DNA from: Escherichia coli
GTDB lineage: Bacteria > Pseudomonadota > Gammaproteobacteria > Enterobacterales > Enterobacteriaceae
Reading direction: 5' to 3' (one strand)
DNA length: 41,445 nucleotides
Assembly (NCBI RefSeq): GCF_016903815.1
Contig: NZ_CP069975.1
Shown here: positions 1 through 41,445 of the stretch, piece by piece
Layout of the letters: each line of letters starts with the position of its first letter
Numbering within the stretch: position 1 is the stretch's first letter
Notes under the pieces: model-generated
Told to the model about the DNA's origin: nothing
Databases searched by the model: none
The model's input: only the letters and a program-made list of their open reading frames with translations
Position numbers and translations under genes: made by a program

Positions 1-127
1 GATCAATCCCGCGCCCATCATCCCAGCCACGGAATAAATTCACCGCGTAAATCAGGTAATTTATTGGTCGGGTAAGCCTTTGCCAGATTTGGGTACATTT
101 CAGAAGAAAATGCTGCACCATTGCATT

Positions 128-2626
128 TCAGCCACCCCGTTGGAGGTGTGGCTGAAGGGCCACGGAACAGGGACACCAACAGGTAAGTGCAGAGCCTTCT
201 CCCAAACCAAGGTAATTAAGAACGCTCTGAATACTGGGCTTACTAAGAATTGCACGTCCAACACTTGTCAGTGCAGTTAACGCGGCACGATCAACCCCTG
301 TGAAATAAGGGAGTTTATCTGCTGCGGTAGCTAGTGCCGCTAGAGCAGTGAGCGTAGCGTCTGCCGCTTGCTTTCCATTAGCCAAATCATATGCAGCCTT
401 GACAGCTTTCGGTGTAGCGGCCAGCACTTCAGACGTGCTGTTAGTGGCACTACTGAGCTGAGTGATGCCTTTCGCTGTCAATGAAGCTGTTGGCACACCA
501 GTGATCTGATTCCAGGGATGTGTATGACTGGATGGTGCCTTTCCGGCTGCTAGATCGTATGCAGCTTTAACTGCTTTTGGCGTTGCAGCTAATGTTTCAG
601 AAGTGCTGTTGGTGTCGCTACTGAGCTGAACTATCCCTTTTTGTGTCGTGGTTGCATCCTGGGCTGTATACTTCCCGTTAGCCAGGTCATATGCAGCCTT
701 GACAGCTTTCGGTGTGGCGGCCAGCACTTCAGACGTGCTGTTAGTGGCACTACTGAGCTGAGTGATGCCTTTCGCTGTCAATGAAGCTGTTGGCACACCA
801 GTGATCTGATTCCAGGGATGTGTATGACTGGATGGTGCCTTTCCGGCTGCTAGATCGTATGCAGCTTTAACCGCTTTTGGCGTTGCAGCTAATGTTTCAG
901 AAGTGCTGTTGGTGTCGCTACTGAGCTGAACTATCCCTTTTTGTGTCGTGGTTGCATCCTGGGCTGTATACTTCCCGTTAGCCAGGTCATATGCAGCCTT
1001 GACAGCTTTCGGTGTGGCGGCCAGCACTTCAGACGTGCTGTTAGTGGCACTACTGAGCTGAGTGATGCCTTTCGCTGTCAATGAAGCTGTTGGCACACCA
1101 GTAATCTGATTCCAGGGATGTGTATGACTGGATGGTGCTTTTTCGGCTGCTAGATCGTATGCAGCTTTAACCGCTTTTGGCGTTGCAGCTAATGTTTCAG
1201 AAGTGCTGTTGGTGTCGCTACTGAGCTGAACTATCCCTTTTTGTGTCGTGGTTGCATCCTGGGCTGTATACTTCCCGTTAGCCAGGTCATATGCAGCCTT
1301 GACAGCTTTCGGTGTGGCGGCCAGCACTTCAGACGTGCTGTTAGTGGCACTACTGAGCTGAGTGATGCCTTTCGCTGTCAATGAAGCTGTTGGCACACCA
1401 GTGATCTGATTCCAGGGATGTGTATGACTGGATGGTGCCTTTCCGGCTGCTAGATCGTATGCAGCTTTAACCGCTTTTGGCGTTGCAGCTAATGTTTCAG
1501 AAGTGCTGTTGGTGTCGCTACTGAGCTGAACTATCCCTTTTTGTGTCGTGGTTGCATCCTGGGCTGTATACTTCCCGTTAGCCAGGTCATATGCAGCCTT
1601 GACAGCTTTCGGTGTGGCGGCCAGCACTTCAGACGTGCTGTTAGTGGCACTACTGAGCTGAGTGATGCCTTTCGCTGTCAATGAAGCTGTTGGCACACCA
1701 GTGATCTGATTCCAGGGATGTGTATGACTGGATGGTGCCTTTCCGGCTGCTAGATCGTATGCAGCTTTAACCGCTTTTGGCGTTGCAGCTAATGTTTCAG
1801 AAGTGCTGTTGGTGTCGCTACTGAGCTGAACTATCCCTTTTTGTGTCGTGGTTGCATCCTGGGCTGTATACTTCCCGTTAGCCAGGTCATATGCAGCCTT
1901 GACAGCTTTCGGTGTGGCGGCCAGCACTTCGGACGTACTGTTAGTGGCACTACTGAGCTGAACTAATCCCTTTTGCGTTGTGCTTGCATCCTGCGCCGTA
2001 TACTTGCTTTTCGCCAGATCGTAGGCTTTTTTAACTGCCAGCGAACTCGCAGCAACATCACTTCTGGTACTGGTTACAGAGTCTGAAATATCAATGCCGA
2101 TCGTGCGGTTGATACGCTCGGATGTATCAATCATCTCTTGAGTAATGGTAGATACGCCAGCAGGGATATTCACCGTACAAACCAGCAGTTCCCCATCACC
2201 TAACTGATATGAATCGGTATAGGTTCTGGCAACAAATTCAGCTGCATGAATATGTGACGCGGTATTCACCTGATAGGTATCTTCTCCAAGAAGGTATCTT
2301 CCCTTCAGCACAATTGCATATTTCTTGCCTGCGTTAAGTGCAAGAGAGATATCCTTACGATGCTGAATAGTTACCTGGTAGAATTCACCAATATCCACTG
2401 ACGCCGCGCCAGCGGTTTTATCTCCATCCACTGAGGTGATTAACAGGTTCATCCCACCGCCAGGCTTAGGCAAGAAACCAGCATAAAATCCCGGGTCAAC
2501 AATTCCCCTGAATTTTCGGTTTAGAGCGGCTGACAGATATGGTTCGTGGTATTGCACATCAGCCACCAGAGCCAACGACTCGGGTGATGGGTAAGTAACC
2601 GATGTAACAACTGTAACGTCATTCAT
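128..2626 (-). CDS. S: Tail fibre protein (P1 S-like) with expanded tandem fibre repeats
   Basis: Long minus-strand ORF (track 128..2713). Start placed at ATG 2626-2624, preceded by AAGGA and 11 nt after the upstream gene stop. Product carries many copies of the tail-fibre repeat motif S-x-T-N-S-T-S-E-x-L-AATPKAVKAAYDLA. Position directly downstream of the baseplate/sit operon. Confidence 0.85.
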   Translation of the reverse strand: MNDVTVVTSVTYPSPESLALVADVQYHEPYLSAALNRKFRGIVDPGFYAGFLPKPGGGMNLLITSVDGDKTAGAASVDIGEFYQVTIQHRKDISLALNAGKKYAIVLKGRYLLGEDTYQVNTASHIHAAEFVARTYTDSYQLGDGELLVCTVNIPAGVSTITQEMIDTSERINRTIGIDISDSVTSTRSDVAASSLAVKKAYDLAKSKYTAQDASTTQKGLVQLSSATNSTSEVLAATPKAVKAAYDLANGKYTAQDATTTQKGIVQLSSDTNSTSETLAATPKAVKAAYDLAAGKAPSSHTHPWNQITGVPTASLTAKGITQLSSATNSTSEVLAATPKAVKAAYDLANGKYTAQDATTTQKGIVQLSSDTNSTSETLAATPKAVKAAYDLAAGKAPSSHTHPWNQITGVPTASLTAKGITQLSSATNSTSEVLAATPKAVKAAYDLANGKYTAQDATTTQKGIVQLSSDTNSTSETLAATPKAVKAAYDLAAEKAPSSHTHPWNQITGVPTASLTAKGITQLSSATNSTSEVLAATPKAVKAAYDLANGKYTAQDATTTQKGIVQLSSDTNSTSETLAATPKAVKAAYDLAAGKAPSSHTHPWNQITGVPTASLTAKGITQLSSATNSTSEVLAATPKAVKAAYDLANGKYTAQDATTTQKGIVQLSSDTNSTSETLAATPKAVKAAYDLAAGKAPSSHTHPWNQITGVPTASLTAKGITQLSSATNSTSEVLAATPKAVKAAYDLANGKQAADATLTALAALATAADKLPYFTGVDRAALTALTSVGRAILSKPSIQSVLNYLGLGEGSALTCWCPCSVALQPHLQRGG
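197..222. other. Candidate site-specific inversion crossover site (Hin/Gin/Cin family-like 26-bp imperfect dyad)
   Basis: TTCTCCCAAACCAAGGTAATTAAGAA has the core AAACCAAGGT and TTCT...AGAA ends resembling hix/gix/cix sites as I recall them (about 19/26 to hixL). It lies in-frame within the S gene (encodes VLNYLGLGEG), 21 codons before the stop. Confidence 0.35.
378..1975. repeat. Tandem array, about 5.3 copies of a 300-bp unit inside the tail-fibre gene
   Basis: ccagcacttcagacgtgctg recurs at 421, 721, 1021, 1321 and 1621 (variant at 1921). Copies differ by only a few SNPs (e.g. t/c at 571 vs 871, g/a near 1103). Each unit encodes 100 aa containing two fibre-repeat motifs. Confidence 0.95.
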
Positions 2627-2637
2627 CAAGCATATCC

Positions 2638-3072
2638 TTATGCTGTAGTCGAGTTTATGGCCATAACTGCGGTATATGTTTTGCCCACATACAGCGAGTC
2701 TTCCTGGACACAAATAATGGCGATTGGCTTATTCTCGTTATCCAGAACAACCAGAGTGTTGAATGGGTAGTTTTTCCCTTCCTGCAACTGACTTTGATCA
2801 AGGTCCATTCGGACAGTAATTATCCCGCCTGAGTAGGTTGGGACGAGGTTGATGGTGCAAAATTGACTGGTCAGTTCTGCCAGATCGAAAGCCTTTGGCA
2901 GTTCTCCAATCTCATAAGTGCCATCTCCTTTCTTAGTAACCAGTGAACTGGTACCGAAAACGGCCTTGCTGATTAAAAATCGAGAGCCTTTGTTAATGGA
3001 CGATTCAGCGCGCCGCTGATAGTAATAGTCCAACAACTGACTCTTATAGAGGTTTGTTGAGACGTCAGACAT
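2638..3072 (-). CDS. Tail fibre-associated protein (P1 R-like by position)
   Basis: 144-aa ORF immediately upstream of S on the same strand; ATG 3072 preceded by AGGGA. Assignment by synteny only. Confidence 0.6.
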   Translation of the reverse strand: MSDVSTNLYKSQLLDYYYQRRAESSINKGSRFLISKAVFGTSSLVTKKGDGTYEIGELPKAFDLAELTSQFCTINLVPTYSGGIITVRMDLDQSQLQEGKNYPFNTLVVLDNENKPIAIICVQEDSLYVGKTYTAVMAINSTTA

Positions 3073-3102
3073 GATTTTCCCTAATCAATGTTGTGAAGCC
3101 TC

Positions 3103-3147
3103 ATTGTAAGATAAGTAACTTGTCACCCCGCCCTGCGGACGGGGTGA
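3103..3147 (-). promoter_or_regulatory. Candidate late promoter (palindromic element + 6 bp + TACAAT) overlapping a GC hairpin, upstream of the R-S genes
   Basis: On the gene strand GTGACAAGTTAC (3126-3115), a 6-bp spacer, then TACAAT (3108-3103). Hairpin caccccg-N9-cggggtg at 3124-3147 immediately after the upstream gene stop. Same architecture recurs at 11666-11689, 23004-23028 and, more weakly, 30030-30054. Confidence 0.45.
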
Positions 3148-3150
3148 TTG

Positions 3151-3990
3151 TCACGCATCGCTATCCAACAGCAAATCATCTGCGCGGGTGCGATCAAACG
3201 TAGGCGTTGCTTTCACAATAGTGCCGCCCGGCGTTGCAGTGATCGGGGCGTTAATCGACGTAACTTCAGTAAGCGAAGTTGTATCCGAAGTTTCAAACCA
3301 GCAGAATGCTTTTTCGGTATCAGAAATCTCATTCAAAGTGATCATGTCGGCCTGTTCATTTACAACAACCGACAAATAGAGCGTAAGCCCATCAAACACT
3401 ATATGCAGTGGCAGTAGAGGCTTTACGAACTGATTAAACTTTCTGAGAATTTCTTCTGTAATTGCGGACTGATCTATCGTTCCAGTAATACCCATTGTCC
3501 GGGCCAGGTCGTTTATGGGAATACTGATCATTCCTCTGGAAGTCAGAAACATCTCGCCGAATGTGCCGCCGGTGGTTTCCAGTGTGCTTTCTGGAATCAG
3601 GACCGTGCCATAGGGATGACGTTCAAAGTCCACCGGAGCATATATTGGATCCCATAAAACCGATATACCGTTAAATTCGCGATAAATTGTCTGGTTTATA
3701 GGGCGTTCAGTACCCTTAAAATGGATCTCATCAAACCGCTGTTGTAACAACATCGGAACGGAAGATGAATTCGACGTTCTGATAGTAAAAAACTGGCCAA
3801 GTTCATTTGTCCTAGTCTCCAGATCCTCCTTGCTCATGGAGAAAATAGACTTCCGGTTGGTAATTCGCTCCAACCATGGGTCAACAAAGGTGTCCATCAT
3901 TGACTGAACCAAATCAGCCAATGATTTATAAAGTAATGACTTTTGCTTAGCTGATGTAAGCCGGTTATTAAACCAGGAACGCTGCATCAC
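3151..3990 (-). CDS. Baseplate/tail structural protein (P1 gene 16-like by position)
   Basis: 279-aa ORF; stop overlaps the downstream hairpin; start overlaps the upstream gene stop (ATGA-type coupling at 3987-3990). Confidence 0.6.
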   Translation of the reverse strand: MMQRSWFNNRLTSAKQKSLLYKSLADLVQSMMDTFVDPWLERITNRKSIFSMSKEDLETRTNELGQFFTIRTSNSSSVPMLLQQRFDEIHFKGTERPINQTIYREFNGISVLWDPIYAPVDFERHPYGTVLIPESTLETTGGTFGEMFLTSRGMISIPINDLARTMGITGTIDQSAITEEILRKFNQFVKPLLPLHIVFDGLTLYLSVVVNEQADMITLNEISDTEKAFCWFETSDTTSLTEVTSINAPITATPGGTIVKATPTFDRTRADDLLLDSDA

Positions 3991-5420
3991 TCCTCCTCAT
4001 ACGAAATATTAAAGGTGGAGTTTTCTGTATCCAGATAAACGAAATCGTAAAAGCCGTTGGACTCATTCCACTCGACAAATTCCAGATAAAAGTCGCGGAA
4101 ATAACCCAGCGTTTCGATAAATGCCCAAACGTCTTTTTTCTTGATTAGGATGTACTTGCCGACACGGTTCGGATCAAAGAAAGTTGAGTCACGCCCAAAT
4201 TTTGTTTCCAGTGCCGACTTCAGCTCATCAGTCACGTTCTCAATGGTCAGGCTTGCCGATATCCGCCCAGTGATAGTGATCTTAAAGGGGAGTTTTCTGA
4301 CCTCTTTATACGAGAATTTCTTGTTCAACTCATTCGGCACCTTCTTAAAGGCAGCCAGGATCACTTCTTCAAGCTCTGACTGGCTTTTGTTTGGATGCCA
4401 TCCTGAAATAAATATCTTATTGATATTCCGAACATTATAAGCACCATCTAATTTCTCTTGCTGGCCTTCGCCCCATGCCTTTACCCAGGACAGTCCCGGG
4501 ATGTTACGCACCAAAAAATACGTATAGTCCCCGCCCCATACGACCTGATCATCATAGGCAAGGTAATATTGTGCACGATTACGTGTGATCTCCGTTGTTT
4601 CGGCATCGGTACCTGCGGTTATGGGTGTCGTTGTCTTAACTGAAATCAAATTAGCTAAATTAGCCGCAGAATCGACAGGCGTCAGGTTTTGGCCAGCAAC
4701 CAGGGTTATATCTCCGTTGGTGCACCATACCTTAAGTGTAATGGTCGAGCCTTCTGGCGGTATTTGCCCAATTAGCCCATCACCGAATCGAACCCCCAAC
4801 TGCTCGGATGGCTTATAAAACTCAACGTAGACCTGGCTTTTACTACCGGCTAACCGGAACATAGTGCTGGAAGACCACTGCGTGGTCTTACCATCGGTCG
4901 TCACGAATACTTCCAGCTTATAGCAGACAGCAGTGAGAGCCTTTGATAACACGACTTCCAGAAATTCTTTGGCTGCCGTAACGGTATATGTCACCTCCTG
5001 GATTTCCAACTGTGCCACTTCTACCGTACCGGTGCCGTCAACCAACCTGCATACATCCATAGTCATGTAAGGGTACTGGTCGTCAGATATTAAAGGCATA
5101 TTTTTGGGGATTACCGCTGGGGCATCTTCACTTGTGGCGGTGATCTCAATCATCCCCGATGACGGTGTTGGCTTGGTACCAACGTAACTATTCGTTTCTG
5201 CCGCTGCCAGGATAGAGGAACGCCGCGTCGCGGTCGATATAAAGCCTTCAGCCAGCGCCGCATCGGCATACTGAAAGCACCTGTAGACAATCTGGGTAAT
5301 AAACAATGTCAGCATCGAGACAAATTGAGAGCCGACAAACTTCGACCAGAATGAATCTTTCTCGACAAGCTCTTCAAACTCTGCACGAATACTGTCTTTA
5401 GTCGGTGTTGTTTTACTCAT
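3987..5420 (-). CDS. Baseplate protein (P1 BplA-like by position)
   Basis: 477-aa ORF in tightly packed structural operon; 4-nt overlaps with both neighbours. Confidence 0.6.
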   Translation of the reverse strand: MSKTTPTKDSIRAEFEELVEKDSFWSKFVGSQFVSMLTLFITQIVYRCFQYADAALAEGFISTATRRSSILAAAETNSYVGTKPTPSSGMIEITATSEDAPAVIPKNMPLISDDQYPYMTMDVCRLVDGTGTVEVAQLEIQEVTYTVTAAKEFLEVVLSKALTAVCYKLEVFVTTDGKTTQWSSSTMFRLAGSKSQVYVEFYKPSEQLGVRFGDGLIGQIPPEGSTITLKVWCTNGDITLVAGQNLTPVDSAANLANLISVKTTTPITAGTDAETTEITRNRAQYYLAYDDQVVWGGDYTYFLVRNIPGLSWVKAWGEGQQEKLDGAYNVRNINKIFISGWHPNKSQSELEEVILAAFKKVPNELNKKFSYKEVRKLPFKITITGRISASLTIENVTDELKSALETKFGRDSTFFDPNRVGKYILIKKKDVWAFIETLGYFRDFYLEFVEWNESNGFYDFVYLDTENSTFNISYEEE

Positions 5421-5776
5421 AGCACCACGTCCTGTGTGATAGTTATATCCCTGATACGAATGGATATTTTCAACTTATCAAAAGCATCTCCCTCGGCTAC
5501 TGACAAGCCAGAAATCGGTATGTCAGGTAAATCTACCGTCAGTTTTTGCAACAGCATTGCCTCAACCGCAATTTGAACATGCGACAAGTTGGTCGGTTCG
5601 TGTTTAAACTGCGGTAAAACATTGCCCCATGACGGATCTCCGTATACCTCACCCTGATAAGTGTTTAGCCACTCATATAAACGAGCGCCCCAGGCCTCCT
5701 CCTGGGACTCATACGTTTTTACGCCGGATAACTCCAGCGTCAGTAAAGGATCAATTTCATTATTGTTGGCCATCAA
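5417..5776 (-). CDS. Small morphogenesis protein (P1 PmgA-like by position)
   Basis: 119-aa ORF, translationally coupled on both sides. Confidence 0.5.
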   Translation of the reverse strand: MMANNNEIDPLLTLELSGVKTYESQEEAWGARLYEWLNTYQGEVYGDPSWGNVLPQFKHEPTNLSHVQIAVEAMLLQKLTVDLPDIPISGLSVAEGDAFDKLKISIRIRDITITQDVVL

Positions 5777-8700
5777 TCAACTCTCGCGTAGTCATTCATC
5801 AACGGATCATCAATTGACAGTGGCACCGTGCGCATAACGCCCGGTTGAGGCGTGCTGACCTTTACGACAGTTCCCTGGCCTTTCGCCGAGTCTTTAGTGT
5901 GCTCTTCAATCCTGGCAAGCAATGAGGTCATCTGCGCAAACAGCCGCTTCGTTTCACCATCAAGTGAAACGGTATTATCAGCCAACTGCATTGTCGGCTT
6001 GGCACCGGAGCCGCCAAGGTCACTAATAACCTGTCCGTCTATCTGCATACGACCGGTTGGTTGCTGCAAATCGTTGGCGGCAGTCGTCACCTGGGACGTG
6101 GAGGCTGGTTCAGGCGCATTATTTTTCCGCATCCCCGGCGAGTTGCGGAGTTTATCAAATAGTCCATCAATCCCCATTTGTGCGCCGAGTTGGTCAAAGT
6201 AACTTGAGTTGCTGGCCACCGGACGCGCCTCTTCAACTGGCATCGGAGTATCAACATACACATTGCCAGCTGCTGTTGCGGTCCCCTTCCCTCGTGCACG
6301 TTCTTCGAGCGTTCCCTGAACGACTTCCCGACGCATACCCCGGCCATTCATGAATTTGTTGACCAGATCGTTAACGCCAACAGCATTGCCAATTTTGTCT
6401 ACCAGACCGCCTTTCTCAAACGGGCTATCACCAGGGGTAAACGCCAGGCCAGTAGACTGATCGATAACAGCGTTATCAGGCAGTGGTCCCCTCACTCCAT
6501 ATTGCGCCCCACCCTGTGCTCCTGCTCCAGGTGTATAGATTTCACCACCTAAATAGCGAGCACGATGAGTATTGACCTTGATCGCGTACTCACGGTTTTC
6601 TTTCGATAAGTCACCTGTGCCTTTTTTCCACTTATTGATAGTGCCAAACCCAGCATTATATGCAGTGATGGCCTCGTTTAAGTCTCCATTGGCTTGCTTC
6701 AGATATTTGCTCATGAGAAGAGCCGCAGCTTCTGCCGATTTCACAGGATCAAACGATTCACCTTCAGCTAAGCCAGTCTCTTCACGAGCAATCCCCGTGA
6801 ACTGAAACATCCCCAGAGCACCGGTTTGGGATTTTGCATACGGATTACCACCAGATTCAGTTGCAGCAATCGCGTAAAGAGTGCCTTCTGGAAGACCGTA
6901 TTTATTCTCTAGTTCGGCAAAATACGGAGCCAACTTATCGAGATTTGCCTTACCTTCAGCGCCAAGACTTCCGACTTTTACATCCAAGTTGCCATTGTTG
7001 TAGGTATCCGCAGCTTTCTGAATGTCATTCCTGGTGCCAGTGGTATTAAGCGACGATGATGACGAGCTATTTTGACCAATAGCTTTATCAATTTTCTGCA
7101 ACGCGCTATTGCCCGTTTCTACGGCATTTGCATTGATAATCTGATTAGCAGTTTCTTTAACTGTTTTATTGCTATCTTTCGCCGTATCTAGGGATGCATT
7201 TACAACACGAGTGACAATATTAGCCTTTTTAGGGGTATATTCAGTCTTAGGAGCATTGTCCTCCTGACTTTCTTTAGCTGGTGTTTTTAATTCAGGTGTA
7301 ACCTCTTTCGCATCCGCTTTGTTGACTAGCTTTGATGCAACCCAGGCCACAGGGGTGCTCTGAACAGCGGCATCTGCAACCTCACCTGAAAGCTCTTTTG
7401 CGGCACTCCATAGATTACTGCCAGCTTCTTTAATGTATTTCCCTGGGTTCTTAATGAAATCAATTGCACTATCAATTGCATCACTGAAAACCTGTTTCAG
7501 GTTATCGACAGTAAAGAAGTTTTTGATGGCGTCTAATTTTTCGTTCAGGTTCTTTGTTGTGTCACTGAACCATGCTGAAATAGCATCACCAATCTTTGCA
7601 GTATAATCACTAAATGTCGTGGATATAGTATCACCAAGGTTAGAAATATATGTTTCTAAATTGGTAATCCCACTATCAATGGCCTGGGCAATACTTTCCG
7701 TCGAAAATGATTGCAACATATTGCCGATATCCTCAAATCCAAGTGATTTGAGAACGCCGCCAATGGCACTGCTAATACCAGATACCAGTCCTCCCATATC
7801 GAGAACGTTAGCCAGTGTATAAGCCGCTTTTTGCTGAAAAGATGGATCTTCCCCATCCTTAAGCCCAAAGGTCCGACGTTGTGCTTCTGTATCATTCCAA
7901 CCGGTTACCGCATCATAGATACCTCCAGCCACCGTGCCGACTAGCGGAATTGCGCGTAAAGCCCCCTTTGCAAGAGCCTTAACACCTAGTTTCCCCAATC
8001 CCTTAGTTGCAAGTTTTCCGGCACCGCGAGTAGCCAATTCGCCAGCTTCTTTGGCAGCAGCTTTTTTCCCACCAAAGCCCAATAAGCTTGCAACTTTTTT
8101 TATACCTAAAGCGCCTAGTGCCATCGAGCCAACTTTCTTTAGTACCCCACGGCCAAAAATAAGGGAAGCAATACCACCGGCCCCCTTCCCTAACAGGCTA
8201 AATAGTTTGGACAGCAAGCCGCCCTTCTTTTTCCCGGTGTTTTTGGCTATCTGATCAAGGGCGCTGAGAATCTTGTCATTGCCCTCTTTAATTTCGCTGG
8301 TCTGCTCCTGAAGTTCCTGAACCGTCCGTTTTTGGGTGTTAACCTGAACGACATCGGCACTATTTTGCGATTTACGCCTAAAAAAACCTTTTCTACGGCT
8401 GTTATCGTCATTGCCACGAATCACATCGGCAATAGACTTTCTGGCACCATTAAGCGATCCACCAACTTCTTTTGATATCCCGCCAAGCTCCTTCCCTGCT
8501 GCCCACAATGGACCAGCAACGGCATAACCTAACGCATCGACGGCACGAGTCTCTGAAGGGTTACCTATGCCTTCAGCTACTTTTGACAGTTTTTTTAATA
8601 AACCTGATTCAGCATTTAGACGCTCATCATCCTCTTTGCGCCTGGCCTTTTCAGCACGTTCAGCACGGACATCTTCCGCTGCGGCCTTACTCCCTGACTT

Positions 8701-9468
8701 TCCAATAAAACGACCACGCGCATCGCGTTGGTTTTGGCTTTTTTGCGCACCGCCTTTTTGATCGAACATTTCGCGAGCGTGTTCGGCTGCTTCGGTCCGT
8801 TGTGCCTTTATATCCTCTGATATAGCCTTCCTGCGTCTTTTTTTACCCTTTGGTGTAGTTGATTTGGCCTGCTGTTCCTCTTGAGCAATGCCCTCCTGAA
8901 CTACACGAGAAACGTCCCCTAAATTAAGCCGTTTCATTGCGTCAACAATAGGGTCTACTGATGGCGCATTGGCCACAAAGTCTGGCCGGGAATTTTCGAT
9001 TGTTCGATTTAATGCCGACACACTGCGAGATACTGGGTCAACCGTTGCAACGCGTCCCCCTCTCAAATCACGAGCGAGTTTGACCGTTTCTAACCGCTGT
9101 GCTTTAACATCCTCTGTTATTGCCTCTCTTCGTCTATTTGGGGGATTGTGCGCTGTTGGTGCAACCTGCTGTTCACGGTTAGTGACTTTGTCCTCCCGTA
9201 TACGAGAAACGTCCCCTAAATTAAGCCGTTTCATTGCGTCAACAATAGGGTCTACTGATGGCGCATTGGCCACAAAGTCTGGCCGGGAATTTTCGATTGT
9301 GCGATTTAATGCCGACACACTGCGAGAGACAGGATCAACAGTTGCAACTCGTTCCCCTTTCAAATCTTCAACAGCTTCCCGAATACCTGCAAGCTCTTCC
9401 AGCTCTTTCGCGCTGGCGGTTTCAACTGTCCTTATAACATCGTCAATATTGGCGTTTTTTCTTTCCAT
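5773..9468 (-). CDS. sit: Sit-like structural injection transglycosylase / tape-measure-like protein with soluble lytic transglycosylase domain
   Basis: 1231-aa ORF. SLT-family motifs visible: AATESGGNPYA, GALGMFQF, AYNAG. Gly/Ala/Lys-rich helical repeats typical of tape-measure-like proteins. N-terminal region contains a ~100-aa internal duplication. Confidence 0.85.
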   Translation of the reverse strand: MERKNANIDDVIRTVETASAKELEELAGIREAVEDLKGERVATVDPVSRSVSALNRTIENSRPDFVANAPSVDPIVDAMKRLNLGDVSRIREDKVTNREQQVAPTAHNPPNRRREAITEDVKAQRLETVKLARDLRGGRVATVDPVSRSVSALNRTIENSRPDFVANAPSVDPIVDAMKRLNLGDVSRVVQEGIAQEEQQAKSTTPKGKKRRRKAISEDIKAQRTEAAEHAREMFDQKGGAQKSQNQRDARGRFIGKSGSKAAAEDVRAERAEKARRKEDDERLNAESGLLKKLSKVAEGIGNPSETRAVDALGYAVAGPLWAAGKELGGISKEVGGSLNGARKSIADVIRGNDDNSRRKGFFRRKSQNSADVVQVNTQKRTVQELQEQTSEIKEGNDKILSALDQIAKNTGKKKGGLLSKLFSLLGKGAGGIASLIFGRGVLKKVGSMALGALGIKKVASLLGFGGKKAAAKEAGELATRGAGKLATKGLGKLGVKALAKGALRAIPLVGTVAGGIYDAVTGWNDTEAQRRTFGLKDGEDPSFQQKAAYTLANVLDMGGLVSGISSAIGGVLKSLGFEDIGNMLQSFSTESIAQAIDSGITNLETYISNLGDTISTTFSDYTAKIGDAISAWFSDTTKNLNEKLDAIKNFFTVDNLKQVFSDAIDSAIDFIKNPGKYIKEAGSNLWSAAKELSGEVADAAVQSTPVAWVASKLVNKADAKEVTPELKTPAKESQEDNAPKTEYTPKKANIVTRVVNASLDTAKDSNKTVKETANQIINANAVETGNSALQKIDKAIGQNSSSSSSLNTTGTRNDIQKAADTYNNGNLDVKVGSLGAEGKANLDKLAPYFAELENKYGLPEGTLYAIAATESGGNPYAKSQTGALGMFQFTGIAREETGLAEGESFDPVKSAEAAALLMSKYLKQANGDLNEAITAYNAGFGTINKWKKGTGDLSKENREYAIKVNTHRARYLGGEIYTPGAGAQGGAQYGVRGPLPDNAVIDQSTGLAFTPGDSPFEKGGLVDKIGNAVGVNDLVNKFMNGRGMRREVVQGTLEERARGKGTATAAGNVYVDTPMPVEEARPVASNSSYFDQLGAQMGIDGLFDKLRNSPGMRKNNAPEPASTSQVTTAANDLQQPTGRMQIDGQVISDLGGSGAKPTMQLADNTVSLDGETKRLFAQMTSLLARIEEHTKDSAKGQGTVVKVSTPQPGVMRTVPLSIDDPLMNDYARVD
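8900..9370. repeat. Direct duplication (300-bp period) within the 5' part of sit
   Basis: About 170 bp at 8900-9070 is near-identical to 9200-9370 (cgtttcattgcgtcaacaatagggtctactgatggcgcattggccacaaagtctggccgggaattttcgattgt present in both). Protein repeat RVATVDPVSRSVSALNRTIENSRPDFVANAPSVDPIVDAMKRLNLGDVSR occurs twice. Confidence 0.9.
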
Positions 9469-9549
9469 GATCTTATCGCCTACCGTTTCGGTTTAAGTTT
9501 TTCTTCCAGTTTCTCCAACAGGAAAAACGCATAGGATTCAGTAAGCCTT

Positions 9550-10431
9550 TCAGCGTCCTGAATCGGTATACCCCCATACAAAACCAGGTTGGACACTAAG
9601 GTCTGATAGCTTTTCAATCCCCACCTGTGGAATGAAGTCGGTAGCCCGAAAGGGCACCCACAGACGGGTATACGCACCCTCTGTGGACTCCTTTGTATCC
9701 TGGTTTGGGCATTTGTGCGGCGGGAGACGAAGACGCATTTCGCCTTTATCGATGTAGCACGGTAAACCATGTTCGAGCTTTTCATGAGCCAGCCGGATGT
9801 GTGCCGCCAGCTTCATAAATTCAGTATCAATGGCCATCCGTTTGATCGTTTCATAACGACGCTCAGCCTGCTCTTCACGAGTACCGCTAACATCGTTATA
9901 AAGTTCACACTGATAAGCGAATTCCCAAAAACGCAAATCAACGATCGCTTCTTTGAATTCCGCGTCGTCTTCAGGTGGCAATGCTGCTCGGCGCATCTCC
10001 AGCATTTCCATTGCCCAACCATCAAGCGGCACGATACGCCATTGATAAGGCACGCCCTCTACAGACACCTCAATATCGTCAATGAACGGTTCCACTTCCA
10101 GGACCTGGATATCTTCAGCCAGAGCATTCATATCGCAATCGTAATAATGCTCTTTACCGCAATGTTTACAGGTGTAGGTAAATGTCTCGATCGGTGTTTC
10201 GCGGGAGCCAGTAAATATCCACCATAACGCGGTAATCCGGTCCTGTGCCGTCCATTTCAGTGGATCATGTTTCGCAGCTTCAGCCAGCAAGGCTTTTAAA
10301 TACGCTGTTGTCTGCTGTTCTTGTTCCTCCGGTGTTATCGAGTTGAAACGCATCGCATCAGCAATATTTGGCTGACGGAACTGGATTAATTCAGTTGGCC
10401 GCGATGGTAGCGGGAAAAGGGGTAAAAGCAT
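9550..10431 (-). CDS. Structural/morphogenesis protein (P1 PmgB-like by position); Cys cluster CKHCGKEHYYDCD
   Basis: 293-aa ORF between sit and the tube-like gene; possible zinc-binding cysteines. Confidence 0.55.
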   Translation of the reverse strand: MLLPLFPLPSRPTELIQFRQPNIADAMRFNSITPEEQEQQTTAYLKALLAEAAKHDPLKWTAQDRITALWWIFTGSRETPIETFTYTCKHCGKEHYYDCDMNALAEDIQVLEVEPFIDDIEVSVEGVPYQWRIVPLDGWAMEMLEMRRAALPPEDDAEFKEAIVDLRFWEFAYQCELYNDVSGTREEQAERRYETIKRMAIDTEFMKLAAHIRLAHEKLEHGLPCYIDKGEMRLRLPPHKCPNQDTKESTEGAYTRLWVPFRATDFIPQVGIEKLSDLSVQPGFVWGYTDSGR

Positions 10432-10445
10432 CCTTGCTCCTTAAT

Positions 10446-11057
10446 TTAAAGCGAAAAACTAAAGCCCAGAAGGGAAGCTAAAGAACTTGAGGATTGGTTA
10501 AACGTGCTGTGCAACGCGAAGGTCATTGGGAATGACTTAAATTCCGTAACCTGATCCCGCGCATAGGTGACATCGCCGGTAGTGACCGGGAATACCGTCA
10601 TCTCATTTTCCAGTTTGGTTAAACCGGAGGACAGCAACCGATAAATACGCACATTGAGCAAATATTTAGACGGTATATTCCCGGTACCGTCCGGATTGAT
10701 CACCCGACTTTTTGCCGTCTTAAACCAGTCCAAAACGAGGCCATCAACGGTATCCCTGACCATCATTGTTATCTGCCCAGGCGAACGCTCCGTTGGCTGA
10801 AGGATATTCCCTCCGCCGATTTTAATCGTTTCATATTCGATGCTGTAATCGTGGTAGGTAATGTCTTTAGCAAAGAAGTCTGCCCCCTCCAGACCATCAA
10901 CTTCGACAGAGAACTGCCATCCTTGCGCGAACAGCATTTTGTTCATGATGATTGACGTCAGCTTACCAACTTCCCGCTCACCAACGCCGGAGCCAAATAA
11001 TGTCGTCGTTAATGCCGAAGATACATAAGACTTTACTGAAGCAACATTAAGCCCCAT
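10446..11057 (-). CDS. Tail tube-region structural protein (P1 Tub-like by position)
   Basis: 203-aa ORF; synteny only. Confidence 0.5.
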   Translation of the reverse strand: MGLNVASVKSYVSSALTTTLFGSGVGEREVGKLTSIIMNKMLFAQGWQFSVEVDGLEGADFFAKDITYHDYSIEYETIKIGGGNILQPTERSPGQITMMVRDTVDGLVLDWFKTAKSRVINPDGTGNIPSKYLLNVRIYRLLSSGLTKLENEMTVFPVTTGDVTYARDQVTEFKSFPMTFALHSTFNQSSSSLASLLGFSFSL

Positions 11058-11067
11058 ATCAGCCCCC

Positions 11068-11689
<622 letters not shown>

Positions 11690-11692
11690 AGG

Positions 11693-12169
11693 TCATTTTG
11701 CGCGCTTCAGGCAGCCATCTTCAGGTGCCGCGTTGAAAAGCTCTGCGGCCTTACGTAGCGTAAATGTTGCGATTTTTTTTCCGTCTACGTATGCATCGAA
11801 TGTTTTAACTTCCATATCAGGGGTATCTGACCAAAAACCATACCAGTAACTATCACCCACAGAGGAACCGATAGAACTGATAGGATATTCATCATCACCA
11901 ACTTTCAGCGTTATTTGTTCTTTTTTAGCATCAAATGACTCACCGCCAGGTTCTGTTTTCATGAGAGTGAGTAGTCGTGTTCCTACTTGATTGGGATCCG
12001 TATTATTAAATCCAACATCGCACTCAAATGTAAGCGTATAATTATCTTTGCTGGAAACAGCATAAGAACGAACACCATGAGTCTCGCCGGTTGACCATTT
12101 GCTTACATTTGCCATTGATGAAAACGGAGTAAGCAAAGCAAGAACTAGTAAAAATCGTTTGATGCGCAT
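11693..12169 (-). CDS. Secreted protein with N-terminal signal peptide (sim-region gene)
   Basis: 158-aa ORF; N-terminus MRIKRFLLVLALLTPFSSMA is a typical Sec signal peptide. Confidence 0.6.
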   Translation of the reverse strand: MRIKRFLLVLALLTPFSSMANVSKWSTGETHGVRSYAVSSKDNYTLTFECDVGFNNTDPNQVGTRLLTLMKTEPGGESFDAKKEQITLKVGDDEYPISSIGSSVGDSYWYGFWSDTPDMEVKTFDAYVDGKKIATFTLRKAAELFNAAPEDGCLKRAK

Positions 12170-12220
12170 TAATTTATCTCCTTTGGATATTAATATTTTA
12201 ATTAGTTAACCACCATATAT

Positions 12221-12868
12221 TCACCATTCATAGGGTAAATTAAGCGCTTTTAAACCTTGCTGGAAAGTATTAAGAGATCCGTTTTTTTGTTGTTCCATTT
12301 TTTCGCGTGCAGCTTTCTCATACTGCTCCATCCGTTGGTTATACTCTTGCAATTCCTCCGGGGAGAGGTTTCCCATTGGGGAGTTTGTACCCGGCCCCCT
12401 GGCTCGTTCTTCAAGCGTACCCTGTACGTTTTGATGGCGCATTCCTGGGGCATTTCTTATTGAGTCAATGCCATTTCTTCCAACATCTTCTTTATTAACG
12501 GCATTGCTCGCCACCAGCACACCCCAGCTAGGGATAGCAAAATCAGGAGCGGTTTCGCATGCCTTTACCATATAATCGAAAGTGCTTCGATTGATCTCGT
12601 TTGCGTCGGGATTTAACAGGCTAGAATATTGATATTTAGCATTTTCGTTGGTTGCGACTTTATACAGTTCTTGCTGCACCATCGCTTCAGAAAGTTTAAG
12701 GCGTTTCATATCTGACAGTAACTTCTTGCGCATGGATTCGTCTTGACTGACAGCAAAGCCGTAAACGTGCCCAAGGTATTTCGTATAATCGGTACAAATC
12801 TCCTTTACGCTTGATGCTGCATTAACAGTCCCAGCCATAAATAATAACGGTAGTAATAGTTTTCTCAT
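12221..12868 (-). CDS. Sim-like superinfection-exclusion periplasmic protein (signal peptide; shares a segment with Sit)
   Basis: ORF track 12221..12895; start placed at ATG 12868 (GGTGAGG RBS) giving signal peptide MRKLLLPLLFMAGTVNAAS. Mature part contains NAPGMRHQNVQGTLEERARGPGT, matching Sit residues GRGMRREVVQGTLEERARGKGT. Location between the tube-region genes and the immI-like region matches P1 sim. Confidence 0.6.
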   Translation of the reverse strand: MRKLLLPLLFMAGTVNAASSVKEICTDYTKYLGHVYGFAVSQDESMRKKLLSDMKRLKLSEAMVQQELYKVATNENAKYQYSSLLNPDANEINRSTFDYMVKACETAPDFAIPSWGVLVASNAVNKEDVGRNGIDSIRNAPGMRHQNVQGTLEERARGPGTNSPMGNLSPEELQEYNQRMEQYEKAAREKMEQQKNGSLNTFQQGLKALNLPYEW

Positions 12869-12964
12869 TATAACCTCACCTGCCTTATAACTCATTTAGG
12901 GTACATATTTTCGCCTTTAAAAAAAAGAGGTTATTAGATCCAATTGTGTATTTATTAAGCATGC

Positions 12965-12981
12965 AATGCTCTAATAAATTT
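12965..12981 (+). promoter_or_regulatory. C1-repressor operator-like 17-mer overlapping the -35 of the immI-like promoter
   Basis: AATGCTCTAATAAATTT is 16/17 to the P1 C1 operator consensus ATTGCTCTAATAAATTT as I recall it. ATGCTC, 17 bp, TAAGTC forms a plausible -35/-10. Confidence 0.6.
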
Positions 12982-13139
12982 GTATTTTTAAGTCGCGAAT
13001 GCTATCTTTTCGCATCATATTGACCTTTTAATCGTTCAGGCTTATAGTTCCGCCGTCGTAGCAAATTCTGCGACCGGGTTTAGCAGCCTGAATACTTACG
13101 CGGACAACCGCAGATTTCCGATATTGCGGTATTTTTGTG

Positions 13140-13240
13140 TCCGTAAACCACGTTACGCCCGAATTATGGTGGGGCGTGATGGGGAGGCTTCGGCCTGCTG
13201 GTTTCGTAAGTGCCAGTCTGCTAACCCCGTCACGTCCTGC
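13140..13240 (+). ncRNA. c4: c4-like antisense RNA region (immunity I), approximate boundaries
   Basis: Non-coding stretch between the operator and icd. Contains CTGCTAACC (13218-13226), complementary to the GTTTAGCAG elements at 13079-13087 and 13246-13254 in the icd leader. Boundaries are not determinable by eye. Confidence 0.4.
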
Positions 13241-13293
13241 CACCTGTTTAGCAGCGGGTCGCAGGTTGTTTATCAACTTACGAGGCCGTAACT

Positions 13294-13515
13294 ATGGTTA
13301 ATGCCAATCCTTGCGCACGCCAAGAATTCATCTGGCGTTTCTATTCCTGTAAAAAACACCACTATCACTTCGTTATCGCAGCAACAGAAGACGAAGCACG
13401 CTCTCAATTGCCTGATGGCCCCTGCATTTTTACTGCCCGTTTTTCAACTAACTCGCGCAATTCACTTAGTTACTGGAGCCTCCCCTTCTCTGCCGACGTT
13501 CAGGGGGGTTTATGA
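13294..13515 (+). CDS. icd: Icd-like small protein (interference with cell division), translationally coupled to ant
   Basis: 73-aa ORF; GAGG RBS 7 nt upstream; stop TGA overlaps the ant ATG (ATGA at 13512-13515). Confidence 0.6.
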   Translation: MVNANPCARQEFIWRFYSCKKHHYHFVIAATEDEARSQLPDGPCIFTARFSTNSRNSLSYWSLPFSADVQGGL

Positions 13516-14546
13516 AAACACCTCTCGTCACCCGTAATGAAATAGCCGAAGCGATCGCCTTGCATACTGCCTGTATGCCGACACGGGAGATCCCCGGCGC
13601 AATTGCTAACTATTTCATGATAACCAGACGTTTTTATACCCGAACAGATAAGGCTGTGATCAACAGGCTACTGATAGCCGAGATCAGGGATTATTTGATT
13701 GAACAAGGACGTCTACGTTACGCAACAGTGGCAGCAGAAATGAGAAAGGAGGCACATAGAATGACCGGTAATAATTTAAATGTTGAAAAACCAGCACCTG
13801 TTGCTTCAGCTACGCCAGCACCAGCCCTGAATGTCATCTCCAACACCGGAGACACAATCGACAGCCAAACATTGTTGAAGATGGTCAATGAGGCACGGAA
13901 ATTATGTAGCGAAAAACCAGTTCGCAACAATGATTTCATTGCCAGAGTTAAGGATGAGCTTGAAGGAGAAACCTACGAAATTTTCGTAGGTCAAAAAAAC
14001 GGCGCAGAAATAGATATTATAACCATGACCTACAAACAAGCCCTGCGAGTTGCCGCGCGCGAGTCAAAAGCGGTCCGCCGTTCGCTGATCGACAAACTGG
14101 AAGAATTACAGCAGGCAAACTCCCCTACCCCATCGATCCCCCAGACATTACCAGAAGCCCTACGCCTGGCTGCCGAGTTAGCAGAACAGAAAATGCAGTT
14201 GGAACAACAGCTGGTGGCCGCAGCCCCTAAAGTCGATTTTGCCGACCGGGTATCAGTGGCCAATGGAATCCTGATCGGGAACTTTGCAAAGGTCGTTGGA
14301 CTTAAGCAAAACGCCCTTTTCTCATGGTTGCGCCAGAATGGCATTCTCATGGCTTTTGGAGCGCGCAAAAACGTACCGCGCCAACAGTACATCAACGCCG
14401 GGTATTTCACGGTGAAAGAAGTGGTGCTGGATGATGAAAATGGCTACCAGATACGGCTGACGCCCCAATTAACGGGTAAAGGCCAGCAGTGGTTAACTCG
14501 CAAGCTACTTGATGCTGGTTTGTTAAAACCAGTAGCAATAGGTTAA
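13512..14546 (+). CDS. ant: Antirepressor Ant with C-terminal KilAC-type domain
   Basis: 344-aa ORF; C-terminal ~130 aa (LPEALRLAAELAEQK...GKGQQWL) is about 65% identical to the C-terminus of the downstream KilA-like protein. Confidence 0.7.
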   Translation: MKTPLVTRNEIAEAIALHTACMPTREIPGAIANYFMITRRFYTRTDKAVINRLLIAEIRDYLIEQGRLRYATVAAEMRKEAHRMTGNNLNVEKPAPVASATPAPALNVISNTGDTIDSQTLLKMVNEARKLCSEKPVRNNDFIARVKDELEGETYEIFVGQKNGAEIDIITMTYKQALRVAARESKAVRRSLIDKLEELQQANSPTPSIPQTLPEALRLAAELAEQKMQLEQQLVAAAPKVDFADRVSVANGILIGNFAKVVGLKQNALFSWLRQNGILMAFGARKNVPRQQYINAGYFTVKEVVLDDENGYQIRLTPQLTGKGQQWLTRKLLDAGLLKPVAIG

Positions 14547-14559
14547 CAAAAGAAAAAAA

Positions 14560-14584
14560 CCTGCCAGCAAACTGGCAGGTTTCT
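14560..14584 (+). terminator. Rho-independent terminator after ant
   Basis: CCTGCCAG-CAAA-CTGGCAGG stem-loop followed by TTTCT. Confidence 0.7.
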
Positions 14585-14624
14585 GAGCAGATCGTCCAAC
14601 CCGATCTGGATCGAGTCAGAAAAA

Positions 14625-14641
14625 TTTGCTCTAATAAATTT
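14625..14641 (+). promoter_or_regulatory. C1 operator-like 17-mer overlapping the -35 of the kilA-repL promoter
   Basis: TTTGCTCTAATAAATTT (16/17 to consensus). TTGCTC, 17 bp, TAAGTG; 70 bp upstream of kilA. Confidence 0.6.
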
Positions 14642-14710
14642 CGTTTTCTAAGTGCAAAGAATCACCATTTCGAGCTGGTGATTGAAGGTTGATGCAAATT
14701 TGGAGAAAAA

Positions 14711-15511
14711 ATGCAACAAACATTCAATGCGGATATGAATATATCAAACCTTCATCAAAATGTCGATCCTTCAACCACTCTGCCCGTTATTTGTGGTGTT
14801 GAAATTACGACCGACCGCGCTGGCCGTTACAACCTTAATGCTCTACACAGAGCGAGCGGACTCGGTGCCCATAAAGCGCCAGCTCAATGGCTAAGAACGC
14901 TGTCAGCAAAACAGCTCATCGAAGAGCTTGAAAAAGAAACTATGCAGAATTGCATAGTTTCGTTCGAAGGCCGTGGCGGCGGCACTTTTGCCCATGAATT
15001 GCTCGCTGTGGAGTACGCAGGCTGGATTTCTCCCGCGTTTCGGCTGAAGGTAAACCAGACATTTATCGACTATCGAGCCGGAAGATTACAACCTGCTATT
15101 CCGCAGAGTCTCCCTGAAGCTCTCCGTTTGGCTGCCGACCTGGCAGAGCAAAAGCAACGGCTGGAGCAAAAAATGCTTATGGATGCACCTAAAGTCGAAT
15201 TCGCCGAACGCGTTGCTACCGCCAGCGGGGTTCTAATCGGCAACTATGCCAAAGTGCTCGGCCTGGGCCAAAACTATCTCTTCACCTGGTTGCGTGATAA
15301 CGGAATTCTGATCGCAACCGGTGAACGCAGGAACGTCCCCAAACAAGAATACATATCCCGTGGGTATTTCACCCTTAAAGAAACCGTGATCGATACAAGC
15401 AATGGAAGCAGGATTTCTTTCACGACTCGTATAACCGGCAAAGGTCAGCAGTGGCTGATGAAGCGATTGCTTGATGCTGGTGTGCTGGTACCTGTCGCGG
15501 CAACGCGCTAA
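14711..15511 (+). CDS. kilA: KilA-like protein (KilA-N domain plus KilAC domain)
   Basis: 266-aa ORF; GGAGA RBS; N-terminal KilA-N-like segment; C-terminal domain paralogous to Ant. Confidence 0.7.
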   Translation: MQQTFNADMNISNLHQNVDPSTTLPVICGVEITTDRAGRYNLNALHRASGLGAHKAPAQWLRTLSAKQLIEELEKETMQNCIVSFEGRGGGTFAHELLAVEYAGWISPAFRLKVNQTFIDYRAGRLQPAIPQSLPEALRLAADLAEQKQRLEQKMLMDAPKVEFAERVATASGVLIGNYAKVLGLGQNYLFTWLRDNGILIATGERRNVPKQEYISRGYFTLKETVIDTSNGSRISFTTRITGKGQQWLMKRLLDAGVLVPVAATR

Positions 15512-15540
15512 CAGACGTAGTAAGAACCACCAGCATTGTA

Positions 15541-16386
15541 ATGCTGGCTAAAGTCACTTTCCTGAGCTGTATAACGATGAGCGATTTTACTTTTTCTGGC
15601 TATGAATTGGCCTGCTTTGTAACACACTCCGGTCTATCCCGTAGCACCTGGCATATCCTGTCGCAATGTGCAAATCTCGCGGCAACAACCAGTGAATACT
15701 TCATTCACAAGCCTCACCGCCTGATCGCGGCAGAAACTGGTTATAGCCAATCAACCGTCGTTCGTGCATTCCGTGAAGCTGTAAACAAAGGAATTCTGTC
15801 TGTAGAGATTGTTATCGGCGATCACCGTGAACGTCGCGCTAACCTGTACCGGTTTACGCCATCCTTTTTGGCCTTCGCACAACAAGCCAAAAATGCGCTG
15901 ATTGAAAGCAAATTAAAGATCTCTTCAGCGGCAACCAAGGTTAAAGCTGTTCTCGCTAAGACATTGGCTTTATTTAATTTTTTATCCACACCCCCATGTC
16001 AAAATGATACCCCCTCCCCCTGTCAGGATGACGTGGCAATAAAGAATAAGAAGTCACAAGTTAAAAAAACAAAAAGATCAGTTTCCGGCGGTGCCGGAAC
16101 GAGCAGACTCAAAAAATTGACTTCATGGATCGCTGAGGCAAAAGCAAAGGCTGACAATCTGCGGTTATCCAAAAAGCGCGCTCAAAAACATGAGTTCAAG
16201 CAGAAAGTAGAGGCGGCAGCGCGGAAATATGCTTACCTGAAGAACAAGCGTTCTCCTGATATTGGCGGGGTATCAAACTTCGATAATTTGCCGCATTGCA
16301 TGACGGTAAACGAAGCTCTTAATGCGGTTTTAGCCAAAAATAAAGATAACGAACAATGGGGTATACCGGCAGGATTCAGAGGGTGA
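15541..16386 (+). CDS. repL: RepL-like lytic replication initiator
   Basis: 281-aa ORF immediately after kilA under the same operator-controlled promoter, as in the P1 lytic replicon; basic C-terminal half. The alternative start at ATG 15577 cannot be excluded. Confidence 0.6.
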   Translation: MLAKVTFLSCITMSDFTFSGYELACFVTHSGLSRSTWHILSQCANLAATTSEYFIHKPHRLIAAETGYSQSTVVRAFREAVNKGILSVEIVIGDHRERRANLYRFTPSFLAFAQQAKNALIESKLKISSAATKVKAVLAKTLALFNFLSTPPCQNDTPSPCQDDVAIKNKKSQVKKTKRSVSGGAGTSRLKKLTSWIAEAKAKADNLRLSKKRAQKHEFKQKVEAAARKYAYLKNKRSPDIGGVSNFDNLPHCMTVNEALNAVLAKNKDNEQWGIPAGFRG

Positions 16387-16436
16387 TAGATTGCTCTAAT
16401 CTGGAGTCACCTGGCGTTTTCAGTTTGAGGTCGGAG

Positions 16437-16682
16437 ATGCAATCTGATTTTTTACAGTTAGCGATCGCTTTTGCAGGATATGTTTGTATTGGCTTCTGTG
16501 TATACATGATCAGCCGAAAAATGCTTGTCGATATCGACCGCAAAGAACAAGCAGAGGAGATCTTAGAATGGATTTTCTTTGGCGCGGTCTGGCCATTAGG
16601 GATCATGTTTGCTGCAACATTTCTTCTGATGTGGATATTCACCCTTCCAGGTGATTTCTATAGAAAAAAAGCCAGACATTGA
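16437..16682 (+). CDS. Small membrane protein (two predicted TM helices)
   Basis: ORF track 16356..16682; start placed at ATG 16437 directly after GGAG. Hydrophobic segments LAIAFAGYVCIGFCVYMI and IFFGAVWPLGIMFAATFLLMWIF. Confidence 0.4.
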   Translation: MQSDFLQLAIAFAGYVCIGFCVYMISRKMLVDIDRKEQAEEILEWIFFGAVWPLGIMFAATFLLMWIFTLPGDFYRKKARH

Positions 16683-16864
16683 TACAATCGTTGCGGGTGC
16701 TTGAGGCTATCTGCTTCAGGCATTACCCGAAAAGCAGATAGAAGAAAGCCCCAGATAACATTACGCGTCCTGCAAGACGCTTAACATTAATCTGAGGCCA
16801 TATCTATGCTTAGCATACGTAGATTAACCCTCTCCCCTTTTAAGGAGCAAGGAATTTTTTACTG

Positions 16865-17461
16865 CTATGCCGCATTTCCAATTATGGATTCAGCGACCAG
16901 AACAACCCCATGCTTACTTCGATCTGGGTGTTCACTCCATATCTCGGATTCAGGAATACTTACCCCGTCATAGCAAACACGTTCGCCGTCAAACGGGTAA
17001 TACTGAGCGGCATCGGTGTCAAGGATAAACACTTTTAGCTCGGAAGAGCGACGGGCGATGTGTTGCCAAAGAGCTTTTCCACCTTCGTATTGCTCATTAT
17101 CACTGAGCAAAACAACACCAGCTTTTGAGGCTACGGTTTCGTAAACAAAAGTAGCTAAACCGACATCCCGGACGGTTCCATCAACCACGATACCTTCAAT
17201 CTGGGCAACATCGCTATCCTCCCAGAACTTCCTTACCAGTACGCCTTCAAGCTGCGGGCGACGTTGAAGTTCAAGAGTAGCGACAACCTTATGGCGCATA
17301 TCACCATCGATAACAGAAGGCGCAGCCTCTATTACAGCTGCAAATGGGGTTTTGGAATCCCATATAACCTGGTAAAGCACACCCTGGATGGTAACTCCGT
17401 CCAGGATCGAAAATCGACGAGCGACAGTACCCGGGGAGTACGACATTGGAATCACAGCCAT
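16865..17461 (-). CDS. Hypothetical protein (P1 PmgF-like by position)
   Basis: ORF track 16865..17497; start placed at ATG 17461 with strong RBS AAGGGGGA. Confidence 0.5.
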   Translation of the reverse strand: MAVIPMSYSPGTVARRFSILDGVTIQGVLYQVIWDSKTPFAAVIEAAPSVIDGDMRHKVVATLELQRRPQLEGVLVRKFWEDSDVAQIEGIVVDGTVRDVGLATFVYETVASKAGVVLLSDNEQYEGGKALWQHIARRSSELKVFILDTDAAQYYPFDGERVCYDGVSIPESEIWSEHPDRSKHGVVLVAESIIGNAA

Positions 17462-17590
17462 TTTAGAGTCCCCCTTTAACAGTACAGGCACAAACATCTA
17501 CCTCAATAATTGTAGTTTATTAGAACATTAATAATCTAACATAAAACTCAAGACAATGTTATCGATGCATTCTTATATAAAATAGTTATA

Positions 17591-17616
17591 AAAAAAGCTC
17601 CCGAAGGAGCTTTAAA
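17591..17616 (-). terminator. Rho-independent terminator ending the head/sheath operon
   Basis: On the minus strand AAGCTCC-TTCG-GGAGCTT followed by TTTTTTT; lies after the stop of the 17633..18142 gene. Confidence 0.7.
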
Positions 17617-17632
17617 ATACAAGGGATGACTC

Positions 17633-18142
17633 TTAATCCCACTCAATCCAGTTGTAGACGATACGAAGTGACGGGCGCACAGCGGCAGTCACATCTTCGG
17701 TACTAAAGTCGATTGCATCACTGTAGATTTTGCAGTCCAACATTTCAATTGTTGTAGCAGCTTTTGTCACAGCGTTAACCCCGGAAGATTTGGATTCAGG
17801 GGTAGCAGCCATCGTGATATCAACATAGTCCTTCGCCGCAATGCGATCCTTGATGAACTGAAGAATATCGCCTTCGATAGTCTCCACGCACTGGACCTGG
17901 ATTTCCCCAGAGTTTCGAATTGGTCCGTGCTGGTTGAACTTCACACCATTCGGACCATAGTCCTCCACATCCTCGCGTGTCATTTCAGGGATTTGCGACG
18001 TGCGAACCAGTACGCTGATATCTTCATGGCCTGCAAAAGTGAGCTGGAATTCAGAAGATACCAGTCGTTCGCCTTTGGCCGCGTTGGCAGTATAGCGGCC
18101 CTTAATAAATTTACGGTTTCCCTTAGTGTTATTGTGCCCCAT
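17633..18142 (-). CDS. Tail/baseplate structural protein (P1 BplB-like by position)
   Basis: 169-aa ORF, last gene of the minus-strand operon starting at the 23004-23028 promoter. Confidence 0.5.
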   Translation of the reverse strand: MGHNNTKGNRKFIKGRYTANAAKGERLVSSEFQLTFAGHEDISVLVRTSQIPEMTREDVEDYGPNGVKFNQHGPIRNSGEIQVQCVETIEGDILQFIKDRIAAKDYVDITMAATPESKSSGVNAVTKAATTIEMLDCKIYSDAIDFSTEDVTAAVRPSLRIVYNWIEWD

Positions 18143-18153
18143 ATAAAATCCTT

Positions 18154-18735
18154 TTACTGGAACGCCCGAACAATATCGGAGCTGTTATATATCGAAGAAC
18201 CGGTCAACTGGAGGTTGACGGTGTTTTTCAGGAAATATCCATTACTGTCCCTTGGCGCATCGAGATCAAAACTTAAGTCCTGGATGGCGACATCGGTGAT
18301 GTTGATCCGGCGACCAATGTTTAGCGTCACGCGCTCCGGGATTCGACCACCAACATTGGCCGCTTTTAGTTCCGGGCTAATCATGGCTGTCAACGCGGCG
18401 ATAGCGCCTGAAACTTCAATGAATGGATTGTTCAAAGCAATGAAAGTTACAGGCAGCGTGAACGTCGGCGGAGTCCCCCCTTCCCAAACCATTAAGCTAT
18501 TCCAACGGGCAACCGACGTTGTTTCAGTACCTACTTGCACAAAACCACCCAGAGCACCAGAAACAGATCCCATGGACATACCGGTAAACGGCGCTTCCCA
18601 ATTCTGGGCCATGTTCATTGCCGCTCCCTGGCTGATATATCCGGTAACCTGGTACTGAGAGTTCGTTAAAGTAACTTTCAGAAATGGCGATACACCGTCA
18701 GCCTGGCTGTAAACCCCATAAGGTATAGGTGCCAT
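18154..18735 (-). CDS. Structural/morphogenesis protein (P1 PmgG-like by position)
   Basis: 193-aa ORF in the structural operon. Confidence 0.5.
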   Translation of the reverse strand: MAPIPYGVYSQADGVSPFLKVTLTNSQYQVTGYISQGAAMNMAQNWEAPFTGMSMGSVSGALGGFVQVGTETTSVARWNSLMVWEGGTPPTFTLPVTFIALNNPFIEVSGAIAALTAMISPELKAANVGGRIPERVTLNIGRRINITDVAIQDLSFDLDAPRDSNGYFLKNTVNLQLTGSSIYNSSDIVRAFQ

Positions 18736-18770
18736 TCAAGTTAAAGGCCGGAGTTCTCCGGCCTCCTCCT

Positions 18771-19586
18771 TTAGCCAAGGCGCTTACGGCGCAGTTTCAT
18801 TGACTTTTTGCGGGCAAGTTTTGCCGCGCCGGTCTGGGCTTTTCGACGCGCTTTTTTCAGCGCCGATTTTTGAGCCGCAGTCAGACGTTTTTTACGCAGG
18901 CGTTTACGGATGAGTTTGATCTCACCGTTACGAACAACCTTCTTAAATGCTTCAGTCAGCATTTCATCAGAAGTGCCAGCAACAACAAACGCCGCTTCCA
19001 GTTCGTCGCGGTCGTCGCTATCTAAACCAGCGATAGAGGCACCAACATCAGCAGCAGCGTCGTCGTCTTCATCGTCAGCCAGTGCTTCGATCAGGTCATC
19101 ATCTACACCGCATGCTGCGAGGAAGTCAGCAACATTTGCCCATGCTTCGTTATAGGCATCGTCCTGTTCTTCTGTAACTTCGGAGTCGTCGTCATCAGAG
19201 ATACCAGCGATAGCCTGAACGAAACCATCAAGGGAGTCGAAAGTCAGATCACCGCTATCAGCCCAGGAGAAAACGGCGTCGGCCGCATCACTCAACGCAT
19301 TCTGCATAGCACTTCGATTTGCAGCTTCCAGAATCATCTGGTGCGCCTGTTCGACGGTCCATTCTTTACCGTCTTTCCCTTCCAGGATTTGCTCTGGAGC
19401 CGGGGCAGATGGAACGTTATCGTTAGTCTGTGCCGCCGGTTCCGGATTATTATTAATAACCGGATCTGTTGGCGGTTCGGCGCTTGCTCGGGCAGACTCC
19501 ATCAGCTGCACAGGATCAGAGTTCAAAGCGAAACGGGACAGTCCATTCCCCAAAAATGCCCCGGATTGAAAAAAGTTTTTGCTCAT
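18771..19586 (-). CDS. Structural protein with acidic core and highly basic C-terminal tail (P1 gene 21-like by position)
   Basis: 271-aa ORF. Central D/E-rich run (DDDDSEVTEEQDD...ALADDEDDDAAAD). C-terminus KLIRKRLRKKRLTAAQKSALKKARRKAQTGAAKLARKKSMKLRRKRLG. Confidence 0.6.
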   Translation of the reverse strand: MSKNFFQSGAFLGNGLSRFALNSDPVQLMESARASAEPPTDPVINNNPEPAAQTNDNVPSAPAPEQILEGKDGKEWTVEQAHQMILEAANRSAMQNALSDAADAVFSWADSGDLTFDSLDGFVQAIAGISDDDDSEVTEEQDDAYNEAWANVADFLAACGVDDDLIEALADDEDDDAAADVGASIAGLDSDDRDELEAAFVVAGTSDEMLTEAFKKVVRNGEIKLIRKRLRKKRLTAAQKSALKKARRKAQTGAAKLARKKSMKLRRKRLG

Positions 19587-19595
19587 TGTATTCCC

Positions 19596-21185
19596 TTACT
19601 TAATAAGCAGCGGTACGCCCTGGATACGACGGGCTACGCCAGTCGGGCAGCAGGCCCAGACTACTTCCCATTTATCGAATTCCGCCTGCGTAACTTTCAG
19701 CACATACGGTTCTGTACCGTCAGCATCGGGATCACGAGGAGCCACCAGAGCGCCGGAGGCGACAAAGCGATCTAAAAGTTTGGTCATCCCTTTAGTCAGG
19801 CCAGCCGCAGTAATACCGTCCGGGCTATGCTTCATCTGTCGGGCTAACTGGACAAAGAAACGACTGATTGCATTCATCAGGGATGGGACGTGCTGGAAGT
19901 GCAGATAGTTATCCTGCGTGCAGCAAGTTAAAGCATCGTCGATGATCATCTGGCCAGAGGTGCCAACAGATACTTTATTGAGACGGCCCTTGACCATTGC
20001 TTCTTCGTCCGGGGTATCTTCCGGATACAGCGGTTGAATTGACGCACGAGCAATGACGGCACGTTCTTCACCAGCCGGTGAGTAATGCCAACCGCCGACA
20101 TCAGAGTTTTTCTTGACGCCACGAGCTTTCGCCGCATACGCCGCGCCAGACAGACCGAAGACCACACGGGATTGGGTCCATTTGTCTTTGCAGGAGAACG
20201 GGTAGTGATAGACAGAACAGCTTACATAATCGGTACCAAGTAAACCGGTACCCTCAACAGCTGTTAGTGCTTCTGCGTACCTTAATGTCGGTTTGACATC
20301 AAAGAAGCCATCAATCAGGCGATCTGCACAGATTTTACCTAATGCGGTGATAGCCGCATTGTCATAGCAGCCCAGGCCAAGAACAGCGGTGTACATGTAC
20401 GGCGCATTATTCAGCACTTTAACCGCACGCAGGTAAGCAGCGGTTGAGATTTTCGACTGATCGCCATTGGTACCGCCAGTGAATGCCACCGATTTTTTAT
20501 TTGTTACTTTCGCTGTAGAAATCAGCTCTTCATTAACAACCGCACGCAGATATTTAGAACGGGCTTCCAGAGCCGTAGGCAGATAACACAAGCGGCCCAT
20601 GTCATCTTTCGCTTCTTCCGCCAAAGACACAGTGTGTGTCTCCAGGGTCGTTACCACACCGAGCGAAGTCGTCTGGGTCAGTTTTAAGAGGAAGCGTTCA
20701 TTACCCGCGCTGTCCGCTGTTGCCGTTTCGATGGTTAACTCACGGGTAGGTGAAATACACGGATCACCATCATCAACGTAGATAGCAAAGGCTTCGCCGC
20801 TATCAAGTTCAATTTCAGAACCGTATGGCAACGCACTGTTAGCCGGTTCGCCTGATTCATCGAACATAATAATCGGGAACTTCGCATCATCCGGAACAGC
20901 ACGGACAACATAACCAGACGTTTGCTGAATAGCTTCGTACACATGGCGAATTGGTTCAAACTGTGAGCCGGAAGACGGCTTCAGCGGTTCGCCAAGAACA
21001 TCTTCGTAATTGGACTCAGTAACCGCAAGAACAGTAAACGGCTTGCCACGCGCAAATACGCCAATACCAGCCCACAAGCTGCTATTTAATGCAACACCGG
21101 TAGATAACGTCGCATCGGCATTGATCGGGCTAACCGCGACGCCGGATGCATTACCTAATGACTGTTGAATTGAATATTGAGACAT
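19596..21185 (-). CDS. Tail sheath-like protein (P1 gene 22-like by size and position)
   Basis: 529-aa ORF directly downstream of the major head gene. Function inferred from size and synteny only. Confidence 0.5.
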   Translation of the reverse strand: MSQYSIQQSLGNASGVAVSPINADATLSTGVALNSSLWAGIGVFARGKPFTVLAVTESNYEDVLGEPLKPSSGSQFEPIRHVYEAIQQTSGYVVRAVPDDAKFPIIMFDESGEPANSALPYGSEIELDSGEAFAIYVDDGDPCISPTRELTIETATADSAGNERFLLKLTQTTSLGVVTTLETHTVSLAEEAKDDMGRLCYLPTALEARSKYLRAVVNEELISTAKVTNKKSVAFTGGTNGDQSKISTAAYLRAVKVLNNAPYMYTAVLGLGCYDNAAITALGKICADRLIDGFFDVKPTLRYAEALTAVEGTGLLGTDYVSCSVYHYPFSCKDKWTQSRVVFGLSGAAYAAKARGVKKNSDVGGWHYSPAGEERAVIARASIQPLYPEDTPDEEAMVKGRLNKVSVGTSGQMIIDDALTCCTQDNYLHFQHVPSLMNAISRFFVQLARQMKHSPDGITAAGLTKGMTKLLDRFVASGALVAPRDPDADGTEPYVLKVTQAEFDKWEVVWACCPTGVARRIQGVPLLIK

Positions 21186-21245
21186 AACTTTCCCTGTTAT
21201 GCGCCCCGCGCGGGGGCGCTATGTTAAACGGAGAGCTTCCCCTGA

Positions 21246-22952
21246 TTACTCAGAGTCACCAGCATCAATCGTGTTACCGGTCAGGAAGTTAATTCCGCCA
21301 TTTTTTGCCATAGTCAGAGTTACACGGGTGAAGTAGTCAGCACCGTTGCGTGGATGCATATCGTTGATAGCCGAACCCCACAGAGTGGTTCGGTTGACTA
21401 GTGCCGGGGTGGTCGGATGCTGGAATGGGACAGCCGGGACTGCATCACCAGTTACGAAGCCCGCTTTGCCCGGATTTTCATCACGGACGTAGCACAGCAC
21501 ATCCATTGGGCTGAACTGGATACCGTCGGCGGTCAGGTTCGTACAAATACCTTCTGGTACTTCGAACACTTTGACGTTGCCGAACAGAGTGCCAATGTAG
21601 TGGACGTATGGGGTCTGGATGTAATCTTCTGCTGGCTGGAAGAAATCCTTCGGCAATTGTTTGAAGAAAGATGCCGCATCAGCACCGGCATACATCCCCA
21701 TCGCACCAGAAGATTTAACACGCTCAATAATACCGCGATATACCGTCTGGAATTTGCCTCGAATGATGGTTGCCCACACATCAAAGGTCTGGTTAGCTGG
21801 TAGTGCAATATCAAAGGAGTCGGTCGCAAGAGTTCGCCAAATCATGATACGAAGACGAAGCATATCTTGCTCATGGGACAGGTATTCCTTCAGGGTGCGG
21901 AACTGTAGGGAGCCAAGATCCAGACCAAATTCACGCTGTGCTTCATACGCCGCCTGTACCGTGTGCTCAGCCGCGATGACGAACTGGTTTGGGAACAGGG
22001 TGTAACTCTTCATTTCGTGGTTGATAAGTGGGATCAGCTCAGGAGCTGCTTCTATATTGATCTCCGCCTCAATGGCGATCTCAGTGCCTTTATCCGGCGC
22101 TTTGGAGAACGACAGGGCAATCTGACCAACGTTGTAATTCAAAGAGCAAGTAACAGTGATTTGTTCGCCTGCTTTGTTATTGAATGTGTGAAGCAGAGTA
22201 CCGGAGCCGTTATCAACAACAGACTTAATACGGTTAACGTAGATGTTTGTGCGACCTTTGCGAATCGGGACATTCTGACCTTCGACATCTTCCATCTTGA
22301 AGGTTGCAGTTTTGCTGGTGCCGTCGGAGCTTGCAACCAGCACATAGCGGCGGCGCAACTGGCTGTACACGCCAACGGATTGCATGTCCAGAACATCACC
22401 AATAGCATAGGAGCCAAAAGAAGAACCCGCTACGTTAAAGATTTCATAGATTTCGGACTTGTCACGCGTAACCGGAATGAATGTACACGCATCAGCGGTA
22501 GCTGCCCCCAACTGAACAGGCAGGATCATCGCCAAGAATAAAGGCAGACGCATAACCCCGTCAGAAACACTCATCATCTCTGCCGCGACTGATTCCAGCA
22601 TCGCTTTATTGGTGGCGTCCATGCTATTGCGGGTGGACTCAATCAGGCAGTTTTCCAGCGTCTGATGGCAGGAGGCCAGAATTTCCGGACGTGGCATAGA
22701 TTTATGTGTTGCGGCGTAGTCAGCCAGTGCACTTGCCCACGCTGTAGCGATTTGAGCGGTGGCATTATCAGAGATACCCGCAAAAATTGGGTCTTTACGT
22801 GCAGCTTCAAGGATAGATGCGGCACGCGCGGCATCATCTTTAATGAATTGGTTATCAGTACCGAACTGCGCAGTGCTTGCCCAGCCAAGCACAGCTTTAG
22901 AGCGTTTTGCGATATCTGCAATACGATTCTGGTATTCGCGTAAGTTACTCAA
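21246..22952 (-). CDS. Major head (capsid) protein (P1 gene 23-like by size and position)
   Basis: ORF track 21246..22973 starts at TTG; I place the start at in-frame TTG 22952 preceded by AAGGAAGAG (no in-frame ATG nearby). First gene after the candidate late promoter 23004-23028. Confidence 0.55.
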   Translation of the reverse strand: MSNLREYQNRIADIAKRSKAVLGWASTAQFGTDNQFIKDDAARAASILEAARKDPIFAGISDNATAQIATAWASALADYAATHKSMPRPEILASCHQTLENCLIESTRNSMDATNKAMLESVAAEMMSVSDGVMRLPLFLAMILPVQLGAATADACTFIPVTRDKSEIYEIFNVAGSSFGSYAIGDVLDMQSVGVYSQLRRRYVLVASSDGTSKTATFKMEDVEGQNVPIRKGRTNIYVNRIKSVVDNGSGTLLHTFNNKAGEQITVTCSLNYNVGQIALSFSKAPDKGTEIAIEAEINIEAAPELIPLINHEMKSYTLFPNQFVIAAEHTVQAAYEAQREFGLDLGSLQFRTLKEYLSHEQDMLRLRIMIWRTLATDSFDIALPANQTFDVWATIIRGKFQTVYRGIIERVKSSGAMGMYAGADAASFFKQLPKDFFQPAEDYIQTPYVHYIGTLFGNVKVFEVPEGICTNLTADGIQFSPMDVLCYVRDENPGKAGFVTGDAVPAVPFQHPTTPALVNRTTLWGSAINDMHPRNGADYFTRVTLTMAKNGGINFLTGNTIDAGDSE

Positions 22953-23003
22953 TTTACTCTTCCTTAAACACAAGGCACTTGTGTGAATCCCTTTTCGGAA
23001 GAG

Positions 23004-23028
23004 ATTTTATTGAAAGTCACTTGTTGAC
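23004..23028 (-). promoter_or_regulatory. Candidate late promoter of the head/sheath operon
   Basis: Gene strand: GTCAACAAGTGAC (23028-23016), 6 bp, TAAAAT (23009-23004); about 50 nt upstream of the gene 23 start. Confidence 0.45.
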
Positions 23029-23084
23029 TTTCTCGTGACAAGCAATTTTTTTATTTTTTTTCGGGAGTAGGGGAGGAAGGTAAA

Positions 23085-23178
23085 ATCCAAGGTGAAATCG
23101 TGGCGATTTCACCTTGAAATTTTAGAGTGATTTACTTTAAAAACAGTAGTTTAATAGTGAAATTTGAATGGCGAAAGT
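23085..23178. promoter_or_regulatory. parS: parS-like partition site (ParB heptamer/hexamer boxes flanking an AT-rich, IHF-like core)
   Basis: GTGAAATCGTGGCGATTTCAC (23091-23111) and TAGTGAAATTTGAATGGCGAAAG (23155-23177) carry ATTTCAC-type heptamers and TCGCCA hexamers (as TGGCGA), separated by AT-rich DNA; immediately downstream of the parB stop. Confidence 0.65.
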
Positions 23179-24180
23179 TTAAGGCTTCGGCTTTTTATCG
23201 AGGCTCTTTCTAAGGATATGCCCAATCATCCTGTCGAGTTCTTCCTGTAGCTCTTTTGAAAGTCGATTAAACTCATAAGAAAATGCACGGCCTTTCACGC
23301 GCTTCCTTGCAAAGCGATCCTTGTCCTCAAATTTCCATAATTCAGTAACTACGGACTTATCTTTAGAACCTTTATCCGTGAGTAGTGAGGCTTCCTTTGT
23401 TATCAAGCGCAGGATTTTATTTTTAACTTCATCTTCGGCCATTTCTTCAATGGATAAGATGTCGTTTATTTCCGGGGATATGTTTTGAATAAGCTGATCA
23501 AACTCTAAATTCTTGTTCCCCATTTCGTCGCCAACAGCACAAAGCGTTTTGTAGTCCGAAAAGGTTAATTCCGACTGCACAGGGAAAAGGGCGACTAATT
23601 CTTCCGGAGCACTCGCTGCCTGGAGAGCACGCGTGACCTTCGCCTGAGACAGCCCTTCTTTGGCTGCAATATCCTTCTGACTCATCCCATCATTTTTCAT
23701 TCGCATCAAACGCAGACCTATTTCTCGAATGCTGTGCTGCAATGCTGTCTGAACGTCTTTCGCTAAATTTTGCGCTTCCTGAACGCTGATCTCCTGGTCC
23801 GTGACTAAAACCCGCAACCCTACGTTCTCTAAGATGGCAGAAGCTCGACGCCGGGAACCATCCAAAATTTCAATTTTCCCTGTAGCCCGTCTAACACCTA
23901 TTGCAGGGTAAAATTGCTGATGCTTAATAGTGCTTCGGATACTTTTTAATGATTTTGGCGTAAGAGATGCCTGGTCACGCCCGTTGTTATGCTGATCAAC
24001 AAAGGTATCGCTTTCTACCTGGTTCGGAGGTATTACCTCTTCAATAAATGTGGCCTGGCGACCAGTTGATAACTTGAATACCTGCTCGACTCGATCGCCA
24101 GAGGCTGAAGAACTATCAAATCCGCTTAATATTGAAGGATTAAGGGTTCGCCCAATTGTTGGTCTGTTTTTCTTTGACAT
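23179..24180 (-). CDS. parB: Partition protein ParB (centromere-binding)
   Basis: 333-aa ORF downstream of parA with a 16-nt gap; followed by the parS-like site. Confidence 0.85.
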   Translation of the reverse strand: MSKKNRPTIGRTLNPSILSGFDSSSASGDRVEQVFKLSTGRQATFIEEVIPPNQVESDTFVDQHNNGRDQASLTPKSLKSIRSTIKHQQFYPAIGVRRATGKIEILDGSRRRASAILENVGLRVLVTDQEISVQEAQNLAKDVQTALQHSIREIGLRLMRMKNDGMSQKDIAAKEGLSQAKVTRALQAASAPEELVALFPVQSELTFSDYKTLCAVGDEMGNKNLEFDQLIQNISPEINDILSIEEMAEDEVKNKILRLITKEASLLTDKGSKDKSVVTELWKFEDKDRFARKRVKGRAFSYEFNRLSKELQEELDRMIGHILRKSLDKKPKP

Positions 24181-24196
24181 GGGGGTTTCTTACTCC

Positions 24197-25393
24197 TCAG
24201 TTAGATCTGATAAATTCAATACGGTCAAAAACTGCTTTAGCAAAATCTTCCGCAGCAATTCGCGCGTTCTTCAATGCATCAGCACTACCAACATACGTTG
24301 CCGGGTTAGCTGAAATAACAGTGTCAAAAGACTCGCCGCAGCGTTCAAAACCGTCAAGGCGAGGGAGGACAACATCAAGCATATCCCCACCGAACACTTC
24401 TTTAGCCAGGCTATGGCAATACTTATGGTCTGCCTTGTTACTCAACTTGGACATAAAACCAATGTTAGTTGCAAGCTGACACTCGCAGCCTTCATCCGAA
24501 ATGAGTTTCACCAACTCAGGAAGGCGGGCAACGTATTTAAGCGATGAGTGGAAATCAACCGTTGCAGGCGGCAGAGGTGTAAACAGTATATTGGCCGAGG
24601 CCAAAGCATTTTTCAGGAAGGCGTCAAGGTGAGGACCACTATCAACGAGGATAAAGTCATAATCGCTCTTCAGCTTATCAATCACATTTTCTTTCAGGAC
24701 TGCATGGATGTTCTGACCCGGTAGATGCTCATTGCACAGCTCTCTCCAATCGGATGCAATAAAGGCATCGTCAATCGACGCAGGCATAACGTCAACCCCA
24801 GGTACAACAGAAGGAACAATAAACTCCTCTAACAGCTCTTCACGGCTTACATTCTGCAACATAGCCTGTGCAGATGTTGCGTTTACGATACCAATAGAGT
24901 GTTTATGGCTTAAAAACATCGTTGCTGAAGATTGCGGATCAAGGTCAATAACCAGAATCCTTAAATCTTCCATCAGAAGATGAGGATGAGCACGCATTGC
25001 ATGCGCCAGAGAAACCGTCGATACAGTTTTTGACACACCGCCTTTAAGATTGGAGATGAAAATCACATACGCTTCGCTGTAGCGATCCCGGTATTTTGGC
25101 ACTCCGCGATGTTCATATATGTCAATGATGTTCTGAATTGACATCGCATATTTCATTGAAGAGCCAGCAGGGCGTTTATCGAAAACATAACCCTTTTCTT
25201 CCATTTCACTTACGGCATAGTCAACGTTCGCACGAGTCAGTAGAGGCAATTTTGCCAGTGCCGCTTTCGCATAGACCTGGTAAAACTCGTTCGCGTGTAG
25301 CTCATCCTTTTGCAACTGTACTTGTTCAGTCAGAACATTGAGCATTCTATTTGCTCTTTGAGCAACCTTGTGAAGCTGGCTGGAATCACTCAT
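24197..25393 (-). CDS. parA: Partition ATPase ParA (type Ia, with N-terminal DNA-binding extension)
   Basis: 398-aa ORF with deviant Walker A KGGVSKT and ParA-type motifs. Confidence 0.9.
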   Translation of the reverse strand: MSDSSQLHKVAQRANRMLNVLTEQVQLQKDELHANEFYQVYAKAALAKLPLLTRANVDYAVSEMEEKGYVFDKRPAGSSMKYAMSIQNIIDIYEHRGVPKYRDRYSEAYVIFISNLKGGVSKTVSTVSLAHAMRAHPHLLMEDLRILVIDLDPQSSATMFLSHKHSIGIVNATSAQAMLQNVSREELLEEFIVPSVVPGVDVMPASIDDAFIASDWRELCNEHLPGQNIHAVLKENVIDKLKSDYDFILVDSGPHLDAFLKNALASANILFTPLPPATVDFHSSLKYVARLPELVKLISDEGCECQLATNIGFMSKLSNKADHKYCHSLAKEVFGGDMLDVVLPRLDGFERCGESFDTVISANPATYVGSADALKNARIAAEDFAKAVFDRIEFIRSN

Positions 25394-25408
25394 CGAAAGT
25401 CATCCTTT

Positions 25409-25444
25409 ATGCTGTATTTTTGAATTTAATTAAAAATGCTGCAT
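25409..25444. promoter_or_regulatory. par promoter/operator region (imperfect inverted repeat)
   Basis: ATGCTGTATTTTT...AAAAATGCTGCAT imperfect dyad 16-50 bp upstream of the parA ATG, in AT-rich DNA. Confidence 0.5.
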
Positions 25445-25532
25445 AAAATAATAATGTATGCGTAGATGCTTGTACATAGCATTTTCTGCATGTTTGGTTC
25501 ATTTTGCACGATTGAGAGTTACAAGGAGGGCA

Positions 25533-25555
25533 CAAAAAAGCCCCGTTCAGGGGCA
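25533..25555 (-). terminator. Rho-independent terminator after the two-gene insertion cassette
   Basis: On the minus strand GCCCC-TGAAC-GGGGC followed by TTTTTT; starts 7 nt after the stop of the 25562..25810 ORF. Confidence 0.7.
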
Positions 25556-25561
25556 TCAGTG

Positions 25562-25810
25562 TTATTTGCTAAGAGCAGCGAATAATCGTTCGAAATCGAT
25601 AGTATCTATAGCACGCGTAAGCGCCGGAAGTTCAGCCTCAAAGTACCCGTGTCGATCGTAAAAGAAGGGACCGAAGAGCGAGGCATGTTGGATTCTACTT
25701 CGCCCCAGCCCGGACACACAGTTAAGCCCATTACCGGCTAAAAGGCTAAAAAACTTCTCTGGATTATCGTGGTAAAGCTGGGAATCAATGGTGGCGGTTA
25801 ACTCTTCCAT
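25562..25810 (-). CDS. Small hypothetical protein, translationally coupled to the upstream T5orf172-like gene
   Basis: ORF track 25562..25822; likely start ATG 25810, lying 13 nt inside the end of the upstream gene (ATGGAAGAGTTAA overlap); followed by a terminator. Confidence 0.5.
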   Translation of the reverse strand: MEELTATIDSQLYHDNPEKFFSLLAGNGLNCVSGLGRSRIQHASLFGPFFYDRHGYFEAELPALTRAIDTIDFERLFAALSK

Positions 25811-26373
25811 AGGGAAGCACACCCGCCCTGTATATCCCAGGGATATTTAGTCCGAAGCATAAACATTGCTTTCAGCAATTCACATTGAGCGCGGATCGCG
25901 TCCGGTTCATAGCCAGATATGGAGACATAAGCCACGTCCCTCATTCCTGCGTCATCTTTGAAAGTCACGATAGAAGTAACATCCAGCTCTTTTTCGAAAG
26001 AGCAAGCAGCATCTACTGGACGCTGAAGTAAATCATTCGACTTAATGCGCTCGAGAATCCCTCCCCACATATCATTTAGATATTCGATATGAGCCAAAAC
26101 CTTATCAAGACACTCTCGTGTAAACCATTCAGTATGCCCGCCACCGACGCTTTTCTCCCACGGCGCATTCCAGGGGAAAAAGGTTGCGTGTAAAGCCCGC
26201 TCAAGATTAACCATTGCCAAACGCGTACCACGATAGACCCGTGAAAGCGCAAAATCGGGACTCACTTGTAGCCCTTTAAACCGTGCCAATGGACCACATG
26301 AAATGCCGATTTTAAAAGTATCTCCGTTCTCTGGCACCAGAACGTAGAGGTAGTGTTGTTTCTCTTCTTGCAT
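25798..26373 (-). CDS. T5orf172 / GIY-YIG-like domain protein (cargo gene between incA and the par promoter)
   Basis: 191-aa ORF; N-terminal YLYVLVPENGDTFKIGIS...RFKGLQ...LERALHATF...GGGHTEWF matches the T5orf172 domain pattern as I recall it (hydrophobic strand, KIG, conserved LH, terminal EWF). Confidence 0.6.
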   Translation of the reverse strand: MQEEKQHYLYVLVPENGDTFKIGISCGPLARFKGLQVSPDFALSRVYRGTRLAMVNLERALHATFFPWNAPWEKSVGGGHTEWFTRECLDKVLAHIEYLNDMWGGILERIKSNDLLQRPVDAACSFEKELDVTSIVTFKDDAGMRDVAYVSISGYEPDAIRAQCELLKAMFMLRTKYPWDIQGGCASLWKS

Positions 26374-26399
26374 ATCAATACCACTGCTTGATGAGAACC

Positions 26400-26665
26400 G
26401 CGCAAATGTTGACTATGCGCGAAGGTTAATGTGAATAGTTGACTATGCGCGATGTGACTACAGTCAAAAGTTGACTGTAGTCGATTTAACTCCACCAAAG
26501 ATCGACTATGTAAGATATTGTCGGGAGAAACGTTGACTATACGCGATGAAATGCCCCTAAAAGCCATCTCAATAGCGACTTGCAGAATATTGACGCCAGC
26601 AAAAATCCACCAGCGTCAACGAATGTCGCCTATAGTCAACTTCTCGCTATCGCATATAGTCAATA
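26400..26665. repeat. incA-like iteron array (RepA-binding control locus)
   Basis: At least 7 copies of a ~15-bp iteron TTGACTAT(G/A)CGCGA and variants, in both orientations: 26408, 26437, 26470, 26503, 26533; inverted copies at 26624 and 26650. Confidence 0.8.
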
Positions 26666-27550
26666 TTATGGATTGCGCTTATGGATCTGGAAGCCGATTT
26701 TCCTGCCGTTTTTTATCTCTGAAAATTTAAGATATTCAATAGCTTCCAAATCTTTCATGGCTTTTCTGATAACGCTATTTTGCACGCTAACGGATGATTT
26801 GAGATTAAGCCTCGCTCTAAGGCGCTCAATGCTGACAGGTGCCGGGTTGGCGGGTAGAGCCTCAAAGAATGTATACAGTACCTTGGCCGTCTCTTTGCGC
26901 CCTAGTTTATCCAGCATCTTCAGCTTCAGGATTCGCTTATAGTCAACATAGTAAAGTTCAGATAGCTGTTTCTGCGGCTGGATCTCGATAACATCAAGCT
27001 CGGTATTCAGGCTGCTATATGCCAACAAGTTGACGTTAATGTTATTGAGATGACCTTTTGCCGCCGGGAAGCGGAATTTGACAACTGTCTGCTGAATGCG
27101 TGTCAGAGAGTCATCAATACTTTTACGGAACGCCTTTGAAAGGCGCTTACGTGGATAGCCGCATCGATCGGCAAACTCGGAGAATGGCAGGGTGATTATG
27201 CCGTCATCATCAGGTGCGTAGTCAAACAACGCGGAGGTTATGCCCACCCACACCTTAAAATCAGTATCCATATCCAGGCGTGGACCATGAATTTCAATTC
27301 CCTCATAGCCTTCCTGCTCAACAATTTTGAGGCTTGATAGTTCTTCAGTTGCGTTCGTTGTGTTTGTTGTAACTGACGATCCGCGACGTAGCGCCACATT
27401 GGTAGATTTTAAGGTTGGCACAAACACACCTAAGCGCAACAAAGCGATGGGTTGTATAGTGCTGTTGTTATTGGGCTTCAGGCTGTGGATTTCTCCTGTA
27501 TTTCCTGCAACTTCTTCAACGCTAAGGAAGCCTTTACTTTCTTCCGGCAT
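26666..27550 (-). CDS. repA: Iteron-binding plasmid replication initiator RepA
   Basis: ORF track 26666..27586 starts at TTG; start placed at ATG 27550 with GGAGAAA RBS. Flanked by iteron arrays on both sides. Confidence 0.8.
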   Translation of the reverse strand: MPEESKGFLSVEEVAGNTGEIHSLKPNNNSTIQPIALLRLGVFVPTLKSTNVALRRGSSVTTNTTNATEELSSLKIVEQEGYEGIEIHGPRLDMDTDFKVWVGITSALFDYAPDDDGIITLPFSEFADRCGYPRKRLSKAFRKSIDDSLTRIQQTVVKFRFPAAKGHLNNINVNLLAYSSLNTELDVIEIQPQKQLSELYYVDYKRILKLKMLDKLGRKETAKVLYTFFEALPANPAPVSIERLRARLNLKSSVSVQNSVIRKAMKDLEAIEYLKFSEIKNGRKIGFQIHKRNP

Positions 27551-27589
27551 CACGGTTTCTCCATGTGTGGCGCGGCCTGACGTCAATTT

Positions 27590-27850
27590 GGATGGCTGTT
27601 ATCAACAGCTGTGAATATTCAGACTCTAAAATCGCTTACAGTCAATGTTTCTGTCGCGTATAGTCAACAATAAATCGCGTGCAGTCAACAATAAATCGTG
27701 CACAGTCAACATAAAATCGCGTATAGTCAATGTTGATCCCATTTCAGGCCAGTAATGACGCGGCTTACAGCGATCCGGGATCTTCTTTGGATCTTCCTAG
27801 GTTCTCTTTAGGATCTGTTTATTGGATCTATGCTGTGGATAAGTTGAATA
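27590..27850. promoter_or_regulatory. Plasmid origin oriR / incC: five iterons, GATC cluster, DnaA boxes
   Basis: Five direct iterons TCGCGTATAGTCAA-type at 27625-27735. Six GATC sites within 95 bp (27735, 27772, 27779, 27790, 27812, 27825). DnaA box TGTGGATAA at 27834-27842 and TTATCAACA-like box near 27612. Confidence 0.8.
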
Positions 27851-27885
27851 AACCGGCCAACAAAGCCGGTTGGAAGGAAGTCATA

Positions 27886-36301: not shown

Positions 36302-36586
36302 TATTTGGTTGTAACACGGCGTCTGGCACATGCGTCGTTAGCGGTCTGGTGACGTTAAAGGGGTTACCTTTTCCCCTAGCTCAGGCAACAAACCAGGTAG
36401 CCGGAATGTGCAAGTCACCGTTGGAGGGATAGCGGATACAGGGACTCACCATCCTGGCGATTCGGTGTGACAGCCGGGAAGAGTCCGGCGCATTAATCCT
36501 GATTTTCTGGTGATGACTCATATCGTTAGGAGTGATTTGAGTATGCCGATTATATCTGACATTCAGCACGCCCGGGTGGAGTGCTA

Positions 36587-37951
36587 ATGTCTGCATCCCC
36601 TCTTGAATCCATGCCAAATTCCCTTAGTGCAGAACAAGCTGTACTTGGTGGCTTAATGCTTGATAACTGCCGCTGGGATGAAGTTGCAGATCGTATAGTT
36701 GCTGATGATTTTTATACCAGTGCTCATCGTGAAATTTTCAGTGAGATGGAGAGGTTATTAAGTCATGGCAAACCGATTGATTTGATAACACTTGCTGAAG
36801 CACTTGAACAGAACGGTAAATTAGAACGCGCCGGTGGTTTTGCGTACCTTGCGGAGATGTCAAAGAACACGCCCAGCGCGGCAAATATTTGTGCTTATGC
36901 GGATATCGTTCGTGAACGCGCGGTTGTTCGTGAAATGATTTCCGTCGCAAATGAAATAGCCGAAGCTGGATATGCGCAGGATGGCAGGGGCAGCAATGAA
37001 TTGCTGGATATGGCCGAGCGCCGCGTTTTTGAAATAGCTGAAAAACGACAAAAGAGCGGTAGTGGTCCAAAAGATATCGCCAGCATTCTCGATGCAACGG
37101 TATCTCGCATAGAAGAGTTGTTTCAGCGACCGCATGATGGTGTAACGGGGCTTGATACCGGATTTACCGACCTCAATAAGAAGACGGCAGGACTTCAGCC
37201 GTCCGATCTCATTATTGTCGCCGCCCGCCCATCGATGGGGAAGACCACGTTTGCGATGAATCTCGTCGAAAATGCCGCAGTCCGTAACGATAAGCCCGTA
37301 TTGGTTTTTAGCCTTGAGATGCCGAGCCACCAGCTGATGATGCGCTCACTGGCTTCTCTTGCACGCGTTGATCAGACTCGTATTAGAACGGGGCAACTTA
37401 ACGACGATGATTGGGCGCGGGTTTCTGGCGCAATGGGTATTCTGTTGGACAAGCAGAATATTTTTATTGATGACTCAAGCGCCCTGACGCCGACAGAGCT
37501 ACGTTCCCGCGCTCGTCGTGTTTATAAAGAAAATGGTGGTTTGAGCATGATTATGATCGACTACCTGCAACTTATGCGCGTCCCCGAGCTGCAAGATAAC
37601 CGAACGCTGGAAATTGCCGAGATTTCTCGATCACTTAAAGCGTTGGCGAAGGAATTACAAGTACCGGTGGTGGCATTGTCACAACTTAATCGCTCGCTTG
37701 AACAGCGCGCGGACAAACGACCGGTAAATTCAGATTTACGTGAATCAGGAGCAATTGAGCAGGACGCAGACCTGATCATGTTTCTGTATCGCGACGAAGT
37801 TTATCACCCGGATAGCGAAATGAAGGGCATTGCCGAGGTAATTATCGGAAAGCAACGAAATGGCCCAATTGGCACGGTGAGATTGGCTTTTAACGGCCAA
37901 TACTCACGGTTTGATAACTATGCCGGTGCTGACTGGCAAGAGGATTATTAA
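36587..37951 (+). CDS. ban: Replicative DNA helicase, DnaB analogue (Ban)
   Basis: ORF track 36581..37951; ATG 36587 with GGTGGAG RBS. Walker A ARPSMGKTTFAMN and DnaB-family motifs throughout. Confidence 0.9.
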   Translation: MSASPLESMPNSLSAEQAVLGGLMLDNCRWDEVADRIVADDFYTSAHREIFSEMERLLSHGKPIDLITLAEALEQNGKLERAGGFAYLAEMSKNTPSAANICAYADIVRERAVVREMISVANEIAEAGYAQDGRGSNELLDMAERRVFEIAEKRQKSGSGPKDIASILDATVSRIEELFQRPHDGVTGLDTGFTDLNKKTAGLQPSDLIIVAARPSMGKTTFAMNLVENAAVRNDKPVLVFSLEMPSHQLMMRSLASLARVDQTRIRTGQLNDDDWARVSGAMGILLDKQNIFIDDSSALTPTELRSRARRVYKENGGLSMIMIDYLQLMRVPELQDNRTLEIAEISRSLKALAKELQVPVVALSQLNRSLEQRADKRPVNSDLRESGAIEQDADLIMFLYRDEVYHPDSEMKGIAEVIIGKQRNGPIGTVRLAFNGQYSRFDNYAGADWQEDY

Positions 37952-38949
37952 TGCAATGGAATGAGGAAAAGCCGATGAACATCCTGATCATTGGGCGAAA
38001 ATTTGAAGCCATCAGTGATGTGAAAACATATACGGAAATGTGGGCTTATAACCTGGCATGCGCCTTTAGTGAGGCAGGGGTAACATTGCAATACCATCGT
38101 CCATATTCCCCTGGCGTCGAAAGCCCCGAGGATTATGTTGAAGCTGTGTTGACTGCTGCGACCGCATGTTCTGCGAAGGCCATTTTGGCACCAGGATTGA
38201 GGTATTTTACTACGGTACCCAGGGAAATAGGCATGCAACTGTGTCGCCGATTCTCTGGATGGGTAGCCCAGGTATATGACGGTTCTATGCTGGATTCGGC
38301 ACCAGTCGATATTACTTTTACTGTCCGCGATGATACCTGGCGGTACCTGGATAATCCCGGTCGGTTAGAGCGTCATAATCGCTTTAACAAACATGTTGGA
38401 TGGGCAGCGAATCAGGAACTGTTCCATCTGGAAACCAAAACAGACGATGTTCTGCGTATTTTTGTAGACCACGCTGCATTTGATGTTAGTGGGTTTGATC
38501 ACTCCTTAAGTATCCTTATGAACCTTCAGCGCCTGGCCGTTCCGTATGAGGCCAGAACGTTGACCGATGACGGATTGATTACCATTGATCCGGGGAATAT
38601 ATCGGTAACCCCATACAGACGGACTCCGGTACCAGCAACCGAATTTGCAGCTGAATTGCGTAAGAGTGACGTTTTTATTGTTACGCATCCCGAAAGCCTT
38701 GGATTAACTGTTCTTGAGGCGGCAATGTGTGGGGCGTTGATATTAACGCCGCCCGATTGTCTTCCGCCGGATCGCCTGGCTTTGGTGAACCATATGGTTA
38801 TCAAGTCGCGGATTGATTGGGATGAGGTTATTGCTCGCGTTGATCGCGTGAAAAATGCTGAAAAGGTCCAGTGTCACACCTGGTCGGCAATCGCGGAAAA
38901 GATGCTTGATACGTTTATCACCCAGAAACCGTCGCGAGGTAACGGATAA
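37951..38949 (+). CDS. GT-B glycosyltransferase-like protein (P1 Dbn position), translationally coupled to ban
   Basis: ATG overlaps the ban stop (TAATG); alternative start ATG 37975. C-terminal SDVFIVTHPESLGLTVLEAAMCGALILTP resembles the GT1/GT4 E-x7-E/EAMA motif. Confidence 0.55.
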   Translation: MQWNEEKPMNILIIGRKFEAISDVKTYTEMWAYNLACAFSEAGVTLQYHRPYSPGVESPEDYVEAVLTAATACSAKAILAPGLRYFTTVPREIGMQLCRRFSGWVAQVYDGSMLDSAPVDITFTVRDDTWRYLDNPGRLERHNRFNKHVGWAANQELFHLETKTDDVLRIFVDHAAFDVSGFDHSLSILMNLQRLAVPYEARTLTDDGLITIDPGNISVTPYRRTPVPATEFAAELRKSDVFIVTHPESLGLTVLEAAMCGALILTPPDCLPPDRLALVNHMVIKSRIDWDEVIARVDRVKNAEKVQCHTWSAIAEKMLDTFITQKPSRGNG

Positions 38950-38970
38950 AAACATTGTACCCGTGGTAAC

Positions 38971-38996
38971 AGAAAAGCCCGATCGCCGGGCTTTTC

Positions 38997-38998
<2 letters not shown>
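38971..38998. terminator. Bidirectional rho-independent terminator between convergent dbn and baseplate operons
   Basis: AAAAGCCCG-ATCGC-CGGGCTTTTCTT; A-run on one side and T-run on the other. Confidence 0.7.

Positions 38999-41445
<2,447 letters not shown>

Follow-up and report, generated by a model that had tools for sequence, protein, structure and literature searches.

Late promoters in a P1-type phage genome segment: three known sites, two candidate additions and an apparently asymmetric recognition element

Analysis of a 41,445-nucleotide stretch of an Escherichia coli assembly (contig NZ_CP069975.1; the whole stretch is referred to here as the window) identified three minus-strand sites that, from sequence comparison, are very probably the P1-type late promoters LPs, LPsit and LP23 (probability about 0.9). 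These sites are already known and annotated in the reference genome, and what is new here is limited to two candidate members of the set and a sharper consensus. Taken jointly, the comparisons lean slightly towards the existence of at least two Lpa-type late promoters beyond the curated 11, one serving upfC-upfB and one serving ppfA/mlp, together with a promoter element that is an asymmetric 11-mer, AC plus AAGTGACTT, and not a symmetric 9-bp palindrome.

Results

Three sites coincide with annotated P1 late promoters

The window is ~98% identical to phage P1, and the stretch from 22500 to 23500 shows 97.9% identity to P1 (AF234172 / NC_005856) and 99.9% to Escherichia phage vB_EcoM-673R5. Judged by these identities, the window is a segment of a P1-type (Punavirus) phage or phage-plasmid genome. 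The P1 record annotates 11 late promoters (LPmat, LPpro, LPlyz, LPdar, LPs, LPsit, LP23, LP26, LPpmgL, LPhot and LPpac), and in each entry a 9-bp "-22 region" is separated from the -10 hexamer by 4 bp, or by 9 bp for LPhot. LPs, LPsit and LP23 are the only late promoters annotated within the part of P1 covered by the window; LP23 carries the label "predicted late promoter LP23", while LPs and LPsit stand without "predicted". The P1 promoters LPs (Ps), LPsit and LP23 were reportedly described by Guidolin in 1989, by Lehnherr in 1991/1992 and in the Lobocka annotation of 2004.

The first-pass annotation had described one arrangement, a 12-13 bp palindrome separated by 6 bp from a -10 hexamer, in front of four operons, and had likened it to Lpa-dependent P1 late promoters with a repeat near -22. 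Its strings and coordinates are exact: on the minus strand, 3126..3103 reads GTGACAAGTTAC-TTATCT-TACAAT, 11689..11666 reads GTCACAAATGAC-TACTCG-TAGAAT, 23028..23004 reads GTCAACAAGTGAC-TTTCAA-TAAAAT, and the degenerate fourth string, 30054..30030, reads GACCACAAATAAC-CTAAGT-TAAAAT. The 6-bp spacing is also correct, and corresponds to the last two bases of the box plus the canonical 4-bp spacer. The likeness to P1 was well drawn, as the orthologous positions in AF234172 are annotated as LPs, LPsit and LP23. That four operons share the arrangement holds for these three annotated late promoters; the fourth site (site 4 in Table 1) lies outside the curated set and its motif match is non-significant, although the evidence overall favors it.

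Table 1 Promoters, candidate promoters and an adjoining structure. Coordinates are window positions.
Feature	Position	Strand	AC	9-bp box	Spacer	-10 hexamer	Downstream genes	Remarks
LPs (former Ps)	3103..3123	minus	3123-3122	AAGTTACTT, 3121-3113	ATCT	TACAAT, 3108-3103	tail-fibre operon R-S-U	R ATG start at 3072
LPsit	11666..11686	minus	11686-11685	AAATGACTA, 11684-11676	CTCG	TAGAAT, 11671-11666	operon pmgC-tub-pmgB-sit-pmgA-bplA-16	pmgC ATG start at 11634
LP23	23004..23024	minus	23024-23023	AAGTGACTT, 23022-23014	TCAA, 23013-23010	TAAAAT, 23009-23004	head/sheath operon 23-22-21-pmgG-bplB-pmgF	expected start ~22998-22996; gene 23 TTG start at 22952
Site 4, candidate late promoter, unannotated	30030..30050	minus	30050-30049	AAATAACCT, 30048-30040	AAGT	TAAAAT, 30035-30030	upfC (PAAR spike tip) and upfB	upfC GTG start at 29997, 32 nt downstream
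Site 4 orthologue, JK004			AC	GAATAACAA	GGGG	TAGCAT		
Site 4 orthologue, Salmonella plasmids			AC	TAATGACAA	GACT	TACAAT		
ppfA-junction site, candidate late promoter	28896..28916	minus	AC	AAAGGACTT, 28914-28906	CATT	GATAAT, 28901-28896	ppfA	in the 40-nt gap between upfB and ppfA; ppfA ATG start at 28876, 19 nt downstream
Stem-loop	3123..3147	minus						11-bp, GC-rich, between gene 16 and LPs; -21 kcal/mol, z = -3.1

The boxes at LPs, LPsit and LP23 (AAGTTACTT, AAATGACTA and AAGTGACTT) are each identical to the "-22 region" annotated in AF234172 and are followed by 4 bp and the hexamer, and alignment with all 11 annotated P1 late promoters shows that the core sequences at these sites are identical to those of P1. 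Over the core of 19-21 bp the match is exact or nearly so, the same operons lie downstream, and the architecture is shared (9-bp -22 box, 4 bp, -10, no -35). The one difference is at LPsit, where the upstream DNA is a different cassette from the P1 simC region. All four hexamers in the window, including that of site 4, have the form TANNNT. The absence of a -35 element noted in the first-pass annotation was borne out, with the best TTGACA match at 16-18 bp spacing reaching at most 3/6 at all four sites, and none of the four has a TG extended -10. Each site is co-oriented with its operon and located 30-51 nt upstream of the first gene (R, pmgC, gene 23 or upfC), with hexamer-to-start-codon gaps of 30 nt at LPs, 31 nt at LPsit and 32 nt at site 4. 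In published P1vir RNA-seq (PMC8201110), all these operons, including upfC-upfA, follow late kinetics, and genes behind annotated late promoters are near silent at 10 min and ~100-fold up by 30 min.

The three known sites stand out statistically

In order to avoid circularity, a first position weight matrix (PWM; unmasked, 24 nt) was trained on seven standard-spacing P1 late promoters outside the region homologous to the window. In this search of the window, LP23 is the top match and LPs and LPsit take ranks 2-3 among ~83,000 positions on both strands (25.9, 18.2 and 17.6 bits), far above shuffles: the third-best match in 200 Markov shuffles reached at most 12.8 bits. A larger PWM from 15 independent training sites, the seven above together with the JK004 orthologues of eight annotated P1 promoters, scored the three known sites at 27.3, 21.9 and 21.4 bits. 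The exact pattern ACAARTNACNWNNNNTANNNT, which was chosen post hoc, gave 4 matches against 0.02 expected. The recurrence of the first three sites is far beyond chance. Accepted promoters themselves score widely, from -4.6 to 24 bits under leave-one-out.

The sites fit activation by Lpa with SspA

According to earlier reports, expression of the P1 late genes depends on two proteins: phage-encoded Lpa, whose conserved target sequence is centred at -22, and SspA, a co-activator supplied by the host (PMC3152322 citing Hansen et al. 2003; PMC8201110). In all 11 late promoters, Lpa is taken to bind the 9-bp inverted repeat, and the lpa gene is essential (PMC10695390). SspA makes its contacts with the beta' zinc-binding domain and with region 4 of sigma-70, not with DNA (PMC7515715). 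The lpa gene (gene 10) is located outside the window; ON470615.2, which at 99.9% identity to the window is its closest complete genome, has an Lpa that matches that of P1 at 100% identity. The protein forms its own family, PF25716, and searches found no solved structure of Lpa and, in the literature examined, no dataset mapping P1 transcription starts or 5′ ends. Cronobacter phage JK004 and a Salmonella plasmid, whose Lpa proteins are 67% and 72% identical, respectively, carry the same motif before the orthologous late operons.

An Lpa-type explanation for the three sites, at the same level of about 0.9, would run as follows. After induction, an early promoter under C1 repression, located outside the window, would supply Lpa, which would recognize the AC-AAGTNACTT box, centred near -22 with 4 bp between it and the -10. 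Together with host SspA associated with RNA polymerase, Lpa would allow the sigma-70 holoenzyme to initiate ~6-8 nt past the hexamer. Bound at the -22 box and acting via SspA, Lpa would stand in for the -35 contact that is missing, and the -10 hexamer would be read by sigma-70 region 2. The predicted outcome is that the tail-fibre, tail/baseplate and head/sheath operons are switched on late in infection.

It is extremely unlikely that the three strong sites lack a dedicated activator and are instead constitutive sigma-70 promoters of the ordinary kind, or matches arising by chance. Their -10 hexamers are good and the P1 record lists an overlapping "predicted sigma 70 promoter P1 23", but that prediction has a 21-bp spacer, and the sites have neither a -35 nor an extended -10. 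The PWM scores far above shuffles, the box kept in three lineages that each encode an Lpa homologue, the near silence of the downstream genes at 10 min before their ~100-fold rise, and the essentiality of lpa (PMC10695390) likewise argue against constitutive expression or chance.

The conserved element is asymmetric

An alignment of 19 late promoters (the 11 of P1 and 8 orthologues from JK004) places high information at the upstream AC, at the nine box positions AAGTGACTT, and, in the hexamer, at T1, A2 and T6. The AC just 5′ of the box has its A in 18/19 and its C in 16/19 promoters, while information is ~0 in the 4-bp spacer and at the would-be symmetric partners of the upstream AC. Because information is high at the AC and the box and ~0 at those partner positions, the conserved element, as defined by this alignment, is an asymmetric 11-mer, AC plus AAGTNACTT, followed by 4 uninformative bases and TANNNT. 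Within the box, position 5 is A in none of the 19 promoters and position 8 is C in only one; a non-T base at hexamer position 1 occurs in the annotated LPmat, LPpmgL and LPhot, as it does at the ppfA-junction site. The other eight P1 late promoters and the JK004 and Salmonella phage-plasmid orthologues share the consensus AC AAGTGACTT N4 TANNNT.

The 12-13 bp palindrome of the first-pass annotation was mis-framed. Each of its strings pairs at 4/6 positions, and its register changes between 12 and 13 bp from site to site. At LPsit, homology between the window and P1 starts exactly at the AC, so the GTC of the earlier left arm sits in P1-unrelated DNA, and P1 has TGAAC where the window has GTCAC. 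At LPs, the GTGA of that arm is the 3′ arm of an 11-bp hairpin. The left palindrome arm is incidental.

A functional element consisting of a symmetric 12-13 bp palindrome (GTSAC-AA-GTNAC), symmetrically bound, in place of the canonical 9-bp box is accordingly hard to sustain and we consider it very unlikely. The 4/6 complementary pairs recur at each of the three window sites, and LP23 orthologues keep GTCAAC even in diverged genomes. Across the 19 promoters, however, conservation in the earlier left arm is confined to the AC at -2/-1, its remaining positions (-5 to -3) carry just 0.25-0.65 bits, and pairing of the kind read in the first pass amounts to 0-4/5 with a median of ~2. The divergent arm of P1's own LPsit, the hairpin origin of the GTGA at LPs and the shifting register also speak against a palindrome. 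The asymmetric 11-mer, if true, bears on how Lpa, as a monomer or a dimer, sits between the -35 and -10 positions.

The stem-loop at LPs (Table 1) lies outside the promoter proper and is the source of the GTGA in the earlier left arm. It directly follows gene 16, adjoins the LPs -22 box and has no clean U-run; it may be a 3′-end or terminator-like structure for the sit-16 operon.

Outside the window, LP26 and LPpmgL (P1 78495-78503) are annotated as sharing one -22 box in opposite directions. This is the sole place where the two-fold symmetry of the box is actually used, and in the LPpmgL orientation the upstream AC becomes GC. Within the window, a perfect box AAGTGACTT with a poor hexamer, CAGCAT, lies on the minus strand at 15541-15561, at the kilA/repL junction and antisense to kilA. 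This box is probably a chance occurrence, as the window holds six exact AAGTNACTT boxes and only two of them fall in known promoters.

LP23 is conserved between unrelated flanks, and LPsit marks a mosaic boundary

In scans of viral contigs, the LP23 24-mer TCAACAAGTGACTTTCAATAAAAT is essentially invariant among 51 distinct upstream variants (80 viral contigs), a set made up mostly of relatives with at least 88% identity and informative for within-lineage variation only. Two diverged genomes, with capsid proteins 81% and 76% identical, have unrelated DNA upstream of LP23, and one of them is without parS; in both, homology resumes at LP23, as GTCAAC-A..T.ACTTTC.A-TAAAAT. The promoter is kept between unrelated flanks in the genomes L075, L077, JK004 and the Salmonella plasmid, and its orthologue is the best or second-best genome-wide match in JK004 and in the Salmonella phage-plasmid. 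Genes 23-22-21 and the remaining operon follow late kinetics in the published P1vir RNA-seq. LP23, which is merely "predicted" in the reference record, thereby gains independent comparative support. An inverted repeat in the gene 23 leader (22968-22984) was dropped, as its stability equals that of shuffles (z = -0.24).

At LPsit, P1 homology ends exactly at the AC (window 11687-12200, minus strand, compared with P1 46627-47580). Upstream, ORFs at 11693-12169 and 12221-12895 form a different cassette in place of the P1 simC region. Therefore, LPsit marks a recombination or mosaic boundary.

A fourth site precedes the upfC-upfB operon

Neither P1 (AF234172) nor the curated P7 record annotates a promoter upstream of upfC. 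The genes behind site 4 encode virion and lysis functions: UpfC (PAAR spike tip) and UpfB (tripod), both parts of the baseplate, have been seen in the virion by cryo-EM (PMC12810830), and PpfA and Mlp of the same operon match Rz/Rz1-like spanin families. In the P1vir RNA-seq, the five-gene operon upfC-upfB-ppfA-mlp-upfA has a 10-min log fold-change of 4.8 and a rise to 30 min of 6.2, compared with 4.2 and a rise of 6.8 for late-promoter genes and 8.0 and a rise of 3.2 for early/plasmid genes (Mann-Whitney p ~1e-5, where genes of one operon are not independent). A scan of 29900-30300 found no sigma-70-type promoter in the 170-bp upfC-uhr gap.

The motif score of site 4 depends on the matrix. 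With the first PWM (7 training sites), the site ranks 9 with 7.1 bits, which is chance level, partly because the tiny training set penalized the uninformative centre and spacer positions. With masked or larger PWMs, it ranks 4 with 13.4-14.8 bits, a score for which 0.3-0.5 matches per window are expected by chance. As site 4 is not significant window-wide on motif, it is not claimed on motif score. Its score nevertheless falls within the leave-one-out range of real promoters, and the JK004 orthologue of a proven promoter, LPdar, scores as low as 7.9 bits. The box AAATAACCT agrees with AAGTNACTT at 6/8 specified positions; LPsit and LP26 likewise have A at position 3, and the deviations fall at positions 5 (A) and 8 (C), which are A and C, respectively, in none and one of the 19 aligned promoters.

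The register of site 4 is kept without indels in three lineages (Table 1), while its flanks have diverged with indels. The ten columns invariant among the three lineages are the informative motif positions (mean 1.37 vs 0.57 bits, p = 0.003), and nine of the ten hold the consensus base. Among 47 distinct variants of the gap, CCACAA, AAC, T and TTAAAATAA are invariant at site 4, and some variants come near the consensus (AAGTAACCT, AAATAACTT). A scan of genome contigs with UpfB yielded only 3 close relatives. On the evidence as a whole, site 4 is rather likely to be an additional weak Lpa-type late promoter serving upfC-upfB.

Upstream of site 4 stands a conserved C1 operator, an Odmt homologue at ~30079-30095. 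The ~28 bp between this operator and site 4 (30051-30078, minus strand) are hypervariable among the 47 otherwise near-identical P1-like genomes.

A second candidate lies in front of the spanin genes

The ppfA-junction site ranks 5 in the window with 10.9 bits under the 15-site PWM, where 1.9 such matches are expected by chance. Its JK004 orthologue reads AC AAATGACCT GGCG GAAAAT (14.1 bits), and that of the Salmonella plasmid reads AC ATATGACTT GTCA GAAAAT (17.2 bits, rank 5 genome-wide). Across lineages, the register and the informative bases of the box and hexamer are kept, while the spacer varies. At this junction, the P1 record lists only a different element, "predicted sigma 70 P1ppfA". 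The site is probably the late promoter of the spanin genes. Site 4 and the ppfA-junction site (AAAGGACTT, GATAAT) are both more degenerate than most late promoters and resemble the weakest accepted ones, namely the LPdar orthologues and LPpmgL.

A doubtful but serious alternative is that neither candidate is an Lpa-type promoter and that their conservation reflects something else, such as a weak, activator-independent -10-only promoter whose output rises late with genome copy number, the binding site of another factor, or leader and RBS constraints. Consistent with this are motif scores at chance level window-wide (0.5 and 1.9 expected; rank 9 for site 4 under the first PWM), a box that departs from consensus at positions near-invariant elsewhere, the lack of both sites in the curated P1 and P7 annotation, and the overlap of the junction-site AC with the upfB stop codon. 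Against it, the kinetics of the operon are those of late-promoter genes and unlike those of early/plasmid genes (10-min log fold-change 4.8 vs 8.0; rise 6.2 vs 3.2). Copy number alone would raise early genes equally, and the late rise of the operon therefore counts against a copy-number effect. The intergenic region has no sigma-70 -35/-10 match, and in three lineages the spacer and flanks vary while the register and precisely the informative positions are retained. Low scores also have a parallel in orthologues of proven promoters (JK004 LPdar, 7.9 bits; leave-one-out range -4.6 to 24).

Discussion

Three of the four sites noted in the first pass matter little by themselves, being textbook P1 late promoters correctly recognized from raw sequence. 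The added value lies in the corrected box boundaries, which describe an asymmetric AC plus 9-bp box with a 4-bp spacer and no extended palindrome, and in the upfC-upfB-ppfA-mlp-upfA operon, a late-expressed set of virion and lysis genes with no curated late promoter and two conserved late-promoter-like sites. If both candidates are true promoters, the P1 transcription map of 11 late promoters needs two additions. Outside the window, darB, simB and simC of P1 also show late-type kinetics (rise 6.1-6.8 in the P1vir RNA-seq), and the promoters annotated for them in P1 are sigma-70 only.

Positive control of late genes through the host core RNA polymerase is shared with the Mu C, P2/P4 Ogr/Delta and T4 gp55/gp33 systems, whose late promoters are likewise weak or without a -35. 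The systems differ in where and how the activator acts. Mu C binds from -30 to -55, whereas in P1 the box is found at -22, in the interval from -35 to -10, and host SspA is required. P2 Ogr sites lie near -55. T4, unlike P1, relies on a sigma factor of its own and on a TATAAATA motif. In the Francisella MglA-SspA-PigR system, an SspA-family protein on the RNA polymerase/sigma-70 holoenzyme serves as a docking surface for a promoter-specific activator. We infer an analogy between this mode of activation and that of Lpa; the activator protein and the DNA element are different.

D6 and D6-like phage-plasmids have a P1-syntenic genome with an Lpa homologue beside pacA, but the Lpa of the D6-like phage-plasmid is only 31% identical to that of P1, and no P1-type box was found upstream of late operons in the D6-like pLD93-1-90kb. 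The Lpa recognition sequence has evidently diverged in the D6-like lineage, and pLD93-1-90kb was rejected as a distant footprinting partner on account of its 31% identical Lpa and missing P1 box. In the D6-like plasmid NZ_CP047663.1, several copies of a TTTGAGAAT-like motif lie upstream of the PAAR gene (38046-38311), and these repeats may be that lineage's own regulatory element.

Follow-up and report, generated by a model that had tools for sequence, protein, structure and literature searches.

The window analysed here, a stretch of 41,445 nucleotides from an Escherichia coli contig (NZ_CP069975.1), contains a replication and partition locus of the P1 type, whose genes are all encoded on the minus strand. 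In the direction of transcription, the locus begins with five origin iterons of 21-bp spacing (27632..27730, minus strand) upstream of repA (26666..27586), which encodes a p0111/RepFIB-like initiator of the Rep3 family. It continues with the downstream, incA-like iterons of a p0111-type replicon (26409..26663), located at 26409, 26439, 26471, and 26533 in one orientation and at 26626 and 26650 in the other. The iteron core, TTGACTATRCGCGA, has 18 matches in the window versus 5.5 expected. Next come a 191-aa ORF (25798..26373) and a small ORF that overlaps it (25562..25822), an intrinsic terminator (25533..25554, minus strand), the Ppar promoter (25448..25476, minus strand), parA (24197..25393), and parB (23179..24180). 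The terminator, GCCCCTGAACGGGGC+TTTTTT at 25554..25540 followed by a tail, has a 5-bp all-GC stem, a 5-nt loop, and a run of six T. It passes the consensus scan as a strong site, as an earlier note on this DNA had proposed for the end of the small ORF, is kept in the aligned relatives according to the DNA alignment, and ends the rep-nuclease block just upstream of Ppar.

The two ORFs between the iterons and the terminator are parts of one gene. By megablast, the window groups with the P1-like phage-plasmids of the SJ46/RCS47/JL22 type at 98.7-99.7% identity. Aligned base by base with four relatives (RCS47, Ro157c2YLVW, SJ46, and 673R5), it alone has an extra AT, a dinucleotide duplication at 25834..25835 (no strand assigned; GGGATATACAGG versus GGGATACAGG), which is found in none of the four and shifts the frame after codon 180. 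Removal of this AT in silico yields a single 810-nt ORF of 269 codons on the minus strand (25562..26373), the whole gene for a T5orf172 nuclease with a winged-helix (WH) domain. The first 180 codons of the 191-aa ORF correspond to residues 1-180 of the intact protein, so that its nuclease domain is complete and its WH-like domain only begun; the last 11 residues, IQGGCASLWKS, are read out of frame. What is left of the C-terminus, residues ~184-269 with the second half of the Rep-WH1-like domain, is the small ORF, which lies in another frame.

The unsplit form is the rule among relatives. In RCS47 and Ro157c2YLVW the interval is annotated as a single 810-nt CDS, "GIY-YIG nuclease family protein", and nearly all sampled plasmids annotate one GIY-YIG CDS over the region. 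Nearly all listed matches from the 400 PLSDB records with this region span 919 bases, versus 921 in the window, the exceptions being three listed matches that span 917 or 918 bases. For the 81 bp around the AT site, no match among 410 E. coli genome records exceeds 97.5% identity, and the 15 best listed of these 410 matches cover 79 of the 81 bases. The insertion was not seen in any of the ~800 related records examined. The intact protein matches phrog_2876 over residues 1-269 (E=8e-193). The interval is, with near certainty, a single frameshifted gene and not two, and the ORF overlap of 13 nt (or 25 nt) is a by-product of the frameshift rather than translational coupling. The two-gene, coupled layout drawn in the earlier note is therefore replaced by one 810-nt CDS, which the AT insertion splits in the window copy. 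Since the product encoded in the window is deprived of the second half of the WH domain, it is expected to be non-functional, and the frameshifted gene is probably a pseudogene.

The AT allele itself is probably real and not an assembly error, because an identical 191-aa product is present in NCBI under two accessions (WP_251301669.1 and MDW7340102.1; 2 contigs, among which the source of the window itself may be). When contigs encoding exactly this product were looked up, none was on record. Sequencing or assembly error at the AT site, the real molecule having an intact gene, would agree with the lack of the insertion in all complete records examined, and the 673R5 record, with homopolymer indels here and a split parB, illustrates typical assembly error. 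Nevertheless, we consider such an error improbable: the change is a dinucleotide duplication and not a homopolymer-length error, the parA, parB, and repA genes of the window are intact, and the two NCBI entries, with the above reservation about their source, also argue against it.

The opposite possibility is that the split is functional, either as a programmed frameshift or through reassembly of the nuclease domain with a small DNA-binding fragment. The presence of the exact 191-aa product in NCBI, as well as a second allele (190 aa) that enters the same frame nearby, could be cited in its favor. However, the change simply duplicates an AT, neither a slippery heptamer nor a downstream structure is conserved in relatives, which are overwhelmingly unsplit, and other truncations occur at many different positions. 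Moreover, it is the predicted WH domain itself that is interrupted, after helix 157-173 and before strand 183-187, rather than the linker between the domains (residues ~110-125, of low pLDDT). A functional split is therefore hardly credible.

The N-terminal domain of the intact protein, residues ~1-105 (26059..26373, minus strand), belongs to the T5orf172 group of the GIY-YIG superfamily. The earlier note had predicted a T5orf172-like domain at the N-terminus of the 191-aa ORF; both the ORF and its motifs FKIGIS, ALHATF, and GGGHTEWF are confirmed, and the profile HMM search proposed there gave a match to Pfam T5orf172 (PF10544) at residues 8-85 with E=5.3e-6. Weaker Pfam matches of the same ORF are MUG113 and Tox-URI2, and an endonuclease family, phrog_681, is matched with E=1.1e-9. 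NCBIfam contains nothing for the intact protein or either fragment. The domain has the alpha/beta fold of GIY-YIG proteins, and nine positions are invariant in 38 homologues: Y10, K21, G23, R31, E58, H62, E82, W83, and F84. The 191-aa fragment of the window retains the T5orf172 core (Y10, K21-I-G23, R31, E58, H62, and E82-W-F). A catalytic Arg and a catalytic Glu matter in T5orf172 nucleases (PMC8263062, PMC10448857), and by analogy with the protein studied in PMC8263062 the R31/E82-type residues may have these catalytic roles. At least 75 remote homologues align over residues 1-110. The four remote homologues of this domain whose neighborhoods were considered occur in heterogeneous mobile-element contexts that fix no function; one of them lies in an island with Mrr and WYL neighbors.

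The remainder of the protein is of a different kind. A Foldseek search of AFDB50 with the C-terminal domain (residues about 120-269) returned Rep WH1, RepFIB RepA, RepA, RepB, and TrfA proteins as 32 of the top 50 matches, with modest scores (E 2e-4 to 6e-3, TMq 0.4 to 0.54). As judged from structural models, a Rep-WH1-like winged helix at the level of the fold is well supported, and the 269-aa protein very probably combines a nuclease with a Rep-like WH domain. None of the zinc-finger DNA-binding domains CapR, DUF723, or DUF4397 is present in the protein, which has the WH domain instead. Sequence comparisons of this domain were negative: among 1.8 billion representatives, it has no relatives outside the four lineages described here; Pfam has no match for the small ORF or for the C-domain alignment; and the 38-sequence alignment, used as a profile against PDB sequences, found nothing at E<=10. 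Similarly, hhalign detected no sequence relation between the C-domain and five cognate Reps (probability 0.2%), and the idea that the domain is a recent copy of the neighboring repA was dropped on this result.

Comparison with canonical P1 (NC_005856) revealed the extent of the segment to which the gene belongs. In P1, incA copy 1 is ~190 bp from the -35 box of Ppar with no gene between them, in agreement with the earlier note, and no P1 or P7 record in the phage collection has a homologue. A 190-213-bp non-coding spacer of P1 thus corresponds to the 0.9-kb nuclease gene and terminator of the window. According to blastn against the P1 locus, identity is 97% up to position 25495, inside Ppar, and again from position 27748, just past the last origin iteron. 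Between the borders 25495/25496 and 27747/27748 lies a block of 2,252 bp (25496..27747, no strand assigned) without nucleotide similarity to P1 except for 59 bp. The block contains the origin iterons, repA, the downstream iterons, the nuclease gene at its par-proximal edge, and the terminator, after which the P1 homology restarts at Ppar with parA next. RepA of the window is 42% identical to P1 RepA and the iterons are unrelated to the 19-bp iterons of P1, whereas ParA and ParB are 99.7% and 100% identical to their P1 counterparts. Recombination at oriR and Ppar has put this block in the place of the IncY iteron-repA-incA segment of P1; the replicon of the window has been typed as p0111 (PMC9603915). 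The identification of the iterons as P1 incA was rejected, as they belong to the p0111/RepFIB-like RepA. The nearest of them (26409-26422) and the ATG of the nuclease gene (26373) are separated by about 31-36 bp, so that the distance of about 30 bp proposed in the earlier note stands and the incA identity does not. In the 213-bp incA-Ppar spacer of P1, no remnant of the gene or its flanks was found by blastn, tblastn, or global alignment.

The nuclease gene is tightly linked to this replicon. It is present in 400 PLSDB records and the rep-plus-iteron segment in 398, a ratio of ~1:1, and tblastn of PLSDB found it only in roughly 400 P1-like plasmids, apart from one distant match in Cupriavidus. 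In the phage collection it is restricted to p0111-type P1-like elements, and 410 of 5,426 complete E. coli genomes contain it. In CP042620.1, which is not a P1 element, a p0111-like rep (76% nucleotide identity) occurs without the nuclease gene; hence the rep does not need it. These observations on PLSDB and CP042620.1 also led us to reject the view that RepFIB-type replicons are normally accompanied by the gene outside P1-like elements.

The same data bear on the earlier suggestion of a cargo module in this interval, made up of two translationally coupled genes with an anti-phage defence, exclusion, or addiction function and placed at a plasmid-maintenance hotspot. Two ORFs do overlap in the window, the T5orf172 domain is confirmed, P1 is devoid of the gene, and remote homologues occur in mobile elements, including the island with Mrr and WYL neighbors. 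However, the split results from a 2-bp insertion seen in 0 of roughly 800 related records examined, and the small ORF, which has no Pfam match of its own, is the in-frame C-terminus of the intact protein. In PADLOC-DB v2 neither the intact protein nor either fragment matches any family even at E<=1, so that no assignment to a defence system is obtained. Finally, the gene is tied to the replicon, as the terminal part of the 2.25-kb block, and is not inserted at a variable cargo site. Taken together, a two-gene module is very unlikely, and exclusion of rival elements by a single nuclease is plausible instead.

Among 1.8 billion representatives, the only full-length aligners of the intact protein are P0004 (44% identity), P0010 (28%), and P0011 (30%); in each case, the gene is flanked by a Rep3-type rep and parA within a P1-like backbone of the order upfC, upfB, ppfA, rep, X, parA, parB, gp23. 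Comparison of the interval across P1-like lineages, which the earlier note had suggested as a way to see whether it is a variable cargo site, did not support this view: the rep-X-parA slot is held in three divergent P1-like lineages (L006, L007, and L008), with homologues that are 28-44% identical. Two replicon types can be distinguished among these elements. Rep proteins are 84% identical between RCS47 and L006, and 83% identical between P1 and L007; the nucleases are 44% identical between RCS47 and L006, 40% between L007 and L008, and 27-30% across the two types. ParA follows the backbone and not the replicon, being 99.7% identical both between RCS47 and P1 and between L006 and L007. Within each backbone, ParA is 99.7% and Rep ~41% identical, and the nucleases are either 29% identical or one of them is absent. 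In particular, L006 and L007 differ only across 4831-7019, with the same borders as between the window and P1. The rep-plus-nuclease block is exchanged as a unit in two different backbones. In L007, an IncY-like rep is accompanied by a nuclease homologue exactly at the position of the 213-bp spacer of P1, which identifies canonical P1 as an allele without one.

The gene evolves rapidly and decays often. Across seven alleles, pN/pS is 0.43 for the nuclease gene, versus 0.03 for repA and 0.00 for parA, and RCS47 and L006 share 31% identity in the C-domain versus 84% in Rep. The SJ46 allele has a premature stop (Q228*) and the 673R5 allele two 1-bp deletions, which are possibly sequencing errors. 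Truncated products with different ends, of 166, 173, 184, and 190 aa in addition to that of 191 aa, are present in databases, and N-terminally truncated calls occur on at least 139 contigs. Inactivated alleles are frequent and independent. This pattern implies that the gene is dispensable for plasmid maintenance and yet under some constraint, as a pN/pS of 0.43 is below 1. Its near-fixation in p0111-type P1-like plasmids equally fits a useful accessory function.

The terminator scan predicted no terminator-like site between repA and the nuclease gene, and the promoter scan found no good sigma-70-like site between the last iteron and the nuclease ATG. As a strong terminator comes only after the nuclease gene, transcription probably reaches this gene from repA by read-through. 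Rfam has no RNA family within the nuclease interval.

The best overall explanation of these observations is a frameshifted modular nuclease gene at the par-proximal end of a p0111-type replicon block, the intact product of which would be a selfish nuclease; to this explanation as a whole we assign a probability of roughly 0.55, and the failure to find a promoter for the gene counts against it. As to the function of the intact protein, we tentatively propose, at somewhat less than even odds and by analogy with known systems, a homing-type or competitor-directed nuclease. Such a protein would be a sequence-directed endonuclease, dispensable and selfish, like those encoded by free-standing homing genes, and its WH domain would target a site in related P1-like elements that have no such gene or have a rival replicon. 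Cleavage would then result in the loss of the rival or in repair with the nuclease-bearing copy as template, and in the latter case the adjacent replicon would be co-converted. Co-conversion of this kind would explain the location of the gene at the exact border of replicon exchange. Several observations are at odds with this proposal: unlike in Odn of the phage ICP1, hhalign detects no relation of the DNA-binding candidate domain to the cognate Reps (0.2%), the gene is not distributed sporadically like classic homing-endonuclease genes (HEGs) but accompanies the p0111-type rep at close to 1:1, a pN/pS below 1 points to some remaining constraint, plain homologous recombination between conserved flanks would give the same block borders, and the 213-bp spacer of P1 has neither a remnant of the gene nor a recognizable target site.

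A narrower version of the proposal, in which the nuclease is directed to iterons or origins and the WH1-like domain would recognize the replicon region of a competitor or its Rep-iteron complex, is unlikely. If true, it could be called "replicon homing": the nuclease would drag a whole replicon into the backbone of a rival, or else the competitor would be cured. It would then be one of the forces behind the IncY/p0111 replicon dimorphism of P1-like elements, as well as a second analogue of the ICP1 protein Odn, one that arose independently.

Alternatively, the intact protein might be an accessory factor of the p0111-type replicon that modulates initiation, handcuffing, or copy number, its WH1-like domain binding the iterons or heterodimerizing with RepA, and its nuclease domain being inactive or making a site-specific nick, as in a domesticated HEG like PLE CapR. 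Consistent with such a role are the near 1:1 linkage with the p0111-type rep, the location immediately behind the downstream iterons, which is kept in four lineages, the probable co-transcription with repA, with no terminator-like site in between, and the fact that WH1 is the dimerization and iteron-binding domain of Rep3 initiators; domesticated T5orf172 proteins also have a precedent (CapR, cited in PMC10448857). However, the constraint on the gene is relaxed (0.43, compared with 0.03 or less in repA and parA), its C-domain diverges far faster than Rep (31% versus 84% identity), and truncated alleles are frequent in plasmids that evidently still replicate. Furthermore, P1 and the p0111-like rep of CP042620.1 work without the gene, and the invariant catalytic residues argue against a nuclease-dead binder. 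On balance, an accessory role seems doubtful, and the homing-type or competitor-directed nuclease is the preferred reading.

Some elements of this picture were known. The ORF is present in databases as "GIY-YIG nuclease family protein" and as phrog_2876, and it appears as an unknown gene in one paper. The literature searched contains no report on its function, on its domains, or on a Rep-like C-domain. The diagnosis of the frameshift, the Rep-WH1-like C-domain, the conserved rep-X-parA slot, and the pattern of decay are new. P1-like phage-plasmids are common carriers of resistance genes and combine one backbone with either of two types of replicon. Located at the border of the swap, this conserved and yet dispensable gene, which encodes a predicted nuclease with a putative, Rep-like targeting domain, is a candidate for a driver of replicon exchange and a testable candidate for inter-replicon conflict in these elements. 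The window also provides a more general lesson, namely that overlapping and seemingly coupled ORFs should be checked for a frameshift against relatives before they are read as an operon.

The closest relatives of the locus are in JL22, SJ46, and RCS47 (PMC9603915), which have the same gene at the same place with 98.7-99.7% nucleotide identity; unlike in the window, it is unsplit in these records, intact in RCS47 and ending at Q228* in SJ46. The locus of P1 IncY (NC_005856) has the same backbone and the same layout of iterons, repA, iterons, and Ppar-parA-parB, but its RepA and iterons are different and a spacer takes the place of the nuclease gene with its terminator.

Outside the P1-like elements, the gene resembles free-standing HEGs such as the T5orf172 genes of ICP1 and T5 or those of the T4 Seg and I-TevI type. 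Like them, it has a modular structure, here of a predicted nuclease and a putative DNA-binding domain, is intergenic, is located beside essential genes at a boundary of genetic exchange, shows presence/absence polymorphism between genomes that are otherwise 97% identical (P1 and the window), evolves fast, and degenerates recurrently. T5orf172 genes have indeed been described to "occupy boundaries of genetic exchange" (PMC10448857). It differs from them in being almost fixed with one replicon type and in having a WH domain and no zinc finger, whereas zinc fingers of the CapR, DUF723, or DUF4397 families serve for DNA binding in 87% of the T5orf172 HEGs surveyed (PMC10448857).

The most similar protein design is that of Odn (Gp88) of the Vibrio phage ICP1, where T5orf172 is fused to a RepA-like domain, 42% identity to PLE RepA_N being reported for Odn, and the protein cuts the origin of the rival element (PMC8263062). 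The order of domains is reversed, the nuclease being N-terminal in the protein described here; moreover, the gene resides inside a plasmid replicon beside its own iterons, and its nuclease role is predicted from sequence. In both cases, nevertheless, a mobile element in competition with related replicons encodes a T5orf172 domain that has the conserved catalytic Arg and Glu and is joined to a second domain; in the protein described here, the resemblance of this second domain to the DNA-binding part of an initiator is one of predicted fold.

Synonymous and non-synonymous diversity were compared along the repA-nuclease-parA segment (window 24197-27586) and the corresponding loci of six relatives, L003-L005 and the PLSDB plasmids L009-L011. 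Synonymous diversity (pS) was lowest in the T5orf172/GIY-YIG nuclease gene (0.030), intermediate in repA (0.053) and highest in parA (0.068), and non-synonymous diversity in the same set of sequences was far greater in the nuclease gene than in either parA or repA. Recent sweeps, or conversion of the segment, are possible causes of this combination of low pS and high non-synonymous diversity. In phage 673R5 (L002, ON470615.2), parB is annotated as two CDSs (781-1781) and the nuclease gene (3163-3970) carries two homopolymer deletions of 1 bp each. Both the split of parB and these deletions probably result from assembly errors, and thus the annotation of an 80-aa "T5orf172 domain-containing protein" in this record is unreliable.

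Examination of the repA region revealed an additional iteron-like site (TTGACTATAAGCGA, one mismatch) on the minus strand within the repA coding sequence (26933-26946). Visual inspection also identified an inverted repeat TTGACGC...GCGTCAA at positions 26590-26619, which is composed of iteron-like half-sites and separates the two groups of downstream iterons lying in opposite orientations.

A further case of a nuclease placed beside a replication gene is found in the metagenomic contig L016 (2431-4813), where the gene for an HTH_36 protein of 328 aa that may be an initiator is flanked and overlapped by two T5orf172/MUG113 genes, and a ParA-like gene adjoins this cluster. A p0111-like rep gene with 76% nucleotide identity is present at positions 4063-4947 of the 93.7-kb E. 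coli plasmid CP042620.1, and no T5orf172 gene lies downstream of it. The rep gene aside, this plasmid, in which one gene is annotated as a phage tail protein, shows almost no similarity to the window, and therefore the Rep family also circulates beyond the P1-like elements. The resources disagree on replicon nomenclature for the P1-like plasmids L009-L011: the MOB-suite replicon type in PLSDB is "IncHI1B", the same rep is typed as p0111 in the paper on phage-plasmid JL22 (PMC9603915), and the annotations name it RepFIB or RepB.

Several RNA features were detected elsewhere on the plus strand of the window using Rfam. A match to the sok antitoxin RNA (RF01794, 94.7 bits) at 16695-16869 indicates a hok/sok-type addiction locus. 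The C4 antisense RNA (RF01695) lies at 13042-13094 and the a1/b1 element that it targets (RF03163) at 13162-13247; together they constitute the P1 immI immunity region. Finally, three tRNA genes (34445-34517, 34523-34595, and 36226-36298) belong to the expected content of P1-like phages.

Follow-up and report, generated by a model that had tools for sequence, protein, structure and literature searches.

The window, that is, the whole stretch of 41,445 nucleotides that was analysed, carries between positions 26400 and 27850 a repA gene, iterons on both sides of it, a cluster of GATC sites and a DnaA box. The repA gene lies on the minus strand (26666..27550) and encodes a predicted iteron-binding initiator of the Rep3 type; the initial annotation had placed a repA gene here, and it was recovered as a 294-aa ORF running from 27550 to 26666. 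Its ATG is at 27550, with GGAGA located 7 nt upstream. A longer, TTG-initiated ORF from 27586 was rejected as the repA start, the public annotation using a different one. In the Pfam scan, RepA scored 27.1 bits against Rep3_C (cut-off 21.1) and a borderline 21.8 bits against Rep3_N, slightly under the gathering cut-off of 22.4. The NCBIfam scan returned no family for either the window RepA or P7 RepA, and sequence search against the PDB gave chance-level matches only. The best Foldseek PDB matches of the AlphaFold model (pLDDT 78, pTM 0.71) were RctB domains 2-3, RepE, pi, pPS10 RepA WH1 and TrfA, with probability ~1.0, and the modelled fold is that predicted for a Rep3-type tandem winged-helix initiator. 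RepA is 42% identical to P7/P1 RepA over the full length (E = 9e-71) and 45-49% identical to the RepA proteins of IncFIB, IncFIB(K) and SSU5, which points to full-length homology to both P1 RepA and RepFIB RepA.

Ten matches to the iteron core TCGCGTATAGTCAA were found in the 41-kb window at ≤2 mismatches, all inside 26409-27730, whereas shuffled sequences gave 0.19 on average and never more than 2. The conserved core, TCG-N5-AGTCAA(C), reaches 2.0 bits at positions 1-3 and 9-14, for which the earlier figure of ~15 bp was a fair description, and the repeat unit around it, 21 bp long, includes an A/T-rich spacer; in the window the iteron reads TTGACTATACGCGA. Five origin iterons, the equivalent of incC, occupy 27632..27730 on the plus strand, as had been proposed from the sequence. 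They start at 27632, 27654, 27675, 27696 and 27717, with a spacing of 22/21/21/21 bp, and are thus tandem direct repeats about two helical turns apart, reading (A/G)TTGACT-N5-CGA in the direction of repA.

Downstream of repA, the array at 26409-26663 contains six clear iterons, two co-oriented with the origin set and four inverted, and one or two degenerate copies. The two proximal control iterons (26626-26639 and 26650-26663, plus strand) follow right after the repA stop in the orientation of the origin set. The distal, incA-like iterons (26409-26422, 26439-26452, 26471-26484 and 26533-26546, minus strand) are inverted relative to the origin set and spaced by 30-32 bp, and a degenerate copy at 26500-26514 (minus strand, 10/15 match) lies in phase with them. 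With this copy, the seven or more incA iterons in mixed orientation of the initial annotation are accounted for, an eighth copy being located inside repA. A possible degenerate third proximal iteron at 26603..26620 (plus strand) reads ATTGACGCTGGTGGATTT in the repA direction and matches the iteron unit at 12/18 positions; it forms part of an imperfect palindrome at 26591-26620, and the equivalent stretch in a sister locus (L010, described below) fell into the iteron family at 75% identity, which weakly suggests a third proximal copy. A control array in mixed orientation downstream of rep is the architecture of P1 and RepFIB.

Beyond the origin iterons, five GATC (Dam) sites in AGATCC-type 7-mers (27772, 27779, 27790, 27812 and 27825) are clustered within 57 bp at 27772..27828, where the density across the window predicts 0.23 (Poisson P = 5e-6), confirming the GATC cluster reported earlier. 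The cluster is homologous to the Dam-site cluster of P1 oriR, with ~70-75% identity, and the P1 and P7 records annotate five Dam sites at the corresponding place. A perfect DnaA box, TTATCCACA, is located at 27834-27842 on the minus strand, where the P1 annotation has a DnaA binding site at the aligned position, and is directly followed by a degenerate tandem copy, TTATTCAAC, at 27843-27851 (minus strand). Two inverted DnaA-box-like 9-mers, TTATCAACA and TGTGAATAT (27599-27607 and 27610-27618, each 8/9), lie between the origin iterons and repA; P1 likewise has a DnaA-box-like sequence in this interval, the sister locus has a perfect TGTGGATAA there, and the window pair is on its own statistically indistinguishable from chance. 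Matches to the DnaA-box consensus over the window were not above chance (3 found, 4 expected), so that the boxes take their meaning only from their position and from the alignment to the annotated site of P1. The plural "DnaA boxes" of the initial annotation was generous, because a single perfect box is accompanied by degenerate or 8/9 copies whereas P1 has two perfect tandem boxes. DnaA box(es) and a GATC cluster outside the origin iterons again correspond to the P1/RepFIB architecture. The promoter tool gave no sigma-70 promoter for repA on the minus strand, and the best candidates of a looser scan, at 8/12, always take the TTGACT of an iteron as the -35; as no convincing repA promoter emerged, autorepression is something that we infer.

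The iteron copy inside the repA coding sequence (26933..26946, plus strand) covers nt 604-620 of the gene, encodes V-D-Y-K-R and has one mismatch to the core. Its score with a PWM derived from the five origin iterons beats those of all but 2 of 500 codon-permuted coding sequences. It is conserved at 17/17 nt in the repA of the sister replicon, whose product is 85% identical in amino acids and whose gene is overall 75.5% identical in nucleotides. The copy was present in p0111, in this sister, in SSU5 and in a Proteus plasmid, and absent from P1 repA and from the one Klebsiella IncFIB locus examined; it appears to be recurrent in several branches of the P1/RepFIB superfamily. It could be a roadblock to repA transcription or an extra handcuffing partner. 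We found no mention of it in the literature searched.

To either side, the sequence closely matches that of P1. In BLASTn, P1 aligned at 97.3% identity as far as 25495 and at 97.7% again from 27748, with nothing across 25496-27747 except a 59-bp stretch at 76%. Sliding identity dropped sharply at ~25495 on the par side, stayed at 70-75% across 27750-27845 and exceeded 90% from ~27867. The flanks, 97% identical to P1, carry gp23-parS-parB-parA on one side and upfA-mlp-ppfA-upfB-hrdC-dam on the other, and the remaining window is also P1-like (sit, baseplate, sheath, tRNAs). ParB and ParA are identical to those of P1 at 333/333 and 397/398 residues, and three alignment columns differ between the two parS sites, located between the ParB boxes. 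The block that differs from P1 (25496..27850) comprises a T5orf172 gene, the control iterons, repA, the origin iterons and the diverged GATC/DnaA-box segment. The T5orf172 / GIY-YIG-like gene (25564..26373, minus strand; Pfam T5orf172, E = 3.6e-6), which is absent from P1 and P7, is located between the control iterons and parA. Its counterpart in NZ_CP027133 is annotated as a 269-aa GIY-YIG nuclease family protein, and in the window it is frameshifted by a TA insertion at 25831-25832 that yields ORFs of 191 and 86 aa. Judged from these alignments, a block exchange put the module (25496 to ~27850) in place of its P1 counterpart and left the par operon, the parS site and the phage backbone of P1 intact; the module sits at the repA position of a P1-like phage-plasmid.

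Phage phi456 and dozens of E. coli plasmids contain the segment 26400-27850 at 100% identity. The repA gene of pO111_2, compared through RefSeq record NC_013370, is 98.6% identical to the window repA over 885 bp (292/294 aa), which places the window in the p0111 type, and identity over the whole 26400-27850 module is 97.4%. We take NC_013370 to be AP010962, the PlasmidFinder p0111 reference (E. coli O111:H- 11128 plasmid pO111_2). An independent link to p0111 comes from JL22, which is 98.3% identical to the window in nucleotides and 99.7% in RepA, and which was assigned to the p0111 type (PMC9603915). The type is also carried by phi456, SJ46, RCS47, JL22 and vB_EcoM-Ro157c2YLVW. The p0111 reference has the same iteron positions and a T5orf172 gene in the same place ("gp57" in PMC9603915), and the window differs from it by a few SNPs and by the 2-bp frameshifting insertion in this gene. 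The MOB-suite label in PLSDB for an identical plasmid is "IncHI1B"; this is a naming discrepancy among typing schemes and no biological difference.

The region is therefore very probably the low-copy maintenance replicon of a P1-like phage-plasmid, of the p0111 type, homologous to the oriR-repA-incA region of P1 and equipped with a different RepA/iteron pair. The idea of a RepA/iteron specificity variant within a P1 backbone, put forward in the initial annotation, is supported, RepA being 42% identical to that of P1 and the iteron being different within a shared organisation. It is no new idea: p0111 is an already catalogued type, the module is real but ordinary, and the same inference was stated explicitly before (PMC7969092). 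The proposal of a possibly distinct incompatibility group matches current typing, in which p0111 and IncY are separate types (PMC9603915, PMC11165635, PMC7969092); in surveys, IncY and p0111 figure as two alternative replicases for this site in P1-like phage-plasmids, and their compatibility is presumed. A published p0111 iteron map was not found in our literature search on p0111 iterons.

As the locus lies where the P1 replicon does and has the same overall layout, it might have been taken for an ordinary P1/P7 (IncY) replicon, with the initial annotation mistaken about the P1 iteron. This reading was refuted by direct comparison with annotated P1 (NC_005856) and P7 (AF503408) and is practically untenable. 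Both records carry GATGTGTGCTGGAGGGAAA, the initial annotation being right about the 19-bp P1 iteron, and the window consensus matches it at ~8/15 core positions in a by-eye ungapped alignment. Proven IncY members have near-identical iterons, and RepA of those that are experimentally incompatible (P1, P7, p15B and pPagL15_3) is at least ~72% identical to P1 RepA (PMC10999674); the window iterons are far from near-identity to GATGTGTGCTGGAGGGAAA, and its RepA, at 42%, falls below ~72%. A megablast search with the region found P7 only over the 160-bp GATC/DnaA end, at 78%, and the BLASTn comparison with P1 is blank across 25496-27747 apart from the 59 bp noted above. It is also very unlikely that the module is truly IncFIB, acquired recently from an F-type or Klebsiella plasmid by a P1-like phage. 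In some records the protein does go under the name "RepFIB replication protein A", the identity of RepA to its IncFIB, IncFIB(K) and SSU5 counterparts (45-49%) slightly exceeds that to P1 RepA (42%), and the iteron shares ~9/13 core positions with the Klebsiella IncFIB iteron TGTCTACTGTATGCTA in a hand alignment. However, an identity of 45-49% is no closer than that of a separate branch of the same superfamily, well short of a near-identical RepA, and the iterons of E. coli FIB (AAACTGTAGTCAG), of IncFIB(K) and of SSU5 (CCACTGTAGAGAG) differ from TTGACTATACGCGA, so that they are not of the RepFIB type; the p0111 core (≤2 mismatches) was found in 0 of the IncFIB loci examined. Among the best-scoring 5,000 PLSDB records, none had an identity between 90% and <60% except two at 80-90%, and the sole close sister (85%) belongs to another phage-like plasmid; because there is no donor of intermediate identity, recent import from IncFIB plasmids is rejected.

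The frameshift in the adjacent T5orf172 gene could suggest that the whole module is a decaying remnant and that the element is kept by another replicon. This is extremely improbable: repA is intact and >99% conserved across hundreds of records, and the iterons are all conserved in pO111_2, NZ_CP027133 and phi456. Moreover, RepA is the only annotated plasmid initiator in the stretches examined of the ~90-100 kb P1-like records, and the lytic replicon repL serves a separate function.

For the p0111-type maintenance replicon, a mechanism may be proposed by homology with P1 and RepFIB. RepA monomers would bind the five 21-bp-spaced origin iterons and, together with host DnaA at the flanking box(es), would open the adjacent Dam-methylated GATC-rich segment, leading to theta replication. 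The iteron array downstream of repA would titrate RepA and pair with the origin ("handcuffing"), which would keep the copy number low and be the main determinant of replicon incompatibility. Origin-bound RepA probably also represses repA, each iteron containing a -35-like TTGACT. In P1, two groups of iterons control initiation, copy number and incompatibility (PMC10999674), and in FIB the downstream iterons alone displace a FIB replicon, with control described by a handcuffing model (PMC11983097). The iteron core (TTGACT-N5-CGA) and RepA are both far from those of P1, so that no cross-reaction with IncY replicons would be expected. RepA-iteron binding, mini-replicon or incompatibility experiments on the p0111 replicon were not found in the literature searched.

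An intact p0111 module is widespread: it was present in 414 of 5,426 complete E. coli genomes (~8%) and in 373 PLSDB records at ≥80% coverage. Both the IncY and the p0111 modules were found in only 2 of the 5,426 genomes, compared with 27.5 expected, so that co-residence is ~14-fold rarer than under independent assortment (hypergeometric P = 7e-11). A new specificity would lead one to expect p0111 and IncY P1-like elements to occur together often, and in this respect the count speaks against the proposed reading of the replicon. The two genomes were counted by inclusion-exclusion (414 + 361 - 773), and one or both could be fragmentary matches, because a 59-bp match such as that of H144 counts. 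It has been suggested (PMC7969092, PMC11165635) that the replicon swap is an incompatibility escape that lets IncY and p0111 P1-like prophages live in one cell. The divergence of iterons and RepA from those of P1 and the two complete genomes with both modules, on different records by the same inclusion-exclusion, speak for an escape, but the observed co-residence, 2 against 27.5, speaks against it, as does the par system of the window, nearly that of P1, since P1 is incompatible with plasmids that have a P1-type ParB-parS (PMC10999674); a shared phage immunity is to be expected as well. We thus regard an escape as rather unlikely. From what is essentially the P1 par system and the count of 2/5,426, co-residence of the whole elements is rare in practice, and the deficit may be due to the par system and phage immunity that the two have in common. 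The near-absence of co-residence suggests, contrary to the surveys, that the replicon swap is not what governs the coexistence of P1-like prophages. That this holds and, separately, that the intragenic iteron is a functional RepA-binding site is a joint reading which we offer tentatively, as possible but somewhat doubtful.

The significance of the locus is mainly one of bookkeeping, the module being one of two markers (IncY and p0111) for P1-like phage-plasmids in the surveillance of resistance elements. The strong deficit in co-residence, together with the unchanged P1 par system, calls for caution: a different replicon type should not be equated with an ability to coexist. The iteron map presented here, with a TTGACT-N5-CGA core, five origin iterons, six to eight control iterons and one intragenic iteron, could aid the design of curing cassettes, because downstream iterons alone displace FIB replicons (PMC11983097), and also that of compatible P1-derived vectors.

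Among known systems, P1 and P7 have the layout of the module. In all of them the locus is located between parA and upfA, five origin iterons are ~21 bp apart, the outer end has five GATC sites and a DnaA box, and the downstream iterons are co-oriented with the origin set proximally and inverted at ~31-bp spacing distally. The distal set of the window is the counterpart of P1 incA iterons 1-6 (inverted, ~31-bp spacing), and the proximal pair that of incA iterons 7-9 (co-oriented with incC). P1 differs in having nine downstream iterons (3 + 6), as opposed to six clear and one or two degenerate copies, and two perfect tandem outer DnaA boxes in place of one; its iteron, like that of P7, is GATGTGTGCTGGAGGGAAA instead of TTGACT-N5-CGA, and P1 lacks both the intragenic repA iteron and the T5orf172 gene of the window.

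The order of DnaA box, GATC 7-mers, GC-rich spacer, five 21-bp iterons and repA is common to p0111, L010, P1, Klebsiella IncFIB and SSU5, the Klebsiella IncFIB and SSU5 origins having the same layout as the window with five or six iterons. RepFIB (F, P307 and pO157; Klebsiella IncFIB(K)) and SSU5 belong to the same RepA superfamily as the window, at 45-49% identity, and RepFIB follows a similar plan, with origin iterons BCDD'D'' upstream, control iterons E-K downstream and control by handcuffing (PMC11983097). Their iterons differ from those of the window and share with them an ACTRTA-like centre alone. RepFIB and SSU5 are other typing groups. In this sample, the p0111 module occurs essentially in P1-like elements (cf. 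PMC9603915). The sister replicon L010 (e.g., NZ_CP085065), found in phage-like plasmids of ~90-94 kb from E. coli and E. marmotae, has a RepA 85% identical to that of the window, and its iteron, TTGACTATGTGCGA, contains the same invariant TTGACT...CGA. It resembles the window in the 21-bp spacing of its five origin iterons, in carrying the same iteron within repA (nt 604-620) and in the inversion of its distal control iterons; unlike the window, it has a perfect DnaA box between the iterons and repA, and its locus is located between a transglycosylase gene and tail genes, not beside parA.

The replication initiator gene repA lies on the minus strand (27550 to 26666) as a 294-aa ORF starting at an ATG preceded by GGAGA, and is annotated in public records as RepA or 'RepB family plasmid replication initiator'. 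Five directly repeated origin iterons (starts at 27632, 27654, 27675, 27696 and 27717; spacing 22/21/21/21 bp) were located upstream of the gene, at higher window coordinates. Two proximal iterons (26626 and 26650), co-oriented with the origin set, directly follow the repA stop codon, and four distal iterons (26409, 26439, 26471 and 26533) are inverted relative to the origin set at 30-32-bp spacing, with a degenerate iteron in phase at 26500-26514. The core reported by the initial annotation, TCGCGTATAGTCAA, matched 10 times at two or fewer mismatches in the 41-kb window, every time within 26409-27730, against 0.19 expected from shuffled sequences; the invariant positions were TCG and AGTCAA, with five variable bases between them. 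Outside the origin iterons, five GATC sites were clustered in 57 bp (27772-27828), which at the GATC density of the window has a Poisson P of 5e-6. The repA gene, both iteron sets, including the mixed orientation of the downstream one, and the GATC cluster were thus all present as first described, while of the several DnaA boxes proposed a single copy was perfect, at 27834-27842 beyond the GATC sites, and the others matched 7-8 of 9 positions.

An imperfect palindrome, TTGACGCCAGCAAAAATCCACCAGCGTCAA, was also observed at 26591-26620, in the stretch that separates the proximal from the distal control iterons. One of its arms is similar to a degenerate iteron (12/18), and the element may be either a third proximal iteron, for which P1 offers a parallel, or a terminator-like hairpin of repA. 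Promoter scans gave no convincing repA promoter. Each iteron contains the -35-like hexamer TTGACT, which makes autorepression of repA plausible as a prediction.

To place these elements, we compared them with the annotated replicons of P7 (AF503408) and P1 (NC_005856). In all of them repA is located between parA and upfA, five origin iterons (incC in P1) are about 21 bp apart, and the outer end carries five Dam sites and one or more DnaA boxes; incA of P1 and P7 has three repA-proximal copies co-oriented with the origin and six distal, inverted copies at ~31-bp spacing. The P1 iteron assumed initially was correct, and the direct comparison gave TCGCGTATAGTCAA in the window versus GATGTGTGCTGGAGGGAAA in both P1 and P7. 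The window RepA aligned with P7 RepA over its full length at 42% identity (E = 9e-71). The shared layout and full-length RepA homology, together with the different iteron, indicate that the replicon is a P1 homologue with a different recognition pair, so the initial interpretation as a RepA/iteron specificity variant of a P1-like replicon was correct, and the feature is real and well described. IncY members whose incompatibility has been demonstrated by experiment share at least ~72% RepA identity with P1 and have near-identical iterons (PMC10999674); the window replicon falls outside IncY on both counts.

Alignment with P1 gave 97.3% identity up to 25495, a stretch with gp23, parS, parB, parA and the par promoter, and 97.7% identity from about 27748 onward; in a sliding comparison identity dropped abruptly at ~25495. 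At the other end, the GATC/DnaA-box segment (27750-27845) was just 70-75% identical, and more than 90% was reached only from ~27867, which argues that the replaced module takes in the whole origin and not the iterons alone. Judged from these alignments, the swapped module spans 25496 to ~27850. It includes a T5orf172/GIY-YIG-like gene (25564-26373) that has no counterpart in P1 and P7. In phage JL22, repA (p0111) and gp57, a gene of unknown function, stand in place of the IncY repA (PMC9603915), and this pair is the same as that in the window. The T5orf172/GIY-YIG-like gene is intact (269 aa) in NZ_CP027133 and phi456, and in the window it is split by a TA insertion at 25831-25832 into ORFs of 191 and 86 aa. 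Either this accessory gene is decaying or the sequence contains an error; the gene is split in pO111_2 too.

The 1.6-kb replicon region was 100% identical to phage phi456 and 97.7-99.9% identical to SJ46, RCS47, JL22, vB_EcoM-Ro157c2YLVW and several records named 'P1'. In PLSDB, 483 plasmids matched it, and for 373 the match covered 80% or more of the region; most were non-mobilizable E. coli plasmids of ~90-100 kb. The pO111_2 record compared here (NC_013370), which we take to be AP010962, was 97.4% identical to window 22001-31000, with repA 98.6% identical in nucleotides (292/294 aa) and every iteron in place. AP010962, pO111_2 of E. coli O111:H- 11128, is the PlasmidFinder 'p0111' reference (as used in PMC11165635). 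These matches identify the replicon, at the sequence level, as p0111, a type already catalogued in P1-like phage-plasmids, and many public records carry the identical sequence. Such elements carry an IncY or a p0111 replicase, one of two at the repA position (PMC7969092, PMC9603915, PMC11165635, bioRxiv 10.1101/2025.09.12.675607), and the two types are expected to be compatible (PMC7969092), the same inference as was drawn initially; the finding is therefore already known. No description of the p0111 iterons was found in the papers searched. NZ_CP027133.1, which carries the exact window replicon, is labelled 'IncHI1B' by MOB-suite in PLSDB versus p0111 in PlasmidFinder-based papers, a discrepancy that could mislead automated typing.

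Elsewhere in the window, the matches to pO111_2 and to the best P1-like phage hits all began at 1938, leaving positions 1-1937 without a counterpart at high identity. This ~1.9 kb holds the end of an 861-aa tail-fibre-like ORF (128-2713), and the missing match is consistent with the variability of the tail-fibre region among P1-like phages. Genes for three tRNAs, Asn-GTT, Thr-TGT and Met-CAT, were observed at 34445-34598 and 36226-36301; another p0111-type P1-like plasmid has the same three types (PMC9037040).

Co-residence of the two types was assessed in 5,426 complete E. coli genomes with p0111-specific (window 26400-27740) and IncY-specific (P1 incA-repA-incC; 4480-5800 of the fetched P1 locus, L005) modules. 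The p0111 module was found in 414 genomes and the IncY module in 361, and a concatenated query returned 773 genomes and 776 records. By inclusion-exclusion on these counts, both modules occur in just 2 genomes, which could include fragmentary matches, and never in one record, versus 27.5 expected under independent assortment (hypergeometric P = 7e-11, population structure not controlled). The partition system at 23092-25393 is P1's own (ParB 333/333 and ParA 397/398 aa identical), and parS departs from that of P1 at only three alignment columns, in the spacer that separates the ParB boxes. A plasmid carrying P1-type ParB-parS shows partition incompatibility with P1 (PMC10999674), so incB-type incompatibility with P1 would be expected despite the different replicon, and phage immunity is likely shared between p0111-type and P1 elements. 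The rare co-residence contrasts with published statements that both types should coexist and, together with the P1-type par and likely shared immunity, means that a distinct replicon type should not be taken to imply coexistence with P1.

By analogy with homologues, RepA monomers would bind the five origin iterons and DnaA the flanking box, with opening of the Dam-methylated GATC-rich segment, and the downstream array would titrate RepA and handcuff the origin, thereby setting copy number and replicon incompatibility. The P1 scheme of RepA/iteron replication and copy control is summarised in PMC10999674, and downstream FIB iterons by themselves displace a resident replicon (PMC11983097).

A further iteron lies within repA (26933-26946; repA nt 604-620) and outscored all but 2 of 500 codon-permuted repA versions when scored with a matrix derived from the five origin copies. 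It is kept at 17/17 nt in the same place (4604-4620) in the sister replicon L010 (GCA_013513435.1 contig DABKFZ010000018, 39713-48597), the sole close relative, whose RepA is 85% and repA gene 75.5% (nt) identical. This sister is carried by phage-like plasmids of ~90-94 kb in E. coli and E. marmotae (NZ_CP085065, NZ_CP069647, NZ_LR890273 and others), and 7 of 510 PLSDB records matching L010 reach at least 95% identity. It has the core TTGACTATGTGCGA, the overall p0111 iteron layout and a perfect DnaA box between iterons and repA, and differs in position from P1-like elements, being flanked by a transglycosylase gene and by tail genes. Significant intragenic iteron-like sites were also found in repA of SSU5 and of a Proteus plasmid, the latter a full-strength inverted 19-mer; these intragenic sites are at ~2304-2322 of locus L009 and 4424-4442 of L012. 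Neither P1 nor the Klebsiella IncFIB locus examined had one. The pattern, with few independent lineages behind it, is suggestive of a functional site.

Pfam searches gave a Rep3 WH2 match and a borderline WH1 match for RepA, as for P7 RepA. The top PDB fold matches of an AlphaFold model (37-sequence alignment, pLDDT 78, pTM 0.71) were iteron initiators, namely RctB domains 2-3, RepE, pi, pPS10 RepA WH1 and TrfA. The p0111 RepA shares 45-49% identity with the IncFIB RepA proteins of E. coli and Klebsiella and with that of phage-plasmid SSU5, and 53% with a Proteus plasmid protein. By sequence it forms its own branch within the P1/RepFIB superfamily, roughly equidistant from all named groups. 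The origins of p0111, P1, Klebsiella IncFIB and SSU5 share one layout, from a DnaA box through AGATCC-type 7-mers and a GC-rich spacer to five or six 21-bp iterons. Aligned by eye, the iterons of p0111 (GTTGACTATACGCGA), Klebsiella FIB (TGTCTACTGTATGCTA), SSU5 (AACCACTGTAGAGAG), E. coli FIB (AAACTGTAGTCAG) and P1 (GTGTGCTGGAGGGAA) look like variations on one theme.

Follow-up and report, generated by a model that had tools for sequence, protein, structure and literature searches.

The gene directly downstream of the ban helicase gene in the window (the entire 41,445-nucleotide stretch of Escherichia coli DNA analysed here) is dbn of bacteriophage P1, known as glt in P7. Its product has a GT-B fold of the GT4 type, and its homologues co-occur within phage genomes with three further families, PmgO, PmgP and PmgQ, which would be the true partners of Dbn and which form one overlapping cassette with it in other phages. 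An account that combines this identity and fold with an incidental link to the helicase and with joint action of Dbn and PmgO/P/Q is, in our judgement, moderately probable. Few phages are used as much as P1 in bacterial genetics, and resistance genes in Enterobacteriaceae often travel on P1-like phage-plasmids. By comparing genomes we place what had been a lone "possible glycosyltransferase" alongside three glycosyltransferase-like partners, as a four-gene hypothesis that can be tested.

Identity and operon of dbn

The window is collinear with P1 68.7–76.1 kb, and its reading frame is one gene with P1 dbn and P7 glt, sharing 97.2% nucleotide and 97.6% amino acid identity with P1 and 98.5% with P7; a match to PHROG 2518 spans residues 1–332 of 332 (E = 3.6e-239). 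The flanks are kept as well. P1 ban is matched end to end by the window ban directly upstream, gene 5 is convergent, and the operon lies under the C1 operator Oban, C1 control being common to the window and the references. A claim of novelty for the gene is not supported, as it was already catalogued: AF234172 and AF503408 label P1 dbn and P7 glt as possible or putative glycosyltransferases, the protein records read "function unknown, possible glycosyltransferase" (AAQ14048, bacteriophage P1 Dbn) and "putative glycosyltransferase" (AAQ07543, P7 Glt), and RefSeq/NCBI names Dbn a "glycosyltransferase family 4 protein". To call dbn a glycosyltransferase is to say nothing beyond the 2004 annotation of a gene already known. 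Our literature search for functional studies of dbn or pmgO/P/Q returned only essentiality and transcriptome tables, and a search on phage WaaZ-like or SSU5 glycosyltransferases likewise found no functional study.

The window allele is neither the P1 nor the P7 reference, its nearest records (99.8%) being E. coli plasmids of ~96–101 kb. It is intact, whereas in the deposited P7 glt sequence W31 is replaced by a nonsense codon and the annotated start is an internal TTG. We rejected the resulting 287-aa model of P7 Glt as an artefact of the nonsense codon in that record; a protein of that length would also lack the strand and helix that open the N-terminal domain.

Table 1. Features of the dbn locus, in window coordinates.
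Feature	Position	Strand	Basis
dbn (P1) / glt (P7), long ORF, 332 aa, GT-B GT4-like glycosyltransferase	37951–38949	+	ORF list
ban, DnaB-like replicative helicase, upstream cistron	36587–37951	+	ORF, collinear with annotated P1/P7 ban
TAATG, ban stop overlapping first in-frame dbn ATG	37949–37953	+	direct reading
Conserved dbn core, 324 aa from Met9 (MNILIIG)	37975–38949	+	homologue alignments; GAGGA 37963–37967 upstream
Bivalent C1 repressor operator Oban / Op72ab with ban-operon promoters	33760–33787	.	operator scan
Hairpin, likely bidirectional intrinsic terminator	38971–38997	.	between convergent dbn and gene 5
EX7E codons (E248...E256), GT4 hallmark	38692–38718	+	both Glu invariant in 68-sequence alignment A1
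Invariant D173-H174 (family motif IFVDH), end of first C-terminal-domain strand	38467–38472	+	alignment A1

Oban marks the start of a transcription unit whose last cistron is dbn. It consists of a perfect ATTGCTCTAATAAATTT at 33760–33776 on the plus strand and a copy with two mismatches at 33771–33787 on the minus strand, is identical to the annotated P1 operator, and belongs to a set of five C1 operator matches in the window, where chance would give 0.2. Between dbn, whose stop occupies 38947–38949, and gene 5, whose minus-strand ORF ends at 38997, lies the hairpin AGAAAAGCCCG-AUCGC-CGGGCUUUUCU; the surrounding 61-nt stretch (38945–39005) has a minimum free energy of −21.1 kcal/mol (z = −4.3), and none of 200 shuffles folds as well. 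This hairpin likely closes the ban operon on the dbn side. With the operator upstream and the hairpin directly after dbn, the proposal that dbn is co-transcribed with ban under the repressor was upheld, and dbn, as the final cistron of a C1-repressed operon, would be made on infection or induction and not in the quiescent lysogen. A promoter scan inside ban gave one consensus match (37314–37341, equal to the "P2dbn" predicted by the P1 annotators) where chance alone would yield 7.9 in the region; an internal dbn promoter within ban, with its single match below chance expectation, is thus unsupported.

The 332-codon frame does overlap the ban stop, as had been reported, base 37951 being common to the ban TAA (37949–37951) and the first dbn ATG (37951–37953). 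Shine-Dalgarno-like sequences precede both ATGs of the window gene (AAGAGGA at 37938–37944; the other is in Table 1). It is the second ATG (37975, Met9), where every non-P1 homologue starts, that is the family start: the alignments of nearly all homologues begin at query residue 9, and the first beta strand of the Dbn model comprises residues 10–14. Among 80 P1-like loci the TAATG overlap is identical in 65 and is replaced by TGATG in two; in the remaining 13 the overlap ATG begins an extra 100-aa ORF between ban and dbn, and dbn can start only at Met9, coupled to that ORF through ATGA. Of the translational coupling claimed for the window, then, the overlap itself stands, and coupling of dbn to ban (0 or 23 nt apart) is plausible, but it is not a conserved arrangement. 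These loci came from family-alignment scans of viral contigs, which returned P1-like loci only, all 96–100% identical to the window protein; the set served the start-codon, integrity and dN/dS statistics and holds no diverse contexts. A scan of genome contigs yielded a single P1-like locus, its peptide patterns being too narrow for distant bacterial relatives.

Outside Punavirus no Dbn gene adjoins a helicase, and adjacency to ban is confined to the P1 lineage. One could envision Dbn modifying Ban or another replication protein, with coupling fixing their stoichiometry, given the overlap kept in 65 of the 80 loci and the common operon under C1. However, in the 13 loci with the insertion dbn is coupled to another ORF, the family start is Met9 rather than the overlap ATG, and no helicase gene adjoins the homologues of 46–59% identity found in other phages and phage-plasmids. 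We find a functional tie of this kind, which the earlier note had raised, scarcely credible; the placement of dbn behind a helicase gene would be a quirk of how P1-lineage genomes are arranged, with no functional partnership. Just as hard to credit is a decaying dbn that now lacks a function in P1-like phages. Its non-essentiality and lack of a phenotype, its separation from the cassette partners and the W31 nonsense codon in the P7 record would suit such decay, but the ORF is intact in 80 of 80 P1-like loci, the median dN/dS is 0.11 over 56 alleles, and the window protein keeps every family-invariant residue. Taken with the 256 representative relatives found at E ≤ 1e-3 (counted one per 50%-identity cluster), this integrity and selection show that dbn is not a chance ORF. 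It is present in 476 of 5426 complete E. coli genomes (~9%), nearly always plasmid-borne.

Fold and EX7E motif

The AF2 model of Dbn (pLDDT 95.6, pTM 0.92) has the two Rossmann-like beta/alpha/beta domains and the C-terminal helix crossing back that define GT-B, and its best fold matches are sucrose-phosphate synthase (SPS), BshA, GlgM and tetrahydrobiopterin glucosyltransferase, which use small-molecule acceptors. Structure prediction and fold search thus bear out the GT-B fold of GT4 type that had been suggested from the C-terminal motif, and the motif itself, THPESLGLTVLEAAMCGA, proved to be an EX7E element with E248 at 38692–38694 and E256 at 38716–38718; the same region is matched by the PDB glycosyltransferases 8xsg and MshA. 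The Pfam search proposed as a check gave a more mixed answer. Glycos_transf_1 (PF00534) is matched at E = 5.7e-5 (23.2 bits), but weakly and only over residues 229–315 (model positions 83–169 of 172), and just 7 of 68 Dbn family members reach it at E ≤ 1e-3. The protein is acidic (pI 5.5) and has no transmembrane segment; we would describe it, on the predicted structure, as a GT4-type (EX7E) glycosyltransferase of GT-B fold, soluble and cytoplasmic and presumably retaining. PADLOC matched none of Dbn, PmgP and PmgQ to a defence system, and its only hit for PmgO (JAB, E = 0.024) was non-significant.

Compared with GT4 enzymes of GT-B fold such as WaaG, PimA, BshA, MshA and sucrose-phosphate synthase, Dbn is shorter (324–332 aa) and shares only 10–14% sequence identity, in addition to its weak and partial Pfam match. 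A further, apparent difference concerns the donor site. In GT4 structures the first C-domain strand is followed by an Arg/Lys pair that binds the donor diphosphate, whereas in the 68-sequence alignment of the Dbn family no conserved basic residue directly follows that strand (168–172 in the model); its place is taken by the invariant D173-H174, with D183 likewise invariant, and the conserved basic residues (R84, R202 and R224) lie elsewhere. With D173-H174 in place of the basic pair, the donor of Dbn may be atypical.

Proposed partner genes in phages and bacterial relatives

In P1-like genomes dbn and pmgO/P/Q belong to two separate operons 6 kb apart. Among the 65 P1-like loci with enough downstream flank, PmgO/P is present in 64 and PmgQ in 60, ~5.9 kb after dbn, and a C1 operator annotated upstream of P7 hdmA puts pmgO/P/Q behind an operator of their own. 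P7 hdmB, hdmC and hdmD, which we equated with P1 pmgO, pmgP and pmgQ by gene order, match the cassette families at E = 2e-37, 2e-64 and 7e-60 and PHROGs 4603, 2111 and 1962 at E = 1e-73 to 1e-132. A tblastn search of the partners against the window and P1 1–48 kb had given no match, making dbn appear an orphan in P1; the P7 sequence at 78–101.6 kb overturned that view.

The four families co-occur per genome and are contiguous in some lineages. In four loci (L003, L008, L009 and L011) PmgO/P-like and PmgQ-like genes overlap the Dbn homologue or directly adjoin it; in L010 they are 5 kb away from it, and in L172 a PmgQ-like gene lies at a distance of 1 kb. In L010 and L170 all four families lie within 5–8.5 kb. 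The surroundings vary. In P1 and P7 pmgN-Q sit between baseplate and sheath genes, in L011 the cassette is just upstream of terminase/portal, and in L172 it immediately precedes genes for head closure, tail completion and the tail and is accompanied by an FkbM-type methyltransferase; in the complete phage genomes EP_H11 and IME392 (~111–116 kb) it is found among DNA-metabolism genes.

By fold search and PDB profile search, on which the assignments of both PmgO/P and PmgQ rest, PmgO and PmgP resemble Maf, MptE and sialyltransferases in fold, and the Kdo transferase WaaZ is of this family type; PF01973 occurs in many members of the PmgO/P family, one of which also has WaaZ_KDO_III. PmgQ is GT8-like, its profile matching Skp1 alpha-GalT (E = 2.5e-4) and glycogenin, with DxD, GDQG and HGxxKPW-type motifs aligned to those of GT8 enzymes. 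NCBIfam and Pfam searches of PmgQ- and PmgO-type proteins gave essentially no match. The closest structural relatives of the partners (Maf, glycogenin and Skp1 GalT) glycosylate proteins, not lipids, which counts against a glycolipid acceptor.

Dbn-like proteins are also encoded by bacteria (e.g., Francisella sp. WP_329498630), with 33–43% full-length identity and the invariant residues kept. In five of five bacterial loci an MptE-like/WaaZ-like gene lies next to the Dbn-like one or at most 4 kb from it, and these loci, which resemble group 2, ABC-transporter capsule loci, also hold kdsA/kdsC/kdsD-type, KpsM/T-type, KpsC/S-type (Capsule_synth) and KpsD-type genes. A Maf/MptE-type partner near the Dbn-like gene is thus common to bacteria and phages; the bacterial loci add KpsMTED-like export, KpsC/S-like and kdsA/C/D genes and have no PmgQ, whereas the phage versions are without export genes. 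The profile-profile match of phage PmgO/P to bacterial MptE-like proteins is limited to 42 N-terminal columns. The comparison suggests that the Dbn family stems from Kdo-capsule loci.

Possible acceptors and role of the proposed module

For the joint action, sugars, acceptor and biological role of the module we infer the following. Dbn and PmgO/P/Q would build or extend a short glycan, probably containing Kdo drawn from the host CMP-Kdo pool, with a nucleotide sugar serving Dbn as donor of a hexose or HexNAc. DNA would not be the acceptor; of the three targets proposed earlier (DNA, a replication protein or the envelope), an envelope glycan fits the comparative evidence best. Our preference, by analogy, is for a glycolipid of the envelope, for example the LPS inner core, a choice to which we would grant somewhat less than an even chance. 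More tentative still is the fuller reading in which a hitherto unrecognised four-enzyme module of Dbn, PmgO, PmgP and PmgQ, split over two C1-repressed operons, builds a Kdo-containing glycan, carried by the LPS inner core or by a virion protein; PmgO and PmgP would then be Maf/WaaZ-like enzymes of ulosonic-acid-transferase fold, and lytic growth would draw on host CMP-Kdo and NDP-sugars. If so, the "putative morphogenetic" pmgO/P/Q would be glycosyltransferases and not assembly factors, an effect on receptor availability, superinfection or virion properties would be expected, and the module, contiguous in other phages and phage-plasmids, would derive from bacterial Kdo-capsule loci. If such a module remodels LPS or virions, P1, a model phage, would provide a new type of glycan modification tied to the lytic phase.

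The role of the module in the lytic phase would be accessory, because P1 mutants lacking dbn, pmgO, pmgP, pmgQ or ppp are viable and plate normally (PMC9024508) and all five genes are non-essential by CRISPRi (PMC10695390). LPS synthesized anew within a latent period of under 1 h would change only part of the surface receptors, which weakens a role at envelope receptors, and because both operons are C1-repressed, the LPS profiling of lysogens that had been proposed would probably be uninformative. The single knockouts were without phenotype on E. coli K-12.

That Dbn glycosylates phage DNA (e.g., 5-hydroxymethylated bases) near the replication machinery and so evades restriction is very improbable. 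P1 DNA is cut and cloned routinely and is not known to show signs of hypermodification, which speaks against such a modification. In its favour, dbn shares an operon with the helicase gene, directly downstream of dmt, for which the P1 annotation mentions possible C5-cytosine methyltransferase activity, and a preprint shows that phage GT-B enzymes resembling BshA and MshA can put sugars, apparently including Kdo, on 5hmC in DNA (10.1101/2023.12.21.572611). Like T4 alpha- and beta-GT and the 5mYOX-associated GT-B enzymes, Dbn is a phage-encoded GT-B protein expressed with replication genes. However, DNA-acting GT-B genes are always beside C5-MT and 5mYOX or thymidylate-synthase-like genes (10.1101/2023.12.21.572611), and neither a hydroxymethylase nor C5-MT with 5mYOX nor a thymidylate-synthase-like gene appeared in the annotations and Pfam matches listed for 12 neighbourhoods of Dbn homologues or in the stretches of P1 and P7 that were read, P1 48–68 kb being represented through the window only. 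The comparison of restriction with and without the gene, suggested as a check, was already published: P1 Δdbn has the parental efficiency of plating on EcoA, EcoB and EcoK hosts, all of them type I systems (PMC9024508, Table S3, Fig S1). The low pI of Dbn, a fold score against DNA glycosyltransferases lower than that against GT4 enzymes, and the capsule-locus setting of the bacterial relatives argue in the same direction.

Proteins are a more serious candidate, although we still think it unlikely that Dbn, PmgO/P and PmgQ put a short glycan on a phage structural (or host) protein. Maf enzymes glycosylate flagellin, and some mycobacteriophage glycosyltransferases act on capsids. The best PmgQ matches, glycogenin and Skp1 alpha-GalT, act on protein-linked glycans, the cassette is often in or beside virion modules (P1/P7 pmgN-Q, L011 and L172), and lytic-phase timing fits. 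Against this, the bacterial relatives belong to capsule/Kdo loci rather than protein-glycosylation loci, EP_H11 and IME392 hold the cassette among DNA-metabolism genes, an LC-MS/MS study of the P1 virion reports no glycosylation (the word "glycosyl" is not in its text), and the knockouts yield normal virions and plating (PMC9024508). A stand-alone enzyme similar to BshA, sucrose-phosphate synthase or GlgM, making or inactivating a soluble compound without PmgO/P/Q, is improbable; the top folds do use small-molecule acceptors and dbn is apart from other glycosyltransferase genes in P1-like genomes, but fold rank among GT4 enzymes is uninformative on acceptor type, and Dbn-like genes are strongly and repeatedly associated with MptE-like and GT8-like neighbours in phages and with capsule-gene neighbours in bacteria.

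If the envelope is the acceptor, as we favour, dbn would invite comparison with serotype-conversion systems (GtrABC and O-acetylases), which are likewise prophage-borne and accessory and alter surface glycans. The Gtr proteins sit in the membrane, act in the periplasm and are made in the lysogen; Dbn, in contrast, has no membrane-spanning segment and, behind a C1 operator, is expected to be off in lysogens.

Gene, protein family and prior record

The gene lies where the earlier note had placed it, its ATG (37951-37953) overlapping the TAA of the DnaB-like helicase gene ban by a single base to give TAATG. Its DNA is 98.5% identical to the counterpart in phage P7 and 97.2% identical to that in phage P1, with which the window is collinear (37.1-46.6 kb and 68.7-76.1 kb). 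E. coli plasmids of about 96-101 kb carry the nearest copies (99.8%). Of 5426 complete E. coli genomes, 476 have the gene, at 483 places in all, 473 of them on plasmids. Because P1 (AF234172) names it dbn, "function unknown, possible glycosyltransferase", P7 (AF503408) names it glt, "encodes putative glycosyltransferase", and RefSeq describes the RCS47 copy as "glycosyltransferase family 4 protein", both the gene and its putative assignment are already on the public record. In the deposited P7 sequence (AF503408 75040-76038; 4001-4999 of the P7 stretch L001) a stop replaces W31 (codon 31; TYTEM*AYNL), and the protein is therefore annotated from an internal TTG start as 287 aa; in the window codon 31 is TGG and the ORF is intact.

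The GT-B fold and C-terminal motif proposed in the earlier note were read correctly, yet the fold too was already in public records. The product carries an EX7E motif (THPESLGLTVLEAAMCGA; E248, E256) and a weak, partial match to Pfam Glycos_transf_1 (residues 229-315, E 5.7e-5, 23 bits); an NCBIfam search gave no significant match, and PHROG 2518 ("unknown function") takes it in full-length. Among 1.84 billion cluster representatives there were 256 relatives at E<=1e-3, mostly of 300-335 aa, and the Stenotrophomonas jumbo phages CM1 and RAS14 (homologue entries H39/H40, about 319 kb) have 27%-identical relatives of residues 138-331, the C-terminal half. dbn encodes a GT-B, GT4-like protein and is under purifying selection: all 80 P1-like loci from IMG/VR have the ORF intact, the median dN/dS is 0.11 (56 distinct alleles), and D173, H174, H246, E248, E256, G261 and W311 do not vary among 68 aligned relatives. 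The protein has a pI of 5.5, and a search for transmembrane segments found none. In GT4 structures the first C-terminal-domain strand is normally followed directly by a diphosphate-binding Arg/Lys pair, whereas the Dbn family has an invariant Asp-His there (IFVDH) and no conserved basic residue, those of the family being elsewhere (R84, R202, R224). Judged from these residues, the Dbn donor may be unusual.

The ban operon and adjacency to the helicase gene

Coordinates of the gene, its operon and the downstream partner genes
Feature	Position	Strand	Remark
C1 operator, perfect ATTGCTCTAATAAATTT with overlapping inverted two-mismatch copy	33760-33787		
tRNA-Asn(GTT), tRNA-Thr(TGT), CAT-anticodon tRNA	34445-34598 and 36226-36301		within ban operon, upstream of ban
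TerB-like ORF	35526-35951		
ban, DnaB-like gene	36587-37951		upstream of dbn
dbn ORF	37951-38949	+	332 codons
Hairpin with A-run and U-run at its sides	38971-38997		22 bases past dbn stop, exactly between dbn and convergent gene 5
pmgN-pmgO-pmgP-ppp-pmgQ (by gene order)	3835-6532 of L013, a stretch of P7 (P7 81834-84531)		outside window

The proposed repressor control was borne out. The C1 operator has the same sequence as the annotated bivalent Oban/Op72ab operator of P1, and three tRNA genes and the TerB-like gene lie between it and ban; the CAT-anticodon tRNA is Met according to ARAGORN and tRNA-Ile2 in the P1 annotation. Since Oban lies upstream and dbn is followed by a hairpin (minimum free energy of the 61-nt stretch, -21.1 kcal/mol; z -4.3), the C1-repressed ban operon ends with dbn. 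At 33953-33972 (+), about 170 bp 3' of the Oban operator/promoter, in or just past the P1 'dicF-like region' and before the tRNA genes, is a hairpin that resembles a terminator, has a T-run and might attenuate the operon. From the tRNA pair to the TerB-like gene (34600-35990) the window is mosaic, with 34801-35134 in the P7 and not the P1 arrangement and P1 sequence from 34865 onward. Three more one-mismatch matches to the C1 operator consensus (12965-12981, 14625-14641 and 30079-30095) are presumably other C1-controlled operators of the P1-like genome.

Translational coupling to the helicase gene, which the earlier note had claimed, may hold in part. In the window both candidate ATGs (Met1 and Met9) have Shine-Dalgarno-like sequences (AAGAGGA, 37938-37944; GAGGA, 37963-37967), so coupling to ban is plausible in this arrangement. 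The sequence around TAATG is the same in 65 of the 80 P1-like loci, and two have TGATG; in 13 (L067, at 7702-8004, L024, L031, L032, L035, L036, L057, L068, L074, L081, L082, L083 and L088), ban and dbn are separated by an extra 100-aa ORF (MQRKLTKRNKNW...; MQRKLTKRNKNWLSDMLKK...VREKETQ) absent from the window, with a TAATG junction to ban and an ATGA junction to dbn at the Met9 codon. Because the inserted ORF uses the overlapping ATG, dbn can start only at Met9 in these loci. The residue aligned with Met9 (MNILIIG) is the start in nearly every homologue outside the P1 lineage, and the first beta strand of the Dbn model spans residues 10-14. Conservation does not extend to the coupling, and the eight extra residues are lineage-specific; the true start codon, Met1 or Met9, is less certain.

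The significance attached to the coupling also fails on comparison. Dbn homologues of 46-59% identity occur in the complete genomes of E. coli phages EP_H11 (111 kb) and IME392 (116 kb), in 95-kb Citrobacter/Salmonella plasmids and in metagenomic phage contigs, and none of these has a helicase neighbour. The adjacency is lineage-specific, and the idea that Dbn acts on the helicase has no support beyond it.

Partner genes in phages and bacteria

In these elements, the dbn homologues overlap members of PHROG 4603 ("alpha-2,3-sialyltransferase"), its paralogue PHROG 2111 and PHROG 1962 ("glycosyltransferase"), or are at most a few hundred bases away from them. Searched by tblastn, neither the window nor P1 1-48 kb had a match to these partners; at P7 82-84.5 kb they matched hdmB (E 2e-37), hdmC (2e-64) and hdmD (7e-60), the last two separated by the phosphatase gene ppp. 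By gene order these are pmgO, pmgP and pmgQ of P1, annotated there as "putative morphogenetic function". Where P1-like loci had enough downstream sequence, PmgO/P were found in 64 of 65 and PmgQ in 60 of 65, starting 5.9 kb past dbn, and the P7 annotation has a C1 operator directly upstream of the hdm/pmg operon. P1-like phages thus possess the entire cassette, divided over two C1-controlled operons. Pfam gave no match to PmgQ; against GT8 structures its profile matched Skp1 alpha-galactosyltransferase (E 2.5e-4), glycogenin (about 2e-3) and LgtC (0.09), in alignments spanning DxD, GDQG and a C-terminal HGxPRPW parallel to GT8 HxGxxKPW. With their Maf/MptE/sialyltransferase-like fold (PmgO/P) and GT8 likeness (PmgQ), these proteins look like glycosyltransferases rather than assembly factors.

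Maf/MptE/WaaZ-like genes recur in the company of Dbn family members, and in phages GT8-like genes do so too. Beside bacterial relatives (33-43% identity; one locus from Francisella), a 214-227-aa MptE-like gene was adjacent or within 4 kb in all five loci examined, its best named relative being the Kdo-III transferase WaaZ (E 6e-15). The same loci hold kdsA/kdsC/kdsD-type, KpsM/T-type ABC transporter, KpsD/E-type export and KpsC/S-type beta-Kdo transferase genes. Similarity of the bacterial MptE-like proteins to the phage PmgO/P profile is weak (E 1e-7 to 4e-4), with an hhalign probability of 95.7% limited to the N-terminal GPS...N motif. Directly upstream of the MptE-like gene in three bacterial loci (L005:2484-4446, L007:1393-3400, L171:6382-7356) are one or two genes of 324-353 aa that carry no annotation and match neither Pfam nor PHROG; they may encode further glycosyltransferases.

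Our hypothesis, from gene neighbourhood and fold, is that dbn and pmgO/P/Q together make up one glycosyltransferase module, split in P1-like phages and with relatives in Kdo-capsule loci. Judged by the searchable literature, this link is new.

Proposed glycan and acceptor

Dbn, PmgO, PmgP and PmgQ would jointly assemble a short glycan, Dbn adding a hexose or HexNAc and PmgO/P probably using CMP-Kdo, since the bacterial loci contain Kdo synthesis genes and E. coli K-12 is not known to have another CMP-ulosonic acid. Among the targets suggested in the earlier note (DNA, a replication protein, a cell-envelope receptor), we favour by analogy an envelope glycolipid such as the LPS inner core, because the bacterial relatives make lipid-anchored polysaccharide and the three enzyme types (Dbn, PmgQ, PmgO/P) have counterparts in the families that synthesise the E. 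coli core, namely GT4 (WaaG), GT8 (WaaO/J) and GT73 (WaaZ).

Modification of DNA is unlikely. A preprint (10.1101/2023.12.21.572611) reports that 5hmC is glycosylated by phage GT-B enzymes with a similar fold and that the sugar can apparently even be Kdo, but a base-hydroxymethylating gene is annotated in none of the neighbourhoods and the pI of Dbn is acidic. Moreover, the proposed comparison of restriction with and without the gene is available: of the 29 genes deleted by Gonzales et al. 2022 (PMC9024508), dbn, pmgO, pmgP, pmgQ and ppp could each be removed in frame, and every mutant yielded infectious phage with normal plating and parental restriction phenotypes on EcoA, EcoB and EcoK. All five genes were likewise non-essential by CRISPRi (Piya et al. 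2023, PMC10695390). The only mention of dbn in a 2025 preprint is as a gene deregulated when the host is Δhfq, and we found no functional study of dbn or pmgO/P/Q in the searchable literature.

A serious rival to an envelope glycolipid is a virion or other protein as acceptor, since the enzymes closest in structure to PmgO and PmgQ glycosylate proteins and the cassette is frequently beside structural genes. In a metagenomic siphovirus-like contig (L172:346-3095), an FkbM-type methyltransferase gene (PF05050) and a PmgQ-like gene come after a Dbn-like gene, and the genes for head closure, tail completion and the major tail protein lie immediately downstream, a context that would agree with virion glycosylation.
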